From: Candidatus Kapaibacterium sp.
GTDB lineage: Bacteria > Bacteroidota > Ignavibacteria > Kapaibacteriales > UBA2268
NCBI GenBank assembly: GCA_026390695.1
Contig: JAPLFL010000101.1
Coordinates: forward strand, 3,674 to 67,673
Length of the DNA stretch: 64,000 nucleotides
Direction of reading: 5' to 3'
Position numbers and translations under genes: made by a program. The notes under the pieces are model-generated. The model was not told where the DNA came from and searched no databases. It saw nothing but the letters and a program-made list of their open reading frames with translations. Below, piece after piece: positions 1-64,000 of the stretch (its first letter is position 1; the number at the start of each line of letters is the position of its first letter).

Positions 1-1110
1 ATTATAGCCGATGAATTGACTGAAATATCAAATAAATTCTCCGATCCTCGCCGTACTGAAATAGTTCGCGATGCTCAGGACTTTACTATTGAAGATATGA
101 TTGCCGACGAAGATGTGATTGTCACTATTACTCATCGTGGATTTATTAAACGCACACCTGTTTCCAATTACCGCCGTCAGAATAAGGGCGGACGTGGTGC
201 AAGCGGTGCCGGTACTCATGATGATGATTTCATCGAGCATGTATTTCAGGCTTCCACTCACCACTTCCTGTTGTTCTTTACTGACAGGGGCCGAGTTTTC
301 AGAGTAAAAGTTTATGATTTGCCCGAAGGAAGTAAAAATGCCAAGGGTCGATCACTTGCCAATGTGATTCAGAAAGATGCAGATGAAACCGTAACTGCAT
401 ATCTGCCGGTACGTGAATTTGATGAGACTCAGTTTATTATTATGGGTACACGAAACGGAACTATAAAGAAGACTGCTTTATCGGAATATCAGAATGTTCG
501 GGCTAATGGAATAATTGCTATTAATCTTGTCGAAGGTGATAGATTGATTGAATCTAAAATCACTGATGGCACCTGCGATATTATTCTTGGAACATCAAAA
601 GGTATTGCTTGCCGTTTCCGAGAATCAGATGTTCGTGCAGTCGGCCGGGCTTCAATCGGTGTGCGCGGTATATCGCTCGAAGGTGATGACAAAGTAATGT
701 CGATGGTTGTGATCAAACGTTCTGATTCTCAGATTCTTGTCGTTGGTGAAAATGGATACGGAAAACGTACAAAATATGAAGATTTCCGTTTAACCAAACG
801 TGGAGCTAAGGGCGTTATTTCAATGAATGTATCGGAAAAGACCGGTAAGGTTGTTGGAATGAAATCTGTGGTTGATACCGAAGATTTAGTTGTTATGACT
901 ACAAATGGCATAACGATTCGTCAATCTATAAGAGATATTCGCACAATTGGCCGCAATACTCAGGGAGTGAAACTTATCCGCCTCGATGCCGGTGACACGA
1001 TTGCCGATATTACACTTGTAACGCGAGAGGAAGATGAAGTGGAAGAATCAAACGGAACGGATAATGCACCTGAAATGTTTGAAGAAAGTGGACAGACAAC
1101 TCTTTTATAA
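1..1110 (+). CDS. gyrA: DNA gyrase subunit A, C-terminal (beta-pinwheel) domain. The 5' end of the gene lies before the window; the frame is open from base 1.
   Basis: The translation contains a GyrA-box-like QNKGGRG and repeated blade motifs (VxTxxGxxKR, GxGVKLIRL) typical of the GyrA/ParC CTD, followed by an acidic tail. The ORF is in frame with position 1. Confidence 0.8.
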   Translation: MIADELTEISNKFSDPRRTEIVRDAQDFTIEDMIADEDVIVTITHRGFIKRTPVSNYRRQNKGGRGASGAGTHDDDFIEHVFQASTHHFLLFFTDRGRVFRVKVYDLPEGSKNAKGRSLANVIQKDADETVTAYLPVREFDETQFIIMGTRNGTIKKTALSEYQNVRANGIIAINLVEGDRLIESKITDGTCDIILGTSKGIACRFRESDVRAVGRASIGVRGISLEGDDKVMSMVVIKRSDSQILVVGENGYGKRTKYEDFRLTKRGAKGVISMNVSEKTGKVVGMKSVVDTEDLVVMTTNGITIRQSIRDIRTIGRNTQGVKLIRLDAGDTIADITLVTREEDEVEESNGTDNAPEMFEESGQTTLL

Positions 1111-1175
1111 ATAAGGATTAAGAATTTAGAATTGTTGGAAATACAATAAATCCTACAAAGACTGCAAAATAATCT

Positions 1176-1444
1176 TGAGGCCGTCTCAAAACCCTCATTT
1201 CTGTCATTCCTGCGAATGAGACTGTGTGAAAACACGAAATATTCACGTATCTGTCATTCCCGCGAATGCGGGAATCCCCTTCCATGGCGCAATTGGGGAT
1301 TCCTGCATTCGCAGGAATGACAAGAAAAGGTAGTTTTCACACAGTCTCGAATGCAGGAATCCCCTAAAGTGGCACTGGAAGGAGATTCCTGCATTCGCAG
1401 GAATGACATTGTTGTTAAATATGAGGCTTTTGAGACAGCCTCAT
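1176..1444. repeat. MITE-like palindromic element cluster with a GTCATTCC(T/C)GCGAATGC(A/G)GGAATCCCC core in inverted pairs. It is bounded by ~22-bp inverted termini, TGAGGC(C/T)GTCTCAAAA(C/G)CCTCA.
   Basis: Direct reading shows arms at 1253-1280 and 1296-1322 that are reverse complements. The termini at 1176-1197 and 1423-1444 are inverted copies. The same family recurs at 3327, 3683, 13930, 20921 and 63424. Confidence 0.8.
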
Positions 1445-1452
1445 TTTTTTTT
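1423..1452 (+). terminator. Rho-independent terminator after gyrA, formed by the right terminus of the repeat element.
   Basis: The stem TGAGGCT/AGCCTCA has an 8-nt loop and is followed by a T9 run at 1445-1453. Confidence 0.6.
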
Positions 1453-1463
1453 GGTTATAACTC

Positions 1464-1718
1464 TTAATAATCCCAATATTCTTTACTCAATCTAATAATC
1501 TCATCCAACTCAGCTTTTGTATCGGTTTCACCAAATACAAATGAAGAACAAATATAGTCCCAGTCACTTGAAGTAAGATTATAGAGTTTCTTGGCTATTA
1601 ATATTTCCAGTTCTGCACGGATTAAGTCCAAATCACGCTCGGAATCTACTTCTATATTTAATTCCTCCCCACAAGTCAGAAGTTTCTTCTGATTTGGAGC
1701 AAGAGAAATTACAAGCAT
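1464..1718 (-). CDS. Hypothetical small acidic protein (84 aa). Its start overlaps the rsmI stop (ATGA).
   Basis: ORF-track only; it is translationally coupled to the upstream rsmI and has no recognisable motif. Confidence 0.35.
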   Translation of the reverse strand: MLVISLAPNQKKLLTCGEELNIEVDSERDLDLIRAELEILIAKKLYNLTSSDWDYICSSFVFGETDTKAELDEIIRLSKEYWDY

Positions 1719-2392
1719 TACAGATTTTTGACTTTTTCAAGTACTACAACAAATTCACCTTTTATTTGCTGTCGTTTTTTTAGGGTTATCAGGCATTCTC
1801 CTATGGTTCCTCGGATAAATTCTTCATGAAGTTTGGTCAGTTCCCGTGCTATACAGATTTTCCGATCGGATCCGGCTGCTGCACATAGTTCTTCTAATAA
1901 TTTCATTATGCGGTGAACTGATTCAAGCATAATTACGGTGTGGTCTTGTTTGATGCAATTTCTGATAAAAGTCTGACGACCTTTTTTTTGAGGTGGAAAA
2001 CCGAGAAAGATGAACGAATCAATTGCAAGTCCGCTCGCTATTAATGCAGTCAGTATTGATGAGGCTCCCGGAATAGGAATTACTCTAATATCACTCTCAA
2101 TGGCTTTATGCACTAATCTGTATCCGGGATCGGAAATACAGGGTGTGCCTGCATCGGAAATCAAGACAACGCTTTTTCCTGCTTTTAATTCTGTGATTAT
2201 TGAATCAGAGCGACTGTCCTCATTATAATCGTGGTAAGAAATAAGTTTTTTCCCGATTATATTCAGAGCCTTTAATAATATCCCGCTCGACCGTGTATCT
2301 TCGCAGGCTATCAAATCGACATTTTTCAAAATATGATAAGCCCTGAAACTGATGTCGCTTAGATTACCAATGGGAGTTGCCACCAAATACAA
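1718..2392 (-). CDS. rsmI: 16S rRNA (cytidine1402-2'-O)-methyltransferase RsmI (tetrapyrrole-methylase fold).
   Basis: LVATPIGNLSDIS...IACEDTR...SDAGTPCISDPG motifs are characteristic of RsmI, and the length (224 aa) fits. Confidence 0.88.
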   Translation of the reverse strand: MYLVATPIGNLSDISFRAYHILKNVDLIACEDTRSSGILLKALNIIGKKLISYHDYNEDSRSDSIITELKAGKSVVLISDAGTPCISDPGYRLVHKAIESDIRVIPIPGASSILTALIASGLAIDSFIFLGFPPQKKGRQTFIRNCIKQDHTVIMLESVHRIMKLLEELCAAAGSDRKICIARELTKLHEEFIRGTIGECLITLKKRQQIKGEFVVVLEKVKNL

Positions 2393-2519
2393 AGCATTGA
2401 TGATATTTTCTTTAATCTCGATATTAATTCCTTAAGATTTTGTAATTTTGTAAATGTAAGTTTAATCAGTGATAACGAGATAAACTCAGGAATATTTTAT
2501 TAAAATTATGAAAAAATAA

Positions 2520-3263
2520 ATGCCAGTAAAAGTAATTACAATAGATTTTTGGAATACCTTGTTCGATTCGAGTGCCGGAACCGAACGGAACACATATCGC
2601 CGCCAGTCATTGGTTAAGGAAATAAAGAAACTGAATGCCGAATTAAGTGAAATTGAGTTTAATAGTGCAATGGAGGCATCATGGGCTTTTTTTAATGATA
2701 ATTGGCTCAATCACAGCCGTACACCTGAGCCAAGCGAAACGGTGAAATTTTTTATGGACTTTCTACATTTAGATTTCACAGCCGAGCAATTTGATAAAGT
2801 TGTTTGGAATTTTGCAGAATCTGTGCTGGTTTTTCCACCTAAATTAATTGATGGAGTTCCTCAAGCACTCGAAAGTTTATCTTCAAAATTTAAATTGGGA
2901 TTGATTTCGGATACTGGATTTTCTCCCGGAACTGTATTGCGTGAGCTGATGAAAAGAACTAATATTTATCAATATTTTTCAGCATTTAGTTTTTCTGATG
3001 AAACCAAAGTGTCCAAACCGCATCCGAAAGCCTATCTTACAGTTTTAAATGAGTTGGAATGCAATCCTGAAGATGCTGTCCATATTGGCGACATTGCTCA
3101 GACTGATATTAAAGGAGCAAAAAATTTATCAATGAGAGCTATTCGGTTCATTGGCGACCAAACTTCAATGGTTCTAAAAAATACTGACATACAAATAGAA
3201 GCTGACTGGGAAGCAGAATCCTGGCATGAAATAGTAAAAATTATTAACGAAATTACTAATTAA
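2520..3263 (+). CDS. HAD-superfamily hydrolase.
   Basis: Motif I-like ITIDFWNTLF; motif III lysine (SKPHPK); motif IV HIGDxxxxD; length 247 aa. Confidence 0.65.
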   Translation: MPVKVITIDFWNTLFDSSAGTERNTYRRQSLVKEIKKLNAELSEIEFNSAMEASWAFFNDNWLNHSRTPEPSETVKFFMDFLHLDFTAEQFDKVVWNFAESVLVFPPKLIDGVPQALESLSSKFKLGLISDTGFSPGTVLRELMKRTNIYQYFSAFSFSDETKVSKPHPKAYLTVLNELECNPEDAVHIGDIAQTDIKGAKNLSMRAIRFIGDQTSMVLKNTDIQIEADWEAESWHEIVKIINEITN

Positions 3264-3326
3264 AATATTTTAATATTTTATTGAATAATTCTCCGATTTC
3301 ATTTGCGAAATGATATTTATCATTAA

Positions 3327-3459
3327 TGAGACTATCTCAAAAGCCTCATTTCTGTCATTCCTGCGAATGCAGGAATCCCCTAAAGTGGCACTGGCAGGAG
3401 ATTTCTGCATACGCAGGAATGACATTTTTGTTAAATATGTAGCTTTTGAGACAGCCTCA
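3327..3459. repeat. Single copy of the MITE-like palindromic element, with TIR-like ends TCTCAAAAGCCTCA / TTTTGAGACAGCCTCA.
   Basis: Same core as at 1253-1430; followed by a T-run at 3463-3470. Confidence 0.75.
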
Positions 3460-3682
3460 TTAGTTTTTTTAAAAATTATTTCGTAATTTGTAAATTGGTG
3501 TTTTATTTTTTTAAGTAATTTTGGATTTACATTTGATTAATTCTGATTTCATAGTAAAAGTTGCTCTGGAAGCTGTGTACGAATCAATTGGTAAAATTCA
3601 TTATTCGATTGTTCATAGGCAAGCAAAGAAAATCTATGAAGTAGATGACAAACAAATAACTTATATCGTTTCCTACTTTAAG

Positions 3683-3920
3683 GCTGTCATTTGTGCGTAT
3701 GCAGGAATCCCCAATTGCGCCATGGAATGGGATTCCCGCATTCGAGTTTGTGTGAAAACTGCAATTTCTTGTCATTCCTGCGAATGCAGGAATCCCGCTA
3801 AAGTGGCACTGGAAGGAGATTCCTGCATACGCAGGAATGACATTCTATTGGAATTTTCGTGTTTTCACACAGTCTCATGCGCGGGAATGACAATAATTCC
3901 TAATTCTTTAAGGAAATGAT
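3683..3920. repeat. Composite copy of the palindromic element. Its flanks (CGTTTCCTACTTTAAGGCTGTCATT ... TTAAGGAAATGATAT) are shared with the copy at 20921-21255.
   Basis: Direct comparison of 3663-3700 with 20921-20960, and of 3885-3920 with 21212-21255. Confidence 0.7.
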
Positions 3921-3962
3921 ATTATATATAAAATTGAGATTTAACAATTAAGCATATACATT

Positions 3963-6900
3963 ATGAAAAAACTATTCCTGTCAAAAAAAGTAATTCTTCT
4001 TGCATTGATTTTATCCGGTATTACTTTTATAGTTACGATCGGCTCAACTTATATAAATTATATCACAGCCTCTGATACTGTTCTGAAGGCATTGTTAGAT
4101 GATGCGGAAAGTGATAAAAACTTTGTTGAAACACTTTACAATAAAGGTTTCTCAAGAGACTCAATATTATCAGTTTTAAATCAAGTTCATAAATCCGTAA
4201 GAATGATAGGTAGTACAGGGGAATTAGTTATAGGTGAATTGTATAAGGATTCAATAAATTTTATAGTGAGAAAGACCATAAATGGAGATGGTGAAAAAAT
4301 TAGTGTTAGCCTTAAATCCAATAAAATAGCAGGTCCGATGCGCTCGGCAATGTCAAAAAAAACTGGGAATTATCAGGGCTTGGATTATCGAGGAAGTAAA
4401 GTCTTTGCAGGTTACACATATTTTGCACCATTTCAATGGGGAATTGTTTCCAAAATAAGTGTAGAAGAAGTACGGGAGCCATTTATTTATTCCCTTTTAT
4501 ATTGCTTTATACCAGCCATTTTATTAACTTTTTTTGGGTCTTTACTTTTTATAAAAGTAACAAATCCGATGATAACGGCTATCAGAAAAAGTGAGGAAAA
4601 TTTATCGATTACTTTGAATTCAATTGGTGACGGCGTTATCTCTACCGATGAGCATGGCATGGTTGTACAATTAAATCCTGTAGCCGAGAAACTCTGTGGT
4701 TGGAAAATTGATGAAGCTCGTGGAAAACCTCTTAACGAAGTTTTTAAAATTATTAATGCTGAGACAAGGTTGATAGTTGAAAATCCTGTTAAAAAAGTGA
4801 TTGAAAATGGACAGATTGTTGGGCTCGCCAATCATACAGTTTTGATTTCCAGGGACGGGAAGGAATATCAAATAGCTGATAGTGCAGCTCCTATAAAGGA
4901 TGTAGCAGGAAGAATCAATGGTGTTGTCATGGTATTTTCCGATGTAACGGAAAGATATGCAGCAGAATACGCTTTACGCAAAAGTCAAGAGCAATTAAAT
5001 ATTATTTTTCAAGAATCACCTGTCGCATCTGTACTGGTTGGAATGGATAAAAAATTTATAAAATGTAATTCTGCATTCAGCAATTTTTTGGGATATTCGG
5101 AAATTGAAATAATTGGAAGGACTATTGAGGAAGTAACTTATTCTGAAGATGTTGAAATCGCAATGCCTGAAATGAAGCTGTTAGTGGAAGGGAAAATAAA
5201 AACAGTAAAAGCAGAGAAACGTTATGTGAGAAAGAATGGAGAACTTATATGGGGTGAGATAAAAATCTCCCTGGTACATGATGAGAACAATAAACCCTTA
5301 TATTTCTTACCGATTATTCATAATATTTCTGATAGGAAAAAAGCAGAACTTGAATTGAAAGAAAGTGAAGCTACTTTCCGTGAATTATGGAACGCAACAA
5401 TTGAGGGAATTACTATACACGACAGAGGTATTATTCTTAAAGCAAATGATGCGATGTGCCGGATGTTTGGCTATGAACCTGAGAATGTAATAGGAATGTC
5501 CTTGCTAAAATTTGCAGCACCTGAAGTGCACGATTTTCTTCGTAAAACTATGGCAACAGATAGGGATGGACATTTTGAATTACCATGTATAAAAGCAGAT
5601 GGCACCAAAATGATTGTCGAAACATTTTCAAAGATGATCAGATATAAAGGTAAAGACCTTAGAATGGCTGCCAACCGTGATATAACCGAACGGAAGAAGG
5701 CAGAAGCAGCTGTTTATAAAGCTAAGTTGGAATGGGAGGCAATTTTTCACGGGATATCTCATCCGACGATAATTTTAGGGCCGGACAATAATATTCTTGA
5801 AATCAATGAAGCTACCGAAAGAATGCTTGGCAAGAATATATCCGAACTTAAGGATCTCAAATGTTGGGAGATTTTTCATGGTAATGCCCATTCCGAGCGA
5901 CCTTGCGGATGCCCGTTCACGAAATTACTTGATAGCAATTCGAGCCAAACTGAGGAGATGGAAATTGAAGCCGTAAGTGGTACTTTTATAGTTTCCTGCA
6001 CTCCAATTTTCGATGCAGGAGGAAAATTAGAAAAAGTTGTTCATATTGCCACTGAAATAACAGAAAGAAAAAAGGCAGAGAATGCTTTGAAAGCAAGTGA
6101 ACTAAGGCTCCAACTAATTCTTGAGAATATGCCGATCCTCCTTAATGCTTTCGATGATAACGGTAATATAATCGTCTGGAATAAAGCGTGTGAAGAAGCA
6201 ACAGGGTATAGTGCAGTTGAAATAATTAATAATCCACAGGCTTTAGAACTTTTATATCCGGATATTGATTATAGAAATAATGTGATGAAGGATATTGCTG
6301 ATCCCAAATATTCAGATAATGTTTATGATTTAGTGAAGAAAAATAAAGAAATTCGGACAATAGAATGGTTCGATATTTATAAAAAGATCCGTATTCCGGG
6401 TTGGCCATCTTGGGGACTTGGTCAGGATATCACTGATAGATTGCGTGCCGAAGAATTATTAAGACAAAGCGAGGAGAAGTTTAGAAATATTTATGAAAAT
6501 TCTCAGGAAGGAATCTTCCAAACGAGGGCTGATGGCTCTTATATTTCTGTTAATACAGCTTTAGCTAAGATGTATGGTTATGATTCTTCCGAGGAACTTA
6601 TGGATAATAGAGCCAACATAGCATTTGATTCTTATTTTAACCCAGAAGACCGTAATCAATTTCTTAAAATTATGGAGGAAAAAGGATTAATTCGGGGTTT
6701 TGAATATCAGGTTAAGCATCGCGATGGCCATAATATGTGGTTTTATGAAGATGCAAAAGCTATTAAGGATGAAAATGGGAACCTTGAATATTTTGAAGGA
6801 TTTGTTGTTGATATTACTGAGAAAAAGTTAGCGGAAGAGGCACTGAAGGCAAGTTATGCTGATTTAAGAAGAGCTGAACAAGTCTCTAAAATAGGTTATT

Positions 6901-8828
6901 GGACATTGTATTTGAATGAAAAAATTATGTCCTCCTCGGAAAATGCCAATAAAATTTATGGATTTGAGAATAATCAAAATTCTTTATCAGAAATTCAAAA
7001 AGTAGTTTTACCGGAATTCAGACAATATCTTGATTCTGCATTGCAGGAATTTATCGTAAATGGTAAACCTTATGATACCGAATATAAAATTAGAAGAATA
7101 ACAGATAATAAAATCATAGATATTCGTTCAGTGGCGGAATTTGATCGTTCGAAAAATATTATTTTCGGTGTAATTCAGGATATTACTGAACGTAAAGATT
7201 ATGAAGCAGCAATAATAAAAAGCGAAAAATTCCTAAAAGAAACACAAAAAATTGCTAATCTCGGTACTTATAATATGGATATTATTTCGGGTTTGTGGGA
7301 GTCTTCTGCTATTCTTGATGAGATTTTCGGAATAGATGCCAGTTTCGAGAGAACAGTCGAAGGTTGGGCTTCAATTCTGCATCCGGATTGGCGTAAATTA
7401 ATGACAGATTATTTGATAAATGAAGTATTTGGAAAGGGTGTTACTTTTGATAAGGAGTATGTTATTATTAGAATTAACGACAGGTCGGAACGATGGCTTC
7501 ATGGAATAGGCGAACTTAAATTTAATGAAAATCATGTACCTATAATAATGATCGGAACCATTAGAGATATTACTGAGAAAAAGCTTGCAGAGGAATTACT
7601 AATTGATAAAAATCATGAAATTGAAGCACAATATGAAGAATATATGCAACTTAACGAACAGCTTCGTAAAACAAATTATGAACTTGAAATAGAAAAAGCT
7701 CATGCCGAAGAAAGCGAAAAACTTAAAACCTCATTTCTCCAGAACATGTCCCATGAAATCAGAACTCCGCTTAATGGGATTATGGGATTCTCCGGATTAT
7801 TGAGAGATTATGATGATCTAAGTCAGGATGAAAGCAAAGACTATATCAATATTATTGTCAATTCATCTAATAGATTATTGGCAATAGTGGACGATGTGCT
7901 GGATATTTCAAGAATAGATTCAAACTCTTTGTCAATTAATAAAAGTGATTTTCTTTTGACTGAATTGTTGCATTATTATCAGTCATTGTATAATTCTCAA
8001 ATTCGATCCAAGGGACTTAACTTTATTATTAAAATTCAAGATAAATGCTCGGAATTGAAATTATTGACTGACAAAGATAAATTAAGCCAAATAATTACTA
8101 ACTTAATGAATAATGCAACAAAATTTACTCACAAGGGTGAAATCGAACTTGGAGTTAATAGAGACAAAGATAAATTAAATATATATGTCCGTGATACTGG
8201 AATCGGAATAAAAGGGGAATATCTTGAAAAAATATTTGATCGATTCTGGCAATATGAGGCCTTTGTTGAGGAATTCTACGGTGGAACCGGATTGGGTCTC
8301 TCTATTTCCAAAGGATTGGCTGAACTTTTAGGGCTGCAAATTTCTGTTGAATCAGTTTTTGATCAAGGAACTACTTTTACATTGACTTTTAATCCAGATT
8401 CTTTTATTGAAAAAAATGATAGTTTTACTATAAATAAAACAATTACAAGAGAATATTTTGATTTATATGGTTTAAAAGTTCTAATTGTTGATGATGAAGA
8501 AACAAATTATTTGTATTTAAAATCATTGCTTAAAAGGATCAATTCGCACATTCACTGGGCTCGCAATGGTCAGGAAGCAATTGACATGTGCCAGCTAAAT
8601 TCTTATGATTTGATTCTTATGGATTTGAAAATGCCGGTTATGAACGGTTTCGATGCAACAAGAAAAATTCGTGAGTTTGATAAAAATATTTTTATTATAG
8701 CGCAAACGGCCTACACTCAGGGCGAAGAAAAAGAGCATGCTATTGATGCCGGATGTGATGAATTTATATGTAAACCGATTGAGCGAGAGAATCTATTTTA
8801 TTTGATTAGAGAAAAATTAAGGAAATGA
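3963..8828 (+). CDS. Hybrid sensor histidine kinase/response regulator. It has an N-terminal periplasmic Cache-like sensor between two TMs, about 7 PAS domains, HisKA, HATPase_c and a C-terminal receiver.
   Basis: H-box SHEIRTPLNGIMGFSGLL; G-boxes DTGIGI and GGTGLGLSI; receiver VLIVDDEE...DLILMDLKMPVMNG; repeated PAS cores. A signal/TM segment opens the protein, and a second TM at ~aa 175-195 bounds the periplasmic sensor before the first PAS. Confidence 0.9.
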   Translation: MKKLFLSKKVILLALILSGITFIVTIGSTYINYITASDTVLKALLDDAESDKNFVETLYNKGFSRDSILSVLNQVHKSVRMIGSTGELVIGELYKDSINFIVRKTINGDGEKISVSLKSNKIAGPMRSAMSKKTGNYQGLDYRGSKVFAGYTYFAPFQWGIVSKISVEEVREPFIYSLLYCFIPAILLTFFGSLLFIKVTNPMITAIRKSEENLSITLNSIGDGVISTDEHGMVVQLNPVAEKLCGWKIDEARGKPLNEVFKIINAETRLIVENPVKKVIENGQIVGLANHTVLISRDGKEYQIADSAAPIKDVAGRINGVVMVFSDVTERYAAEYALRKSQEQLNIIFQESPVASVLVGMDKKFIKCNSAFSNFLGYSEIEIIGRTIEEVTYSEDVEIAMPEMKLLVEGKIKTVKAEKRYVRKNGELIWGEIKISLVHDENNKPLYFLPIIHNISDRKKAELELKESEATFRELWNATIEGITIHDRGIILKANDAMCRMFGYEPENVIGMSLLKFAAPEVHDFLRKTMATDRDGHFELPCIKADGTKMIVETFSKMIRYKGKDLRMAANRDITERKKAEAAVYKAKLEWEAIFHGISHPTIILGPDNNILEINEATERMLGKNISELKDLKCWEIFHGNAHSERPCGCPFTKLLDSNSSQTEEMEIEAVSGTFIVSCTPIFDAGGKLEKVVHIATEITERKKAENALKASELRLQLILENMPILLNAFDDNGNIIVWNKACEEATGYSAVEIINNPQALELLYPDIDYRNNVMKDIADPKYSDNVYDLVKKNKEIRTIEWFDIYKKIRIPGWPSWGLGQDITDRLRAEELLRQSEEKFRNIYENSQEGIFQTRADGSYISVNTALAKMYGYDSSEELMDNRANIAFDSYFNPEDRNQFLKIMEEKGLIRGFEYQVKHRDGHNMWFYEDAKAIKDENGNLEYFEGFVVDITEKKLAEEALKASYADLRRAEQVSKIGYWTLYLNEKIMSSSENANKIYGFENNQNSLSEIQKVVLPEFRQYLDSALQEFIVNGKPYDTEYKIRRITDNKIIDIRSVAEFDRSKNIIFGVIQDITERKDYEAAIIKSEKFLKETQKIANLGTYNMDIISGLWESSAILDEIFGIDASFERTVEGWASILHPDWRKLMTDYLINEVFGKGVTFDKEYVIIRINDRSERWLHGIGELKFNENHVPIIMIGTIRDITEKKLAEELLIDKNHEIEAQYEEYMQLNEQLRKTNYELEIEKAHAEESEKLKTSFLQNMSHEIRTPLNGIMGFSGLLRDYDDLSQDESKDYINIIVNSSNRLLAIVDDVLDISRIDSNSLSINKSDFLLTELLHYYQSLYNSQIRSKGLNFIIKIQDKCSELKLLTDKDKLSQIITNLMNNATKFTHKGEIELGVNRDKDKLNIYVRDTGIGIKGEYLEKIFDRFWQYEAFVEEFYGGTGLGLSISKGLAELLGLQISVESVFDQGTTFTLTFNPDSFIEKNDSFTINKTITREYFDLYGLKVLIVDDEETNYLYLKSLLKRINSHIHWARNGQEAIDMCQLNSYDLILMDLKMPVMNGFDATRKIREFDKNIFIIAQTAYTQGEEKEHAIDAGCDEFICKPIERENLFYLIREKLRK

Positions 8829-8887
8829 CATTAGTTTATAAAGTTCATCAAGTGATGAAATGAAAAATTGAAAAATAGGGAGTAGTT

Positions 8888-9910
8888 ATGAGTTATCATA
8901 TTGATTATAAGAGGATTAATTGGTTAAGAAAACCAAGGAATTTGAAACTAATTCTTACTATACAACTAAGTGTAATTCTTATTTTGATAATTATAATGAC
9001 AAATTGCTTTAAAAAGCCACAAGAACCTATCCGAATCGGAATTAGCCCATGGCCTGGCTATGAACCTATGTTTTTGGCAAGAGAAAAGGGATACTTTTCC
9101 GAAAAAGATGTCAAGTTAATCGATTATACTTCAGTTACAGGCCAATCAAGAGCTTTCGTTAATGGAGCTGTCGATGCTGCTGCTATGACTCTTGATGTTG
9201 CAACCAAATTAAGAGAAAGCGGAGTCGATCTTAGAATTGTACTTGTCTTTGATGTTTCAAACGGTGGGGATGTTATTCTCGCAAATCCTGTATATCAAAC
9301 CTTAAAGGATCTAAAAAATAAAAAAATCGGTGTTGAGACAACTTCAATCGGTGATTATATGATTTCACGTGCTTTGGAATTATCCGGCATGAAACTTACG
9401 GATATTAAGGTTGTTCCTTTGGAAATTTCCGAACATGAAAGAGCATTTAAAGAAAAACGAGTTGATGCTATTGTTACTTATGAACCTGTCAAAACCAAAT
9501 TAATTGCTTACGGGGCTAATAAAATATTTGATAGTTCGCAAATACCGGGAGAAATAGTTGATGTTCTTGTTGTAAGAACTGATTATTTGAAAAAAGGAGA
9601 TAAACAATTAATCTCACTTTTAAATGGATGGTTCAAAGCATTAGGAGCACTAACGACAGATAGCTTAAACTCAATTCGTTTTATGGCTGCAAGGGAGCAA
9701 ATCTCCGATAAAGAATTTATTTTATCTTTGGAAGGGTTAACGATACCCAATATGCAAAGTAATATAATGCAGCTTGGTGGAGCAAATCCCGGACTGCTTG
9801 CACCTGCAAGACATCTTGAGAGAATAATGTATGAAAAGAAGCTCATCGAAGGTCGTGTGGACTTAGTTAAACTTTTTGATGCCTCATTTATTGAAAGGTT
9901 GACTAAATGA
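8888..9910 (+). CDS. Periplasmic substrate-binding-protein-like sensor partner (NMT1/SsuA/TauA-like fold). Its stop overlaps the start of the downstream kinase.
   Basis: N-terminal TM anchor; IRIGISPWPGYEP...KIGVETTSIGD pattern is typical of NMT1/SsuA-type SBPs; ATGA overlap at 9907. Confidence 0.55.
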   Translation: MSYHIDYKRINWLRKPRNLKLILTIQLSVILILIIIMTNCFKKPQEPIRIGISPWPGYEPMFLAREKGYFSEKDVKLIDYTSVTGQSRAFVNGAVDAAAMTLDVATKLRESGVDLRIVLVFDVSNGGDVILANPVYQTLKDLKNKKIGVETTSIGDYMISRALELSGMKLTDIKVVPLEISEHERAFKEKRVDAIVTYEPVKTKLIAYGANKIFDSSQIPGEIVDVLVVRTDYLKKGDKQLISLLNGWFKALGALTTDSLNSIRFMAAREQISDKEFILSLEGLTIPNMQSNIMQLGGANPGLLAPARHLERIMYEKKLIEGRVDLVKLFDASFIERLTK

Positions 9911-12663
9911 AAATATTAACTCTATTCCCATTACGCATCACAATACCATTATTTTTATTAATAACAGCGCTGGTTCTACTTGTTTTAACCGTTGAAAATA
10001 ATCTTCGTATATCTAATAAATATCTTGAAGAAAATGGAATTACTACACATATTCATGATATGACTATTTATCAGGGTATTTTCAATAATCTATTCCGTAA
10101 AGGCGATATTGAAGGCATTCAAGCTATTATAGCAGATATGGGATCGGAACCAAATTTAATTCATATTGCTTTGTTTGATCAATCTAACAAGATACTTTAT
10201 AGTAATGACTCTCATATTATCGGTAAATTAGTGCACGAAGTATTTGAAACAATTAACTTACAAACAATAGCGGATTGCAGGAAAAGCGGACGCGGGATTG
10301 TTTCGCTTTCAAGCACAGGTGATACTATTTCTGCCAACTATCCAATACTTATACACCCTCAAATTGAAGAAATGAAGCAAACTTCAGTTGCCGTGCTCCA
10401 CGTTTGTGTTGATCTATCAACTCCAAAAGCAAAGCTAAGATATGAAACATGGCAGCAACACTTTGTTTATATTATATATTCTATCATTATCTTCGTTATT
10501 CTCGGCTACTTATTACGTTTTGTTGTTTCCAAAAGAGCTGCCGAGCTTGTTGCAACTTCCCATAATTTCTCCGAAGGCGATCATTCCGTCCGCTCAAAGC
10601 TGCAAGGCAATGATGAACTTGCCCGAATTGCTTTTGCAATGAATCAAATGTTCGATCAAATCATTGCAAACCAAAACAAACTTAGCGAAAGCCAGCTTAA
10701 ATATCGGCAATTATTTGATAGCATCATGGATTCCTTCGTCCGAATGACGATTGACGGTAATATATTAGAATGTAACCCTTCTTTTGAGCTTATGTTGGGC
10801 TATTCACACGATGAAATCACAAATCTAACAAGTAAATCCATTACCCCTGATAAATGGTGGAAGATTGATTCCTCTTTCTTGCATGAAGAAATTCTTCCAT
10901 TCGGTTTCTCATCTGTTTATGAGAAAGAACTAATCAAGAAAGACGGCTCCGTAATCCCTGTTGAGCTTCGCACATTCAGTATAAGCAACGCTGTAAGCGG
11001 ACAATTATCGCTTTGGAGCATTGTTCGCGATATTACAGAGCGGAAAAAGACTGAACTAATTCTTCAGGAAAGTGAAACAAAGCTCCGTGCCATTTTTGAA
11101 AGCTCACGTTACGCTATCGGTGTTTCACTAAAAGGTATCCATGTCCTTGCAAACCCGTCCTATCTCAAATTATTCGGCTATGATAACATTGATTCCCTTA
11201 TCGGAACCTCTATTTTGGATAATATTGCTCCTGATTTCCAAAATGATATTATGCAAAAGATTCAATTAAGAGCAGCAAACAAGAATTTACCTTCTTTTTA
11301 CGAAACTCGTGGCCGACGAAACGATGGACATGAGTTTGATATGGAAGTTAATGTTTCGTCATACAATCTCCAAAACGAAAAATTCACTCTCGTTACTATT
11401 CGCGACATCACCGAACGCAAGAATTCCGAAGAATTACTCTTAGAACAGAATAAAAATCTTGAGGCGCAGTATGAAGAATACATGATTCTCAATGAAAAAC
11501 TTCGTATTATCAATTTTGATCTCGAAGCAGCAAAAGGAAAAGCCGAAGAAAGCGACAAATTAAAAACCGCATTCCTGCAAAATATTTCTCATGAGATTCG
11601 CACACCTCTCAATGGCATCATCGGATTCTCTAATTTACTTAATGAAGCTGATGTCTCCAAAGATGAAATCACAGAATATTCCTGCGTAATCAAACAAAGC
11701 GGTAAAAGATTAATTGAAATCGTTAATAATGTTATTGATATTTCTAAAATAGAAACAGGAATGATCGAATTAAACATCCAATCCTTTTCTCTAAATGCAC
11801 TTATCGAAGACCTATATGAATTTTTCCTGCCGATGGCAGAACTAAAAAGCCTCAAATTGAATTATATCATTCCCCAAAATAATGAAAGCTCAATTGTATC
11901 GGATGAATCCAAAATTGTTCAGATTCTTACCAATCTTATAAATAATGCAATCAAATTTACATTTGCCGGATCCATTAATTTTGGTTATAAAATCATAGAT
12001 GAACTTATACTTTTCTTCGTCGAAGACAGCGGAATCGGGATACCGGACGGTATGAACAATAGAATATTTGAACGATTCGTTCAGGTTGACCTTTCAATCA
12101 CCAGAGGATACGAAGGAGCCGGTCTCGGACTTGCAATAAGTAAAGGTCTTGTGGAATTATTGGGTGGTTATATTAGTTTTAAATCTGAACTAAACAAGGG
12201 AACTAAGTTTGAATTTTCAATTCCCTATTCCCCAATTCAGAAAACAAATAAACAAGAATCTCTGACAAAAGAAATAAGTATAGAATCCAATATTGAAGCT
12301 AAGATTTTGATTGCCGAAGATGATTTTACAAGTTTTAGGCTATTACAAACAAGTTTAAAAAATAAGAATTACGAACTTATATTAGCTGAAAATGGCCAAA
12401 AAGCTGTTGAAATGGTATTACATAATTCGGATATCGATATTGTATTTATGGATATAAGAATGCCAGTAATGGATGGCTTTGAAGCAACGAGACAAATCAA
12501 AAAATTACGCCCTCAATTGCCTGTTATAGCTCAGACAGCTTATGCTTTTAGCGAAGAAAAGATGCAAATAATGACAGCAGGATTTGACGATTACATTTCA
12601 AAACCTATTGATTTAAATAAAATTAAATTCCTAATCGAGAAATTCGTAAATAAACAAAAGTAA
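9907..12663 (+). CDS. Hybrid sensor histidine kinase with TM sensor region, HAMP, about 3 PAS domains, HisKA, HATPase_c and a C-terminal receiver.
   Basis: H-box SHEIRTPLNGIIGFSNLL; DSGIGIP and GAGLGLAISKG; receiver ILIAEDD...DIVFMDIRMPVMDGFEATRQIKK. Confidence 0.9.
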   Translation: MKILTLFPLRITIPLFLLITALVLLVLTVENNLRISNKYLEENGITTHIHDMTIYQGIFNNLFRKGDIEGIQAIIADMGSEPNLIHIALFDQSNKILYSNDSHIIGKLVHEVFETINLQTIADCRKSGRGIVSLSSTGDTISANYPILIHPQIEEMKQTSVAVLHVCVDLSTPKAKLRYETWQQHFVYIIYSIIIFVILGYLLRFVVSKRAAELVATSHNFSEGDHSVRSKLQGNDELARIAFAMNQMFDQIIANQNKLSESQLKYRQLFDSIMDSFVRMTIDGNILECNPSFELMLGYSHDEITNLTSKSITPDKWWKIDSSFLHEEILPFGFSSVYEKELIKKDGSVIPVELRTFSISNAVSGQLSLWSIVRDITERKKTELILQESETKLRAIFESSRYAIGVSLKGIHVLANPSYLKLFGYDNIDSLIGTSILDNIAPDFQNDIMQKIQLRAANKNLPSFYETRGRRNDGHEFDMEVNVSSYNLQNEKFTLVTIRDITERKNSEELLLEQNKNLEAQYEEYMILNEKLRIINFDLEAAKGKAEESDKLKTAFLQNISHEIRTPLNGIIGFSNLLNEADVSKDEITEYSCVIKQSGKRLIEIVNNVIDISKIETGMIELNIQSFSLNALIEDLYEFFLPMAELKSLKLNYIIPQNNESSIVSDESKIVQILTNLINNAIKFTFAGSINFGYKIIDELILFFVEDSGIGIPDGMNNRIFERFVQVDLSITRGYEGAGLGLAISKGLVELLGGYISFKSELNKGTKFEFSIPYSPIQKTNKQESLTKEISIESNIEAKILIAEDDFTSFRLLQTSLKNKNYELILAENGQKAVEMVLHNSDIDIVFMDIRMPVMDGFEATRQIKKLRPQLPVIAQTAYAFSEEKMQIMTAGFDDYISKPIDLNKIKFLIEKFVNKQK

Positions 12664-12690
12664 TTAGTTCATTTAAATCACCAAACCACC

Positions 12691-13908
12691 ATGAAAACAG
12701 AAAATATGACTTATGAAGAGCTTCTAAAATATAAATTAGCTCTCGATTCCTCAAGCGAATCCATATTCATCACTGCCCCGAATGGAATTATAACATACAT
12801 AAATCCTGCGTTCACCGATCTTTACGGTTATACCCCCGATGAAATAGTCGGCAAGCATACCCCAATTATTCTGAAGGGCGAAAAATCAAGTAAATTATAT
12901 AAAAAATTTTGGAAAAACATTGTTGAAGGAATGGCAGACAAATCCGAATACATGAATAAGACAAAAGATGGGAAGATATTGATTATTGAATCAACAACAA
13001 ACCCTTTTCTAAACGAGGAAAATCAATGCTTAGGGTTTATTTGCGTTCAAAGAGATGTGACAGACCGTAAAGATAGAGACGAAGAATACTCTTATTTGAT
13101 TTCGGAGCTAACTGTGTCAAGGGATATGATTGAAACAAACCTGTTTCAGACTAATGAATTGATAGAACAACTGTCTGAAACGCAGGAAGCCCTTGAAAAA
13201 ACTAATTCGGAGAAAGATAATTTCTTTTCAATTATTGCGCATGACTTGAAAAATCCGCTTGGAAACTTCAGAAATGTTACTGAGCTTTTGTCAGATTCTT
13301 ATGCAGACTTTTCGGAAAAAGATAGAATTGAGTTTATCGGATTAATGAACGATTCAGCCAAAAATATATATGCTTTACTCGAAAATTTATTAGAGTGGTC
13401 ACGTTCGCAAAGAGGGCAAATTCCGTTTCAGCCATTGTTATTTAATTTAAAAATGATGTCAATAGATATATTTAAATTAATGAAGCCGTCGGCAGATGCA
13501 AAAAATATAGAATTAATAAATCATATTCCGGTTAATTATGAGATAAATGCCGATCTAAATATGATAAATACAGTAATTAGAAATTTAATTTCCAATGCAA
13601 TAAAATTTACTCCGAATGGAGGAATGATTGAATTGGGATTAAAAAATATAAATGATAATAAGATTATGACGGAAGAATGTATATATATAAGGGATAACGG
13701 ATTAGGTATGAATAAGGAAATGTGTAATAAGTTATTCCGAATTGATACAAACGTAACTACTCCCGGAACAAATGCTGAAAAAGGAACAGGATTAGGGCTT
13801 ATATTATGTAAGGAATTTATTGAAAAGCACGGCGGAAAAATCTGGGTTGAAAGTGAGGAAGGCAAAGGAAGCACCTTTTATTTTACGATACCTAAAAGCA
13901 TAAAGTAA
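12691..13908 (+). CDS. Cytoplasmic PAS-domain sensor histidine kinase.
   Basis: PAS (ITYINPAFTDLYGYTPDEIVGK), H-box AHDLKNPLGNF, HATPase RNLISNAIKFTP...GTGLGLILCKEFIEKHGGKIWVES. Its kinase core is a close paralog of that at 14684-16429. Confidence 0.85.
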   Translation: MKTENMTYEELLKYKLALDSSSESIFITAPNGIITYINPAFTDLYGYTPDEIVGKHTPIILKGEKSSKLYKKFWKNIVEGMADKSEYMNKTKDGKILIIESTTNPFLNEENQCLGFICVQRDVTDRKDRDEEYSYLISELTVSRDMIETNLFQTNELIEQLSETQEALEKTNSEKDNFFSIIAHDLKNPLGNFRNVTELLSDSYADFSEKDRIEFIGLMNDSAKNIYALLENLLEWSRSQRGQIPFQPLLFNLKMMSIDIFKLMKPSADAKNIELINHIPVNYEINADLNMINTVIRNLISNAIKFTPNGGMIELGLKNINDNKIMTEECIYIRDNGLGMNKEMCNKLFRIDTNVTTPGTNAEKGTGLGLILCKEFIEKHGGKIWVESEEGKGSTFYFTIPKSIK

Positions 13909-13929
13909 ATTATTAAAAAGCCAATCAAT

Positions 13930-14200
13930 ACTTCAATAAAGCCTGTCATTCCTGCGGAAGCAGGAATCCCCAAAATAAACGAACCTGTCATTTCTGCAAA
14001 TGCAGGAATCCCCAAAATAAACAAGCCTGTCATTCCTGCGGATGCAGGAATCCCCATAATGAATAAACCTGACCATGCAACATAAACATGAAGCCAAAGA
14101 GAGAATCAAAAATGGGATTCCTGTATGCACAGGAATGACAGAAAAAATAGTGCTGTCATTCCTGCAGATGCAGGAATCCCCAAAATGAATAAACCTGACC
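13930..14200. repeat. Cluster of at least 5 copies of the GTCATTCCTGC(G/A)GA(A/T)GCAGGAATCCCC palindrome, including three 42-bp tandem units.
   Basis: Direct reading: CCTGTCATTCCTGCGGAAGCAGGAATCCCCAAAATAAACGAA repeats three times, followed by two inverted copies. Confidence 0.75.
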
Positions 14201-14377
14201 TTATAATAATGAAAAAAATAGCAAAACAAGGAAAAACAAATAAAATATATAAATAAATAAATATAAAAATGAAAATAACAGTCAATAGCATGCAATAGAA
14301 AAAACATAAATATATAATAATAAACAACTAATGAAGACAGGAAAAAATAAGAAATACAAAGGAAATCCAATAAATGA

Positions 14378-14526
14378 GCGCAGCGGAATTGTATTTAAGG
14401 ACAGCGGATTAGTATTTAAGGACAGCGGATATGTATTTAAGGACAGCGGATTTGTATTTAAGCGCAGCGGATTTGTATTTAAGGACAGCGGATTAATAAT
14501 TTAATGGAGCGGATTTGTATTAAAAG
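14378..14526. repeat. Tandem direct repeat, 7 x 21 bp, unit GACAGCGGATTTGTATTTAAG. It lies ~160 bp upstream of the GAF-PAS kinase gene.
   Basis: Seven consecutive near-identical 21-mers were read directly from the sequence. Confidence 0.85.
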
Positions 14527-14683
14527 AACTAATAATAAAAATAATGGATATAAAAACAAAAAATATGGAAATGGAATATAATAATAGAAATATAAAAAAA
14601 CAATAGTAAAAGAATAAGGAATAATAGATACAGAAAAAGAAAAAAATATACAGTTTATATACAAAATAAAAAGGGTAAGAATC

Positions 14684-16429
14684 ATGAAAAACATTATTAG
14701 CAGAAGAGAAGAAGAAAGAATAGCGGCATTAAAAAGCTATAATATCTTAGATACCTCTCCTCAAAAGATCTATGACGACATTACATTATTAGCATCTCAG
14801 ATTTGTGACACACCAATCTCTCTTATATCATTAATTGATGAAGATAGACAATGGTTTAAATCGAAGCAAGGTGTAGATGTGGAATCCACACCACGAGAGA
14901 TCGCATTTTGCGCACGGGCTATCGAGACTCCAGAGGAATTATTCATCGTTTCGAATGCAATGGAGGATGAACGATTTAAAAATAACCCATTAGTAACGGA
15001 ATACCCTTATATTAGATTTTATGCGGGCGCTCCACTTGTAACAAATGACGGTTATGCTTTAGGAACCCTCTGCGTTATAGATCGGGAGCCGCGTGTACTA
15101 AAACCGAAGCAGTTAGAAGCATTAACGGCGCTGCGCAATGGAATAGTAACTGCCTTTGAACTTGAACGGACTAACAGGTTTCTAAAAGAATCCGAAGAGA
15201 AGCAAAAGCAATTATTAGAGGAAACAGTGGAAAAAGACAATGCCACAAGATCAATTATCGAGTCTGCACCGAACGCAATGATTCTTATAGAAGCAAATGG
15301 AGTCATTAGAATGGTAAATATACAAACGGAAAAGATATTCGGCTATTTACGAGATGAAATTATTGGTAAGCAAATAGAAATATTACTCCCTCCGGAACAT
15401 TCTGACATCTTTATAAAGCTAAGAGAAACCTTTATAACCAAACCTTCTCACAAGGCAATAGGGTATGGCAGAACATTATATGGAATAAAGAAGGACGGAG
15501 TACGGTTCCCGATTGAAATAGGATTAAATCCTCTTTTAAATAAGGGGAAATTATGGATATTAGTATCAGTTATCGACATTAGTGAGCGGAAAAACCACGA
15601 TGAAAAGCAAAAAATATATCTTGAAGAATTAAAAGAGAAGAATGGAATCATAGAGCGCGGCTTAAATGAGAAACATGTATTAATCGGAGAACTGACTGAA
15701 GCTAAAGAAAAACTGGAAACTCTCAACGCAACAAAAGATAAGTTCTTTTCTATTATAGCGCATGACTTAAAAGGGCCATTAGGCAGCTTTAAACAAGTAA
15801 CTGAACTGTTAGCAGAATCATATTCCGAGTTTCCAGAGGAAGATAAAGTTGAATTTATCTTATTAATGAGTCAAGAATCAAAGAATTTATACTCTCTTCT
15901 TGAGAATTTACTTGAATGGTCACGGTCGCAGAGGGGGAATATCCCGTTTAACCCAGAGAAATTCAATTTAAAGATGATGTCAATCGAAATTATCAAACTT
16001 ATGAAGCCAACTGCCGAGAAAAAAAGGATTGAACTTATAAATCATATTCCCATTTCCTTAGATATAATAGCGGATGAAAACATGATAAACACAGTTATCC
16101 GAAATTTAATATCGAATGCCATTAAGTTTACACCCGATTGTGGAAGTATAGAACTGGGAATACGAGCTAAAACCACTGAGGAATTCAGTTCATCGGAGGA
16201 TTGTATTTTTATAAAGGACTCCGGGCTTGGTATGAGCCTTGAAACACGGGATAAATTATTCAGAATCGATACTCAGGTGACAACTCTCGGAACGAATTCG
16301 GAGAAAGGAACGGGTTTGGGATTAATTTTATGTAAGGAATTTATTGAAAAGCATAGTGGGAAAATCTGGGTAGAGAGTGAGGAAGGGGAGGGGAGTACAT
16401 TTTATTTCACAATACCAAGAAGAAAATGA
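14684..16429 (+). CDS. GAF-PAS sensor histidine kinase, paralog of the 12691-13908 kinase.
   Basis: N-terminal GAF-like region; PAS; H-box AHDLKGPLGSF; HATPase RNLISNAIKFTP...GTGLGLILCKEFIEKHSGKIWVES, near-identical to the 12691 gene. Confidence 0.85.
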   Translation: MKNIISRREEERIAALKSYNILDTSPQKIYDDITLLASQICDTPISLISLIDEDRQWFKSKQGVDVESTPREIAFCARAIETPEELFIVSNAMEDERFKNNPLVTEYPYIRFYAGAPLVTNDGYALGTLCVIDREPRVLKPKQLEALTALRNGIVTAFELERTNRFLKESEEKQKQLLEETVEKDNATRSIIESAPNAMILIEANGVIRMVNIQTEKIFGYLRDEIIGKQIEILLPPEHSDIFIKLRETFITKPSHKAIGYGRTLYGIKKDGVRFPIEIGLNPLLNKGKLWILVSVIDISERKNHDEKQKIYLEELKEKNGIIERGLNEKHVLIGELTEAKEKLETLNATKDKFFSIIAHDLKGPLGSFKQVTELLAESYSEFPEEDKVEFILLMSQESKNLYSLLENLLEWSRSQRGNIPFNPEKFNLKMMSIEIIKLMKPTAEKKRIELINHIPISLDIIADENMINTVIRNLISNAIKFTPDCGSIELGIRAKTTEEFSSSEDCIFIKDSGLGMSLETRDKLFRIDTQVTTLGTNSEKGTGLGLILCKEFIEKHSGKIWVESEEGEGSTFYFTIPRRK

Positions 16430-16550
16430 GAATTACTTATTTAATAGAATAAAATTATTTTAAATTGCATTGCTATTTTCATGTGAAAAAACATTAATTT
16501 TGTATTTCCGTTTTATTGAAATATTTTAACTTTATATATAAGGAACAGCC

Positions 16551-19500
16551 ATGAAAAAATACTCTGACATACTCTTGATTGAGCTTGTTCTACTATTCTT
16601 TTTAGTTATATCTTCCAAGCTCATTGCACAACCATGGGTTGAATCTCTGCCCCAGTCCGAAAGAAGCAACTTTAATTCAATTCAACAATCTTTTTATGAC
16701 TATGAAAAGCTGTTCGATGCCTCCCATCCTGAACCAATGAGCAAAACTAAGGGTTCCGGTTATAAGATATTTAAAAGATGGGAAAATTTCTGGCAGCCCA
16801 GAGTTTCCGCAGATGGCAGTTTCCCAAATTCAAATATCAATCAGACAGAACTGATCAAGTGGAATAAAAATAATCATAAGCAAAATAAAAATAATAAGCT
16901 TCAATCTGCCAACTGGGCTCCGATTGGGCCTTCAACAAGTTCCGGTGGCTATGCCGGCTTAGGCAGAGTAAACTGTGTTCGTGCTTTGGGAAGCGCTCCA
17001 AGCGTGATTTGGGCTGGTGCAGCGGCTGGAGGAGTTTGGAAAAGCCAAAATGGCGGCATATCATGGACTTGTATGCTCACAAATATTTCATCGCTCGGTA
17101 TTTCTGATATTGGCATTGATCCTACAAATTCAAATCATGTTTACATTGCAACCGGAGATAATGACCATAGCGATACCCGCTCAATCGGTGTTTACGAGAC
17201 TTCTGATGGTGGCGCCTCATGGAACCCGACTGGCTTATCATTTAATGAATCAAGTTATACTTTAATTTACAGGTTATTGATCCATCCGACTACTCCGAAC
17301 ATTATTTATGCTTCAACAAGTGTGGGTGTGTATAAAACTACTAATGGCGGCGTTAATTGGTCTAATATTTCATCTTATATTGGAAAAGACCTTGAGTTTA
17401 AACCTGGTGATCCCAATACGATTTATGGCTCATCAAATATTGTGTTCAGGACAACAGATGGAGGCACGAATTGGTCACAACTTACAACAGGACTGCCAAG
17501 TTCCGGTATCCAAAGAATAGCTATTGCAGTTACTCCGGCAAATTCGGCATATATTTATGCTTTAATCTCAAATGGTAATTCAGGATATTTGGGGATGTAC
17601 CGTTCTACCGATGCTGGCAATAACTGGGTATCACGGTCAACAAGTCCAAATATCCTCGACGGTACAACTAATGGTTCCGGTTCAGGTGGACAAGCTTGGT
17701 ATGATCTATGTATCGCTGTCTCAAATTCCAATGCTGAACTGGTTTTTACAGGTGGAGTAAATATTTGGAAATCAACAAACGGCGGACAGAACTGGACGAT
17801 TAATACTATGTGGTATGCTTACGGCTCATTGCCGACTGTTCATGCAGATCAGCATGAATTATTCTTTATTCCCGGAACAAGTACATTATTTAACGGAAAT
17901 GACGGTGGAGTTTACCGGACTACTGATTATGGTTCTTCGTGGACATGGATGGGAAATGATCTGCAGATTACTCAATTTTATAAATTAGGCATCACATCCA
18001 ATTCTCCGGTCATGGTTATCGCCGGTGCACAGGATAATGGAACAAAACTATATAATTCTGGCGCTTGGAATGATGTCAATGGTGGTGACGGAATGGAGTG
18101 TTTTATTGATTTTCAAAATAATTCCACAATGTACTGCACAACTCAAAACGGATCATTAAACAAATCAACTGATGGAGGAAATAACTTCTTTTCTATAAAA
18201 GGATCAATAGGTGAAAACGGAGCTTGGGTTACCCCATTTTTAATGAGTCCATCTAATAATAATGTCCTATTTGCGGGATTTGTAAATGTTTGGAGATCAG
18301 CAAATGGCGGAACTTCATGGTCAAAAATTTCAAGTTTCTCAGGAAGTTCCTTGAGTTTAGTTACGGTTGCTCCATCAAACGCAAATTATATCTGTGCCTA
18401 CGTAAGTTCCGTTATAAATAAAACTACAAACGGCGGAACAGCTTGGACAACAATAGCCTTACCTTTTGCTGGTAGTTTGACTGGTTTAATTTATAGTCAA
18501 ACCGATGCACAAAAGATGTGGGCAACATTTTCTGGTTATAGTTCCGGCAATAAAGTATTTTACTCTTCCGATGGCGGTAACAACTGGACAAATATATCGG
18601 CAAATTTGCCGAATGTCCCTGTCAATTGTGTAGTTTATCAGGAAGGGACTTCCGATATCGTTTTTGTCGGGACTGATATTGGTGTATTTACCTATGATCC
18701 TTCAATCGGGTCATGGCAAAGTTTCAGTGATAATATGCCAAGTGTAGTAGTTGATGACCTTGCGTATAATTATAATACAAATACACTTTATGCTGCAACT
18801 TTTGGCAGAGGAATCTGGTATAGTACAGTTCAGGTATCGCAGCCGATAAGTTCGTCAGTTTTGACGAGTTCCCTATGTTCCGGTACTTCTTTGAATGTCA
18901 ATTATCAGATTTATTCAACTTATAATAGCGGAAATATTTTCACAGCTCAGTTATCGGATGCAAGCGGGAATTTCACTTCTCCTGTAAATATCGGAACATT
19001 AACAACGACGAATGCAGGAACAATTAATGCAACAATACCGATAGCAACTTCAACCGGAACGGGATACAGAGTAAGAGTAACGTCTTCCAACCCGTCATCG
19101 GTTGGAACAAATAACGGATCGAATATTGCAATTTCTACTGCTCCAAATACTGTGATAAGAGGGAAAAATGTTGTTTGTAAGGGTGACATTATTACATTTA
19201 ATACAAGTGCTGCCAGTGGTGTAAATAATTTATGGTCTGTCACAAATGCTTTTGAATCAAGTTCAAATTATGATACAATCTACACTGTTCGTTTCAATAC
19301 TTTAGGTACTTGTAAAGTAAAACTAATTCAATCAGTGGGCACAAGTTGTTCTGACGCCGATTCGATGATTATTACAGTTTCTGAACGCCCTAATGCTTTG
19401 ATCAATGGAGAATTATCTGTTTGTAACGGATCGGAATCAATTTATACTTCAGCAGGAGCATCAGGATTTAACTCCACTTGGACAATAAACGGCGGAATAA

Positions 19501-20885
19501 CAAAAATCATTAACGATTCAAGTGTAACCGTTCAATGGTCTAATCCTGGAACCGGAACAGTAAAATTAGTCAGGAAAAATCTTATTAGCGGATGCTCAGA
19601 TTCAAGTTTACAGTATATTACTATTAATCCCCAGCCGACGGTTACTGTTAATGGAAGTCTTCAGGTATGCAAAAATAGTGTAAGTGTCTATAAATGCAAT
19701 AATGTTGTTGGAACGGTAAATTCTTGGACTGTTACCGGCGGAAAAGTTGAGAGTACGATTGGAGATAGTATTGCAAATGTGTTGTGGGATAACATTGGCA
19801 AAGGAACTATAACCGTTATTAAAGTCAATGGATTAACGTCATGTAATGATTCAGCTGTAATAAATATTACTATTAATAGTAAGCCAGTTGCAACGATGAT
19901 GGGAGCCGTTTCTACTTGTGTGGGGACAACAGAAAATTATTCATCGACATTAACAGCCGGACAGACCACCCAATGGATTATAACAGGCGGGACTATTCTT
20001 GGGAATCCAACTGATCCAAATATCAAGATACTTTGGAATAATGCAGGGGCAGGGACTGTAAAACTAATAGTGAACGCTCTGGGCGATGGTTGTTCAGATA
20101 CTATTTCCAAATCAATAACGGTTAATCTTAAACCAATTCCACAATTAACTGGTAATTCAAGTGCATGCTTAAATGATTCGGTAACTTATAATTTTAATGG
20201 GGTTGCCGGAATTATATCTGATTTTATTTTAACAAATGGGAAAATTCTTTCAAAAACTTCAACCAGTTTACAAATCCAATGGAATCAAGTTGGTGCAGGA
20301 TCTATCAAACTTATTCAGACAAATGCCACGACGTCATGTAAGGATTCAATAACTTCCAATATAACGATTTATGATAATCCACCTAAGCCAACAATATCAC
20401 GTTCACTTGATACATTAATATCGAGTTCTGTTTCAGGAAATCAATGGTATATTGATGGTCAGAAATATAACGGAGCGACTTTTAGAATTTTTCTGCCTCC
20501 CATCAGAGGTTTAGTAACTTTAATAGTAACGAATCAGAATGGATGTGTTTCAGTGCGATCGGATGAATATAATTTCAGGCCGGGCTTAGTACAAGGTGAG
20601 ATAATTCTCTCTTTTATTGAAAATATAAGTATCTATCCTAATCCGGCAGATAAAATTGTAAATATAAGTTTCGATCTTAGTCACGATGAGATAATAAATA
20701 TTAAGATTCTGGATGTTTTAGGCAGAAATGTGAAGACATTTCCAAATATATTATACAATTCAGGTAAGATCAATTTAATCTGGGATTGCACAAACGGATC
20801 AAACACAAAAGTCGATGCGGGAGTATATCTTATAAATTTTGAAACAATATACGGGAAATATTCGCAAGCAGTGATTGTAAATTGA
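16551..20885 (+). CDS. Large secreted BNR/sortilin-like beta-propeller protein with several Ig/PKD-like repeats and a T9SS (Por) C-terminal sorting domain.
   Basis: Signal peptide; at least 10 S/TxDGGxxW BNR motifs; repeated ~90-aa Cys-containing Ig-like modules; type-A CTD at the C-terminus (IYPNPADKIVNISF...). Confidence 0.85.
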   Translation: MKKYSDILLIELVLLFFLVISSKLIAQPWVESLPQSERSNFNSIQQSFYDYEKLFDASHPEPMSKTKGSGYKIFKRWENFWQPRVSADGSFPNSNINQTELIKWNKNNHKQNKNNKLQSANWAPIGPSTSSGGYAGLGRVNCVRALGSAPSVIWAGAAAGGVWKSQNGGISWTCMLTNISSLGISDIGIDPTNSNHVYIATGDNDHSDTRSIGVYETSDGGASWNPTGLSFNESSYTLIYRLLIHPTTPNIIYASTSVGVYKTTNGGVNWSNISSYIGKDLEFKPGDPNTIYGSSNIVFRTTDGGTNWSQLTTGLPSSGIQRIAIAVTPANSAYIYALISNGNSGYLGMYRSTDAGNNWVSRSTSPNILDGTTNGSGSGGQAWYDLCIAVSNSNAELVFTGGVNIWKSTNGGQNWTINTMWYAYGSLPTVHADQHELFFIPGTSTLFNGNDGGVYRTTDYGSSWTWMGNDLQITQFYKLGITSNSPVMVIAGAQDNGTKLYNSGAWNDVNGGDGMECFIDFQNNSTMYCTTQNGSLNKSTDGGNNFFSIKGSIGENGAWVTPFLMSPSNNNVLFAGFVNVWRSANGGTSWSKISSFSGSSLSLVTVAPSNANYICAYVSSVINKTTNGGTAWTTIALPFAGSLTGLIYSQTDAQKMWATFSGYSSGNKVFYSSDGGNNWTNISANLPNVPVNCVVYQEGTSDIVFVGTDIGVFTYDPSIGSWQSFSDNMPSVVVDDLAYNYNTNTLYAATFGRGIWYSTVQVSQPISSSVLTSSLCSGTSLNVNYQIYSTYNSGNIFTAQLSDASGNFTSPVNIGTLTTTNAGTINATIPIATSTGTGYRVRVTSSNPSSVGTNNGSNIAISTAPNTVIRGKNVVCKGDIITFNTSAASGVNNLWSVTNAFESSSNYDTIYTVRFNTLGTCKVKLIQSVGTSCSDADSMIITVSERPNALINGELSVCNGSESIYTSAGASGFNSTWTINGGITKIINDSSVTVQWSNPGTGTVKLVRKNLISGCSDSSLQYITINPQPTVTVNGSLQVCKNSVSVYKCNNVVGTVNSWTVTGGKVESTIGDSIANVLWDNIGKGTITVIKVNGLTSCNDSAVINITINSKPVATMMGAVSTCVGTTENYSSTLTAGQTTQWIITGGTILGNPTDPNIKILWNNAGAGTVKLIVNALGDGCSDTISKSITVNLKPIPQLTGNSSACLNDSVTYNFNGVAGIISDFILTNGKILSKTSTSLQIQWNQVGAGSIKLIQTNATTSCKDSITSNITIYDNPPKPTISRSLDTLISSSVSGNQWYIDGQKYNGATFRIFLPPIRGLVTLIVTNQNGCVSVRSDEYNFRPGLVQGEIILSFIENISIYPNPADKIVNISFDLSHDEIINIKILDVLGRNVKTFPNILYNSGKINLIWDCTNGSNTKVDAGVYLINFETIYGKYSQAVIVN

Positions 20886-20920
20886 TGAAATAAAAAGATA
20901 TTGGAGAGGATAAGGAGTAA

Positions 20921-21255
20921 GATCGTTTCCTACTTGAAGGCTGTCATTCCTGCGTATGAGCCTGTGTGAAAACATCAATTTCTTGTCATTCCTGCGCATG
21001 CAGGAATCCCCTGATTGGCACTGGAAGGAGATTCCCGCATTCGAGCCTGTGTGAAAACATCAATTTCTTGTCATTCCTGCGCATGCAGGAATCCCCTGAT
21101 TGGCACTGGAAGGAGATTCCCGCATTCGAGCCTTGTGAAAACATCAATTTCTTGTCATTCCTGCGCATGCAGGAATCCCCTGATTGGCACTGGAAGGAGA
21201 TTCCCGCAGTGCGGGAATGACAAGAATTCCTAATTCATTAAGGAAATGATATAAA
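20921..21255. repeat. Three tandem ~85-bp copies of the palindromic element, with a composite flank ending TTAAGGAAATGATAT.
   Basis: Unit starts at 20962, 21047 and 21131; the core is GTCATTCCTGCGCATGCAGGAATCCCC. Confidence 0.8.
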
Positions 21256-21366
21256 AGTAGATTTAGGATACTGAATTTACTAATGTGAAATCTCTAAGTA
21301 TTAAAAAGAACTTCATTTAGTGATATTCTCTTCAATTTTTCATCATCCGTTTATTCGTGATTCACA

Positions 21367-22029
21367 CTATCTCTGCTCGGTATGGATTTCCTTTCCAAAT
21401 AGAGCTGAGGATTTCTGTTTAAAGCAGTCCCCGAATAAAAATACTACCAATATGATATACAATACAAAACCTATAAGGATTAGCCAATGTGCAGCTCCGG
21501 TTTTCTGAATTTCATGCCGCGATTTAATATCGCAAATTTCTCCAGGACAATGTTGAGCTTTTCCTTTATATATTAGATTATAAACTTTACACCCGATACA
21601 AATTCCAAACGCTGATTCAAAAAATAAAAAAATAAGACAGATCATGCAGATTATTCCGGTTATCGGGCTATAGGTATTCATTACAACAGAAAAGATAAAC
21701 ATTATGCTAACTAAAAATATTCCGATTATCCATGCGAATTTTTTCTGAACAGCCCCAACATATTCAGGTGTTTGATTTCTTACTATCAACCTGCCCAATA
21801 TCAAGGTAGGTGAAAATCTGGGATTGACTAAAACACGGATTAAAATATCCATAAAAAAAATTACTATTGCATATTTTAAGAGAACAAAATTTCCTCTCAT
21901 TGCTGCCTGAGACACTGCAATAAACATTAGTACAAATAACATTCCGGCAGCAGCACGTATTTCTCGTTCATTAAGCACTGGAATTGTGTATCCCTCAACG
22001 TCTTCACCAAATTTGAAAATTTTAGACAT
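21367..22029 (-). CDS. Polytopic membrane protein, possibly DUF4395 family.
   Basis: Four to five hydrophobic helices and a CxGCKVY...HCPGEIC cysteine cluster; the family assignment is from memory of DUF4395 N-termini (FGExVEGY...LNEREIRA). Confidence 0.45.
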   Translation of the reverse strand: MSKIFKFGEDVEGYTIPVLNEREIRAAAGMLFVLMFIAVSQAAMRGNFVLLKYAIVIFFMDILIRVLVNPRFSPTLILGRLIVRNQTPEYVGAVQKKFAWIIGIFLVSIMFIFSVVMNTYSPITGIICMICLIFLFFESAFGICIGCKVYNLIYKGKAQHCPGEICDIKSRHEIQKTGAAHWLILIGFVLYIILVVFLFGDCFKQKSSALFGKEIHTEQR

Positions 22030-22329
22030 TTTAAACTCCTTCGATAGATTTAGGTTTTATTTTTCATTAAAATCAATTTTTATAATAAAATCAGAATTTA
22101 AATTTGAATCCATAATATATCTATTTAATTGTTAATTATTTAATACAAAATTAGATAATTTTTGGTTAAAGTGCAAATAAATTGTAATATTGGGATTAGG
22201 TCTATGGATTTGAAACCGCTTATTGCATGATTTCGGGTTTACATTTGAGTGTTTTCTTATGCTTTTCAAACATCTTCTATAATATTGTGTAATTAAATAT
22301 TGTGATAATTTACAAATTGATAATTTATT

Positions 22330-22360
22330 GTCAAAAATAATTCGTAAATTTGTATAAGTG
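22330..22360 (+). promoter_or_regulatory. Candidate Bacteroidetes-type sigma-A promoter (-7 TAAATTTG, matching TAnnTTTG).
   Basis: TAAATTTG at ~22347-22354, with TTG ~19 bp upstream, in the AT-rich spacer before the cytochrome-like gene. Confidence 0.3.
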
Positions 22361-22391
22361 GATTTTTGTATTTGAAAATTTAGGTGTTCTG

Positions 22392-23570
22392 ATGAAAATA
22401 TTTTATTCTCTTATGTTGCTGGTACTGGTAGCTACTATCGCCGTATTCAGTATTAATAACAATTTAGCTCTCAGCAACGATAGAACTTTGATAAACGCTA
22501 CAGATTCAATATGCTTCAATAAAGATATTTTTCCTCTGTTTTATTCTTACTGCGCAACCAGTGGCTGCCATGACGCAGTTACCAAGAAAAAAGGAGTAAA
22601 TGTCACTTCATATACTTTAATAATGAGAGGAATTCAGGCAGGTAATCCAAACTCAAGCTCTTATTATACCGAAATGTTCGATGGAATGCCACCAAACGGA
22701 TATCCTCAAATGTCCGCTGCCCAACTCAACATAATTCAAAACTGGATTCTTAACGGAGCAAAAAATGATTCTTGTCAAACAAAAAATTGTGACACTACAA
22801 ATATAACTGTCTCAGGTACAATCCAATCAATTGTAAAGACTTATTGCATCGGTTGCCACTTTAATAACAAAGGAGGCGGAGGTATAAATTTAAGCACTGA
22901 TCAGTTTATCAAAGATAATTCTATCGCAATTTATGGCTCAGTTTATCACTTGAATGGATTTAAACCAATGCCACCAATTGGATTGGTCGATGATTGCAAT
23001 AAATTAAAAATCAAACTATGGGCTAATGCCGCAAACAGTACTCCATGCGATTCTTCAAACGTTACTTATTCAAAATCCATTCAACCGATTTTACAAAAAT
23101 ATTGCGTAAGTTGCCACAATTCAACAACTACCAAAGCAGGATTAAATTTTACGATCCAAGCACAGGTTCAAACAAATATTGACAGAATCCACGGAGCCAT
23201 CTTTCATTTAGACGGATATTCTCCAATGCCCCCAGATTCTTCAATTATTGTTGATCCATGTTCCTTGGCTCTGGTAAGAATATTTGCCTCTAAATCAGGT
23301 GTTCAACAATATGATAACAGCAGTTTTTCTGTTAGACCTAATCCATCGAACGGAAGTTTTAGCTTTATTTTACCTAACACAATACTACCGGACTTTTCAA
23401 TAGAAATTATTGATCAGACTGGATCAATAGTGGATATTATTAATTCCGAAAATTGCAATTCCAAAAGTTCTGATATAAGATATAGCAAAGAATTAGCACA
23501 GGGATTATATTTTGCAAGATTGCGTTCCGGAAATGATGTGTTTTACAGAAAATTTTTAATAATAAAATAA
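22392..23570 (+). CDS. Secreted triple PSCyt1-like (Planctomycete cytochrome C domain) c-type-cytochrome-like protein with a T9SS C-terminal sorting domain.
   Basis: Signal peptide MKIFYSLMLLVLVATIAVFS. There are three ~75-aa repeats, each with a heme motif (CATSGCH, CIGCH, CVSCH) followed by GG(I/L)N(L/F) and ...MPP...(L/I)xxWxxxGA. The CTD reads RPNPSNGSFSFILP...YFARL. The ORF-track start at 22350 is probably an upstream extension. Confidence 0.65.
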   Translation: MKIFYSLMLLVLVATIAVFSINNNLALSNDRTLINATDSICFNKDIFPLFYSYCATSGCHDAVTKKKGVNVTSYTLIMRGIQAGNPNSSSYYTEMFDGMPPNGYPQMSAAQLNIIQNWILNGAKNDSCQTKNCDTTNITVSGTIQSIVKTYCIGCHFNNKGGGGINLSTDQFIKDNSIAIYGSVYHLNGFKPMPPIGLVDDCNKLKIKLWANAANSTPCDSSNVTYSKSIQPILQKYCVSCHNSTTTKAGLNFTIQAQVQTNIDRIHGAIFHLDGYSPMPPDSSIIVDPCSLALVRIFASKSGVQQYDNSSFSVRPNPSNGSFSFILPNTILPDFSIEIIDQTGSIVDIINSENCNSKSSDIRYSKELAQGLYFARLRSGNDVFYRKFLIIK

Positions 23571-23602
23571 ACATAAACTTTATAAACTGTTTACTCCAAC
23601 CG

Positions 23603-24739
23603 ATGGCAGGTATATATATACACTATCCTTATTGCCAGAAGAAATGCTTCTATTGCGATTTTTTTAGTGTTACCGACAAAAGCTCTGACAATAAATTTAT
23701 TGCTGCCCTGTTAAAGGAGATTGAAAATAAAACTGTGTGCCAACGAGAAATGCCACCTGCCGATACTATATATTTAGGTGGTGGCACTCCATCTCTTCTT
23801 TCTGTTAAAAATCTCGAAAAAGTACTAAACAAACTTCATAATAACTTTAATATTGTTTCAAATGCAGAAATTACATTAGAAGCAAATCCGGGAACATTAA
23901 CAAAACAAAAGATTAATGAATTTCTCACCCTTGGTATAAACCGTTTAAGCATTGGAATACAAAGTTTTAATAATGATGAACTGATTTTTCTACAACGAAT
24001 TCACAATGCTGCTACTGCAAAACAAGCAATCAACGATGCAATCGATGCTGGATTTGAAAATATTAGCATTGATCTTATTTTTTCGATTCCAAATCAAACA
24101 AAAGAGCTGCTTAAATACTCCCTTGAAACAGCTGTGGATTTTCCTATTCAGCATATTTCTGCTTATAGCTTGATTTTTGAACCTCAAACGCCTCTTTACG
24201 ATGCTATGGAGAAAGGTGAAATAATTCCAATGCCCGAAGATGATGATTCTGATTTGTATGCTTATCTAATTGAGTTCCTTGGAGAAAATGGTTTCGAGCA
24301 ATATGAGGTATCTAACTTCGCTCGAAATGGAAATAAAAGCAAACACAATCTAAATTATTGGAATAATGGTGAGTTTTATGCGTTTGGACCATCTGCTGCG
24401 GGATATGTAGGAGGATATAGATATAAGAATTTCTCAGATATTGACAAATATATTGAATATATAGATAATAATGAATCTCCTGAAGAATATCGGGAAGAAA
24501 TTACTTCTGAGAAAGTCCAACAAGAACAAATTTTTCTGCCCCTGCGAGCTGAGGGAATATCTTTTGAGATTATTAATTCAGTAAATGATGAAAAGAAAAA
24601 TACTAAAGCAATGAATTTTATCAAAGAATTAATGGATCATAATTTAATGATAAGCAAAGATAATCGCTTTAAACTCACTTCTAAAGGCTACATGATCTGT
24701 GATGAAATCACCGCAAGGCTAATGAATATCATTTTCTAA
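23603..24739 (+). CDS. hemW: Radical-SAM heme chaperone HemW (HemN-like coproporphyrinogen dehydrogenase family).
   Basis: YIHYPYCQKKCFYCDF CxxxCxxC radical-SAM motif; GGGTPS; HemN C-terminal-like domain. Confidence 0.85.
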   Translation: MAGIYIHYPYCQKKCFYCDFFSVTDKSSDNKFIAALLKEIENKTVCQREMPPADTIYLGGGTPSLLSVKNLEKVLNKLHNNFNIVSNAEITLEANPGTLTKQKINEFLTLGINRLSIGIQSFNNDELIFLQRIHNAATAKQAINDAIDAGFENISIDLIFSIPNQTKELLKYSLETAVDFPIQHISAYSLIFEPQTPLYDAMEKGEIIPMPEDDDSDLYAYLIEFLGENGFEQYEVSNFARNGNKSKHNLNYWNNGEFYAFGPSAAGYVGGYRYKNFSDIDKYIEYIDNNESPEEYREEITSEKVQQEQIFLPLRAEGISFEIINSVNDEKKNTKAMNFIKELMDHNLMISKDNRFKLTSKGYMICDEITARLMNIIF

Positions 24740-25708
24740 AATTTTAACTACTAAATCCACAGCTTTTTCCCAATTTGCCTTATTTACTAAAACTGATTGC
24801 TCAACTAAAGGATTTAAAAATAAAGTTTTGGCTGCTTCGTAATCCCTTTGCATCAGTTTCGTCGTCGCTAAAATATATAATCGCATTCCTTCAAGGTTAT
24901 TATCATCAGAGTTAAAGGCAAGCCAATGATTTATTTCCGCATATTGGTCATTTGCAAGGCATATTTGGGCAAGTCTGATTAGTGTTCTCTGAATCTGATC
25001 AGCTGATAATTGTGCTGAATCTGTTATCTGATTATATAATCTATACGCTTCATCATTATTTGCAAGCGCAAACTCCGTTTCTGCTAAATGGTATTTCAAC
25101 CAATCATCTCCGGGATTCATTTTTATTTCATTTAACAGCATTTCACGATTTCTTTCGCCCTTTTCTCTTTGATTTGAGGAATATCCATAATGATAAATTT
25201 TAATTTCTGTATCAATTATATCATATCCCGCTTCTTCAATCGACGGTCGAATTTGTTCGTGGATCGTTCCGGTGAATTTAAACGCCGGATTATTCCTAAA
25301 TATACGTGTATATCTATGCTCAGTTTCAATTAAACTATCGCTATCCTTCATTATATTTATAAGTCGGACATTTATTGCATGATTATTTGGATTTTTTAAT
25401 AATTCTAAATGCTCTTTTATTGAATCTAATTCAATTGCTTCATCAGAATCGAGTATAATCACCCAATTGCAACGACATAATCTTAGTGCATAATTCCTTG
25501 TAGCAGAAAAATCATTCACCCACTTATAAAAATGAACTTCCGCACCTAATCTTGTACATATTGCAACAGTATTATCGGTCGATCCGGTATCAACTACAAC
25601 AATTTGCGTTACTAATTCCTTCATCGAATTGATAGCTCTGCCAATAGTAGCTTCATTATTCTTGGCTAAAATTATAATTGAAATAGTTGCTTTAGTTGCT
25701 GTTTTCAT
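24719..25708 (-). CDS. Family-2 glycosyltransferase with a C-terminal TPR-like region. Its 3' end overlaps hemW by 21 bp convergently.
   Basis: IIILAKNNEATIGRAINS...VVVDTGSTDNT...ILDSDE DxD-type GT2 signature. Confidence 0.75.
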   Translation of the reverse strand: MKTATKATISIIILAKNNEATIGRAINSMKELVTQIVVVDTGSTDNTVAICTRLGAEVHFYKWVNDFSATRNYALRLCRCNWVIILDSDEAIELDSIKEHLELLKNPNNHAINVRLINIMKDSDSLIETEHRYTRIFRNNPAFKFTGTIHEQIRPSIEEAGYDIIDTEIKIYHYGYSSNQREKGERNREMLLNEIKMNPGDDWLKYHLAETEFALANNDEAYRLYNQITDSAQLSADQIQRTLIRLAQICLANDQYAEINHWLAFNSDDNNLEGMRLYILATTKLMQRDYEAAKTLFLNPLVEQSVLVNKANWEKAVDLVVKILENDIH

Positions 25709-25855
25709 TTTTAATAAATTTGATTATATTTTTATTCTATGTGAAGCGGAGATTTCTTATTATTTGATTATTTTATATTCTCCGCTTCCTATAGAATGAC
25801 GTTTTTATGCAATATTTATTGTGATTTAATTACTTATTCTACAAATTTATTCACT

Positions 25856-26782
25856 TTATTCTAATCCAAGAGATACCGGAAGTTCATTTGACCACTCACC
25901 GCTACCATTATCATTGGTTCCACGGCAACGATATAGCCAATCTCCAATACCAGGATTATGCATAATTAATAATTCAGCACCTGAATAAGCATTCGTCCAA
26001 TCGGGAACTGGTCCTGATGGATTTAAAGATTTATATTCTAACTCGTAAGCATTTGCTGAAGCGGCTGGATTCCAACTTGCAGTGAATGTGGCATTATCAT
26101 AAGTTAATCCCTGTACCTTTGAAGGCAGATCAGGAGTTGTTCGATAAATTATATAATCATTATACTTGGCTTCATCAACATTTTCCCAGATTAATTTACC
26201 TATTTTGCAATATTGAGTAATGTATGAAAACAGTTCATTACCTTTCTGTGTGCGTTCGACAGTTTTTGAATCACGTAATTGCTTTTTAGTATTGATGTCA
26301 ATTATTTTATCTTCAATATCTCCTGTATTTGAGGTCAAATCAACTAATAAAGTTGTCGTTAAACCAATTGCTGAGAGGTCAGCAAAATAAGCAGATGCCT
26401 GAGCAGCAACATTACGGGCTGTTAGAATAAAATTTCCATCTGAGAAATTATGAAATCCCTTAATTCTAAGACTTGAATACTTCCCAGAATTAGTTCCATA
26501 CTTCTGTTCAAAGAACCCAGAAACAGTTTGAATCTCTGTTGTTAAAGTATCTCGTAAAGCCTTCTTCTCGGAAGCTTCATCCTTAATCTCGCCAATATAA
26601 ACTTCATCCGGTGGAACAGCATCAAAGGCGGTTTTCAATACTGATAAAGCTGTTATATCTCCAGAATCAACACCACGAGTTGCAAATTGGGTTGAATCTC
26701 TTGTCATATTAGCAATAATTTTTGCTGCTAATATACTTAATTCTGCATTAGACATCGAATAATCTCGATTAATCTCTTTCAT
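25856..26782 (-). CDS. Hypothetical protein with a C-terminal fibronectin-III-like domain. It is paralogous to 61146-62111 and 48464-49072.
   Basis: Shares KGNELFSYITQYCKIGKLIWEN with the 61146 gene (KGNELYALVTKYCNIGKMIWEN); FN3-like tail (SWNPAASANAYELEYKS...). The true start is possibly the internal MSNAEL at 26755. Confidence 0.6.
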   Translation of the reverse strand: MKEINRDYSMSNAELSILAAKIIANMTRDSTQFATRGVDSGDITALSVLKTAFDAVPPDEVYIGEIKDEASEKKALRDTLTTEIQTVSGFFEQKYGTNSGKYSSLRIKGFHNFSDGNFILTARNVAAQASAYFADLSAIGLTTTLLVDLTSNTGDIEDKIIDINTKKQLRDSKTVERTQKGNELFSYITQYCKIGKLIWENVDEAKYNDYIIYRTTPDLPSKVQGLTYDNATFTASWNPAASANAYELEYKSLNPSGPVPDWTNAYSGAELLIMHNPGIGDWLYRCRGTNDNGSGEWSNELPVSLGLE

Positions 26783-26860
26783 TATAGTACCCTTCTCTAA
26801 TATATTGGAAAATAAAACAATTACTGCATCTATTATATAAATTTATATTTACTTTAAAGC

Positions 26861-27007
26861 GGTTTAATGATCCCTTAAAACAGTTTATTGATCTCTTGAA
26901 ACAGTTTATTGATCTCTTGAAACAGTTTATTGATCTCTTGAAACAGTTTATTGATCTCTTGAAACAGTTTATTGATCTCTTGAAACAGTTTATTGATCTC
27001 TTAAACG
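26861..27007. repeat. Tandem direct repeat, 7 x 21 bp (CAGTTTATTGATCTCTTGAAA), ~80 bp upstream of the 25856-26782 gene.
   Basis: Read directly: six perfect copies plus one degenerate copy. Confidence 0.9.
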
Positions 27008-27270
27008 CATAATAGATTAATATATTCTCTTCGATTAATAATAAACTTAACATAATATATTAATTATTGATCTAATAAATATTTTATTATATTGATTCTT
27101 TGCTGCCATTGTTCTTGTAGATTATTTTATTTAATTAGTAATATCAAAAATTTATATAATAAATAATTTCATACATCCAGCAATTACAAATATAATAAAA
27201 AATAATGGTATTATCAAGTATAATTTTAAAATAATTTAATATATTTGTGGGAAAATAGAATAATATTCAC

Positions 27271-27321
27271 TTCGACTTCGCTCAGTGAACTGTATAGCTC
27301 ATTGAGCGCAGTCGTAATGAG
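27271..27321. repeat. Conserved ~50-nt hairpin element (TCGACTTCGCTCA...TGAGCGCAGTCG). A second copy is at 62581-62634.
   Basis: A 13-bp inverted repeat with a ~18-nt loop, with 80-85% identity to the 62581 copy. Confidence 0.65.
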
Positions 27322-27410
27322 ATTAATATAATTATATTTCACTTTATATTTTATATAAAAAGTGTTCAGAATGACTGAAAATGAGGTTAGATTGTAAGGA
27401 AAATAAGAAA

Positions 27411-27655
27411 ATCCCCATTGAATCCCATTTAGGAAAGGGGGAAACTTGGAAAATCCCCCTTAGTCCCCCTTTTTCAAAGGGGGAAACTTGGAAAAACTAC
27501 CTTAATCCCCCTTTTATAAAGGGGGAAACTTGGAAAATCCCTCTTAATCCCCATTTAGGAAAGGGGGAAACTTGGAAAATCCCCCTTAATCCCCCTTTTT
27601 CAAAGGGGGAAACTTGGAAAATCTCTCTTGATTCCCATTTAGGAAAGGGGGATTG
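27411..27655. repeat. About 6 tandem 41-42-bp units, each encoding a CCCCC-UUUUCAAA-GGGGG hairpin plus AACTTGGAAAA. The array is at the 3' end of the Nramp-related gene.
   Basis: Read directly; GC-clamp palindromes stand out in the AT-rich context. Confidence 0.85.
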
Positions 27656-28956
27656 AATAGGAGAATTGCTGTTAATCCTATTAGAATTGTTATTGTAGTC
27701 CAACCTACAATGTTGTTAAATGGCTTATTTATGTATTTGCCCATTATTTCTTTGTCGTTGACAAGTAGTATCATGCAGACTAATACTACGGGTAGGAGCA
27801 CTCCGTTTAGCACTTGTGACCAAATACTGATTAAAATTAATGGGGCATTGGGGATAAGGATTATCAGTGCTGAAATAATTAGTATTGCGGTATATAAAAA
27901 GTAGAATTGTGGTGCTTCGTTCATCTTTTTATCAATTCCGGCTTCAAATCCAAATGCTTCGCAGACGTAGAAAGCTGTTGCAAGTGGTAGAATAGTGGCG
28001 GAAAAGATGGATGCGACTAATAATCCGAATGCAAATACATATTTGGCGAAGGCTCCGGCAAGTGGTTCTAATGCAATTGCTGCGTCACTTGCTTCATTTA
28101 TGACAACATGGTGTGGAAATAGTGTTGATCCGCATGCAACTATAATGAAAAATGCCACAACTACTGTTGCAATGCATCCAACAACTATATCCATTATTGT
28201 ATATTTGTAATCTTCTATCTTTAATTTCTTTTCAATGACCGCAGATTGCATGTAAAATTGCATCCAAGGTGCAATAGTTGTGCCAATTATGCCTATAACG
28301 ATGGTAATATATGAAAAACTCATTTCAACTTTGGGATGAATGATGGCAGTTCCTATTTCTCCCCAGTCAGGTTTGCCCATAATTGCTGATATTACGTAAG
28401 AAAGGAGGAAAACTGAGAAAATAAGGAATATTCTTTCTGCTATCCGGTATGTACCTTTGACTACAAGGAACCAAACTGCTGCTGCAACGATGGGTACAGC
28501 TATGTATTTGCTTACTCCGAATACTTGCATAGCGCCCGCAACTCCAGCAAATTCCGTAGTTGTGTTTCCAATGTCTGCAATTAGTAATCCAACGAATATA
28601 AAGAAGGTTACTTTGACTCCTGAATTTTCCCGAATGAGGTCAGCTAATCCTTTCCCGGTTACAATTCCCATTCGGGCGTTCATTTCTTGTATTACAAGGA
28701 GTGCAATGAATGATGGAATTAGTGTCCAGAGTAGCGCATAGCCGTATTTAGCACCTGCAACGGAGTAGGTTGTGATTCCGCCGGCGTCATTATCGACTGA
28801 ACCGGTAATAATACCTGGTCCGAGGATTGCCAGAAAGAAAATAATGTTTCGCCAGATTGATTTTCTTCTTAATTTAAACATATAAATCCTCTCATTTCTT
28901 ATTTTAATTGTGTAGGATTGGCGATAATGGGAAATCCCTCCAAGCCCCTTTTTCAA
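27586..28956 (-). CDS. Nramp/SLC11-family transporter with a non-canonical metal site (Nramp-related, possibly an Mg2+/hard-cation transporter).
   Basis: 11-12 TM helices with the Nramp consensus region GPGIITGSVDNDAGG (TM1) and GTTIAPWMQF (TM6). The canonical DPGN Asn is replaced by Gly and the canonical MPH Met by Ala. Confidence 0.75.
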   Translation of the reverse strand: MKKGLGGISHYRQSYTIKIRNERIYMFKLRRKSIWRNIIFFLAILGPGIITGSVDNDAGGITTYSVAGAKYGYALLWTLIPSFIALLVIQEMNARMGIVTGKGLADLIRENSGVKVTFFIFVGLLIADIGNTTTEFAGVAGAMQVFGVSKYIAVPIVAAAVWFLVVKGTYRIAERIFLIFSVFLLSYVISAIMGKPDWGEIGTAIIHPKVEMSFSYITIVIGIIGTTIAPWMQFYMQSAVIEKKLKIEDYKYTIMDIVVGCIATVVVAFFIIVACGSTLFPHHVVINEASDAAIALEPLAGAFAKYVFAFGLLVASIFSATILPLATAFYVCEAFGFEAGIDKKMNEAPQFYFLYTAILIISALIILIPNAPLILISIWSQVLNGVLLPVVLVCMILLVNDKEIMGKYINKPFNNIVGWTTITILIGLTAILLFNPPFLNGNQERFSKFPPLKKGD

Positions 28957-29152
28957 AGGGGGAGATTATATTGGATATATTATAGCTACAATTAGTTAAG
29001 AAGGAATATTTCTTCATCCCCCCTTTGAAAAAGGGGGTTATGGGGAATTTCCAATTCTTCATTCTTTTGGAGAAATAGGTTAGGGTGATTTTCCAATTCT
29101 TCATTCTTTTGGAGAAATAGGTTATGGGGATTTTCCAATTCTTCATTCTACT
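28925..29152. repeat. Two CCCCCTTT-loop-AAAGGGGG hairpins followed by 2.5 tandem 42-bp units (TTCCAATTCTTCATTCTTTTGGAGAAATAGGTTATGGGGATT), between the MgtE_N/CBS gene and the Nramp-related gene.
   Basis: Direct reading. Confidence 0.8.
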
Positions 29153-29157
29153 ACTTT

Positions 29158-30408
29158 TTATGCTTTACGGCGGCGATTTTTCATTAAATTAAATACAACA
29201 TCGTCGATAATAACTATTCCAACCATTTTTTCTTCGGCGTCAACGACTGGCACAGCAAGTAGATTGTATTTAGATATAATTTCTCCTAATAAATCTATTT
29301 TGTCAGTGTCGTAAACTTTGGTTACATTGCGGTTCATTATAGATTTAAGTTGTGACATAGGATGAGAAATTATCAAATCTCTTAGTGAAACTGTTGCAAT
29401 TAGATTTTCATTTCTGTTTAATATATATAAATAGTAGATAGTATCGGATTCGGGGCGTAAAAGTCGTAGTTCATTGATTGTTTGTTCGATTGTCATTTCT
29501 TCCTCGAAGGAAATAAAGTCCGTAGCCATAAGCGAACCGACTGAATTATCGGGATATTCCATTAATTCACGAACTTCGGTGCTTGCTTGAGATTCCATCT
29601 CGCTTAAAATTTCTTCTGCTTTGTCTTCTTCCATTTCGTCAAGGATGTCAGCAACTTCGTCAGCGGGCATTTTTTCAAGTAAATCTGCAGCTTTAGATAT
29701 GTGAAGAGATTCAATTAAGTCCACCTGAGCGTCAGTTTCCATTTCCTCAAGCACATCAGCGGCTTTTTCTTCGTCCAGAGATGAGAAAAATGCAACTTGT
29801 GAGTTTCTGTCTAAGTCTTCTATAATATCGGCGATGTCCGAAGGATGCAGAGTTGATATTTTTTCCTGCGATTTGGATAAAATAAGTCCTCCGCGCTGGA
29901 AATCAATGGTAGCAACGTCGTCCCATAGGATTAATTTGCTGGATAACGAGACTCCAACGGGTTTAAGCAGCATTTTCATAGTCTTAGCAACAGATAAACG
30001 TCGCAATAATCCTTCTGTCCCGACGTCAACAGCAACTACAAACATGCCATCGGATAGATTAGCGAGCCTAAGATCATTCACACGCTCTAATTTTTTGCCG
30101 TCCATATCGACAATTTGCTTATCCATGACGTGTTTAGCAAGAAAATAGGTGTGTTCAGGGAGAATAATCATCTCAGCAATATGTTTGCAGACGACAGCAT
30201 AGTGCCCGTTAGTTTTAGTAACGGTAAATTCGTTAAAATCAATAGGAATAGCTCGTCTTCCGAGTTTTACCTTCAAGGCAATAACTTTAGGACGAATGAA
30301 AGAAAGATCGACAACGACATCTTGTAATTTGCCAATGACTTCTCCATTATCCGAAAGAACGCTCGATCCGAGAATTCTACTTAAATACAAAGTTGTAAAA
30401 ACAGCCAT
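29158..30408 (-). CDS. Soluble PRC-barrel / MgtE-N-domain / tandem-CBS protein (the cytoplasmic Mg2+-sensing module of MgtE), with no transmembrane domain.
   Basis: Acidic MgtE_N helical region (DLLEKMPADEVADILDEMEEDKAEEIL), CBS pair (LMATDFISF..., IMNRNVTKV...), and the ORF ends without hydrophobic helices. The start was chosen at the MAVF Met, which has a GGAGG 7 nt upstream. Confidence 0.7.
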   Translation of the reverse strand: MAVFTTLYLSRILGSSVLSDNGEVIGKLQDVVVDLSFIRPKVIALKVKLGRRAIPIDFNEFTVTKTNGHYAVVCKHIAEMIILPEHTYFLAKHVMDKQIVDMDGKKLERVNDLRLANLSDGMFVVAVDVGTEGLLRRLSVAKTMKMLLKPVGVSLSSKLILWDDVATIDFQRGGLILSKSQEKISTLHPSDIADIIEDLDRNSQVAFFSSLDEEKAADVLEEMETDAQVDLIESLHISKAADLLEKMPADEVADILDEMEEDKAEEILSEMESQASTEVRELMEYPDNSVGSLMATDFISFEEEMTIEQTINELRLLRPESDTIYYLYILNRNENLIATVSLRDLIISHPMSQLKSIMNRNVTKVYDTDKIDLLGEIISKYNLLAVPVVDAEEKMVGIVIIDDVVFNLMKNRRRKA

Positions 30409-30465
30409 AATATTGCCCTCCATTTTACGAACAGGGCAATAACAGCGAGGTTTGTGCCCTACTCG
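30409..30465 (-). promoter_or_regulatory. RBS-sequestering hairpin with an alternative upstream pairing partner in the 5' leader of the MgtE_N/CBS gene.
   Basis: In the mRNA, UAUUGCCCU (30441-30433) pairs either with AGGGCAAUA overlapping the SD (30419-30411) or with the upstream AGGGCA (~30459-30454). Confidence 0.45.
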
Positions 30466-30722
30466 TGATTATTCAGATTCGTTAAACCGCCAGGGTCGTC
30501 ATCCATATCACATCAAATAATTTATTTCAAAACACAATTAAAAAACACATACAAAATTACAACAATTTTGTAAAATAAATACCATAAATAGCAAGAAAAA
30601 ATAAATTATTTTCTAAAAATTAGTTGGTATATTCTATGATGAACTTTAATTTTAAATATATTTATAAAATAAGCAAAATAATTGCACGTCACTTATCTTT
30701 TATCATTTAATAATGTAATATA

Positions 30723-31286
30723 ATGCAAGAAATACTTCAAAATAACGAAACGCTCAACTTTGAGAAAGTTTGGCTGATGTTTCAAGAGACTGATCGTAGA
30801 ATGAAAGAGACTGATCGCCAGATGAAAGAGACTGATCGGAGATTGAAAAATCTAATGTCGAAAACCGACGGAATGGAAAAAAGATGGGGAAAGTTCGTTG
30901 AAGCATTAGTTGATGGAGCTTTGGTGAGGTTATTCAGAGAAATTGGAATTCAAGTTAACGGAACTTCCCAAAGGACTTATCGTTACTATGAGAATAAAAA
31001 ATATGAATTTGATTTGATTGCAAAAAATGGTGATGACCTTGTTATAGTTGAAGTTAAAACAACAATGGATGTAAATGATGTGAAACATTTTATTAATAAA
31101 ATAAAGAAATTTAAGTTAGTATTCAGCGAATATTCCAACAATAACATATTTGGAGCCGTTGCTTACATAAATCTAAATGGTGATTCAGACATTTTTGCAG
31201 AAAGACATGGCTTATATTTGATAAAAGCCACTGGAGAAAGTGCAAAATTAGTTAATAATGAAGGATTTAAACCAAGGAATTGGTGA
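30723..31286 (+). CDS. PD-(D/E)xK nuclease-fold protein (DUF3782-like) with an N-terminal ETDRRMK tandem heptad.
   Basis: YEFDLIA...DLVIVEVKT is a restriction-endonuclease-like D...(D/E)xK core; the N-terminal KETDRQMKETDRRLK repeat. Confidence 0.45.
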   Translation: MQEILQNNETLNFEKVWLMFQETDRRMKETDRQMKETDRRLKNLMSKTDGMEKRWGKFVEALVDGALVRLFREIGIQVNGTSQRTYRYYENKKYEFDLIAKNGDDLVIVEVKTTMDVNDVKHFINKIKKFKLVFSEYSNNNIFGAVAYINLNGDSDIFAERHGLYLIKATGESAKLVNNEGFKPRNW

Positions 31287-31553
31287 TTTGCTTCCCTTTT
31301 GGATATTCAAACCGATAGGTTATAAAAACATCTCTCAAGTCTATTAAAAATGATATAATTAACCCAAATTTTTCATTAAGATTTGATGAAATCGAAATAT
31401 ATCATATAAAAAATTGGGCTTACTTAAATCTCCCATAGAGACTGTCTCAATTTAATTAAATCCCTTTGAAAGAGGAGGTAGGGGGATTTATTAATGTCTT
31501 TATGAAAAAGAATGACCATTCCAACTTTATAACTCGTATTTCTAAATTATCTA

Positions 31554-33659
31554 TCACTCTTTCTTTTTCAGAAACGAAGATTTAAATTCATTCAGGAAAA
31601 ATTCCTGAGCATTAAACATTTCTTCCTCTTCCATTATTGTTCTTTTAAGATAAGAGCCATCGGAATTCAGATCCCATGCCTTAGAATTATCATTCCAATA
31701 AGTATCCAGAATTTCCTTCAATCTCAATTTGAATTGTTCATCGTGAATAGGGAACATTAATTCGACCCGTTTATGCAGATTCCTGCTCATCCAATCGGCA
31801 CTCGAAAGATAATATTCTTCATTACCGGCATTGTGGAAATAGCAAATTCTGCTGTGCTCCAAAAATCGACCAATGATACTGCGAACTTCAATATTCTCGC
31901 TAATACCTGGCAATCCCGGACGCAGACAGCAAATACCCCGCACTAAGAGTTTGATCTTCACTCCCTTCTGGGAAGCACGATATAATTCGGGAATAACCAT
32001 CCGATGAGCGATAGAATTCATCTTAGCAAAAATGAATCCTGGGTTCTCAGGTGTGTGAAGTTCGGTTTCCCTTCTGATGAGATCTATTAGCCGCTGTCTT
32101 AGGTTAATCGGGCCAACGTTGAAAGATTTCCATTCTTCATAATAAGAATAGCCTGTAAGATAATTAAATAGATGGATTGAGTCCATAACAAATTCCTCCC
32201 TTGCGGTAAATAAACCTATATCAGTATAAATTCTTGCAGTTATTTGATTATAGTTGCCCGTACCAAGATGCAGATAAGTCCTAAGCTTCTTGCCCTCTCG
32301 GCGAACAACCATTGCGATTTTACAATGTGTTTTTAACCCGATTACGCCATAGATAACGTTCACTCCAACGTTTTCGAGTTCTTTAGCCCAAATAATATTG
32401 TTCTCTTCATCAAAACGGGCTTTCAGCTCAACAAAAGCCATTACATCTTTACCATTCAGAGCAGCGCGTTTCAGTGTCTCCACAATATCAGAGTTCATTC
32501 CGGTCCTATAGAGAGTAATCTTTATAGCCAGTACATCCGGATCATCAGCAGACTGATTCATAAATTTGAGAGTACTGTTTGTGAAAGAATCGTATGGATG
32601 TTGCACCATTAAATCAGATTTTTTGATAACATTAAAAATATTAACATCTTCACCTTTAAGCTGTGGTAGTGTTCGGGTAAGGAATGGTTGATCTTTCAGA
32701 TGCTTCAAATCCAGTTTATAAAGAAAAAAGAAATCTCCAAGATTCATTGACCGGTTTATAAAATAAATATCCGAATCTTCAAGCTCAAGTGATTTTTTAA
32801 GTATTTTAAGAATATTTTTAGGCATTCTTGTGCTCACTTCAAGTCTGACAGCGGCTTTCCCCCAACGACGGCGTTTTATCTGCTCGGAAATTTCGTTCAT
32901 CAGATCATCGGCTTCATCATCAACAATATCTATATCGGCATCACGAGTAACCCGAAAAGTATTTGCCGCTTTAATTTTCAATCCGGGGAAAAGATAAGAT
33001 GCAAATTGTTTTATCATCTGTTCCATAAGAACAAAGTGGTTGCCGTTTTTCCTGTTTATTCTAACAAAGCGTGGTGTCTTGGTGGATAACTCAACAAAAG
33101 CAATTTTTTTCTCGGAATTTTTTTCATTATTTTTTAAAGCAAAAACTATGTTTAAGTTTCTGTTCTTCAGTTTTGGAAACGGATGACCGGGATCAAGTGT
33201 TCGTGGAGTTAAAAGTGGAAAAACTGAGGATAAGAAATACTCCTCAAGAAATATTTTTTCTTTATCAGTCAGATCTTCTATATTGAGAATTTCAACTCCC
33301 TCTGCAGCCAGAGCCGGAAGAATAGTATCGTTCAGAATTATTTCCTGTTTTTCATACAGAGGGACTAATTCTTTGCGAATTTTCTCAAGCTGTTCTTCAG
33401 GGGTTTTCCCGTCATAAGAAATTTCAACAATGTCCGCTGCAACTTGATTTTTCAGTCCCGAAACACGAATCATGAAAAATTCGTCAAGATTTGTCGAAAC
33501 GATAATAGTAAATTTTAGTCGCTCCAGCAGTGGATGACTAAGGTTTTCCGCTTCACTGAGCACTCTTTTATTGAACTCAATAAAGCTCAGCTCTCGGTTA
33601 AAATAAAGCTCAGGATTGTCCAAATCCCCATAGCCGCTATATGTAAATTGATCGTCCAC
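31554..33659 (-). CDS. ppk: Polyphosphate kinase 1.
   Basis: N-terminal YFNRELSFIEFNKRVLSEA, PLD-like HxK catalytic regions, ~700 aa length. Confidence 0.9.
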   Translation of the reverse strand: MDDQFTYSGYGDLDNPELYFNRELSFIEFNKRVLSEAENLSHPLLERLKFTIIVSTNLDEFFMIRVSGLKNQVAADIVEISYDGKTPEEQLEKIRKELVPLYEKQEIILNDTILPALAAEGVEILNIEDLTDKEKIFLEEYFLSSVFPLLTPRTLDPGHPFPKLKNRNLNIVFALKNNEKNSEKKIAFVELSTKTPRFVRINRKNGNHFVLMEQMIKQFASYLFPGLKIKAANTFRVTRDADIDIVDDEADDLMNEISEQIKRRRWGKAAVRLEVSTRMPKNILKILKKSLELEDSDIYFINRSMNLGDFFFLYKLDLKHLKDQPFLTRTLPQLKGEDVNIFNVIKKSDLMVQHPYDSFTNSTLKFMNQSADDPDVLAIKITLYRTGMNSDIVETLKRAALNGKDVMAFVELKARFDEENNIIWAKELENVGVNVIYGVIGLKTHCKIAMVVRREGKKLRTYLHLGTGNYNQITARIYTDIGLFTAREEFVMDSIHLFNYLTGYSYYEEWKSFNVGPINLRQRLIDLIRRETELHTPENPGFIFAKMNSIAHRMVIPELYRASQKGVKIKLLVRGICCLRPGLPGISENIEVRSIIGRFLEHSRICYFHNAGNEEYYLSSADWMSRNLHKRVELMFPIHDEQFKLRLKEILDTYWNDNSKAWDLNSDGSYLKRTIMEEEEMFNAQEFFLNEFKSSFLKKKE

Positions 33660-33787
33660 GTTACTCCCATAATTACATTTATTTAATATACAATCCTTAT
33701 ACCAAGTTTTTTACTTTTTGAATGTTTTTTACTTTGATCAATAATTTTTTTTTGTTAAATTGCATTTTTAAAACCGTTAAGCAATAG

Positions 33788-34144
33788 ATGGGGGGATCTG
33801 GTTTAATGGAAGATTTGAATGAATCTTTTCGTGAAATAAACACTCAAACTGAAAATACTGAAGAAAATAAAAGACTTGAACTGAGCCGTTGGACATGGTT
33901 TATGCTGATTTCTATTATTGCGGTTTTGACTGTTTTATACGTAAATAGTGTGTTTAAAGTCAATTCAATTTTAGCAGATATTAACCAGCAGGAAATGTTG
34001 CTCGAATCATTGAAAAATAATAACTATTTACTAATATCACAGGCAGAAAAATTGCAATCAGCTGATAGAATTTGTAAAATAGCAGAAGCCTCTCTCGGTC
34101 TTGTCAGAAATGATAAAATTCCTGAAGAACTGCGTCAGAAGTAA
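33788..34144 (+). CDS. Putative FtsL-like cell-division protein (single TM plus coiled coil), immediately upstream of ftsI.
   Basis: One TM (WTWFMLISIIAVLTVLYV) then a heptad-rich segment; position before the PBP gene. Confidence 0.4.
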   Translation: MGGSGLMEDLNESFREINTQTENTEENKRLELSRWTWFMLISIIAVLTVLYVNSVFKVNSILADINQQEMLLESLKNNNYLLISQAEKLQSADRICKIAEASLGLVRNDKIPEELRQK

Positions 34145-34265
34145 GCTTGGAAAGTTATGAGTTATAAATATAAGTTATGAATAAGAAATTGAAAAAAAAA
34201 AATCAATTTTTTATAATATTAATAACCTATAACAAATAACTTAAAACTCATAAATACAAAATCAA

Positions 34266-36395
34266 ATGGAAAACGATAAAGAAAACGAAATAAGCCAAAA
34301 CAATCAGCCACAAGCTGAAACGCCGCGAAAACTCTGGAAATTCTGGCTGATGCTGGTTTTTATAAATATCATTTTTCTTGCTGTAATCGTAAAACTATTT
34401 ATTGTTCAGGTTATTAATTCAGATCAATATAAAGAAGCTGCGAAAAAGCAGCATGAGTCAAAGGTTACGCTCACTGCAAAACGTGGTAATATTTACGATA
34501 GAAATGGCAATTTATTAGCATCCTCATTGCAGAAAATCACCGTAGTGGTCGATCCGAGCATACTCAACGATGATAAAATGCGAAAGACTTTAGATAAAAT
34601 CTGTACATTCCTTTCTAACGAAACGGGTGTACCAAAGGAAAAGTATATAGATAAAATCCAAAATTCGGATAAATCCTATCTCATTTTAGCCCGTGGCATT
34701 GATCCATGGAAATCTTCAAAGTTAAAAGAAATTGATGATCGTTGTGTTTTTTTAATAAGCGAGCCAAAAAGGAACTATCCTTTTGCTAATGCTGTGTCTC
34801 AGTTAATCGGATTTACAGATAATGATAATGTTGGGAAAATCGGACTGGAAAAGAGCTGGGACAGTGTTTTGCAAGGTAAGGACGGTTTTATTATAATGAG
34901 TCGTGATGCAATCGGAAAACTTCATTTTGCCGCCGATTTACCCTATCAACCTGCTATGGATGGCAATTCCTTATACCTCACTATTGACATCAAATATCAA
35001 AGAGTGTTGGAATATGAGCTTCAGCATGGAGTTTTAAAAACTAATTCAAGTTCCGGTGCAGCTATTGCCCTTGATCCATCAACAGGTGAAATTCTGGCAA
35101 TGGCTTCTTATCCCGATTTTGATCCCAATAATATAAATTCCGAAGCAATTCCAAATATGAAGAACCGCGCGATTACAGATGTGTATGAACCCGGCTCTAC
35201 ATTTAAAGGTATAACAGCAGCAGCGGCTCTCGAAGAGAATCTCTTTTCGCCTGATGATATTTTGGACGGGCATAACGGGTCTATTGATTATGGACAATAC
35301 ACGATTACCGATGTACATCCGATCGGAAGAGTTACTTTTCGTGAGGCATTGGAGCAATCCAGCAATGTCATTTTTTCTTCCGTTGGTTATACCATACCGG
35401 ATAACGATTTCTATAAATATATCCGTAACTTCGGATTTGGTCTTAATCTCGGCATTGATTTACCCGGAGAATCTGCAGGCAGACTGCCAAAACCAGATAA
35501 CTTTACAGCAGCCATAAAAAGATTTATGGGCTTCGGGTATGGAATTATGGCAACACCTCTTCAAGTCTTATGCGCTTACGGTGCAATAGCCAACCGAGGT
35601 GATCTGATGCGACCTTATGTGGTAAAGAAAGCCGTGAAATCCAATGGGCAGTTACTCTTTGAAACCCGGGCAGAAAAAATCAGAAAAGTAATAACTGAAA
35701 AAACAGCGAAAACTCTGACTGATATGTTAAGTGGAGTTGTGAGTCGAGGAACTGGAAAATCTGCAATATTAGATAAAATATCAGTCGCTGGTAAAACCGG
35801 AACAACTAAATTAGTAGTAAACGGAGCTTATTCGGATAACTATATAGCTACTTTTGTTGGCTTCTATCCCGCAGAAAAACCTGAAATAACATTAATCGTT
35901 GTACTGGACAAACCAATCGGAGCTTATTACGCTGGTTCGACTGCAGCGCCAATATTTAGAAATATTTGTGCAAGATTTTTAAATCTTAAGCAACTTGATA
36001 ATCAAGTTAAAAATGACTCTCAGTCGGGAGATTCAACGAATTTACAAAGAAATCTGCGTTTTATTCCTGAAATTAACGGATTGGATTATACAAAAGCAGA
36101 AAACTTATTGAAACAATATGGAATTAATCTTGAGTCAGTCGATAAATCTTCCATAATTTTCGACAGAAAAATAAAATCAGGTGAGAAACTCGAATCAGGC
36201 TCATTTATAAGAGTCGAAACTGATACTAATTCTATCAAAAAACCAGACGTAACAGGGCTGTCACTGCGCCATGCCATTAGACTATTACAAAATTCAGGTT
36301 ATAAAGTTAAGGTAAACGGATATGGATTAGTTAAACGTCAGGAATGGTCAGATAAAGCAAGTGCTGGCAAGGAATGTACGATTTACTGCAACTGA
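34266..36395 (+). CDS. ftsI: Penicillin-binding protein / peptidoglycan D,D-transpeptidase (FtsI/PBP2-class) with C-terminal PASTA domains.
   Basis: N-terminal TM; STFK, SSN and KTGT motifs; about two PASTA-like repeats at the C-terminus. Confidence 0.85.
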   Translation: MENDKENEISQNNQPQAETPRKLWKFWLMLVFINIIFLAVIVKLFIVQVINSDQYKEAAKKQHESKVTLTAKRGNIYDRNGNLLASSLQKITVVVDPSILNDDKMRKTLDKICTFLSNETGVPKEKYIDKIQNSDKSYLILARGIDPWKSSKLKEIDDRCVFLISEPKRNYPFANAVSQLIGFTDNDNVGKIGLEKSWDSVLQGKDGFIIMSRDAIGKLHFAADLPYQPAMDGNSLYLTIDIKYQRVLEYELQHGVLKTNSSSGAAIALDPSTGEILAMASYPDFDPNNINSEAIPNMKNRAITDVYEPGSTFKGITAAAALEENLFSPDDILDGHNGSIDYGQYTITDVHPIGRVTFREALEQSSNVIFSSVGYTIPDNDFYKYIRNFGFGLNLGIDLPGESAGRLPKPDNFTAAIKRFMGFGYGIMATPLQVLCAYGAIANRGDLMRPYVVKKAVKSNGQLLFETRAEKIRKVITEKTAKTLTDMLSGVVSRGTGKSAILDKISVAGKTGTTKLVVNGAYSDNYIATFVGFYPAEKPEITLIVVLDKPIGAYYAGSTAAPIFRNICARFLNLKQLDNQVKNDSQSGDSTNLQRNLRFIPEINGLDYTKAENLLKQYGINLESVDKSSIIFDRKIKSGEKLESGSFIRVETDTNSIKKPDVTGLSLRHAIRLLQNSGYKVKVNGYGLVKRQEWSDKASAGKECTIYCN

Positions 36396-36468
36396 GCAAT
36401 TGAGTTTGTTAAGTTTATAAAGTAAATGACTGATTCTTATAAATTAATTTTATTTCTACCCATGTCCC

Positions 36469-38619
36469 TTATCTTATCACTACGAATTTTTTAACTTCTG
36501 AGCGCTCCGAAGCAGTTAATTTTATAAAATACACACCTTGCTCATAATTCATATACCCCTCATTCAGACTGATTAACCAAGAATTTGAACCTGCAACTAA
36601 ATAACCGGAATAAACTGATTGCATGAATTTCCCATCGGCACTAAAAATCTCTATTTTTGTGTTGGCTGTATTTGATAACGATAAAGTTATATTCAAATAG
36701 TCACTCGCAGGATTAGGTGAGCAGTTAATCGAAAATTCTGGTTGAATATTATTCTCTTCAATACCGGTCAAAAGAACATTTCCAGTAATACCTTTACTAT
36801 TTGCATAGAAGCTGCCACTCTTACTTGTAACCAGTCCATTGGCTTTTACCATGTAGTAGCTCTTCCCGTTATAAGTATAATTATCTATAAATGTCGTATC
36901 TGTTACGACTTTGGTATTGACTTTTGTAAATGGTCCTTTTGCATCTTTTGAACGGTAAATATTATAAGTGTATGATAATGAATCGGGCTTTGTCCATTTT
37001 AATTCGACCAATCCTTTCCCCGGTTGAACAATGGATAAATTCCTGATACAATTTATTCCTCCATTAGCCGGAGCAGTGTATATTTTCAAAGTCGGATCAC
37101 CAATGAGAGCAACATGGACTTGCTTGTTTCCAACAATATAAGCAACTCCACCCGGATATTTTTTATCATCAGGATAAACAATTGTATGCAGATAGTCAGA
37201 CATATTGTTTTGAGTTAGTTTGGCAGAATATCCAATAGTTTCACCCATAGCCATATCGTGGAAATACCAATGAGGGCGACCAGCCCAGCAGCTTGTTAGG
37301 ACAGATGGATTAGAAGCCACAAGTGAGCGCATAATATCATTCTGATAATTCCAGTCACCGAAATAAGAGCCAAATAGCATTGTAAAAACTCCTTTGACAG
37401 GTTTAGAGGCAAAATCAGCACTTACACCTATTCCACCGCAAGAGTTAGGTGAACCGCCGCCACAGCCATAATACCAAAGAGCATTATTTGTTGAAAGATC
37501 AGTGAAAATTTTACCGCTTGTTACATTATTTATTCCAACCAATTGACCGAAATTTCTCCAACCTGATGCTGCAAAACCAAATCCATAAAACCCGAAATTA
37601 TCATCGACTACTCCACGGAAATTTACAGCCAAAGCACCTGTTCGATAATCATGATCTTTATTCAAATATGAGCGTAAGAGTTCTATTTCATTTGTCTTTA
37701 ATCCGTTTATCATGTCAGTTAAGCCATAGAAATCAACTCTGCCAACTTCGAGACTAACGTCACCGCTAAGATCGGTCTGATCGAACTTTCCATCTCCAAC
37801 AACATTTTTATTATCATTCGAAGAAGTTCCAGAACTAATCGCATAATCGTCAGTCCAGAAATAATCATCAAGATAACCATAATAAAGATCAGTTGGCCAT
37901 GCACCACGATGATCTCCGTGGCCATCCGGATTGAGAATACCGGAATAAGGTACAGCCACTCTGCCCAAAATAAAAATTGATCTAAGCGAATTATCTAAAT
38001 TATATTCATCATTAACTATAGCTTTTGTATTTATTACCGCAGCACTATCAAAGCCCGTGCAGCGCTTCGCTCCGCGAACAACCACTGCCCAGCCTTCTGC
38101 AACAAGATCATCAATTAATCTGTTAATTTCGGTACTTAAAGGTGCAAGCATTGTGGAATCAATCAAAAGTAAAACCTTACCGATATTATCCCGGACAGGT
38201 ATTTCTATACCACAAGTTAAATAGGTGTTTCCATCAATCTTCTGAGCTAAATTACTATTATCGATAATACTCGGATATACTCCGTAAGTATGGGAGCGGA
38301 TCCAGTATTCGTAAAGAGTTCCTTTTTTAACTGTAGAATCAGTGAATGAAACAGTTAAAGGATTAGAAATTTTTGCAATTGTCATGCCCCAATCACTAAA
38401 TCCCTTGACTCTGCGATAGATGTCATAGCTGCGAACACTATCAACTTTGAGCCACTCAATAATGATTCTGGGACTTGGAGCAGTCAGTCCACGAGCCTGA
38501 GCAACAATCGAAACATCGATTGGCACGATATTCTTGTCTGCTGCATTTATAGAAAAATAACTTAAATAAAAAAGTGCTATTGCGCTTATCAAGAATTTTT
38601 CGAATAGATGTTTTTTCAT
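36469..38619 (-). CDS. T9SS-secreted protein with a possible C25 (gingipain)-like peptidase domain.
   Basis: Signal peptide; NPDGHGDHRGAW (cf. the HG..W His region of C25) and a later GCGGG; type-A T9SS CTD (NCSPNPASDYLNITL...YFIKL). Confidence 0.6.
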   Translation of the reverse strand: MKKHLFEKFLISAIALFYLSYFSINAADKNIVPIDVSIVAQARGLTAPSPRIIIEWLKVDSVRSYDIYRRVKGFSDWGMTIAKISNPLTVSFTDSTVKKGTLYEYWIRSHTYGVYPSIIDNSNLAQKIDGNTYLTCGIEIPVRDNIGKVLLLIDSTMLAPLSTEINRLIDDLVAEGWAVVVRGAKRCTGFDSAAVINTKAIVNDEYNLDNSLRSIFILGRVAVPYSGILNPDGHGDHRGAWPTDLYYGYLDDYFWTDDYAISSGTSSNDNKNVVGDGKFDQTDLSGDVSLEVGRVDFYGLTDMINGLKTNEIELLRSYLNKDHDYRTGALAVNFRGVVDDNFGFYGFGFAASGWRNFGQLVGINNVTSGKIFTDLSTNNALWYYGCGGGSPNSCGGIGVSADFASKPVKGVFTMLFGSYFGDWNYQNDIMRSLVASNPSVLTSCWAGRPHWYFHDMAMGETIGYSAKLTQNNMSDYLHTIVYPDDKKYPGGVAYIVGNKQVHVALIGDPTLKIYTAPANGGINCIRNLSIVQPGKGLVELKWTKPDSLSYTYNIYRSKDAKGPFTKVNTKVVTDTTFIDNYTYNGKSYYMVKANGLVTSKSGSFYANSKGITGNVLLTGIEENNIQPEFSINCSPNPASDYLNITLSLSNTANTKIEIFSADGKFMQSVYSGYLVAGSNSWLISLNEGYMNYEQGVYFIKLTASERSEVKKFVVIR

Positions 38620-38861
38620 GATTTACTCATTAAATGTGAAAACTTACCAAATATTAATTTAATAGAATTTATTGATAAATTAGGCATATAATAAAAGATT
38701 TAATTATTAATAATAAACAATAATTTGAAAGTATATATGTCTTATATTTTGTCAGAAGTTACATCCTCATATCGTAAAAGATGCGGAAATCTACTTCTGA
38801 TGCTGTTTTTGAGACAAACTTTTGATTGCGCATATTTGAAATCATAATTAAATAATACTGA

Positions 38862-40364
38862 ATGAAATATATTATATCTGTGGCTCTGATTGCCGCTTTC
38901 CTTAATTTTTCTTTTGCAAAGGATGCTTTGGACATGAAACAGATTACATATCGCCCGGCTCGTGCAGCAGGCACTTTTTACCCGGAAAATCCCGATAGTT
39001 TACGTTCAATGCTTAAAACACTGGAAGATAATTCTAAGCCAGCCAGACTTAATTATAATATTCAAGCATTGATAGTACCTCATGCTGGTTATATTTATTC
39101 TGGAACAGTTGCTGCCAGAGCATATAAAGAATTATACGGCAGAAATTATGATGCAGTAATTATTGTCGGTCCCAGCCATTTCGCTTCATTTAGTGGATCA
39201 TCAGTCTTCAACGGCGATGCTTATATCACACCCTTAGGAAATGCAATGGTTGATACTGCACTTGCGAATGATATTTCAAGCAACAAAGGTATTCAATTGT
39301 CATTGATAGGCCACAACTGGCGCGATTCAAGTGCGGAACATTCTGTTGAAGTTCAGATACCATTTATTCAAACTTATCTGCCAAATGTAAAAATTATTCC
39401 GATAGTAATGGGAACACAGGACAGTAAAGCGATTTCCGATTTAACAAAAGCAATTGTTACATCCGTTAAAAACTCAAAAAAGAATATTCTCTTAGTTGCA
39501 TCAAGTGACCTGTCCCACTATAAAAGTCGCACTGGAGCACGTCAAATAGATATTCCACTTGCTGAAACAATTTCGAGATATGATTATTTCAAATTTATGT
39601 TAAACTGCTTTTCTGACAGATATCAGGCATGTGGCTATGGTCCGATTTCTGTCGTTATGATGGCAGCAGAACAGCTTGGTGCTAATTATAACAGAGTTCT
39701 CAATTATGCAACTTCAGCGGATTCACCTCTTATCAAAACACCAAATGACCGTGTTGTAGGTTATGTCTCCTCTGCTTTGATCAACGCGACGGGTGCAGAT
39801 TCTACAAAAACTTTTCCAGCACTTCCCACAATATCCCAAGAAAATCGTGATAGATTATTTGAGGTGGCAAAAAAAGCTATTTTCTCAAGTGCAAAAAACG
39901 ATTCAAGCCAGCAATCACCGATGATTCCACGTGAACTGGCATTAGATTATGCCTCATTCGTCACTATCAAAAAGAATGGGCAATTACGTGGCTGTATGGG
40001 GCACATCTTTTCTACTCAAAGCATAGTTCAGGAAATAGAAGAAACTGCCCGTATGGCTGCAAAAAGTGATCCCAGATTCCCTGCACTGAAAGCCTCGGAA
40101 TTAGATTCTATAAAAATTGAAATCAGTATTCTTTCACGTTTCAAAAGAGTGATGGATTATCATGAAATCGAACCGGGCAAAGATGGAGTTTATATTATGT
40201 CCGACGGCCGTAGTGGACTGTTTTTACCACAAGTAGCAACTGAGCAGGGTTGGAATAGAAAAGCACTGTTGGAAAATCTCGGTCTTAAAGCAGGATTATC
40301 GACCGATTCGTATTTAGCTCCTAATGCCGAATTATATATATTCAGAACATTGGTACTGGAGTGA
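38862..40364 (+). CDS. Fusion of Memo-like (AmmeMemoRadiSam system protein B) and AMMECR1 (protein A) domains, with an N-terminal Sec-type signal peptide.
   Basis: Memo motifs VPHAGYIYSG, GPSHF, HSVEVQIPF, SSDLSHY, ACGYGP; AMMECR1 motif LRGCMGH plus the surrounding core; N-terminus MKYIISVALIAAFLNFSFA. Confidence 0.75.
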   Translation: MKYIISVALIAAFLNFSFAKDALDMKQITYRPARAAGTFYPENPDSLRSMLKTLEDNSKPARLNYNIQALIVPHAGYIYSGTVAARAYKELYGRNYDAVIIVGPSHFASFSGSSVFNGDAYITPLGNAMVDTALANDISSNKGIQLSLIGHNWRDSSAEHSVEVQIPFIQTYLPNVKIIPIVMGTQDSKAISDLTKAIVTSVKNSKKNILLVASSDLSHYKSRTGARQIDIPLAETISRYDYFKFMLNCFSDRYQACGYGPISVVMMAAEQLGANYNRVLNYATSADSPLIKTPNDRVVGYVSSALINATGADSTKTFPALPTISQENRDRLFEVAKKAIFSSAKNDSSQQSPMIPRELALDYASFVTIKKNGQLRGCMGHIFSTQSIVQEIEETARMAAKSDPRFPALKASELDSIKIEISILSRFKRVMDYHEIEPGKDGVYIMSDGRSGLFLPQVATEQGWNRKALLENLGLKAGLSTDSYLAPNAELYIFRTLVLE

Positions 40365-40454
40365 AAATATATTTTTGAAGTCTATTAATTTATTTACAAT
40401 ACATATAAATTATCATCGTCATCATCTCCGCAATTGACATATTTATTAATGTTG

Positions 40455-40620
40455 CCGAAATTCATGCAAAAACATGAATGCGGGGGAACCACTACCGGGG
40501 CGAATTCTCATAGTTCAGAGAAAGGATACTTCCAAATCCGAGCCCGTCAGCTAACCTCGTAGGCTAATGGAAGAGCATTGGACAGACAATTACCACTGCC
40601 CTTGCTGCTGTGGTTTTTTT
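40455..40620 (+). ncRNA. Candidate ydaO-yuaA (c-di-AMP) riboswitch with an intrinsic terminator, in the 5' leader of the KimA-like gene.
   Basis: Ordered conserved-looking blocks GGGGGAACC, GGGGCGAAUUC and CCCGUCAGCUAACCUCGUAGGC, with nested pairings CUUCCA/UGGAAG and AGCC/GGCU. The terminator is AACCAC-loop-GUGGUU plus U7 at 40592-40620, and AACCAC also occurs at 40486, allowing anti-terminator competition. Family assignment is from memory of the ydaO consensus. Confidence 0.5.
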
Positions 40621-40659
40621 ATGCCTCAAATGCCCTTCTCCTTAAATTAAGGAGGATTT

Positions 40660-42642
40660 ATGAGTTTCTACAATTCAAATGGTGATGTATCATTCATCAA
40701 GAAATTTAAACAAGTTTTATTCGGATCTCCAAGAAATGTTAATGATTCGGGGTTATTCCACAAAATAGCACTGATCCCGCTTTTAGCTTGGGTCGGTCTT
40801 GGATCCGATGGTTTATCATCTTCAGCTTATGGCCCTGAAGAAATATTCAGGAGTATTCAAGGTCATACTTATTTAGCGTTATTTCTCATTTTAGCTGTTG
40901 CCTTTACAATTTTCATCATTTCTTATGCCTATACCAGGATAATTGAGCATTTCCCTCATGGTGGTGGTGGTTATATTGTTGCCACGCACATGTTGGGAGA
41001 AAAAGCAGGTGTAGTCTCTGGCTCGGCTCTTATTGTGGATTATATTTTAACGATTACTGTTTCGATAACATCTTGCGTGGATGCCCTATTTAGTAATTTG
41101 CCAATCCATTATCAGAGTTATAAAGTGATGACTTCCACGGTTCTAATTGTTGTACTTATAGTATTAAATATCAGGGGAGTTAAAGAGTCAATCACAGTTT
41201 TAACCCCAATATTTATTGTTTTTGTATTAACACATATTTTGCTTTTGGGCTATGGAATATTCAGTCATCTTGGCGAAATACAGCCCGTAATTTCCAATGC
41301 AAATCAGAACCTGACAAAAGACCTGAGTAGTATAGGCTTTTTTGGAATATTTTTTATGGTAATCAGAGCGTATTCTCTTGGTGGTGGCACCTATACTGGC
41401 ATTGAAGCAGTATCCAATGGTTTGCAAATTATGCGTGAACCAAAAGTAAAAACCGGCAAGAGAACAATGCTTTATATGGCTTCATCTCTTGCAGTAGCTG
41501 CTGCTGGATTATTACTTTGCTATTTATTGGTAGAAGTCAAGTTAGTACCCGGAAAAACTCTTAATACAGTTTTAGCAGAAACTTTATTTGGAAATTGGAG
41601 ATATGGAAATATAATTACAATAATTACAATTTTTTCCGAAGGTGCTTTACTATTTGTTGCTGCTCAAACAGGATTTATAGATGCACCGCGCGTAATGGCC
41701 AATATGGCTGTAGATTCATGGTTACCGCACAGATTTGCAGCATTTTCAGAAAGGTTAACAATGAGAAATGGAATCGTTCTCATAGGATTATCTGCTCTTC
41801 TGATTCTTTGGTACACGAATGGTTCAATCGGCGCATTAGTTGTTATGTATTCAATTAATGTCTTTCTTACTTTTACACTTTCAGAGTTTGGAATGTCTCG
41901 ATTTTATTTCAGAAGAAGAAAAACTGATAATCAATGGAAAAAACATATTGTAATACATTTGATTGGATTAGTATTATGTGCTACGATTTTGCTCATTACC
42001 GTTTCTGAAAAATTTGCTGAAGGAGGCTGGATAACACTACTTATAACTGGTATTCTTATTATTGTAAGTTATAGAATCAAGAAACATTATTTAAGGGTAA
42101 GAGGTGCTATGGTGCAGCTGGAAGACAATATAACCGAAATATATGCAAGCAGCCAGTCTAAAGTTTCAGCAATAATAAATAGAAAAGAACAGACTGTAAT
42201 TCAGCTTGTCGGATCGTATAATGGTTTTGGCATCCACACTCTTTTATCGGTCATCAAGACTTTCCCCGAACTTTATAAAAATATAGTATTCGTCTCTGTA
42301 GCAGTAATTGATCAGGGAATGTTCAAGGGTGAAAATTCAATTGAAGGTTTGAAAGAATCAGTTATTGATTCCTTGAAAAGTTATGTGAATTTGGCCGTGA
42401 AGCTCGGCTTTAATGCTGAATATTATATGGCTGTCGGAACTGAAGTTAATGAAACTGCTGTTGAGTTAATTGATAGTATTAAAAAAGAATATCCTAATTC
42501 AACCGTATTTAGCGGGCGACTTGCCTTTCAAAAGGAAAAATTCTATCATAGATTGTTACATAACGAAACTGCTTATGCTGTTCAAAGAAAACTCCAATTC
42601 AATGGAATTACTAACGTGATTTTACCAATAAGGGTGAATTGA
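40660..42642 (+). CDS. kimA: APC-superfamily K+ importer of the KimA (YdaO) type, with a C-terminal cytoplasmic domain.
   Basis: About 12 TM helices in an APC fold plus a ~200-aa soluble tail; GGAGG RBS; sits behind a ydaO-type leader. Confidence 0.6.
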   Translation: MSFYNSNGDVSFIKKFKQVLFGSPRNVNDSGLFHKIALIPLLAWVGLGSDGLSSSAYGPEEIFRSIQGHTYLALFLILAVAFTIFIISYAYTRIIEHFPHGGGGYIVATHMLGEKAGVVSGSALIVDYILTITVSITSCVDALFSNLPIHYQSYKVMTSTVLIVVLIVLNIRGVKESITVLTPIFIVFVLTHILLLGYGIFSHLGEIQPVISNANQNLTKDLSSIGFFGIFFMVIRAYSLGGGTYTGIEAVSNGLQIMREPKVKTGKRTMLYMASSLAVAAAGLLLCYLLVEVKLVPGKTLNTVLAETLFGNWRYGNIITIITIFSEGALLFVAAQTGFIDAPRVMANMAVDSWLPHRFAAFSERLTMRNGIVLIGLSALLILWYTNGSIGALVVMYSINVFLTFTLSEFGMSRFYFRRRKTDNQWKKHIVIHLIGLVLCATILLITVSEKFAEGGWITLLITGILIIVSYRIKKHYLRVRGAMVQLEDNITEIYASSQSKVSAIINRKEQTVIQLVGSYNGFGIHTLLSVIKTFPELYKNIVFVSVAVIDQGMFKGENSIEGLKESVIDSLKSYVNLAVKLGFNAEYYMAVGTEVNETAVELIDSIKKEYPNSTVFSGRLAFQKEKFYHRLLHNETAYAVQRKLQFNGITNVILPIRVN

Positions 42643-42654
42643 AATATTTTCATA

Positions 42655-42699
42655 AAACTCACTCCCGGCGTAATACAAAAACATGCAGGGAGTGAGTTT
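42655..42699. terminator. Bidirectional hairpin between the convergent kimA-like and Fe-ADH genes.
   Basis: A 12-bp perfect stem AAACTCACTCCC / GGGAGTGAGTTT with a 21-nt loop; no strong T-run. Confidence 0.4.
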
Positions 42700-42705
42700 A
42701 AATAA

Positions 42706-43848
42706 TTAATATGCTGTTTCAAATATATTTGCTACATCAGTGAAGGATAGTGCTGCTAATGCTCCGATCGGGCCATTTGAAAAGGTATTTTTTACTAAAG
42801 ATGGAATTTCTTCTTTTTTAATTCCAAGTTCTCTCAATGTAACTGGGGCACCCCAATTCTGATATTTCTCTTTCATGGCTATTAGTGCAGTCTCTGGGCT
42901 ATCAGCATCCCAAACATTTTTTGCCCACCTGTTAAAATGATCTCGATTAAATTTTTTATTATATTCTATCCACGCTGGGAACATTACTGCTAATCCAGCT
43001 CCATGAGCAATTTCAGGATGAAATGCACTTAGAGCGTGTTCCATTCGGTGAGTGGACCAATCTCCGCCATTGAGAGCTATACCTGAGATCCCATTTAGTG
43101 CTAACGTGGCTGCCCAAGCTATGTTTGCACGGGCATTGTAATCTTTAGGATTAATTGCCAATTGATCGAGGCTACTGATCAAAGTCCTCAACATTGCTTC
43201 ATCGGTTGATAAAGTAATTTCCTGATTTGTACCCAAAAAATAAAATTCCATTATATGGCTCATAGCATCAATTGCTCCATTTACGGTTTGGTGCCATGGA
43301 AGCGACATTTGTACACTTGGATCAATTATTGAAACTTTTGGAAAGAGCAATTCACTGCCAATCGGCCATTTCTTGTTTTCTGTCTGGTTTGAAAGGACAG
43401 CAAACGAATCCATTTCTGAACATGTTCCTGAAAGAGTAAGAACAGTAAATATCGGAAGAGCATTTGCAATTGCAACTTTCCGCTCGAAGGCATCCCAAAG
43501 ATTATCAAGATAGAAACCGCAGGCTATGGATTTAGCCTCATCAATTACTGAACCGCCTCCCACTGCAAGTATCGCTTGTATTTTATTTATGCGTGTGTGT
43601 TCTATAGTCTCATTTGCATGGTCCAAAGTTGGATTAGGACGGACTCCCCATTGCTCTGTATATTGAATTTTATTGTCAATTAATGATGTGGTAACTGCAT
43701 CATAAACTCCATTATTCCGTATAGAGCCGGAGCCTGCTAATATAAGCACTTTATCAATATTATTCCGTTTGATTTCGCGACCGATCGATGGAATGGTATT
43801 TTTACCGAAAATGATTTTTGTTGGGTTATAGAAAGAGAAATTATCCAT
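42706..43848 (-). CDS. Iron-containing (group III) alcohol dehydrogenase.
   Basis: GGGSVIDEAKSIA Fe-ADH signature; histidine ligands region HxxxH. Confidence 0.85.
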   Translation of the reverse strand: MDNFSFYNPTKIIFGKNTIPSIGREIKRNNIDKVLILAGSGSIRNNGVYDAVTTSLIDNKIQYTEQWGVRPNPTLDHANETIEHTRINKIQAILAVGGGSVIDEAKSIACGFYLDNLWDAFERKVAIANALPIFTVLTLSGTCSEMDSFAVLSNQTENKKWPIGSELLFPKVSIIDPSVQMSLPWHQTVNGAIDAMSHIMEFYFLGTNQEITLSTDEAMLRTLISSLDQLAINPKDYNARANIAWAATLALNGISGIALNGGDWSTHRMEHALSAFHPEIAHGAGLAVMFPAWIEYNKKFNRDHFNRWAKNVWDADSPETALIAMKEKYQNWGAPVTLRELGIKKEEIPSLVKNTFSNGPIGALAALSFTDVANIFETAY

Positions 43849-43954
43849 GCTGTACTGATTATGATTATGTTTATTAAATAAACAGTTAAATTAAGAAATT
43901 ACACCTTAATTTTATTCTTATTTAATTAAAATGTTGTATTTTTACAATTGAAAA

Positions 43955-44443
43955 ATGGCAAATTCATCAAAAATATTAAACGATAATGATTCTCATGAAT
44001 TTCACATGAGAGTTGATTTTTATTGGCAATCTATTGCAGTTTACGCTGTGGTATTGATTGTTTATAATATTGTTCGCGGCACTTTCGATTCATATAAATT
44101 AACTCTTGTCATTAATGATCCTCTTTCAATTCTGTTATCTCTTTTTATTTTACTATCCACACTAACTCTTATTATTCAATCCTACAGGCGTATTAGAGTA
44201 ATAGTTAAAAAAGATTGTTTGATCCTAAAAAGTAGGCTTGGGGAGCGCGTTTATGATGCAGATTCTATTGTTAAGATCTCTCTTGGCCGTGAACGAAAGA
44301 TCAGATTTGGTGCTATTATTAAAGTAATCAAAATAAGACTAAAATCACGCCGGAGACTCATCCGTTTGCGTCCAAGCTCATTTCATAATGCCTCTGAGTT
44401 TATTAGTTGTGTTGCAAAACTTAAAAAAAATCTTAACAAATAA
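43955..44443 (+). CDS. Small membrane protein, possibly a bacterial PH (bPH_2/YdbS-like) domain protein.
   Basis: Two TM helices followed by a basic beta-rich tail; weak resemblance only. Confidence 0.35.
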   Translation: MANSSKILNDNDSHEFHMRVDFYWQSIAVYAVVLIVYNIVRGTFDSYKLTLVINDPLSILLSLFILLSTLTLIIQSYRRIRVIVKKDCLILKSRLGERVYDADSIVKISLGRERKIRFGAIIKVIKIRLKSRRRLIRLRPSSFHNASEFISCVAKLKKNLNK

Positions 44444-44451
44444 TAGCGGTT

Positions 44452-45156
44452 ATGGTTTTGCACAAAATACAATCCATGAACAATAAAATTACCATTGAAA
44501 TCAATAACTTAAAAAGAATCTTTACTTATTTATGGTCAGTTTGTTTCCAAAAAGAGATTAAATTTATTTTGATTATACTTTTTTTTATTTGCAATTGTAC
44601 TTTTGTTTTTTCACAGCCGTTAACAAAATCAAATATTAGTATTTTCGATAGTCTGACAGCCCCTTTTATTAAATCGTCAATCGATACTATCCTATCAGTT
44701 TGTAAAACCGAAGATACCTTAAAACTTTCATATCCTGCTTCTGATGCCGGAATGTATTTTTTTAGCAGTATATCAAAGAACATTCAACAAAAGAAGCATT
44801 TGAAACAGAGCTTCTATGGCGAATATTCGGATATTACGATTTATATTTCAAAATATAATGTAAACTATAATAATATGAAGAACTGCTTTGACTGTATCTC
44901 ACGAACAATTGATATTGATCTTTTAATAAATATTAAACACCATAATGGAGGTACTTTCTTAAAATATCAAAAATCCTTTCGTGATACAATAGATAGAATT
45001 CGGATACCAAACCTGGAGGGTCAAAATTATCAATTCTGTAAAGCGCAAGTGCCGGAGCCAGTGGATTCATTCTGGAATGAATATTTCGAACCAATCGTTT
45101 TTACGATTATTTCGGTGGTTTGCGTTAGTGCATTTTTTTTAGTGAGGTCTAAATAA
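44452..45156 (+). CDS. Hypothetical membrane-anchored protein. Its stop overlaps the ABC ATPase start.
   Basis: ORF-track; N- and C-terminal hydrophobic segments; ATGA overlap at 45156. Confidence 0.4.
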   Translation: MVLHKIQSMNNKITIEINNLKRIFTYLWSVCFQKEIKFILIILFFICNCTFVFSQPLTKSNISIFDSLTAPFIKSSIDTILSVCKTEDTLKLSYPASDAGMYFFSSISKNIQQKKHLKQSFYGEYSDITIYISKYNVNYNNMKNCFDCISRTIDIDLLINIKHHNGGTFLKYQKSFRDTIDRIRIPNLEGQNYQFCKAQVPEPVDSFWNEYFEPIVFTIISVVCVSAFFLVRSK

Positions 45157-45929
45157 TGATTGAAGTGAGAAATTTAAGTAAATCTTTTGGTTCAAATATT
45201 GTTCTTGACAATGTTGATTTAAATATCGAAAATGGTCAGACAATGTGCATTATCGGTAAGTCGGGCTGTGGTAAAAGTGTACTCTTGAAACATATAGTCG
45301 GGCTGCTGGCTGCCGATAGCGGAACCGTCAAAGTTGACGGTAAAAATATTAATCAATTAAATAAATCCGAGTTGTTCGATCTTAGAAGAGATATAGGATA
45401 CGTTTTTCAGGGGGCAGCATTATTTGATTCTTATACAGTTTTTGAAAATGTTGTAATCGGGCTGTTAGAGCATGGTGTGAAGGATAAGCAAATTTTACGT
45501 TCTGAAGCTGAAAGGTGTTTGTCCGCCGTAGGACTTCTTCCTGATAAATCTGAGGTATCTGAAGATGAATTTCTGAGAGCATGGGATATCTTATCTAATA
45601 AAAAGCCTTCTGACCTGTCCGGTGGTATGAGAAAGCGTGTGGGAGTGGCTCGTGCTCTTGTCGGTAGTCCAAAATATATATTTTATGATGAGCCTACTAC
45701 CGGACTTGATCCGGTAACAAGCGAGCAGATTGATTTTCTGATTTCCGATATTGCAAAAAAAGTTAAAGTTACTTCACTTGTAATCACTCACGATATGTTC
45801 TCTGTATTTTTGATTGCAAACAAAGTTGCTATGCTGAATAACGGTAAAGTCCAATTTTATGGGACGCCCGATCAGTTGCGCCAATCGGATGATCCGGTTG
45901 TTAAAGAATTTCTTGAAAGATATAATTAA
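45156..45929 (+). CDS. ABC transporter ATP-binding protein (MlaF/Ttg2A-like).
   Basis: Walker A GKSGCGKS, signature LSGGMRKRVGVARAL, Walker B IFYDEPTTGLD, H-loop ITHD. Confidence 0.85.
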   Translation: MIEVRNLSKSFGSNIVLDNVDLNIENGQTMCIIGKSGCGKSVLLKHIVGLLAADSGTVKVDGKNINQLNKSELFDLRRDIGYVFQGAALFDSYTVFENVVIGLLEHGVKDKQILRSEAERCLSAVGLLPDKSEVSEDEFLRAWDILSNKKPSDLSGGMRKRVGVARALVGSPKYIFYDEPTTGLDPVTSEQIDFLISDIAKKVKVTSLVITHDMFSVFLIANKVAMLNNGKVQFYGTPDQLRQSDDPVVKEFLERYN

Positions 45930-45953
45930 TGGTTAATTAATGTTGGAGGGATT

Positions 45954-46364
45954 ATGAAAATATTAAATTGCCTTTTAATTTTGTCATTTTGTTTTATTTT
46001 TACTTGTTATTCTGTAGCAAAGGAAGAAAAGCTGACTGTTGATGTTATTTATTTTCATGCTACCAGTCGCTGTCAGGCTTGCCTAACGAATGAAGATTTT
46101 ATTAAAAATACTTTGAATCAGAGTTTTAAAAATGAACTAAAGATAGAGAAATTACATCTTTCTATGTATAATTTTCAATTAGAAGAAAACGAAAAATTAG
46201 CTGAGTTTTATAAGATCGAAACTCAAACATTAATTATAAGTAAGAAAATTGACGGAAAAGTAACCCAATGGAAGGCTCTTGATAAAATCTGGGAATATAA
46301 TGGCGACTTTGATAAGTTTAGTAAATATGTCTCTGAAGAGATTAATAAATATTTATCAGATTAA
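45954..46364 (+). CDS. Secreted thioredoxin-fold-like protein with a CxxC motif (CQAC).
   Basis: Signal peptide; YFHATSRCQAC after a beta-strand, arranged like a Trx active site. Confidence 0.4.
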   Translation: MKILNCLLILSFCFIFTCYSVAKEEKLTVDVIYFHATSRCQACLTNEDFIKNTLNQSFKNELKIEKLHLSMYNFQLEENEKLAEFYKIETQTLIISKKIDGKVTQWKALDKIWEYNGDFDKFSKYVSEEINKYLSD

Positions 46365-46384
46365 AATGCAAAAGATTTATAAGA

Positions 46385-46735
46385 ATGGCAAAAACAGAAA
46401 ATAAAATAGTTTTAGAATTCCAAATTATTGAGGACTGCCCAAACGTACCACAAATGCTTTCAAATATCCATCGTGCGATTTCGGGTCTTGAAGATAAAAT
46501 TAATTTAATTGAAAGAATAATTTATACACCGGAAATTGCTGCTCAAATAGGATTTCGCGGATCACCAACATTATTAATAAACGGAGAAGATTTGGAAAAT
46601 CTACCATCTCCCAAACAAGCTTCCATTTCTTGCCGTTATTATCCGAATGGTATTCCCAGTGCAAAACAAATAAGAGAAAAGATTGAAGAGAAGATCAATG
46701 AATTTAAAATAAACCATTCCTTCACTGATAATTAA
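46385..46735 (+). CDS. Thioredoxin-fold DUF2703-like protein.
   Basis: EDCPNV ... FRGSPTLLINGEDL resembles the DUF2703 pattern (GCPN ... FLGSPT(I/V)RVNG). Confidence 0.45.
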   Translation: MAKTENKIVLEFQIIEDCPNVPQMLSNIHRAISGLEDKINLIERIIYTPEIAAQIGFRGSPTLLINGEDLENLPSPKQASISCRYYPNGIPSAKQIREKIEEKINEFKINHSFTDN

Positions 46736-46828
46736 ACATTTATCATGAACCATTATTTTCCCCTTGCTTTTTATCGAATTTTATTTTAATTTGCAAATAA
46801 GTATAAATTCATCTGAAGGATTGTTAGA

Positions 46829-48148
46829 ATGAAATATTATTTTTTAATTATTAGTTCACTTTTCTGCTTTTCACTATTTTCTTGTAATAATAGCGGTAGT
46901 CCAAGCGAAACAGGCGATATTCATATTAAAGTTATTGATAGCAAAACTCTCTCTGCTATTTTTTATGCTCAAATTACTACTTCTCCTCCTACTGATGCTG
47001 TGATGACCGATGTTAATGGAGAATATACTATTTCATGTTTGCCCGGAACTTATATCATCAAAGCTCATAAAGCAGGATATAATGATAATTCTGTTATTAT
47101 TTTAGTAAGCAGAGGCAGAACTACTGAGGCGACAATTATCCTTACAGATTTATCTGCCACAAACAATCCGCCTCAAACACCGGTTCTGAAAAGTCCTACC
47201 GATAAAGCCAAGCTTAAAACCAAAACAATTACTTTAACTTGGTCATGCAAAGACCCTGATAATGATAAGCTAAAATATGATCTTTTTGTAGGAAAAACTT
47301 CACCTTTAATCTCCCTTGAGGCAAGCGATATAACGGATACTACTTATTCTTTTACGGCGCCGCTCGATAGCACTGATTATTATTGGAAAGTAGTGGCAAA
47401 AGATCCTTATGGTGCTTCAAAAGAGAGTGAAATACGTATATTTACTGTTAGCACTACTTCAGGAGGGAATGTTGATCTTACAAAAGGATTAATTGCATTC
47501 TGGAGTTTTGACGACGGAACTGCAAAAGATCAAACTGGCAATGGCTACGACGGAACTTTGATGAATAGTCCGACAATAATCACAGGACATAATGGAAATA
47601 AAGCTTTAAAATTTAACGGTATTAATGGTAATTTAAATAGCGGTAGTTATGTTTCTTTACCTTTGCTCCCATTTTCATCGATGAAGGAATTTACTATTAA
47701 CATTTGGGCTTATGAAATTGGATATTTTTATCCTGGATCAGGTGAATTCTTCTTCTATGTTGGTGAACACTTTAATGGATGGCTTGGAATCGGAGATTTA
47801 CCTGATACTTATACTGATAATGCTTATTATTATGTGTTCTCTGTTGGATGTGTTGGTAATATGAATACAAATCCAAGTCCGATAAAATTAGCTTCTGCTA
47901 ATAAATATCAAAATTCTTGGGCTATGTTTACTCTTACATATTTTAATGGCACTATATTAGGTTATATTAATGGAAATTTGATAGGAACAAAAATTCAGGC
48001 AATAATATTAGCAGGAAATAATTGTGCGATAGGCAAACATTGGTGGAATTCTTCTTCAGCTTCTGAAATGAATGGTTATGTTGATGATTGCAGAATATAT
48101 AACAGAGCATTAACAATTGAAGAGATCAATGAATTATTGCAAAATTAA
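46829..48148 (+). CDS. Lipoprotein with a carboxypeptidase-regulatory-like domain, an FN3-like domain and a C-terminal LamG-like (Laminin_G_3) jelly-roll.
   Basis: Lipobox LFSC; LIAFWSFDDGTAKDQTGNGYDGTL ... GYVDDCRIYNRALTIEEI is the typical LamG_3 signature. Confidence 0.6.
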   Translation: MKYYFLIISSLFCFSLFSCNNSGSPSETGDIHIKVIDSKTLSAIFYAQITTSPPTDAVMTDVNGEYTISCLPGTYIIKAHKAGYNDNSVIILVSRGRTTEATIILTDLSATNNPPQTPVLKSPTDKAKLKTKTITLTWSCKDPDNDKLKYDLFVGKTSPLISLEASDITDTTYSFTAPLDSTDYYWKVVAKDPYGASKESEIRIFTVSTTSGGNVDLTKGLIAFWSFDDGTAKDQTGNGYDGTLMNSPTIITGHNGNKALKFNGINGNLNSGSYVSLPLLPFSSMKEFTINIWAYEIGYFYPGSGEFFFYVGEHFNGWLGIGDLPDTYTDNAYYYVFSVGCVGNMNTNPSPIKLASANKYQNSWAMFTLTYFNGTILGYINGNLIGTKIQAIILAGNNCAIGKHWWNSSSASEMNGYVDDCRIYNRALTIEEINELLQN

Positions 48149-48209
48149 ATTATGGTGATTTAAATATCAATTCTGAAATCTTTAAATTTTAAAATACTTT
48201 ATCATATTT

Positions 48210-48395
48210 TGAATATTGGTTTATAAAAATAGAATGCTGGATCTTAAAAATAGAACATTGGATTTTAAAATTGAGATATTGGATTTTAAAAATGAAACAT
48301 TGGATTTTAAAAATGAAACATTGGATTTTAAAAATAGAATGCTGGATTTTAAAAATGGTACATTGGATTTTAAAAATAGAATCTATAAATTTGTA
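48210..48395. repeat. Tandem direct repeat, about 8 x 21 bp (TGAAACATTGGATTTTAAAAA), ~70 bp upstream of the 48464-49072 gene.
   Basis: Read directly: seven good copies and one degenerate copy. Confidence 0.9.
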
Positions 48396-48463
48396 TTTCT
48401 AAAACGGTTTTAAAGAATTTTTAATAAATTAATTGGTTTTTTTAACTATATTGGATTAATACT

Positions 48464-49072
48464 ATGCCTACAACAGATTTTTTACCATCACGTGATGGTG
48501 ATTTAGTCCCATGGACTGAAAATTTTATAACAATAGCTACTGCTAATCTTACTGTTCTTGGTCTTGTCACTGGCGATATGACCACTTTGACAACAAATAA
48601 AACAAATTATTCAACCGGTTTGAATAATGCAGTTGCTAAACAAGCCGAATCCAAAGCAGCTACGGATAATAAGAACATCAAAAGAAGTACTCTGTCTGCT
48701 AATATTCGCGATCTTGCACGTCAAATTCAAGCTCATCCGGGAGTTTCGGATAGTTTGAAGGTGCAGTTAGGGCTAAAACCTTCTGATCCAACTCCTACTC
48801 CTTCAATTCCACAAATTCCAACTGAATTAACATTAACAACAATATCGGGAGCATTGATTTCTTTAAAATGGAACCGAAATGGCAATTCTCAGGGAACAAT
48901 TTTTGTAGTTGAAGCTTCAGGTGTGCCTGATCATGCTTTTATGATCATTGATTCAACAACTAAAACTACTCTGGAAACTCCTTATCGCAATCCGACAGGT
49001 TCAACATTTTTCCGTGTTCGGGCTAAAAAGAATGATCAAACAAGTGATCCGAGCAATGTTATTGTGATTTAA
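48464..49072 (+). CDS. Hypothetical protein with a C-terminal FN3-like domain, a short paralog of 25856-26782 and 61146-62111.
   Basis: N-terminal LVPWTENFITIATANLTVLGLVTGDMTTL aligns with the LxxxAxxIxxxxTRDxTxFxxxGVxxGxI of the other two paralogs; FN3-like tail LKWNRNGNSQGTIFVVEAS...FFRVRAKK. Confidence 0.5.
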   Translation: MPTTDFLPSRDGDLVPWTENFITIATANLTVLGLVTGDMTTLTTNKTNYSTGLNNAVAKQAESKAATDNKNIKRSTLSANIRDLARQIQAHPGVSDSLKVQLGLKPSDPTPTPSIPQIPTELTLTTISGALISLKWNRNGNSQGTIFVVEASGVPDHAFMIIDSTTKTTLETPYRNPTGSTFFRVRAKKNDQTSDPSNVIVI

Positions 49073-49084
49073 ATATATAAAATT

Positions 49085-49250
49085 TCTGTCATTCCGAACG
49101 GAGTGAGGAATCCAGGAGGAGATATTTATGAAAAAAAGGTATGTTTACATATTGGCATCCCCAAAAAATGGCTTTAATTGAGGAAATGAATCCATTATGG
49201 AAAGATTTGAGTAAATGATGGTATTTGGATTCCTCACTTCGTTCGGATTG
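49085..49250. repeat. MITE-like element with ~24-bp inverted termini (GTCATTCCGAACGGAGTGAGGAATCC / GGATTCCTCACTTCGTTCGGATTGAC), a variant of the GTCATTCC family.
   Basis: Direct reading of both arms. Confidence 0.7.
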
Positions 49251-49332
49251 ACGGAATTTCCCTTCAGTCAGGATTTCATTCTGACTGGAAATGGAATAAT
49301 CAAAATAATATTTGATCTAATGGAGATAAGTT

Positions 49333-51768
49333 ATGAGATATTTTGGAAAATTTAATAGCAGATTGTTATCAATTATGATAATATTTTTTCTAAATATTAT
49401 CTCAATATATTCTATAAATTATAATGATTCATTATTCTTCTACTGGAGCTTTGACGATAGTACTGCAAAGGATTTCAGCGGGAATGGATTTCACGGCACA
49501 ATTGTCAATAATCCAATACCAGTTAATGGAATCAGTGGTTCATGTTTCTATTTCAACGGTAAAGGTAATTATATTACTCCAACAGGAGCAAATACCGATA
49601 TTGGCGATTTTATTTCTTTGCCGAGAATTCCTCTTGAGAAGTTGAATAAATTTACTATTTCTTTGTGGGTAGATGAAATTGATTTCTCGGCTGGTGGTGG
49701 AGAGGCATATATTTTCCTTGGTGCTTGTTATAAACATTGGGCTGGAATAATGCATTCTGGAAAATATCCGGATTTTACTAAAAATGTAAAGTTTGCTACA
49801 AATGCGGTTAAAGATGAACCTCAAGAGTGTATATATATTCCTTTCGATAATAATAACAATAGAAATGCTTGGATGTTTTATGTTCTTGTTTATGATAATG
49901 GCTTTATGGCTGCATATCGAAATGGAATTTTAATTGAAAAAAGATTTGCTTTACTTCAAATAGATGGAAATACCGCTGGTATAAATACTCATTGGTGGTT
50001 TATGGATACTGAAAGGCGTCAATCTGCCCAAATGACTGGAATGATAGATGAAGTAAAGATATATAAAATTGCTTTGCATGATTCGGATATTAAAAAAGAA
50101 TATGAAAAATTTACTGTAACTATTTCGGCTGATAAACAATATGTTTGCGAAGGTGATAAAGTTACTCTGACAGCTAAAAGCGGCTATTCAAAATATTTTT
50201 GGTCAACCGGAGAAACAACTAATCAGATAACGGTAACAAATACAAATTATGTCTGGTTGAAAGCATTGAGTCTGGCAGGGGATACTTTGTTTACGGATTA
50301 TATAATTACTATAGTTCCGCTTCCCCAGCCAACATTGATAGGAAAAACCGATATTTGTAATGGAAAGCTGGTTAATTTGTCTGTTGTTGGGAAATATAAA
50401 GAAGTTCGCTGGAGCAATGGCTCAACAGGAAATTCCACGCAAATAAGCTCTCCGGGCGCATATTCTGTTACAGTAACTAATGACTTTGATTGTAGTAAAA
50501 GTTTGGATTTTGTGGTAAATGCTCATGATGTCGCTCCTATAATAGATGGATCAGATGTTTTATGTGCGGAAGGAGAAAATAAATTAAGCGTTACAGAAGC
50601 ATTTTCTTCGTATAGTTGGACTAATGGCTCAACAAACAGAAGTATTTATGTCAATCAGCCCGGAATCTATTCTGTAATTGTAACTGATACATCCGGATGT
50701 ACAGGTGCAGCAACGATAAATGTTCGAGCTGCATCAAATGCATTAATTACACCACTGACAATTGATTTTTCTAATCAGATAATAAATACCAATGCGGAGT
50801 TTGAGACTTATTTAAGAAATATAATCGGATCGGATGTTCATATAATCTCAATTTCTACAAAAAGGAATCTAAATGAATATACAATTATATGTAATCCATC
50901 ACTGCCAGCAACTATCAGGAAAAACGATTCACTTCAGTTGAAAATTTTATTTAATCCTAATAGTTTTTCAAATTTTAATGATACGTTGATAATTGCTGTA
51001 GATGCACCTTGCCCGAATATTTATAAGATTCCGATATTTGCAAAATCATACTCAGCAACAGTTTTCTTTCCGGATACAGTTTCAAAGCCATCTTCGGATA
51101 ATTTTTCTATTCCGTTATATCTATCGATTGCTTATGATTCATCTGTTTCTTCGCCGATTTCAAATTGTAAAGGATATTATATTAAATTTCATTTCAATCA
51201 AATGGCATTTATTCCTTCGGAAATTCAGCGGAATCTGATAATAACAAAGAACATCGACGGACAAACCAGAATTATCGAAATGAGCACAGACACTTGTAAT
51301 CAATATATTCCAGCAAATGATTTCGGAGCAAATTATATTATCGGATTTTTAGATGGTAATGTAGTTTTTTCTGATGTTAAATATACACCGATTGTTATTG
51401 ATAGTTTTTATTGGCATGAGAATAATTTAATAACTTCAAAACGCGATGGCTCACTGCGGATTCTGTCAGTCTGTGCAGAGCAAGTGTTAAAATTTGAGAT
51501 AGGAGGAATAAATAATTTTTCCATAATAAATGTATCGTATAAAATTGAGATTGAAATTCAAACCAAGGAAGGTGGGGAGTTTAATTGGGGGATTTATGAT
51601 TTACTTGGAAATATGATAAAATCTGATAGATTGTTTATTGATAAGTCCGAAACTTATAATAAATATAGTAAATCAGTGAATATTGAGGAATTAGCATCAG
51701 GAACGTATATAATTCAGATAAAATCTGCAGTGGATGTATATAGGAAGCCGATATTAATTAATCATTAA
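49333..51768 (+). CDS. Secreted protein with an N-terminal LamG-like domain, Ig-like repeats and a T9SS C-terminal sorting domain.
   Basis: LFFYWSFDDSTAKDFSGNGFHGT ... GMIDEVKIYKIAL (LamG_3); repeated ~80-aa Cys-containing Ig modules; CTD-like C-terminus (GTYIIQIKSAVDVYRKPILI). Confidence 0.65.
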   Translation: MRYFGKFNSRLLSIMIIFFLNIISIYSINYNDSLFFYWSFDDSTAKDFSGNGFHGTIVNNPIPVNGISGSCFYFNGKGNYITPTGANTDIGDFISLPRIPLEKLNKFTISLWVDEIDFSAGGGEAYIFLGACYKHWAGIMHSGKYPDFTKNVKFATNAVKDEPQECIYIPFDNNNNRNAWMFYVLVYDNGFMAAYRNGILIEKRFALLQIDGNTAGINTHWWFMDTERRQSAQMTGMIDEVKIYKIALHDSDIKKEYEKFTVTISADKQYVCEGDKVTLTAKSGYSKYFWSTGETTNQITVTNTNYVWLKALSLAGDTLFTDYIITIVPLPQPTLIGKTDICNGKLVNLSVVGKYKEVRWSNGSTGNSTQISSPGAYSVTVTNDFDCSKSLDFVVNAHDVAPIIDGSDVLCAEGENKLSVTEAFSSYSWTNGSTNRSIYVNQPGIYSVIVTDTSGCTGAATINVRAASNALITPLTIDFSNQIINTNAEFETYLRNIIGSDVHIISISTKRNLNEYTIICNPSLPATIRKNDSLQLKILFNPNSFSNFNDTLIIAVDAPCPNIYKIPIFAKSYSATVFFPDTVSKPSSDNFSIPLYLSIAYDSSVSSPISNCKGYYIKFHFNQMAFIPSEIQRNLIITKNIDGQTRIIEMSTDTCNQYIPANDFGANYIIGFLDGNVVFSDVKYTPIVIDSFYWHENNLITSKRDGSLRILSVCAEQVLKFEIGGINNFSIINVSYKIEIEIQTKEGGEFNWGIYDLLGNMIKSDRLFIDKSETYNKYSKSVNIEELASGTYIIQIKSAVDVYRKPILINH

Positions 51769-51902
51769 GAATGAATAAGGCATTCTATATGTTAAGTAAA
51801 TAAAAAGGAACATGCAAACATTGTAAGAAGACTGAAGTAAAATACACATTAAATTCATAAAATTTCCGTAATTTTGATGTTTTACAATTTTGAATAGCCC
51901 AA

Positions 51903-52892
51903 ATGGCAATTACATATAAAGATTCCGGTGTTGATATAGCCGCAGGCGAGCTTTTAGTTGATAAAATCAAACCAATGGTTCGTTCCACATTCAATAAAAA
52001 CGTACTCACAGATATTGGCCTTTTCGGAGGATTTTATGATGCAAAATTTGATGGGTATGAGCATCCAATACTTGTTGCCTCTACCGATGGTGTTGGAACA
52101 AAGCTTAAAATTGCAGTGGCAGCCAATAAACACAATACCGTAGGGCAATGCCTTGTTAATCACTGTGTGAATGACATATTGTGTTGCGGAGCGCGTCCAC
52201 TCTTCTTTTTGGACTATTTTGCAACCGGTAAACTCAATCCCGATGTTACCTCTTCGGTTATCGAAGGATTTACAATTGCCTGCCGCGAAAACTCATGCGC
52301 TCTGATTGGTGGCGAAACCGCAGAGATGCCTTCTATGTACAATGATGGCGAGTATGACATGTCAGGTACGATTATCGGTGTTGTAGAAAAGAATAAAATT
52401 ATTAACGGTAAAAATATAGCTGCCGGTGATGTTCTGATTGGACTGCGCTCAAGTGGTCTGCATACAAATGGCTATTCATTGGCACGGGCTGTACTTCTAA
52501 ATAAATTTAAGGTTGATGATTACATACCCGAAATTTCAGGAACTCTTGCTGACTCTCTTCTTGCCATACATCGTTCCTATTTGAATATTATAACTCCACT
52601 TCTCAATCAACAGCTTCTGAATGGGATTTCTCACATAACAGGTGGTGGGATTATAGGTAACACAAAACGAATTATGCCGAAAGATCGCCAATTATCAATA
52701 GACTGGCAATCATGGCAGATTCCACCTATATTTAATTTAATTCAAAATATTGGCGATGTCCCGACTGAAGATATGAGATCAGCCATGAATCTTGGTATTG
52801 GCTTGATACTTGTTGTCTCCAAAAATAAGGCGGATTCCGTAATTAGCGCATTAGGAGCTGAAAATCCGATTGTGATAGGTGAAGTGAAATAA
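51903..52892 (+). CDS. purM: Phosphoribosylformylglycinamidine cyclo-ligase (AIR synthetase).
   Basis: N-terminal MAITYKDSGVDIAAGE, GGFYDA and STDGVGTK blocks typical of PurM. Confidence 0.9.
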   Translation: MAITYKDSGVDIAAGELLVDKIKPMVRSTFNKNVLTDIGLFGGFYDAKFDGYEHPILVASTDGVGTKLKIAVAANKHNTVGQCLVNHCVNDILCCGARPLFFLDYFATGKLNPDVTSSVIEGFTIACRENSCALIGGETAEMPSMYNDGEYDMSGTIIGVVEKNKIINGKNIAAGDVLIGLRSSGLHTNGYSLARAVLLNKFKVDDYIPEISGTLADSLLAIHRSYLNIITPLLNQQLLNGISHITGGGIIGNTKRIMPKDRQLSIDWQSWQIPPIFNLIQNIGDVPTEDMRSAMNLGIGLILVVSKNKADSVISALGAENPIVIGEVK

Positions 52893-52915
52893 GTTGAAAG
52901 TTAATTAGGAACAAC

Positions 52916-54181
52916 TTATTTTTTCTCTATCTTGTCAAATCCAGTGTATTTTCTGAGTGGTTCAGGTACAATTAGAGTGCCGTCTTCTTGAATATAATTC
53001 TCTAAAATAGCCACCATCATACGAGGAGTTGCAAGCCCGCTTCCATTCAGGGTGTGAACGTATTCTGGCTTTGATTGGGAAGTCTCCTTGTATCTAATAT
53101 TTGCCCGCCATGCTTGAAAATCAATAAAATTGGAACAGCTCGATACTTCTAACCATTTTTCATCAGCCGGTGACCAAACTTCAAGATCATAAGTCTTAGC
53201 ACTCGAAAAACTTGTATCTGCAGAGCAAAGTAAAATTACCCGATAATGTAGATTCAAGGACTGTAGCACTTCTTCAACGTCAGTTACTAATAATTCAAGC
53301 TCTTGGTATGATGTTTTAGGATTTGCAAATTTTACTAATTCTACTTTATTAAACTGATGAAGTCTGAGCAATCCTCGTGTTTCTTTGCCATAGCTGCCGG
53401 CTTCACGTCTAAAGCATGGAGAATATCCACATAATTTAATTGGTAACTCCTCTCCAACCAACATATCGCCGGAATGATAGTTTGTAAGGGGAACTTCAGC
53501 CGTTGGAATTAAGTATAGTTCATCTTTTTCGCAATAGTACATGTCTTCTGCCATTTTAGGGATCTGACCTGTCCCTTGCATGGCATTAGCTGAGACTATA
53601 AATGGAGAATACATCTCTTTATATCCGTGTTTTTCAGTATGAAAATTAATCATGTAATTAATTAATGCACGCTCAAGAGTGGCTCCCTTTCCTGTATAAT
53701 ATAAAAATCCGGAACCGGAAACTTTTGCTCCACGATCAAAATCAATAAGTCCTAATTCTTTGCAGATGCTAATATGATCACGTTTTACAGTTTGAACCAA
53801 AGGGTTGCCCCAGCGGCGAATTTCAGGATTATCTGACTCATTGCGACCAGTGGGAACACTCTCATCAAGCATATTAGGAATATAAAGAATTTTCTCGTCT
53901 AACTCGGCTTCTATTGCCCTAAGTTCATCATCAAGGCTCTTAATTTTATCAGAAACAATTTTCATTGAATTTATTTGCTCGGACGCATCAGCTTTTTCTT
54001 TTTTTAATCTGGCAATATCCTGAGATGCAACATTTCTCTGATTTTTTAAATATTCAACTTCAGTAATTATCGAGCGCCTTTTTTCATCAAGCTCAAGAAT
54101 TGCATCTATACTCGCTTTTTCATTTTTTCTAACAATATTCTCTCGTACAGCCTCGGGATTTTCCCGTAAGAATTTCAACAT
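52916..54181 (-). CDS. serS: Seryl-tRNA synthetase.
   Basis: N-terminal coiled-coil arm, class II aaRS motifs (FRREAGS..., GSGLATPR). Confidence 0.9.
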   Translation of the reverse strand: MLKFLRENPEAVRENIVRKNEKASIDAILELDEKRRSIITEVEYLKNQRNVASQDIARLKKEKADASEQINSMKIVSDKIKSLDDELRAIEAELDEKILYIPNMLDESVPTGRNESDNPEIRRWGNPLVQTVKRDHISICKELGLIDFDRGAKVSGSGFLYYTGKGATLERALINYMINFHTEKHGYKEMYSPFIVSANAMQGTGQIPKMAEDMYYCEKDELYLIPTAEVPLTNYHSGDMLVGEELPIKLCGYSPCFRREAGSYGKETRGLLRLHQFNKVELVKFANPKTSYQELELLVTDVEEVLQSLNLHYRVILLCSADTSFSSAKTYDLEVWSPADEKWLEVSSCSNFIDFQAWRANIRYKETSQSKPEYVHTLNGSGLATPRMMVAILENYIQEDGTLIVPEPLRKYTGFDKIEKK

Positions 54182-54199
54182 ATTTTTTCCTTAATTGAC

Positions 54200-56104
54200 T
54201 TATTTTGTTATTAGTAATTTTTTAATTAGAACTTCCGCGCCAACTGATAATTTAATAAAATAAACACTTGAATTTAAATCAGAAGTATTTAAATCAATAG
54301 TATTTTCTTCACCGCTTTGATTTGTGATATTAAAATATTTTTCAATAGTACCTATCTGATTCAATATTTCAATTTTACCATTTCCTGATAATTCCGAAGA
54401 AAAAATCAATTGAGTTTGTTCAGATGCAGGATTCGGTGACAAGCGCATTGATAGATTCGATGACAAACTAAAATTATCATTTACTCCTTTTGGGTCAGGA
54501 ATTCCTGTACCTTTAATAATTGTCGAAAATTTTCCACATTCGGCAGGAATACCATAATCAATTACTGCATTTTTGATTCCTTCTGTTAACGGTGAAAATT
54601 TAATGGAAAGATCAATTGCTTGCCCAATATCCAGTGTAGATGGTACTGTTCCGGTAAATGCAAAATCAGCGGCATCAGTGCCGGAAATTGTGGGTTTTAT
54701 AGTCAATTTTGCATTTGTCAGATTTTTTACGGACCCGGTTATCACTTTAGTTGATGATAATTTCACTTGAACATTTGTGAAATCATAAGATACAAGCGGT
54801 TGAACGTTGCAACCGATAACAAGATTAACACTGTTACTAATAGGACAAATGTTTGCAACATCGCCGACGAGTGAGAGATTGACGATATGCGATTGCCCGC
54901 TTATATTCCCGAAATTCCAAAGTCTGAGAGTCCGGGATTCTCCGGGATTGAGTGTGAATGGAGGTGCTGAACCGCCCCAGTCCTGAACAAATACTTCTTT
55001 ATCAATACTAAAATTCACACCAGTTATTGTATAGGGTAAATTTATTGCCTTAAAGCTAACTGTACGGATAGTATCGCCAACTCCGGTTTTTCCGAAAAGC
55101 ATGGATGGGACAGATGGTTTAAGATCTCCAATGCTGCTATCAGGAGCAATATAGGAGCCACTTTTTGCAACTGAAAGTATAGTATTATTTAAATTATAAT
55201 TTCTGGTCTTACTTGCTTGATCGCAACCAAAGGGTGCCTTCCAGACCAACTGGCAATAACTCCGCTCCTGCATTACTCCTGCAACCTGTCCGAAAACTGC
55301 ATTTATATCAGACCGAGTTGGAACAGGATAGTTATGTCCTCCGGAATATTTCAGAATTGAGCTCATATTGGCATTAATATTGTCAATCATGGTAACTTCA
55401 TTAATAATGGTTTTATTAGTATTTGCAGCTTTCCAGATATTCGTTATATCGGGCTCATTAAACAACTGATCGGGTTCTCCGTCGGTGATAAAAAGAATAT
55501 ATCTCGGCACATCAGGATCAGTGGCTGCCATTTTTGTAAAAACATTAGTAGAAGCACCAAGGAATGCTTTTGCAAAATTGGTTCCATAAGGAGAAACTTT
55601 TGCATTATTTACGAAATTAATCAGTGCAGCTTTATCGCTTGTAAAATCCATTCCAAGAGTATTTGTGGTATTGAAAGTAATAATTCCCATCTTAGTTTTA
55701 GGAACAAATTTAATAGAATCCAATATCCTTAATATTCCTTGTCTTGCCCATTCCATGCGGGCAATCCCTTCCGAACTGCCGCTCATTGATTGACTTATAT
55801 CCCAAATAATCATTATTTGGACTGGCATAGAATCTTTTTTCTCACTACAATCAACGCTGATATCAGATGCCGGAATTGGTCTGCCATTTTCGGTGATTGC
55901 GAAGTCTGCAGGGAAAAAATCATACTTGTCTCCGCCCGGAGACTTGCTGACGAAGCTCATTTTAACTATTGGAAATTGTGAATTATCCAATTGATAATAA
56001 TTAAAAAACTGAGCTGCTTTCAGATTACAAAAAATACTTATAAAAAATAAATAGGAAATGATTCCGAATCTTGCTTTCATGGCTATATTCCTGAATTTTA
56101 ACAA
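54200..56104 (-). CDS. Secreted von Willebrand factor A domain protein with a T9SS C-terminal sorting domain.
   Basis: Signal peptide; vWA MIDAS-like IWDISQSMSGSS ... ITDGEPD; CTD (LSPNPASEQTQLIF...YFIKL). Confidence 0.7.
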   Translation of the reverse strand: MLKFRNIAMKARFGIISYLFFISIFCNLKAAQFFNYYQLDNSQFPIVKMSFVSKSPGGDKYDFFPADFAITENGRPIPASDISVDCSEKKDSMPVQIMIIWDISQSMSGSSEGIARMEWARQGILRILDSIKFVPKTKMGIITFNTTNTLGMDFTSDKAALINFVNNAKVSPYGTNFAKAFLGASTNVFTKMAATDPDVPRYILFITDGEPDQLFNEPDITNIWKAANTNKTIINEVTMIDNINANMSSILKYSGGHNYPVPTRSDINAVFGQVAGVMQERSYCQLVWKAPFGCDQASKTRNYNLNNTILSVAKSGSYIAPDSSIGDLKPSVPSMLFGKTGVGDTIRTVSFKAINLPYTITGVNFSIDKEVFVQDWGGSAPPFTLNPGESRTLRLWNFGNISGQSHIVNLSLVGDVANICPISNSVNLVIGCNVQPLVSYDFTNVQVKLSSTKVITGSVKNLTNAKLTIKPTISGTDAADFAFTGTVPSTLDIGQAIDLSIKFSPLTEGIKNAVIDYGIPAECGKFSTIIKGTGIPDPKGVNDNFSLSSNLSMRLSPNPASEQTQLIFSSELSGNGKIEILNQIGTIEKYFNITNQSGEENTIDLNTSDLNSSVYFIKLSVGAEVLIKKLLITK

Positions 56105-56354
56105 TAACTTATATTTATATATTTAACTACCATTACAAAATTATGAAATATTTTGCAAAAATTAGAATACTTCTCAAAATATTTATTTATTATTGTCTTG
56201 AAATATCATGCACTCAGACTATTTTATAACTTAAAAAATCCAAAAATAGAAATCAAAGTTGAAAATTTTTATTTGCTTTCAATTACTTTTATTCTTATAT
56301 TTGAATTGTTCGTTTTATAATGAATATTTATTAATCATAAAGATTGGAGGCTTT

Positions 56355-59300
56355 ATGAGATCAAAAAGTATTGAAAAATCTGAATATAATTTTTTCAATT
56401 ATAATTCTAAACAATTATTAATAATAGCTGTTATCGCTATTATTTATTTTCTGACAACCTTCGTTACCTTTGTTTTTTCGAGTTCGCAAAATTTAATATC
56501 ACCAATTTGGCCTGCTGCTGGGATAGGACTTGCTGCACTTTTACTAAATCATCGGAAATTATGGCCAGCTCTAATAATTGCCATTTTCATTTCTGGGAAT
56601 ATTGCCAATATTATCTCTGGGAAGCCTTTAGTTGCAAGTTTTGGGTTTATGACTGCAAATATTTTAGAATCTTTATTAAGTGCTATTTTATTAACAAAAT
56701 TGGGAAACAAAACTGTTAAATTCGAAACATTAAAAGAAATTCTTTCGTTTTTTACAATCCCAACACTCGTTAATGCGCTTACTGCTTTAATAGGTGCTAC
56801 CACAGCTTATTTTGCTACAAATGGTACTTTTTTAGATATATGGTTTACATGGTGGGTAGCCGATGGTTTGGGGCTTTTAATAATTACGCCACTAATAATT
56901 TCATGGAGTGACTTTAGTAAATTAAAATCAATTTCCAGCAAACAGATAAAAGAAATTTTGATATTTCTGTTTATTTGGTGTCTTGCTACTTACATTTTTT
57001 TTCATGTCAATCTTCCTCGGCATTTCAAGCCTCAACCATTCTTTCTTGTTGCTTTGCTTGGATGGCCTTCCTTAAGAATGGGATTGAGGGTAATAACTTT
57101 ATCAATTCTTATCCTTGCATTTTCCGGTTTATCAAGCGATATGGTAATAAATGGTCCTCTGCTCTGGGGTGGTAATGATCTACAAACCAGAATTTTACTA
57201 TTTCAAATGTTTTTGGCAATAGTCACATCTTCAGTGATGTTATTAACAGTCAGCCACCTTGAGTTAAAATCTTCCAAAGAAAAGAGTGATGAAAAAAGTC
57301 TCCAGATCTCTGCTCTTAGTAATAATTTGCCAAATGGTATGGTGTTTCAGTTTTTGAAAGATTTTGACTCTAAAATGCGCTTTATTTATGTCAGTGAAGC
57401 AGCAAGACAATTGACCGGATTTGAACCCGATCAAATATTAGAAAATTCTCAATTAATGTTTGATCAAGTTCATCCCGATGATTTAGAGATAATTTACAAA
57501 GCTCAGAGAGAATCAGCTAAGAACCTTACAATTTTTAACGTTATTGTAAGATTTTATCATTTAAGTGGGGAGTTAAGATGGATGCAGATTTCATCCAAAC
57601 CTCGTAAACTTGACGATGGTAGAATTATCTGGGATGGGATTCAATTTGATATAAGTGATAGAATAAAAATCGAAAGAGAATTGGCTGAGAGTCAGAGTTT
57701 ATATAGTAACTTAGTTGAAACAGCCGATGATGTGATTTTATTAACTGATATGAATGGACGTCATATATTCAGAAACAAAGCTTATTATACGAGTTTAGGA
57801 TATAATGTTGGTGAGGAGCTTGAACCTGATGGTTATTCTCTTGTTCATCCTGATGATTTATCAATGATGCAGGATGCGGTTAAAGAATTAATAATTAATG
57901 GGAACTGTACTACTGAATACAGAGTAAAGCATAGAGATGGATATTGGATTAACAGATTATCCAAATCAAAAATAATTTATGATGAATTTGAGCAAGCGCA
58001 AACTATTTTGGCGATAATTCGTGATAATACCGAACTAAAAAGAAAAGAGAATATTACACATGCTCGTTTAAAACTTCTTGAACTTGCCAATAATTGCTCC
58101 TTAGATGAGCTGCTTACTGCTACTCTCGATGAAATTGAAAGATTAACAGAAAGCTCAATTGCTTTTTATCATTTTGTTGATAAAGACAAAAAAAATCTTT
58201 CTCTTCAGGCTTGGTCAACTAATACCTTGGCTACTTTATGTACTTCTGAACTTAATGGTGGTCATCTCCCTATTGATCTTGCTGGTGTATGGGTTGATTG
58301 TGTTAATCAAAGACAGCCGGTAATCCATAATGATTATTCTTCGCTTCCTTATAAAAAGGAATTTCCTGTTGGACATGCTTGTGTTACAAGAGAAATACTT
58401 ATACCAATTTTCAGGGGAGAATCAATAGTTGCAATTTTAGGAATAGGAAACAAACAAGTGAACTACACTCAAAGCGACCTTGATATTGCTCAACAAATAG
58501 GCGACCTATCGTGGGATATTGTTTCACGAAAAAGAACAGAAGATGAATTAGTCCAAAGAGAGACAAGTTTGAAATTCTCCCAAAAAGTTGCTCATGTCGG
58601 TAACTGGACTTGGAATATGATTTCAAATCGGTTAACATGGTCTGATGAATTATTTAATATATTTGACATTGATAAGGGTTCATTTGATGGTGATCTGGAT
58701 AAAGTTATTTCAAGCTCAATCCATCCTGATGACAGAGAAAAAGTAATTGAGTCAAATGCTTTGGCATTTAGCGAAACAAGTCCAAAACCATTAGAATATA
58801 GAATTATTACAAAAGACGATAAGGTTAAAAAAGTAATAGCTATTCCCGGGTCAAGAAAAGTTGATTCACAAGGAAAAGCGATAGAACTTTATGGTATCGT
58901 TCAAGATATCAGTGAACAAAAGAAAACGGAATTGGAACTTTCTCAAGCTAAAGATAAAGCTGAAAAGGCAGATCAGCAAAAAACAATATTTTTGCAAAAT
59001 CTTTCTCACGATATAAGAACTCCAATAAATGGAATTCTCGGATTTGCTCAATTACTCAAGGAAGAAAAATTAAATGATGAGGAACGATTTGAGTATGCTG
59101 ATATTATCATTGGAAGTGGGAATAGACTTCTTAATTTTATAAATAATATTTTAGATATTTCCAAAATAGAATCTAATAAGATGGAGATTCTTAATGAAGA
59201 ATTTAATTTAAATCAAATTCTGATTGATTTGCAGCGATTTAACAATATCTTTGCCAAGGAGAATGGAATCTCACTTAATCTATCTTGCCAATTACCTAAC

Positions 59301-59663
59301 GAAGAATCAATTATTATTAGTGATAAAACAAAGCTTGGAAGAATTCTTCAAAATCTTGTCGGAAATGCAATGAAGTTTACTGCCAAAGGTTCAATAGACT
59401 TCGGATACCAAATTATTGATGATTTTATTGAGTTTTATGTTAAAGATACCGGAGCCGGGATTGAGAAAGAACTTCAATCAAAAATCTTCGAGCGTTTTTA
59501 TCAGATTGACCCAAATATTCCCAAAAAAGACTCAAGTACTGGGCTTGGATTGTCTATTGTTAGCGGATTTGTACAATTAATGGGTGGAAAAGTTTGGCTC
59601 GAATCCGAACTTGGAAAAGGCTCGAATTTCTATTTTACTATTCCTTTTAATCTCAGTTGTTAA
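56355..59663 (+). CDS. Membrane sensor histidine kinase with a MASE1-like polytopic N-terminal domain, PAS-GAF-PAS, HisKA and HATPase_c.
   Basis: About 8 N-terminal TM helices; H-box SHDIRTPINGILGFAQLL; DTGAGIE ... GLGLSIVSG. The start was chosen at the MRSKS Met, with GGAGG 5 nt upstream; the ORF-track start at 56259 is probably an extension. Confidence 0.85.
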   Translation: MRSKSIEKSEYNFFNYNSKQLLIIAVIAIIYFLTTFVTFVFSSSQNLISPIWPAAGIGLAALLLNHRKLWPALIIAIFISGNIANIISGKPLVASFGFMTANILESLLSAILLTKLGNKTVKFETLKEILSFFTIPTLVNALTALIGATTAYFATNGTFLDIWFTWWVADGLGLLIITPLIISWSDFSKLKSISSKQIKEILIFLFIWCLATYIFFHVNLPRHFKPQPFFLVALLGWPSLRMGLRVITLSILILAFSGLSSDMVINGPLLWGGNDLQTRILLFQMFLAIVTSSVMLLTVSHLELKSSKEKSDEKSLQISALSNNLPNGMVFQFLKDFDSKMRFIYVSEAARQLTGFEPDQILENSQLMFDQVHPDDLEIIYKAQRESAKNLTIFNVIVRFYHLSGELRWMQISSKPRKLDDGRIIWDGIQFDISDRIKIERELAESQSLYSNLVETADDVILLTDMNGRHIFRNKAYYTSLGYNVGEELEPDGYSLVHPDDLSMMQDAVKELIINGNCTTEYRVKHRDGYWINRLSKSKIIYDEFEQAQTILAIIRDNTELKRKENITHARLKLLELANNCSLDELLTATLDEIERLTESSIAFYHFVDKDKKNLSLQAWSTNTLATLCTSELNGGHLPIDLAGVWVDCVNQRQPVIHNDYSSLPYKKEFPVGHACVTREILIPIFRGESIVAILGIGNKQVNYTQSDLDIAQQIGDLSWDIVSRKRTEDELVQRETSLKFSQKVAHVGNWTWNMISNRLTWSDELFNIFDIDKGSFDGDLDKVISSSIHPDDREKVIESNALAFSETSPKPLEYRIITKDDKVKKVIAIPGSRKVDSQGKAIELYGIVQDISEQKKTELELSQAKDKAEKADQQKTIFLQNLSHDIRTPINGILGFAQLLKEEKLNDEERFEYADIIIGSGNRLLNFINNILDISKIESNKMEILNEEFNLNQILIDLQRFNNIFAKENGISLNLSCQLPNEESIIISDKTKLGRILQNLVGNAMKFTAKGSIDFGYQIIDDFIEFYVKDTGAGIEKELQSKIFERFYQIDPNIPKKDSSTGLGLSIVSGFVQLMGGKVWLESELGKGSNFYFTIPFNLSC

Positions 59664-59722
59664 TTAATATTAGCGATGTTGCGTATGATATTTATGTTCG
59701 GTAAATATTTGAAAATAAAATA

Positions 59723-60538
59723 ATGTTTGATAAAATAATAAATCAGATTAAAGAGATTGCCGAGCTATCATGGCAAAAAGGCTGGGCAGAAAGAAATGCC
59801 GGAAACTTCTCAATAAGAATAACTTCTCTGTATTCATCCGATAATTTCTATTCCTCAAACGAATTACATAAAATAAAATTAAATAATTTTGATTCAAGTG
59901 GTATTGAAGGAGAAATTTTTCTCGTTTCTTGTGCAGGATCAAGAATGAGGGATATTTCCAAATCACCTCAAGATCATTTTTGTTATGTATTTATTAAAAA
60001 TGGGAATGTTTATTATACTTCAATTAGTAATTCTGACAAAAATAAACCGAGTTCGGAGCTGATTTCCCATCTCGAAACACAGAAAGCCTTGATTAATTCC
60101 GATTCAATCAATCATGCAGTTCTGCATCTACATGCAACGGAATTAATTACCTTAACTCATTTTCCCGATTTATGCTCTGCTGAGAATTTAAATAAAATAA
60201 TTTTATCAATGCACACTGAATCTCTGTACTTTTTACCAAAAGGAATCGGCTTTATTCCCTTCGAAATTCCCGGAACAAACGAAATTGCACGATTAACTGC
60301 CGAATTAATTACCAAAAATGATTTAATTCTTTGGGAAAAGCATGGCTGCATTGTAAGTGCAACGGATATACGCGAAGCCTTTGATATGATTGATATTGCT
60401 TCTAAATCCGCAGCTATTTATTTAGAACTTAAAAAATGCCGGATTCTCCCCCTCGGATTATGCAATGATCAAATTGAAAGATTGAAGTTGCATTATGGAA
60501 TTATCAAAGCTGATAATACTATTATTTTTCAGGATTAG
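59723..60538 (+). CDS. rhaD: Rhamnulose-1-phosphate aldolase (class II aldolase/adducin family).
   Basis: WQKGWAERNAGNFSIR, HLHATELITLTH and the C-terminal block align with E. coli RhaD (WLKGWDERNGGNLTLR, HCHATNLIALTY). Confidence 0.75.
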   Translation: MFDKIINQIKEIAELSWQKGWAERNAGNFSIRITSLYSSDNFYSSNELHKIKLNNFDSSGIEGEIFLVSCAGSRMRDISKSPQDHFCYVFIKNGNVYYTSISNSDKNKPSSELISHLETQKALINSDSINHAVLHLHATELITLTHFPDLCSAENLNKIILSMHTESLYFLPKGIGFIPFEIPGTNEIARLTAELITKNDLILWEKHGCIVSATDIREAFDMIDIASKSAAIYLELKKCRILPLGLCNDQIERLKLHYGIIKADNTIIFQD

Positions 60539-60603
60539 ACATTTGATATATAATTTACTATTAAATAAAAAAAAAGTATTCATTTTATAAATAATAAATT
60601 CCC

Positions 60604-61056
60604 ATGAACAGCAAACAAATTATTGACAATTTCACAGCAAGTGAAAAATTTGCTCTTGTCGGAGCAAGCACTAATCCGGCTAAGTTCGGAAATGCAATTC
60701 TGAAACTTCTCCAAAGCAAAGGCAAAACCATTTATCCTATTCATACCTTCGCTCCCGAAATCGAAAGTACTAAAACATTCCGAAGTTTTTTGGAATTTCC
60801 CGACAAAGTTGAGAACTTAATCCTTTGTATTAAAAAGGAAAAGGTCGTTCCGATTCTCCAACAGGCAAAAGAAGCAGGAATTGTGCGTGTTTGGTTACAG
60901 CAGGGAACCGGATCGACGGAAGCGTTAAAATTTTGCATGGAAAATGCAATTCAAGCCGTTAATAATGAATGTATCTTTATGTTTTTAGAAGGATCTATGC
61001 ACATCCATAAAGTTCATAAATGGATTAATAAGCTGATCGGCAAGTATCCGAAATGA
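60604..61056 (+). CDS. CoA-binding domain protein (YccU-like).
   Basis: FALVGASTNPAKFGN ... Rossmann-like CoA_binding_2 pattern. Confidence 0.6.
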   Translation: MNSKQIIDNFTASEKFALVGASTNPAKFGNAILKLLQSKGKTIYPIHTFAPEIESTKTFRSFLEFPDKVENLILCIKKEKVVPILQQAKEAGIVRVWLQQGTGSTEALKFCMENAIQAVNNECIFMFLEGSMHIHKVHKWINKLIGKYPK

Positions 61057-61145
61057 CTCCATTAGTGTAGAATGTAAAATTGAGGAATTTTGGTGCCAAT
61101 CCTATGGAACATTCGACTGGGGAAGAGCTGATTCATATCTCATCA

Positions 61146-62111
61146 TTATATAGATTTAACCACTTCAGTCCACGCTTCCTCCGAATAATCACTCACTAAA
61201 CTGCTATTTTTCGCTTTTAACTTGTAATAATTACGCTTATCAACTACAAACGCTACTCCTTGAGGTGGATTCACATATTCTGCCAACAACGAAAAAGTCC
61301 CCGACGGCAATCCAAAATCAACTGAACAAGTATAAACATCATAAGTTGCTGCTCCTGCAACAACTTCCCAGTTCAAAGTTACAGCTAAATCGCCCAGAGT
61401 CCAGTTTGCCCTCACGTTCTGCGGCTTGGAAAGCCTCGAATTCACAGTCGGATATCTCAAATAATCTGCGAACTTCGCAGGATCACTGTTTTCCCAAATC
61501 ATCTTCCCAATATTACAGTACTTCGTCACTAAAGCATATAATTCATTGCCTTTTATGATACGCTCCTCTGATTTGATCCCACGCACAACAATAGCATCAC
61601 TCTGCGCATTCATCGTGGACTCAAATTCACTTGCCAATGTCTCCAACGCCGTCAACATCGGAGCAGTCAAACCCTCACTTGCCAAATCTGTAAGATACTG
61701 CGTCGCAATATAATGTACATTTCTCGCATTCACAAGCAAGTCGCGGTCATTAAACCGATTCATTCCCACTACTCCGAGCTGTTTGCAACGTGCAGAATTT
61801 ACTCCCCACTTATTCTCAGCCCGCAAGCTAATTGCCCGAAGCGCTAATCGAAGTTCATCAGCCTTCACTTTTTTATCCTCGGTTGCAATGGCTGTATTCC
61901 CCAAGTACCAATTATCAGTCGGTAATCTTGCGAAAGCATTCCCGATGTCCTCGAAATCAGAAATTGCACCGGCATTAACGCCAAAAGCTTCAAATTCAGT
62001 TAGATCACGAGTTAAAAATGAGATCAAATTAGATGCAAACATGCATAAATCTGCATCAGACATTATATAATTTCTTGTTAAACTTAATAAAACCATAAAA
62101 TCTTTCAGCAT
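61146..62111 (-). CDS. Hypothetical protein with a C-terminal FN3-like domain, paralog of 25856-26782.
   Basis: Shared blocks throughout (TRDLTEFEAFGV..., KGNELYALVTKYCNIGKMIWEN); the true start is probably the internal MSDADL at 62063. Confidence 0.6.
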   Translation of the reverse strand: MLKDFMVLLSLTRNYIMSDADLCMFASNLISFLTRDLTEFEAFGVNAGAISDFEDIGNAFARLPTDNWYLGNTAIATEDKKVKADELRLALRAISLRAENKWGVNSARCKQLGVVGMNRFNDRDLLVNARNVHYIATQYLTDLASEGLTAPMLTALETLASEFESTMNAQSDAIVVRGIKSEERIIKGNELYALVTKYCNIGKMIWENSDPAKFADYLRYPTVNSRLSKPQNVRANWTLGDLAVTLNWEVVAGAATYDVYTCSVDFGLPSGTFSLLAEYVNPPQGVAFVVDKRNYYKLKAKNSSLVSDYSEEAWTEVVKSI

Positions 62112-62321
62112 TAAATAAACAAAACTAATTAAAATTTATGATAAATCTATCATTAGCTATTATTATATTCATATTAATAAAAATTAAATATATTATATAA
62201 TTTATTAATCAATCAAATAATGAACATAAAGAAAATATGTTACAATTTAAACTAACAATAATCAAATTTAATTAGTCAAAACATCTTTTTAAGAATAAAA
62301 AGCATTAATATTGGATTTATA

Positions 62322-62470
62322 AGCATTAATGTCAGATTAAAAACTATTGATGTTGGTTTTATAAGCATTAATGTCAGATTAAAAACCATTGATATTGGAT
62401 TTATAAACATTAATGTCAGTTTTAAAAGTACTAATATTAATTTAAAAAACACTGATGTTAATATAAAAAT
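62322..62470. repeat. Tandem direct repeat, about 3.5 x 42 bp (equivalent to 7 x 21 bp half-units), upstream of the 61146-62111 gene.
   Basis: ATAAGCATTAATGTCAGATTAAAAACTATTGATGTTGGTTTT units were read directly. Confidence 0.85.
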
Positions 62471-62526
62471 ATATTTCTATATCGACAGTTCTTTTATCAG
62501 TTATATCATTTCTTATTTCAGAAAAA

Positions 62527-62810
62527 TAAAATCAAGCTCAGACGAGGACGTCTAATATCATTTCCTATTTGAAAAAGGATAAATATTCCCTTCGACTACG
62601 CTCAGGGAGCTGAATTGCTCGTTGAGCGGAGTCGAAACGAGCTAATAATTGTTCTTATTTCAAATAGGAAATGATATAAGCTACTATAAATCAAAGTTGA
62701 CAAACGTCCTCGTCTGTTTTATCTACTATAAATCAAAGTAGAACAGAGGTCCTCGTCTGTTTTATCGATTAATTTCAAATAGGAAATGATATTAGATCAG
62801 TTATAAAGGA
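62527..62810. mobile_element. Composite MITE-like element. Its terminal inverted repeats ATATCATTTCCTATTTGAAA / TTTCAAATAGGAAATGATAT occur three times, it carries nested GACGAGGAC inverted repeats, and its cargo is the 50-nt hairpin at 62581-62634.
   Basis: Inverted repeats were read directly. The TIR core (ATATCRTTTCCTA ... TAGGAAATGATAT) also frames the elements at 3663-3920 and 20921-21255. No transposase gene is in the window. Confidence 0.55.
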
Positions 62811-62840
62811 AATTTAATTTTAAGAAGAAAAGACATCTTC

Positions 62841-64000
62841 TTATAAATTCGCTATGGCTTCAAAAAACTTACGGCTTTGTTTTTCATACTCAAAGTGCTC
62901 GATTGCAAATTTCTGTCCGGCTTTTGCAAGTCTTTCGCGGGTTGGAATGTCCGAATAGATTAGTTTAATTTGTTCGGATAATTTTTCAAAATCAGTTTGT
63001 TCGAATAATAATCCGGTTTCATTGTGCTTAATAATTTCGGGAACGCCTCCCGAATTTGTTCCGATAACGGGGCAAGCCGCCATCATAGCTTCAATCAGCA
63101 CCAAACCAAGAGTTTCGGAGCGAGAAGGAAGGATAAATAAATCGAAACTGCTCATTAGCGCGGGTATTTCATCGTTAAAAGGCAGAATGAGAACTTTATT
63201 GGACAAGCCTTCTTTTTCAATGAGATCGGTGACTTGCTCAGTGTAGCCGCTCTGACCGATAGATTCTTCGCCAACAAGCACAAGCAATGAATCGGGAATA
63301 TCAGCTTTGGCAAAGGCTTTCACAGCCGTTAATTGATCCTTATGCTGATCGAATCTGGCAATGTAACCGATGATAAATATATGTAATGTGAAAATCTGTT
63401 TTGACACAGAACTATCAGAAGTTTGATAATTGCCATTCCTGCAAATGCAGAAATCCCCTTCGCCATTATTAACTTTGGGGATTTCTGCATTCGCGTCAAT
63501 GCCAGCTTTAAGAATCTCGTTAAAAACAATCCTGTCTTCAACTTTATTTCTGTTCAAGAAGTGCTCGGATTCGATGCCGCATGGAATAACTGAGATTTTA
63601 TCGCTTGGGAAAATCGTTGATTGGGGCAATTGCAGCTTCATTTGCTCGGTGATAACAATTGCGTAATCGAGATTGCGGTAAATCCAATTATGGAAGAAGT
63701 CAATTTTCCTCAAACCGGATTGCATTTGCTGGTAGAGGACGATTTTGGTTTTTTTGGAGAATAAATTTCTTGCAAGAACGGCTATAGAGAGGTCTTTGGT
63801 GGTTGGAACAATACAGATGTCGGTTTTATACTTCTTGAATAAACCTCCAAGTTTAATGGCAGCAGAGATGTCGATGTATTTGAATTGAACATTTAAAAAT
63901 TCGCAATTGAGATTTAACTTTCCGGCATATTTATGAAGCCGGCTGTTTTGTTTACAAACCAAAACTGCACTATTGCCATAGCGAACGGCATCGGAGGCAC
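62841..64000 (-). CDS. Family-4 (GT-B) glycosyltransferase. The 5' end lies beyond the window (the frame is open to 64000). It carries an in-frame palindromic-element insertion between its two domains.
   Basis: C-terminal GT4 motif EGFGLV-like (ETLGLVLIEAMMAACPVIGTNSGGVPEII...GLLFE); the reading frame continues without a stop to the window edge, and the ORF-track 'M' at 63962 is a TTG. Confidence 0.75.
   Translation of the reverse strand, partial: ASDAVRYGNSAVLVCKQNSRLHKYAGKLNLNCEFLNVQFKYIDISAAIKLGGLFKKYKTDICIVPTTKDLSIAVLARNLFSKKTKIVLYQQMQSGLRKIDFFHNWIYRNLDYAIVITEQMKLQLPQSTIFPSDKISVIPCGIESEHFLNRNKVEDRIVFNEILKAGIDANAEIPKVNNGEGDFCICRNGNYQTSDSSVSKQIFTLHIFIIGYIARFDQHKDQLTAVKAFAKADIPDSLLVLVGEESIGQSGYTEQVTDLIEKEGLSNKVLILPFNDEIPALMSSFDLFILPSRSETLGLVLIEAMMAACPVIGTNSGGVPEIIKHNETGLLFEQTDFEKLSEQIKLIYSDIPTRERLAKAGQKFAIEHFEYEKQSRKFFEAIANL
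63424..63494. repeat. Degenerate copy of the GTCATTCC palindromic element lying in-frame inside the GT4 coding sequence.
   Basis: CCATTCCTGCAAATGCAGAAATCCCC ... GGGGATTTCTGCATTCGCG read directly; translated in-frame as ...GEGDFCICRNGNYQ... with no stop. Confidence 0.7.

Follow-up and report, generated by a model that had tools for sequence, protein, structure and literature searches.

This locus raises the question of whether a gene labelled "APC family permease / amino acid transporter" in a Kapabacteria genome is preceded by a c-di-AMP riboswitch and encodes a potassium importer. We consider it highly probable that the leader is a canonical c-di-AMP riboswitch exerting transcriptional OFF control over a KimA-like K+/H+ symporter. 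The observed basis is membership of the leader in Rfam family RF00379, covariation of its fold, the position of a terminator, and the KimA-like sequence, fold and K+-site residues of the protein. The window, by which we mean the whole 64-kb stretch of DNA that was analysed, comes from an FCB-group genome, as originally predicted, Kapabacteria being a class of the Bacteroidota. The gene is a 660-aa APC-family open reading frame on the forward strand (40660-42642), as expected from the same prediction. The intergenic spacer before it spans 295 nt (40365-40659), and the figure of about 200 nt given earlier corresponds to the distance from helix P1 to the start codon.

A c-di-AMP riboswitch aptamer in the leader

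Searching both strands of the 64-kb window with cmscan returned a single Rfam match, a c-di-AMP riboswitch aptamer (RF00379, ydaO/yuaA) at 40443-40580 on the forward strand. The match scored 91.6 bits (E = 3.2e-20), where the gathering score is 38, and covered model positions 1 to 134 of 134 without truncation, which excludes a chance match and bears out the predicted ydaO-yuaA identity. Among the 20 RF00379 matches obtained across the loci examined, its score ranks near the top. The three sequence blocks that had been recognized as conserved ydaO-yuaA cores each occur once and in the stated order, with GGGGGAACC at 40482, GGGGCGAATTC at 40497 and CCCGTCAGCTAACCTCGTAGGC at 40543. The core nucleotides of the class (GGGGGAaCC, GGGGYGAAU and CCCGuCAGCUAACC) are all found in the window aptamer, and it retains all invariant columns of an alignment of 18 sequences. 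The aptamer has a GC content of 46%, compared with 35% for the genome.

The helices of the aptamer, all on the forward strand, comprise P1 (40454-56/40562-64), P2 (40460-66/40473-79), P3 (40480-85/40555-60), P5 (40498-500/40543-45), P6 (40506-09/40518-21) and P7 (40524-27/40536-39). We assessed covariation in a set of 18 related leaders, the window included, and found that 86.8% of the cells in this multihelix fold were paired, compared with 32 to 50% in slid controls. Both-sided changes occurred in 25 of the 36 pairs, and none of 500 shuffles matched the observed values; the pseudo-twofold fold suggested earlier is thus upheld by covariation. P3 and P5 were paired in 100% of the 18 sequences. 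Pairing was weak in the 2-bp helix and at the outer pair of P1; in the window aptamer, cmscan flagged the first pair of P1 and one of the two pairs of the 2-bp helix as noncanonical.

A pseudoknot (helix 8) is formed by CUUCCA in the P7 loop (40529-40534) and the complementary UGGAAG in the 3' tail (40568-40573), both on the forward strand. In the relatives, this helix is 88.5% paired and three of its six pairs changed on both sides, as exemplified by CUCUUC:GAGGAG in a Gemmatimonadetes leader (L062). A loop-tail pseudoknot is a feature of the published c-di-AMP riboswitch consensus. The minimum free energy (MFE) fold of the whole leader computed with RNAfold contains neither the aptamer nor the terminator described below, which is expected and uninformative for an RNA that is pseudoknotted and ligand dependent. 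With its high score, the leader element is an unremarkable representative of a known riboswitch class, the c-di-AMP (ydaO) riboswitches, and its ligand is presumably c-di-AMP.

The terminator and the Shine-Dalgarno hairpin

Downstream of the aptamer lies an intrinsic terminator (40592-40620, forward strand), in which an ACCAC-U-GC/GC-U-GUGGU stem (40592-40614) is followed by seven U residues (40614-40620). The stem pairs ACCAC with GUGGU (40592-96/40610-14) and adds two inner G-C pairs across a U·U mismatch, giving -7.8 kcal/mol; the RNAfold estimates for the terminator ranged from -7.8 to -8.9 kcal/mol. The original prediction had described this element as AACCAC, 13 nt, GUGGUU and U7; the hairpin and the U7 tract exist, but the 5' strand was misread and is UACCAC (40591-40596). 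A simple consensus terminator scanner, which accepts loops of up to 8 nt, passed over the window terminator for that reason. The U7 tract lies 33 nt from the aptamer end, and GC-rich terminators occupy offsets of +33 to +39 in nine related leaders (L097, L091, L092, L044, L017, L048, L015, L029 and L094), while two further related leaders carry a terminator at +23/+24. The window stem is weak and the relatives' terminators at the matching offset are stronger; one relative, L045, has the same type of terminator in perfect form (ACCACUG/CAGUGGU). The start codon lies about 40 nt downstream of the window terminator. [quoted passage not shown] The placement of the U7 hairpin at the same offset as the terminators of the relatives implies a ligand-induced transcription OFF switch, and we infer this polarity for the window riboswitch.

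The leader also contains a predicted hairpin (40636-40656, forward strand) in which UUCUCCUU pairs with AAGGAGGA and sequesters the Shine-Dalgarno (SD) sequence AAGGAGG (40649-40655); the anti-SD:SD stem comprises 8 bp in the MFE fold of the leader. By eye, equivalent hairpins are present in L097 and L092 and, less clearly, in L091. This arrangement suggests an alternative in which the same aptamer mainly controls translation, its ligand state opening or closing the SD hairpin, and the U7 hairpin acts as a pause site or weak terminator, a role that would suit its weak stem. The class is indeed clearly translational in three relatives (L062, L066 and L077), where the 3' strand of the pseudoknot is the SD sequence itself and the start codon follows within 5 to 8 nt. 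However, we found no convincing conserved pairing between the aptamer or its tail and the anti-SD segment, and the complementarities that do exist (GGAAGAG with CUUCUCC, among others) differ between the window and L097. In addition, L045 combines the same aptamer and terminator type with no SD hairpin, and the position of the U7 tract is conserved with clear terminators. We therefore regard mainly translational control as unlikely. Pairing of the tail (GGAAGAG) with the anti-SD segment was also considered in its own right as the link between aptamer and SD and was rejected as low-information purine/pyrimidine matching that differs between the window and L097.

A conserved AATTGACA box (40432-40439, forward strand), which the window shares without any difference with two Ignavibacteria leaders (L097 and L091), lies ~14 nt 5' of P1 and is a possible promoter element. 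A sigma-70 scan listed no promoter at this box. Its TTGACA portion (40434-39) was rejected as a sigma-70 -35 box because the implied start site would land inside the aptamer, and reading the region as a Bacteroidetes-type -7 element is possible but unsupported.

The downstream KimA-like transporter

The 660-aa protein (40660-42642, forward strand) was assigned by Pfam to AA_permease_2 and AA_permease alone. In a phmmer search of all PDB sequences, its single match at an E value of ≤0.001 was Bacillus subtilis KimA (E = 4.3e-57, 197 bits), over a transmembrane core of approximately residues 16 to 489. When the full-length AF2 model, which is of moderate confidence (pLDDT 69), was compared with known structures using Foldseek, the top three matches were KimA structures 8b70, 8b71 and 6s3k (E = 2e-24 to 3e-21), the best of them aligned over 633 columns. 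Cation-chloride cotransporters ranked next and amino acid transporters after them, the amino acid APC transporters matching far more weakly (E = 1e-8 to 1e-6). Both searches group the protein with KimA and not with amino acid permeases, and they identify it as a KimA-like (KUP/APC superfamily) putative K+/H+ symporter.

In KimA, K+ is coordinated by Asp36, Tyr43, Thr230 and Tyr377 (PMC10284832). These residues align to D50, Y57, T246 and Y397 of the window protein, all four of which are invariant in 37 orthologues. Tyr118 and Asn237, which make up the c-di-AMP lock of KimA, correspond to Y128 and N253, both of them invariant. We also compared the c-di-AMP pocket residues Arg337, His579, Asn580, Gln581 and Ser582; Arg337 tentatively aligns with His357, with an invariant Arg358 one position off.

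The remainder of the protein, approximately residues 495 to 660 (~42142-42639, forward strand), is predicted to form a cytosolic USP/PPAT-like domain. Its AF2 model (pLDDT 78) has a beta-alpha-beta topology, and the best Foldseek match to the tail alone was again KimA (8b70; E = 5.8e-4); USP and PPAT folds came next, the USP matches including a KdpD-USP domain bound to c-di-AMP (7ji4). A tail-only profile search of PDB sequences gave no KimA match at E ≤ 1, so the case for homology of the tail is made by fold alone. A tentative HMMER alignment sets H634, N635, E636 and T637 against His579 to Ser582 of KimA in a nonsignificant segment (-0.2 bits). With the KimA match covering the core and KimA as the best fold for the tail, the anticipated architecture of an APC core plus cytoplasmic tail is borne out, and the tail may bind c-di-AMP.

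One could argue that the riboswitch is real and that the protein, in line with its public annotation, imports an amino acid, an osmolyte or some other substrate instead of K+. Besides the Pfam assignment, this reading draws on weak NCBIfam matches to ethanolamine and amino acid permeases, in addition to kup, on an overall identity to KimA of just ~23%, and on the linkage of c-di-AMP riboswitches to amino acid transporter genes as well (PMC7266159). It is opposed by the PDB sequence search, in which KimA matched at 4e-57 and no amino acid APC transporter reached an E value of ≤0.001, by the invariance of all four K+-coordinating residues, and by the fold ranking, in which cation-chloride cotransporters and only later amino acid transporters follow KimA. 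KimA, too, was long annotated as an amino acid permease. We consider a non-K+ substrate improbable and K+ the likely transported ion.

Switching model, distribution and relation to known systems

We propose that abundant c-di-AMP would lock the pseudo-twofold aptamer, including its CUUCCA:UGGAAG pseudoknot, through the binding of two ligand molecules. The locked tail and the nucleotides that follow would then be unable to pair with the downstream segment, so that the ACCAC/GUGGU hairpin and U7 tract could form and RNA polymerase would stop ahead of the gene (OFF). A fall in c-di-AMP, which K+ limitation or high osmolarity outside the cell is expected to bring about, would free the tail region to pair with the 5' strand of the terminator, resulting in read-through and production of the 660-aa KimA-like K+/H+ symporter. 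As in B. subtilis KimA, c-di-AMP may in addition be a direct ligand of the C-terminal domain, which has a nucleotide-binding fold; the transporter would then be controlled at two levels. Intrinsic termination in the kdp leader of B. thuringiensis is promoted when c-di-AMP binds (PMC6488665).

A candidate for the pairing that would permit read-through is an anti-terminator hairpin at 40572-40609 (forward strand; AGAGCA..GG.CAG/CUGCC..UGCU.CU) predicted by RNAfold, which overlaps the last 2 nt of the 3' strand of the pseudoknot and the 5' strand of the terminator. At -9.0 to -10.1 kcal/mol, compared with -7.8 to -8.9 kcal/mol for the terminator, it is only 1 to 2 kcal/mol more stable, and its pairings are conserved in sequence and not clearly covarying. 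In L097, L048 and L029, the stretch that follows the pseudoknot can pair in a comparable way with the 5' half of the terminator. A metagenome pattern scan yielded seven loci, too few close relatives for covariation of the expression platform. A different anti-terminator, pairing the 3' strand of P1 and UGG with CCA-CU-GCC, was rejected as unconserved in L097.

The original prediction had envisaged another switch, in which GUGGUU of the ligand-free leader pairs with an upstream AACCAC and so blocks termination. The sequence ACCACU does occur twice (40488 and 40592), each copy being complementary to GUGGU at 40610-40614, and ligand binding locks the region that contains the upstream copy. The sole AACCAC (40487-40492), however, sits within the conserved aptamer core GGGGGAACC, and the pairing would be long range (~120 nt), 6 bp in length and half A-U; RNAfold never chose it. 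Relatives with the same terminator type also lack a counterpart: the aptamer of L045 reads GGGGGACCCGG and contains no AACCAC despite its ACCACUG/CAGUGGU terminator, and L097 is likewise without any complement. We therefore consider this anti-terminator quite improbable and favor the 40572-40609 hairpin.

We then scanned 60 loci encoding orthologues of the transporter and found RF00379 directly 5' of the gene in 12 of them. These belonged to Gemmatimonadota, Desulfobacterota, Acidobacteriota, Elusimicrobiota, Polyangiaceae, a Pseudomonadota metagenome-assembled genome (MAG), an unclassified bacterial MAG and Ignavibacteria, the last accounting for one of the 12. The other 48 loci lacked the riboswitch; among them were four (L082, L085, L087 and L089/L090) of the five FCB loci besides the window. 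Absence before most FCB orthologues and the noncanonical pairs in P1 and the 2-bp helix might suggest a decayed, nonfunctional remnant or a chance match, but given the E value, a score among the highest seen, the retention of every invariant column of the 18 relatives, a GC content well above that of the genome and an intact terminator and SD, this is barely credible.

The orthologues form a clade of 655 to 683 aa with 61 to 69% identity across phyla, annotated merely as "APC family permease," and relatives with 58% identity occur in Methanomicrobiales. One Bacteroidota orthologue sits after trkH-trkA, a K+ context. The window encodes no DisA_N cyclase, among 45 open reading frames of ≥100 aa, and no c-di-AMP phosphodiesterase. 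Among other Bacteroidota, P. gingivalis has documented c-di-AMP signaling (PMC9259658), and a search of the available literature found no paper combining "c-di-AMP" (or "diadenylate cyclase") with "Ignavibacteri." The suggestion in the original prediction that the lineage uses c-di-AMP-based K+ homeostasis is reasonable, although no supporting cyclase gene was found in the 64 kb. Going further, the clade may represent distinct, misannotated KimA-like K+ importers under dual c-di-AMP control, by riboswitch and USP-like tail, with c-di-AMP governing K+ homeostasis in Kapabacteria/Ignavibacteria and several other Gram-negative phyla and with a two-tiered platform in Kapabacteria/Ignavibacteria; we advance this joint reading tentatively, at slightly less than an even chance. 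[quoted passage not shown] If the joint reading is true, the recurrent riboswitch linkage would show c-di-AMP-governed K+ homeostasis in phyla outside this list, and the Kapabacteria/Ignavibacteria platform would consist of a terminator followed by an SD-sequestering hairpin.

These findings represent neither a new mechanism nor a new RNA class, and any pipeline running Rfam would detect the aptamer. What they offer is routine annotation that modestly widens the known range of the c-di-AMP riboswitch-KimA pair: a gene labelled as an APC family permease or amino acid transporter would gain a firm functional annotation, as a putative c-di-AMP-repressed K+ importer, that extends to a large group of highly conserved orthologues from many environmental phyla. 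They also point, indirectly, to c-di-AMP as a regulator of potassium and osmotic balance in Kapabacteria and Ignavibacteria.

The closest known system is the B. subtilis ydaO (kimA) leader, which belongs to the same RNA family with the full model length matched, precedes a KimA-type K+ importer and places an intrinsic terminator after the aptamer, implying a ligand-induced OFF switch. In contrast, the window comes from a Gram-negative host, a MAG of the Kapabacteria (Bacteroidota, FCB), and not from a Firmicute, and its terminator is much weaker and followed by an additional predicted SD-sequestering hairpin. The kdpFABC riboswitch of B. thuringiensis likewise combines a c-di-AMP aptamer and intrinsic terminator before a K+ uptake system, and was shown experimentally to be an OFF switch that is relieved as c-di-AMP drops under K+ limitation (PMC6488665). 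Its target is the Kdp ATPase operon, whereas that of the window is a KimA-like symporter, and its terminator lies 143 bp from the start codon, compared with ~40 nt here. KimA itself (KUP family; PDB 6S3K, 8B70 and 8B71) shares with the window protein a LeuT/APC-fold core with Asp, Tyr, Thr and Tyr as K+ ligands, equivalents of Tyr118 and Asn237, and a C-terminal alpha/beta (PPAT/USP-like) cytosolic domain. At 607 aa, it is shorter than the window protein, which belongs to a separate, tightly conserved clade, has a tail with no detectable sequence similarity to that of KimA and does not align an Arg to Arg337. Finally, the Gemmatimonadetes (L062), Acidobacteria (L066) and Polyangiaceae (L077) loci have the same aptamer class and downstream family as the window; they use the 3' strand of the pseudoknot as the SD and lack a terminator, whereas in the window a terminator comes after the pseudoknot strand.

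The c-di-AMP riboswitch in the transporter leader

When all 4,227 Rfam families were searched against the window at curated thresholds, the single match was RF00379 (c-di-AMP riboswitch, ydaO/yuaA leader; 40443-40580, plus strand). This search, which the original prediction had singled out as decisive, was clearly significant: the hit scored 91.6 bits, above the gathering score of 38 (E value, 3.2e-20), and covered model positions 1 to 134 of 134 without truncation. The three core blocks recognized beforehand, GGGGGAACC at 40482, GGGGCGAATTC at 40497, and CCCGTCAGCTAACCTCGTAGGC at 40543, were each found once when the 64-kb window was read directly, in the order claimed. The aptamer has a G+C content of 46%, versus 35% for the window, and the gap between the genes is 295 nt (40365-40659). 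In the upstream neighbor (38862-40364, plus strand), Memo (AmmeMemoRadiSam system protein B) is fused with AMMECR1 (system protein A) to give one 500-aa protein. Judged from its sequence, the leader carries a standard c-di-AMP riboswitch, with a high score, preceding a KimA-type K+ importer.

Mapping the RF00379 helices onto the plus strand of the window placed P1 at 40454-56/40562-64, P2 at 40460-66/40473-79, P3 at 40480-85/40555-60, P5 at 40498-500/40543-45, P6 at 40506-09/40518-21, and P7 at 40524-27/40536-39, with a 2-bp helix listed between P3 and P5; the pseudoknot joins the P7 loop (CUUCCA, 40529-34) to the 3' tail (UGGAAG, 40568-73). When the window was aligned with 17 other RF00379 hits, standard pairs occupied 86.8% of cells, compared with 32 to 50% when partners were slid by 1 to 3 columns, a control that somewhat favors the structure, since it was derived from the window sequence, although the margin is large nonetheless. 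Both-sided changes occurred in 25 of 36 pairs, and none of 500 shuffles reached any observed covariation measure. The pseudoknot was 88.5% paired, with both-sided changes in three of its six pairs (one Gemmatimonadetes leader, for instance, has CUCUUC:GAGGAG). Covariation thus backs the helices of the proposed pseudo-twofold fold.

Two elements flank the aptamer. An AATTGACA box at 40432-40439, roughly 14 nt upstream of P1, has the same sequence in two Ignavibacteria leaders (L097 and L091) as in the window. It is a possible promoter element specific to the lineage; it was ruled out as a sigma-70 -35 box because P1 is too near. Directly 3' of the Rfam model end, and outside the model, the pentamer GACAG (40581-40585) is conserved behind the pseudoknot tail: the window shares it with the L097, L091, L045, L015, and L029 leaders (GUCAG in L044). 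It could belong to the switching sequence.

The expression platform

Downstream of the aptamer lies the hairpin ACCAC-U-GC/GC-U-GUGGU (40592-40614, -7.8 kcal/mol), with a run of seven U residues (40614-40620) on its 3' side. The predicted terminator hairpin and U-run were therefore present, but not the 6-bp AACCAC stem, as a U precedes the 5' strand and the stem comprises 5 + 2 bp. A consensus terminator scanner run on the window did not list this hairpin. We nevertheless take it as real because its position matches that of its relatives' terminators: the U-run lies at +33 nt from the aptamer end, and nine related leaders carry a GC-rich hairpin and U-run at +33 to +39 nt, with two further leaders (L070 and L080) doing so at +23/+24. 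In the L045 leader, this stem is perfectly paired (ACCACUG/CAGUGGU). In experimentally studied members of the class, such as the Bacillus thuringiensis kdp leader, c-di-AMP binding leads to transcription termination (PMC6488665), and by analogy the window riboswitch would be an OFF switch.

The anti-terminator originally envisaged, pairing GUGGUU with AACCAC in the aptamer core (40487-92), is not conserved, the L045 and L097 leaders having no such complement, and was never selected by RNAfold. A better candidate, we infer, is a hairpin at 40572-40609 (AGAGCA..GG.CAG/CUGCC..UGCU.CU, -9.0 to -10.1 kcal/mol), which shares sequence with both the pseudoknot 3' strand (its last two nucleotides) and the terminator 5' strand. 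Analogous pairings between the segment just 3' of the pseudoknot and the terminator 5' half are found in the L097, L048, and L029 leaders.

The Shine-Dalgarno sequence AAGGAGG (40649-55), downstream of the terminator, lies inside an 8-bp hairpin (40636-40656). L097 and L092 have comparable hairpins, L091 a less clear one, and L045 none. In three related leaders (L062, L066, and L077), the terminator is absent and the pseudoknot 3' strand is the Shine-Dalgarno sequence itself, indicating that the same aptamer works translationally there.

The KimA-like transporter

The 660-aa open reading frame (40660-42642, plus strand) matched only AA_permease_2 in Pfam (81 bits) and no specific NCBIfam model, with a weak kup match at residues 425-554. 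Among PDB chain sequences (E ≤ 0.001), the sole match was Bacillus subtilis KimA (6S3K, 8B70, and 8B71; E value, 4.3e-57; residues 16-489). K+ is coordinated in KimA by Asp36, Tyr43, Thr230, and Tyr377 (PMC10284832); the equivalents here, D50, Y57, T246, and Y397, do not vary across 37 orthologues. Two further KimA residues, Tyr118 and Asn237, have been implicated in its c-di-AMP-induced lock; their aligned counterparts, Y128 and N253, are likewise invariant.

A full-length AlphaFold model (pLDDT 69) retrieved the three KimA structures first from the PDB (E values, 2e-24 to 3e-21; 633 aligned columns), followed by cation-chloride cotransporters (about 1e-11) and later amino-acid APC transporters (1e-8 to 1e-6). 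This fold search groups the protein with KimA rather than with amino-acid permeases. The C-terminal 176 residues, modeled alone (pLDDT 78), adopted an alpha/beta nucleotide-binding fold whose best match was KimA (E value, 5.8e-4); next came universal stress proteins, among them the c-di-AMP-bound KdpD USP domain, and PPAT, in agreement with the PPAT-like description of the KimA cytosolic domain. The proposed architecture of an APC core plus cytoplasmic tail is thus supported, for the tail by predicted fold. By sequence comparison, the tail is not detectably related to that of KimA, and an alignment of HNET with HNQS of KimA at the c-di-AMP pocket is suggestive and statistically not significant; for these reasons, direct c-di-AMP binding by the 660-aa protein is offered only as a hypothesis.

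Elsewhere in the window, a minus-strand segment (27586-30423) carries an Nramp transporter (27586-28956) adjoining a 421-aa protein (29158-30423) with PRC-barrel, MgtE_N, and CBS domains and without the MgtE channel domain; this protein could act as a soluble sensor or regulator for divalent cations.

Host lineage, distribution, and signaling context

The FCB-group origin was borne out: the exact protein is recorded in NCBI under a "Candidatus Kapabacteria bacterium" MAG, a class within Bacteroidota. Six window proteins carry T9SS sorting domains. A 709-aa class B penicillin-binding protein with a C-terminal PASTA domain (34266-36395, plus strand), whose top NCBIfam match, SpoVD (454 bits), fell below the cutoff, looks unusual for a Gram-negative member of the FCB group.

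Orthologues of 655 to 683 aa (61 to 69% identity) occur in Ignavibacteria, Bacteroidota, Spirochaetota, Planctomycetota, and Desulfuromonadales, and remoter ones (47 to 58%) occur in Gemmatimonadota, Acidobacteriota, Elusimicrobiota, and Methanomicrobiales. Of the 60 loci scanned, 12 had RF00379 immediately before the orthologue; they span at least seven phylum-level groups and include one Ignavibacteria bacterium (L083, the locus of the L097 leader; protein 68% identical). The riboswitch was not found before four other FCB orthologues (L082, L085, L087, and L089/L090). At L087 (Bacteroidota MAG, 1-1048, plus strand), the orthologue comes straight after trkH and trkA, an independent hint of a K+ context for the family. 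Some Desulfuromonadales-type MAGs carry two paralogues (L005/L010 and L028/L029); L028 and L029 were both scanned, with the riboswitch only at L029, and L005, scanned from the other pair, gave no hit. Two contigs from Methanomicrobiales MAGs (L054 and L055) encode 58%-identical orthologues (match 1201-3147), each preceded by a tRNA gene (967-1042), compatible with interdomain transfer or misbinning. In a Gemmatimonadota MAG, a c-di-GMP-I riboswitch (RF01051, 52.5 bits; L064:3280-3402, plus strand) sits immediately downstream of the orthologue.

Other genes also follow RF00379 leaders. L091:753-889 (minus strand; 85 bits, same terminator) is nearly identical to the Ignavibacteria KimA-like leader, and the stretch from there to the contig end encodes not a KimA-like protein but a signal-peptide protein matching BBP2 (OmpL-like beta-barrel porin; Pfam E value, 4e-22), which suggests that an outer-membrane porin belongs to the c-di-AMP regulon of Ignavibacteria. 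At L095:945-1075 (minus strand; 83 bits), the gene behind the riboswitch encodes a Kup-type K+ transporter (GDIGTSPLY motif); lacking a U-run terminator, this leader presumably acts on translation.

No diadenylate cyclase or c-di-AMP phosphodiesterase was present among the window's 45 open reading frames of 100 aa or more. c-di-AMP signaling is documented in the Bacteroidota species Porphyromonas gingivalis (PMC9259658), and our literature search found no paper tying it to Ignavibacteria.

Taken together, the original observation is confirmed and its interpretation supported, the failing details being a misread terminator base and the unsupported anti-terminator pairing. To our knowledge, the pairing of this riboswitch with a KimA-type importer has not been discussed so far in the host lineage or in this transporter subclade; a known riboswitch/transporter pair is thus met in a further lineage and a further transporter subclade.

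Follow-up and report, generated by a model that had tools for sequence, protein, structure and literature searches.

An in-frame pair of Ssn-related motifs probably inserted into the inter-domain linker of a kapabacterial GT4 glycosyltransferase

A family 4 glycosyltransferase (GT4) gene of a free-living member of the Kapabacteria carries, between the coding regions of its two Rossmann domains, a decayed copy of a palindromic repeat that also occurs in the surrounding intergenic DNA. The best explanation, to which we assign a probability of about 80%, is that a mobile or formerly mobile palindrome, composed of a pair of Ssn-related motifs (SRMs), landed in the DNA encoding the inter-domain linker and is now translated in frame as part of a disordered loop of 40–41 residues, leaving the catalytic core untouched. 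All coordinates below refer to the 64-kb stretch of contig that was analyzed (the window).

The GT4 (GT-B fold) gene is located on the minus strand at 62841–64000 and is truncated by the end of the window. The full gene, as read in L001, begins with a TTG start codon ~76 nt outside the window and encodes a protein of 411 aa (P0001), which matches the window ORF at 100% and is annotated as “glycosyltransferase family 4, Candidatus Kapabacteria” in a metagenome-assembled genome (MAG). Pfam assigns residues 64–171 to Glyco_transf_4 and residues 235–389 to Glycos_transf_1, and AlphaFold2 predicts a confident GT-B fold (pLDDT 92, pTM 0.89; both domains with pLDDT >90), which Foldseek aligns with the GT4 structures HepE and BshA at TM 0.79–0.88. 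The invariant residues of the GT4 family, K246, G269, E321, G324, E329, and G344, are all retained, including the two glutamates of the E-x7-E region, E321 and E329, which are invariant across the family. A preliminary description of this DNA had stated that the repeat is translated without disrupting the ORF, and this is confirmed: the minus-strand ORF passes uninterrupted through the insert as ...AGIDANAEIPKVNNGEGDFCICRNGNYQTSD..., and over 1235 bp an independent Logan assembly contig (SRR20698641; recorded in two samples) shows no difference and yields the same 411-aa protein. The Logan contig terminates in a repeat-rich spacer at window position 62766. P0001 forms a singleton cluster in the protein search, and no orthologue with more than 50% identity was found in the databases searched, so that a true empty site is lacking; scanning metagenome contigs with degenerate codons for GYIARFDQHKDQ returned 0 matches.

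The additional sequence is evident from the linker length: the segment that matches P0001 residues 176–245 comprises 28–31 aa in 90 of 90 GT4 homologues vs. 70 aa in P0001. The span with the ~40–41 extra codons lies at 63387–63512 on the minus strand (P0001 residues ~189–230, LKAGIDANAEIPKVNNGEGDFCICRNGNYQTSDSSVSKQIFT), with ends that are uncertain by a few codons, and is placed exactly between Glyco_transf_4 and Glycos_transf_1. The palindrome contributes ~24–25 of these codons, and within the remaining ~16 lies a 12-mer from a second repeat module. The preliminary description had proposed an inter-domain insertion of ~23 aa, to be checked by alignment with orthologues and by structural modelling. 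Its location is correct, the segment is missing from all 90 homologues rather than shared with them, and structure prediction gives the insert as a low-confidence coil while the rest of the fold is confident, but the extra peptide is ~40–41 aa long and not ~23 aa. In the AlphaFold2 model, residues ~191–230 constitute the sole low-confidence stretch (block-mean pLDDT 62, 47, 37, and 53), with coil at 193–226 between helix 178–192, the last of the N-terminal domain, and strand 234–239, the first of the C-terminal domain. Two of the six reading frames are open in the GT insert, vs. three to five of six in the SRM pairs tested. The peptide encoded by the insert contains two Cys as well as charged residues. 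No target-site duplication (TSD) or flanking direct repeat was found at the insert; TSDs are likewise missing in IS200/IS605, REPs, and other hairpin elements of the single-strand type. As to the ~16 residues outside the palindrome, phmmer pairs NYQTSDSSVSK of P0001 with LYKTSPSDISK of the remote homologue 4xso, a hint at a partly native origin of the extra stretch. These residues could represent a lineage-specific linker extension, as their tie to the repeat family, a 12-mer with one mismatch, is weak. A duplication of the native linker helix, considered for the same residues in view of RIVFNEI vs. KQIFTLH and of the 4xso alignment, is not supported, with DNA similarity at chance level and a local score of 6.

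The palindrome itself extends over 63431–63504, a few bases off the position in the preliminary description, which had recognized it as a degenerate copy of the GTCATTCC palindrome of the window. It is indeed a full-length, decayed member of this family. Its two 28-nt arms are 82% complementary, with one mismatch in the inner 18 nt, and enclose an 18-nt loop. Read on the plus strand, the left arm (63431–63458) is an SRM-type half, TGCCATTCCTGCAAATGCAGAAATCCCC, that fits a relaxed SRM pattern; the loop (63459–63476) shares homology with the CCAGTGCCACTTTAG subfamily of loops in the intergenic copies; and the right arm (63477–63504), GGGGATTTCTGCATTCGCGTCAATGCCA, has a decayed outer end, in which GGAATGAC has become GTCAATGCC. 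Membership in the family extends to the loop: when the GT segment is compared with all other window DNA by blastn, 63428–63505 aligns with 3427–3352 over the full length, loop included (E = 7e-11), and an nhmmer profile built from six intergenic copies, with the GT copy excluded, matches 63428–63505 at profile positions 3–78 of 81 (E = 1.6e-12).

As RNA, the palindrome is predicted to fold with −40.4 kcal/mol (z = −6.4; none of 200 shuffles was as good), and folded as DNA, the entire insert reaches z = −5.4. The inner stem between the arms is preserved, including a paired G>A/C>T change, whereas the small hairpins within the single arms are not: the left one is weakened (−2.3 kcal/mol, z −1.5), and the canonical right one is lost (z −0.4). 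In the intergenic copy at 3353–3424, both are intact (−7.8 kcal/mol, z −5.7, and −4.3 kcal/mol, z −3.6). Because these half-hairpins (8-bp stem, 4-nt loop) are degraded, the GT copy has to be regarded as a decayed derivative and not as a functional SRM. With arms that are ~14% diverged, it is an old fossil, in which the outer ends and the two SRM hairpins decayed and the long inter-arm stem survived. Next to the palindrome, 63387–63409 reads on the plus strand as TGTGAAAA-TCT-GTTTTGACACAG, resembling decayed, back-to-back ends of a second repeat module, with the 12-mer CTGTGTCAAAAC on the minus strand at 63398–63409. With one mismatch allowed, CTGTGTGAAAAC matches seven times in the window vs. 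0.21 expected; six of these are adjacent to family copies, and one is located in the GT insert. This stretch shows neither a wider alignment nor a significant fold, and its reading as a remnant of the second module is suggestive only. No Rfam family was detected at the insert, the sole match within the window being a c-di-AMP riboswitch, and at the hairpin there is no terminator, no terminator-like tail 3' of it, and no sense-strand promoter. Antisense to the gene, 63401–63430 matches a σ70-like site at 11 of 12 positions, although the σ70 consensus may not apply to this phylum.

Within the window, GTCATTCC occurs 19 times vs. 1.8 expected, and the 18-mer core of the family matches 16 times vs. 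0.08 expected. The six family loci are clustered, one of the six is intragenic, and the arms of the family consensus are near-perfect inverted repeats. The intergenic loci differ in architecture. At 1203–1407, an SRM pair is nested in a second element, which for its part interrupts the loop of a further SRM hairpin; 3354–3891 harbors copies at 3354–3423, 3686–3735, and 3771–3841 together with inverted repeats of the second module; 13945–14181 consists of single SRM hairpins repeated every ~42 nt; and 20943–21221 is a tandem array with a unit of ~85 nt.

Each arm of the window family is, by its sequence, probably an Ssn-related motif (SRM/NTS) of the Neisseria dRS3 type. NTS has been defined as CGTCATTCCCGCGMAVGCGGGAATCYRG and contains dRS3, ATTCCC-N8-GGGAAT, and the published SRM pattern is HGTCWYN(0-2)YYVSBRHN(0-5)WNVSBRGN(0-2)RNCYNB (Nat Commun 2025, PMC11893778). 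The window arm, GTCATTCC-NGC-GAAT-GCN-GGAATCC, has the core of NTS (CGTCATTCCCGCGMAVGCGGGAATCYRG), and the family shares with SRMs that it is multi-copy, clustered, hairpin-forming, provided with oriented flanks, and present across phyla. The copy at 1252–1279 fits the strict pattern exactly; the other copies and the left arm of the GT copy do so only with three relaxations (a T:A stem pair, GCC for GTC, and A for G). Indeed, most window copies have T:A where the published pattern needs C:G or G:C; the GC content of the host genome is 35%. Differences also exist in arrangement, as the window copies are mainly inverted pairs of ~70 nt, and the GT copy is devoid of the half-hairpins that Ssn would recognize. 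The motif was found in at least 119 genomes from many phyla, with covarying stem positions.

Small GIY-YIG nucleases of the SsnA type bind and cut SRM/NTS as ssDNA in a sequence-specific manner, and ssnA genes (GIY-YIG, cd10448) are typically flanked by SRMs (PMC11893778). That study goes no further than proposing an IS-like architecture as a hypothesis, and SRM pairs are not known to transpose. It describes the repeats as located around genes, and term searches of its text turn up neither intragenic insertions nor MITEs or Rickettsia palindromic elements (RPEs) (PMC11893778). By regex and tblastn, the 64-kb window contains no intact Ssn gene but a remnant: at 49086–49250 on the plus strand, a variant SRM pair (GTCATTCCGAACGGAGTGAGGAATCC ... 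GGATTCCTCACTTCGTTCGGATTGAC) surrounds what remains of a small GIY-YIG (Ssn-type) gene with an internal deletion (MKKRYVYILASPKNG... / ...KMALIEEMNPLWKDLSK*). Ssn-like ORFs of L015 and L107, which are SRM-flanked and match Pfam GIY-YIG with E-values of 1e-14 to 1e-18, find this remnant by tblastn at 49165–49212. Intact, SRM-flanked small GIY-YIG ORFs are present in three loci from other phyla (L015, L079, and L107). The unit at 49086–49250 looks like a deletion intermediate of an SRM-ssn-SRM element, but it belongs to another SRM subfamily.

In-frame insertions of SRM pairs are found in three more genes, which encode HsdR (L102), a polyprenyl synthetase (L143), and DinB (L150). The GT insert and the other in-frame cases share a peptide frame, VIPANAGI...R.RG.D, a recurrence that follows from which frames are free of stops. 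High-GC ORFs across SRMs in L028, L041, L043, L046, L076, L097, and L109 were set aside, as their Arg/Ala-rich translations appear spurious on inspection. A search for literature on these repeat-derived peptides yielded nothing relevant. A tentative generalization, held with clearly less than even confidence, is that SRM/NTS pairs are cross-phylum, mobile, MITE-like derivatives of SRM-ssn-SRM units, which have entered conserved enzymes (GT4, HsdR, DinB, and polyprenyl synthetase) time and again, in frame and as stereotyped loops of ~24–26 aa (VIPANAGI...R.RG.D). The “RPE phenomenon” would then be general and tied to the GIY-YIG Ssn nucleases, and RPEs and WPEs might represent the rickettsial branch of one superfamily.

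For the GT gene, the following course of events appears likely. An element consisting of two inverted SRM/NTS-type hairpins around a short loop would have entered the linker-coding DNA, and ~48 nt with a fragment of the second module would have arrived together with it. The gene stayed open because the length gained was divisible by three and no stops occurred in the frame in use, and the extra residues are predicted to form a surface loop, disordered, that connects the last N-terminal Rossmann helix with the first C-terminal strand. We infer that the family spreads as a non-autonomous SRM-ssn-SRM derivative, for which a small Ssn nuclease of the GIY-YIG type would provide mobilization through ssDNA, and that the insertion was selectively tolerated rather than beneficial.

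A different fate of the gene has to be considered, though: the insertion might have disabled the enzyme, e.g., by perturbing the hinge for domain closure, so recently that the resulting cryptic pseudogene has not yet acquired stops. The linker length of 28–31 aa in 90 homologues is extremely conserved, which suggests constraint, and the modelled disorder of the insert and the singleton cluster of P0001 would also be compatible with loss of function. However, an element with ~14% arm divergence, decayed ends, and lost half-hairpins is visibly old, and the 411-aa ORF is intact all the same; every family-invariant residue is retained, both domains have pLDDT >90, and an unconstrained ORF of 1.2 kb at 35% GC would soon gain stops, several of which are present in the other frames of the insert. 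A pseudogene is hence unlikely. With its ORF open, its catalytic residues conserved, and its fold predicted confidently, the gene more probably still functions and tolerates an insertion that is likely to be neutral, although sequence does not decide between the two outcomes raised in the preliminary description, a source of protein novelty and a pseudogene. The opposite possibility, that the insert has been co-opted, is doubtful as well. The loop could serve as an interaction surface, the −40 kcal/mol mRNA hairpin could regulate how the mRNA is translated or how stable it is, or the promoter-like site on the antisense strand could have a role, and it is true that the half-hairpins decayed but the long stem persisted, with one paired change, that an 11/12 σ70-like site exists at 63401–63430, and that the peptide frame VIPANAGI...R.RG.D is recurrent. 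Yet there is only a single covarying pair, AlphaFold2 assigns no structure to the loop, the hairpin has no terminator-like tail, stop-free frames explain the recurrent peptide, and σ70 consensus scans are weak evidence that may not apply to this phylum.

Two further readings would deny that an element inserted at all, and both are highly improbable. The segment could be a native linker or lineage-specific extension that merely resembles the repeat, or the repeat family could have been seeded from the GT4 gene; the degenerate outer ends and the alignment of NYQTSDSSVSK with native 4xso sequence might point in this direction. This reading is already largely refuted: the segment is found in 0 of 90 homologues, arms and loop align over their full length with intergenic copies (E = 7e-11 and E = 1.6e-12), and because the motif occurs in many phyla, the family cannot derive from the GT4 gene. 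An assembly artefact, i.e., a chimeric join induced by the repeats or a collapsed repeat that put the element into the gene, comes to mind because the contig is part of a MAG and repeats of this family break assemblies, as seen at the Logan contig end at 62766. However, a second assembly, produced with different software and recorded in two samples, agrees at every position over 1235 bp, and the two gene halves match the same homologues, collinear and in frame, which a random join would not produce. Moreover, the GT copy is diverged from every other copy and can therefore not be a misplaced read pile-up of another locus.

By its position, the GT insertion speaks for a movement of such hairpin pairs to new sites, including sites within coding sequence. 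It extends the outcome familiar from Rickettsia to a free-living Kapabacteria genome, with a repeat from a recently defined class of Ssn-related hairpins. The affected genes provide natural examples of loops of 24–40 aa that are tolerated at defined sites in GT-B, helicase, and Y-family polymerase folds, and they call for caution in annotation, as IPANAGI and RG.D peptides within otherwise conserved proteins are repeat-derived. Taken by itself, the GT case is probably neutral, and its importance is modest.

Among known systems, REP/BIME repeats with their RAYTs (IS200/IS605-like Y1 transposases) resemble the window family in that the hairpins are recognized as ssDNA, occur in inverted pairs, flank a small single-domain nuclease gene, and lack TSDs. 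The window repeat differs from them by having no GTAG head and an enzyme of the GIY-YIG instead of the HUH fold. Bacterial MITEs and REP-like intragenic repeats comprise ERIC, Correia, BOX, QMITE, and others, with occasional in-frame ORF fusions (PMC10969869). Like MITEs, the element is short and non-coding, has terminal inverted repeats (28-nt arms with 82% complementarity in the GT copy), and has a putative autonomous relative in the SRM-ssn-SRM unit, of which 49086–49250 may be a deleted intermediate; unlike in MITEs, the GT site is without a TSD, and the presumed mobilizing enzyme is a GIY-YIG ssDNA nuclease instead of a transposase of the DDE or Y1 type.

The best-known palindromic insertions that lie in frame are those of Rickettsia. 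RPEs are palindromic repeats of ~100–150 bp that lie in frame in unrelated genes (Ogata et al., 2000, 2002, as reviewed in PMC10969869), and nearly half of them are reported as intragenic. The GT palindrome similarly lies in frame in an unrelated housekeeping-type gene, is translated with the host protein, has stop-poor frames, and adds a peptide at a fold-compatible loop, modelled as coil between two Pfam domains. The host, in contrast, belongs to the free-living Kapabacteria of the FCB group and not to the Rickettsiales, and one of six window loci is intragenic vs. nearly half of RPEs. No literature joining RPEs with GIY-YIG proteins was found, and the first 50 kb of the R. felis plasmid pRF contain no SRM, which is uninformative on a link between the two. 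As in-frame SRM pairs also occur in HsdR, DinB, and polyprenyl synthetase genes, the RPE-like behavior suggested in the preliminary description holds as a functional analogy; the family as such is best described as an SRM/NTS pair and not a demonstrated relative of RPEs. Since Rickettsia and Wolbachia are among the SRM-rich genomes (PMC11893778), a deeper connection between SRMs and RPEs is possible.

At the end of the window, from position 62841 onwards, the minus strand carries the open reading frame of the glycosyltransferase gene. A protein search matched its product at 100% identity to P0001, which is 411 aa long, comes from a "Candidatus Kapabacteria" MAG and is annotated as a family 4 glycosyltransferase. 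Within this gene lies an inverted repeat with 28-nt arms (63431-63458 and 63477-63504, plus strand), which are 82% complementary and separated by an 18-nt loop. The inner 18 nt of the arms pair with 1 mismatch, and as gene-sense RNA the palindrome is predicted to fold at -40.4 kcal/mol (z = -6.4). It is the object that the preliminary description had placed, a few bases off, at 63424-63494. P0001 was aligned with 19, then 90 homologues of 25-50% identity: the segment matching its residues 176-245 comprises 28-31 aa in all 90 homologues vs 70 aa in P0001, which implies ~40-41 extra codons, located within 63387-63512 (residues ~189-230). The segment is thus absent from every homologue and the reading frame is kept, in agreement with the proposed in-frame insertion. 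The suggested size of ~23 aa is right for the palindrome alone, which measures ~72-74 nt and encodes (A)GIDANAEIPKVNNGEGDFCICRNG(N), i.e., 24-25 aa, but the whole insert is larger than predicted.

In the DNA for the remaining ~16 extra residues, YQTSDSSVSKQIFT..., the sequence CTGTGTCAAAAC at 63398-63409 agrees, with one mismatch, with a second module, CTGTGTGAAAAC, whose six other matches in the window (0.21 expected) all lie beside copies of the repeat family. This DNA resembles a decayed back-to-back pair of module ends (TGTGAAAA-TCT-GTTTTGACACAG), which is suggestive of an origin from second-module ends. The stretch has no significant fold, blastn found no wider alignment of it to the rest of the window, and part of it can be weakly aligned to a remote homologue, PDB 4xso. 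A duplicated native linker helix as source of these residues is unsupported at the DNA level. No target-site duplication was found flanking the insert. A sigma-70-like match (11/12; TTGACA, 18 nt, GATAAT) lies within the insert at 63401-63430 on the plus strand, antisense to the glycosyltransferase and directed into the palindrome; the match may be fortuitous, and this phylum may follow a different consensus.

The repeat family is abundant in the window: GTCATTCC occurs 19 times (1.8 expected), and the 18-mer core GCAAATGCAGAAATCCCC occurs 16 times with up to 3 mismatches (0.08 expected). Its consensus consists of GTCATTCCTGCGAATGCAGGAATCCCC, a loop of 15-18 nt, and GGGGATTCCTGCATTCGCAGGAATGAC. 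In a blastn search against the rest of the window, the segment 63428-63505 aligns over its full length, including the loop, to 3427-3352 (E = 7e-11). A profile HMM trained on six intergenic copies, with the glycosyltransferase copy left out, recovers the same segment at profile positions 3-78 of 81 (E = 1.6e-12). Both searches indicate that the palindrome is a true, if degenerate, member of the family, as had been claimed. The profile found no further intragenic copy in the window; the other copies, at 1203-1407, 3354-3891, 13945-14181 and 20943-21221, are all intergenic.

Each arm of the family folds by itself into a small hairpin, ATTCCTGC-GAAT-GCAGGAAT, that has GTC as its head and CC as its tail, and would correspond to the Neisseria Transformation Sequence (NTS) or Ssn-related motif (SRM). 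NTS/SRM were described in 2025: the NTS, CGTCATTCCCGCGMAVGCGGGAATCYRG, contains dRS3 (ATTCCC-N8-GGGAAT), small GIY-YIG nucleases (SsnA, cd10448) bind and cut NTS/SRM as single-stranded DNA, and copies of the motif typically lie on both sides of the ssn genes, an IS-like layout (PMC11893778). The copy at 1252-1279 fits the published SRM pattern exactly, while in other copies in the window the main deviation is a T:A pair in place of the C:G or G:C that the pattern needs. A scan with TCATTCCNGCNNATGCNGGAATC, using one genome per species, returned at least 119 loci; among the matches listed are Proteobacteria, Chloroflexota, Planctomycetota, Ignavibacteria, Kapaibacterium, Cyanobacteria, Saccharibacteria and more, two N positions of the stem covary, and many of these loci have an inverted partner. 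In three of these loci (L015, L079, L107), a GIY-YIG ORF of 95-97 aa adjoins the motifs (Pfam E 1e-14 to 1e-18), with SRMs on both sides in L015 and L079. In the window itself, a variant SRM pair (GTCATTCCGAACGGAGTGAGGAATCC / GGATTCCTCACTTCGTTCGGATTGAC) at 49086-49250 surrounds an internally deleted remnant of a small GIY-YIG (Ssn-type) gene (MKKRYVYILASPKNG... / ...KMALIEEMNPLWKDLSK*); the ~110 nt enclosed hold the first 15 and last 17 codons, joined out of frame. This structure looks like an intermediate stage of deletion, on the way from an SRM-ssn-SRM unit to a bare SRM-loop-SRM palindrome. From this resemblance we infer that the palindromes are non-autonomous derivatives of such units; their mobility and its mechanism are putative.

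The window holds further repeats. An element within 1203-1407 (also at 3686-3891 and 20943-21221) encloses an SRM pair between terminal inverted repeats of 15 bp that match perfectly (AGACTGTGTGAAAAC / GTTTTCACACAGTCT). It interrupts the tetraloop of a further SRM hairpin and is bordered by a 6-bp duplication (CGAATG at 1213-1218 and 1348-1353; CATTCG/CATGCG at the 3735/3876 junctions). The arrangement resembles a nested MITE with the SRM hairpin loop as its target. At 13945-14181, with a sensor-kinase-like gene on either side, single SRM hairpins (CCTGTCATTCCTGCGGAAGCAGGAATCCCCAAAATAAACGAA-like units) form an array of direct repeats rather than inverted pairs, with a period of ~42 nt. Short ORFs at 14331-14504 and 48216-48413 encode peptides repeated in tandem (units FKDSG... 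and LDFKN...), which points to more tandem DNA repeats in spacers adjoining SRM clusters. The spacer directly downstream of the glycosyltransferase (62500-62800) is crowded with other repeat families, namely ATATCATTTCCTATTTGAAA and AGACGAGGACGT, both present in inverted copies, and, at 62591-62636, a hairpin of 20 bp; the independent Logan contig described below stops inside it, indicating that these repeats break assemblies. The sole Rfam match in the window is a c-di-AMP riboswitch at 40443-40580 on the plus strand (RF00379, 91.6 bits, E = 3e-20).

In the protein, the insert falls between the Pfam domains Glyco_transf_4 (residues 64-171) and Glycos_transf_1 (residues 235-389), i.e., between the N- and C-terminal halves, as anticipated. 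An AlphaFold2 model of P0001 based on a 91-sequence alignment has a pLDDT of 92 and a pTM of 0.89, and its sole weak stretch is residues 191-230 (block means 62, 47, 37 and 53; below 50 at residues 206-220), modelled as coil between a helix (178-192) and a strand (234-239). The model matches solved GT4 enzymes (HepE, BshA and a Rickettsia glycosyltransferase) with TM scores of 0.79-0.88, and the family-invariant K246, G269, E321, G324, E329 and G344 are all kept. Together, these observations indicate that the insert forms a disordered loop where the chain first crosses between the two domains, and that the GT-B fold is otherwise intact, consistent with the surface loop that the preliminary description had proposed to check for.

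An assembly chimera at the insert is unlikely, given that a Logan assembly contig from SRR20698641, on record for two samples, shows no difference from the window over the 1235 bp that they share and yields the same 411-aa protein, and that both gene halves are collinear with the same homologues. Divergence in the arms is ~14%, GTCAATGCC has replaced GGAATGAC at the outer right end, and the two small half-hairpins are lost (-2.3 and -2.9 kcal/mol vs -7.8 and -4.3 in the copy at 3353-3424); judged by its sequence, the copy is old, a fossil. The gene might also be a cryptic pseudogene, as the preliminary description allowed, but the reading frame has stayed intact despite the age of the copy in a genome of 35% GC, which favours a still-constrained gene. 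The insertion itself is probably neutral. Both arms, within 63441-63458 and 63477-63494, share one departure from the consensus, GCAGGAAT to GCAGAAAT and ATTCCTGC to ATTTCTGC, which leaves the long inter-arm stem perfect and each half-hairpin one pair shorter, reflecting either a compensatory change or arm-to-arm correction.

SRM pairs are poor in stop codons, with 3-5 of six frames open in six pairs tested, and 2/6 in a 135-nt unit. Screening 239 fetched loci (~290 motif instances) for long ORFs across the motif yielded three convincing further in-frame cases on unrelated contigs, with inserts of ~22-29 aa: a type I restriction R subunit of a Pirellulaceae MAG (L102, 2396-4987, plus strand; peptide RHSRAGGNPGVSRGDLDSRIRGND upstream of the DECH box), a polyprenyl synthetase (L143, 172-1098, minus strand), and a DinB-type polymerase IV (L150, 1559-2959, minus strand). 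The R subunit aligns to PDB 3h1t (E = 1e-126) with an interruption at the insert, and the ~22 aa of the polymerase have no counterpart in PDB 7yll. In all three, what has been added amounts essentially to the SRM pair; it measures 75 nt in L143 and 78 nt in L150, with ends GTCAT... and ...ATGAC; these two share the peptide frames of the glycosyltransferase insert (VIPANAGI... / ...R.RG.D). SRM-spanning ORFs in high-GC genomes were set aside, as their translations look like spurious ORFs.

In-frame intragenic MITEs are documented, and Rickettsia palindromic elements (RPEs), which are ~150 bp long and occupy fold-compatible positions in-frame in many Rickettsia genes, are the extreme case (PMC10969869). 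The observation of an in-frame palindrome insertion in the glycosyltransferase gene is confirmed and its interpretation supported; the RPE-like behaviour holds as a functional analogy, in that the insertion is in-frame and fold-compatible; the repeat itself is assigned to the SRM class. Rickettsia and Wolbachia are named among SRM-rich genomes (PMC11893778), and term searches of that paper's text found no mention of RPEs, MITEs or coding-sequence insertions; a deeper SRM-RPE link is possible. The case would gain interest if a systematic census bore out the recurrence across phyla and the link to Ssn. In-frame intragenic palindromes are already known, and the glycosyltransferase adds another example, from the SRM class.
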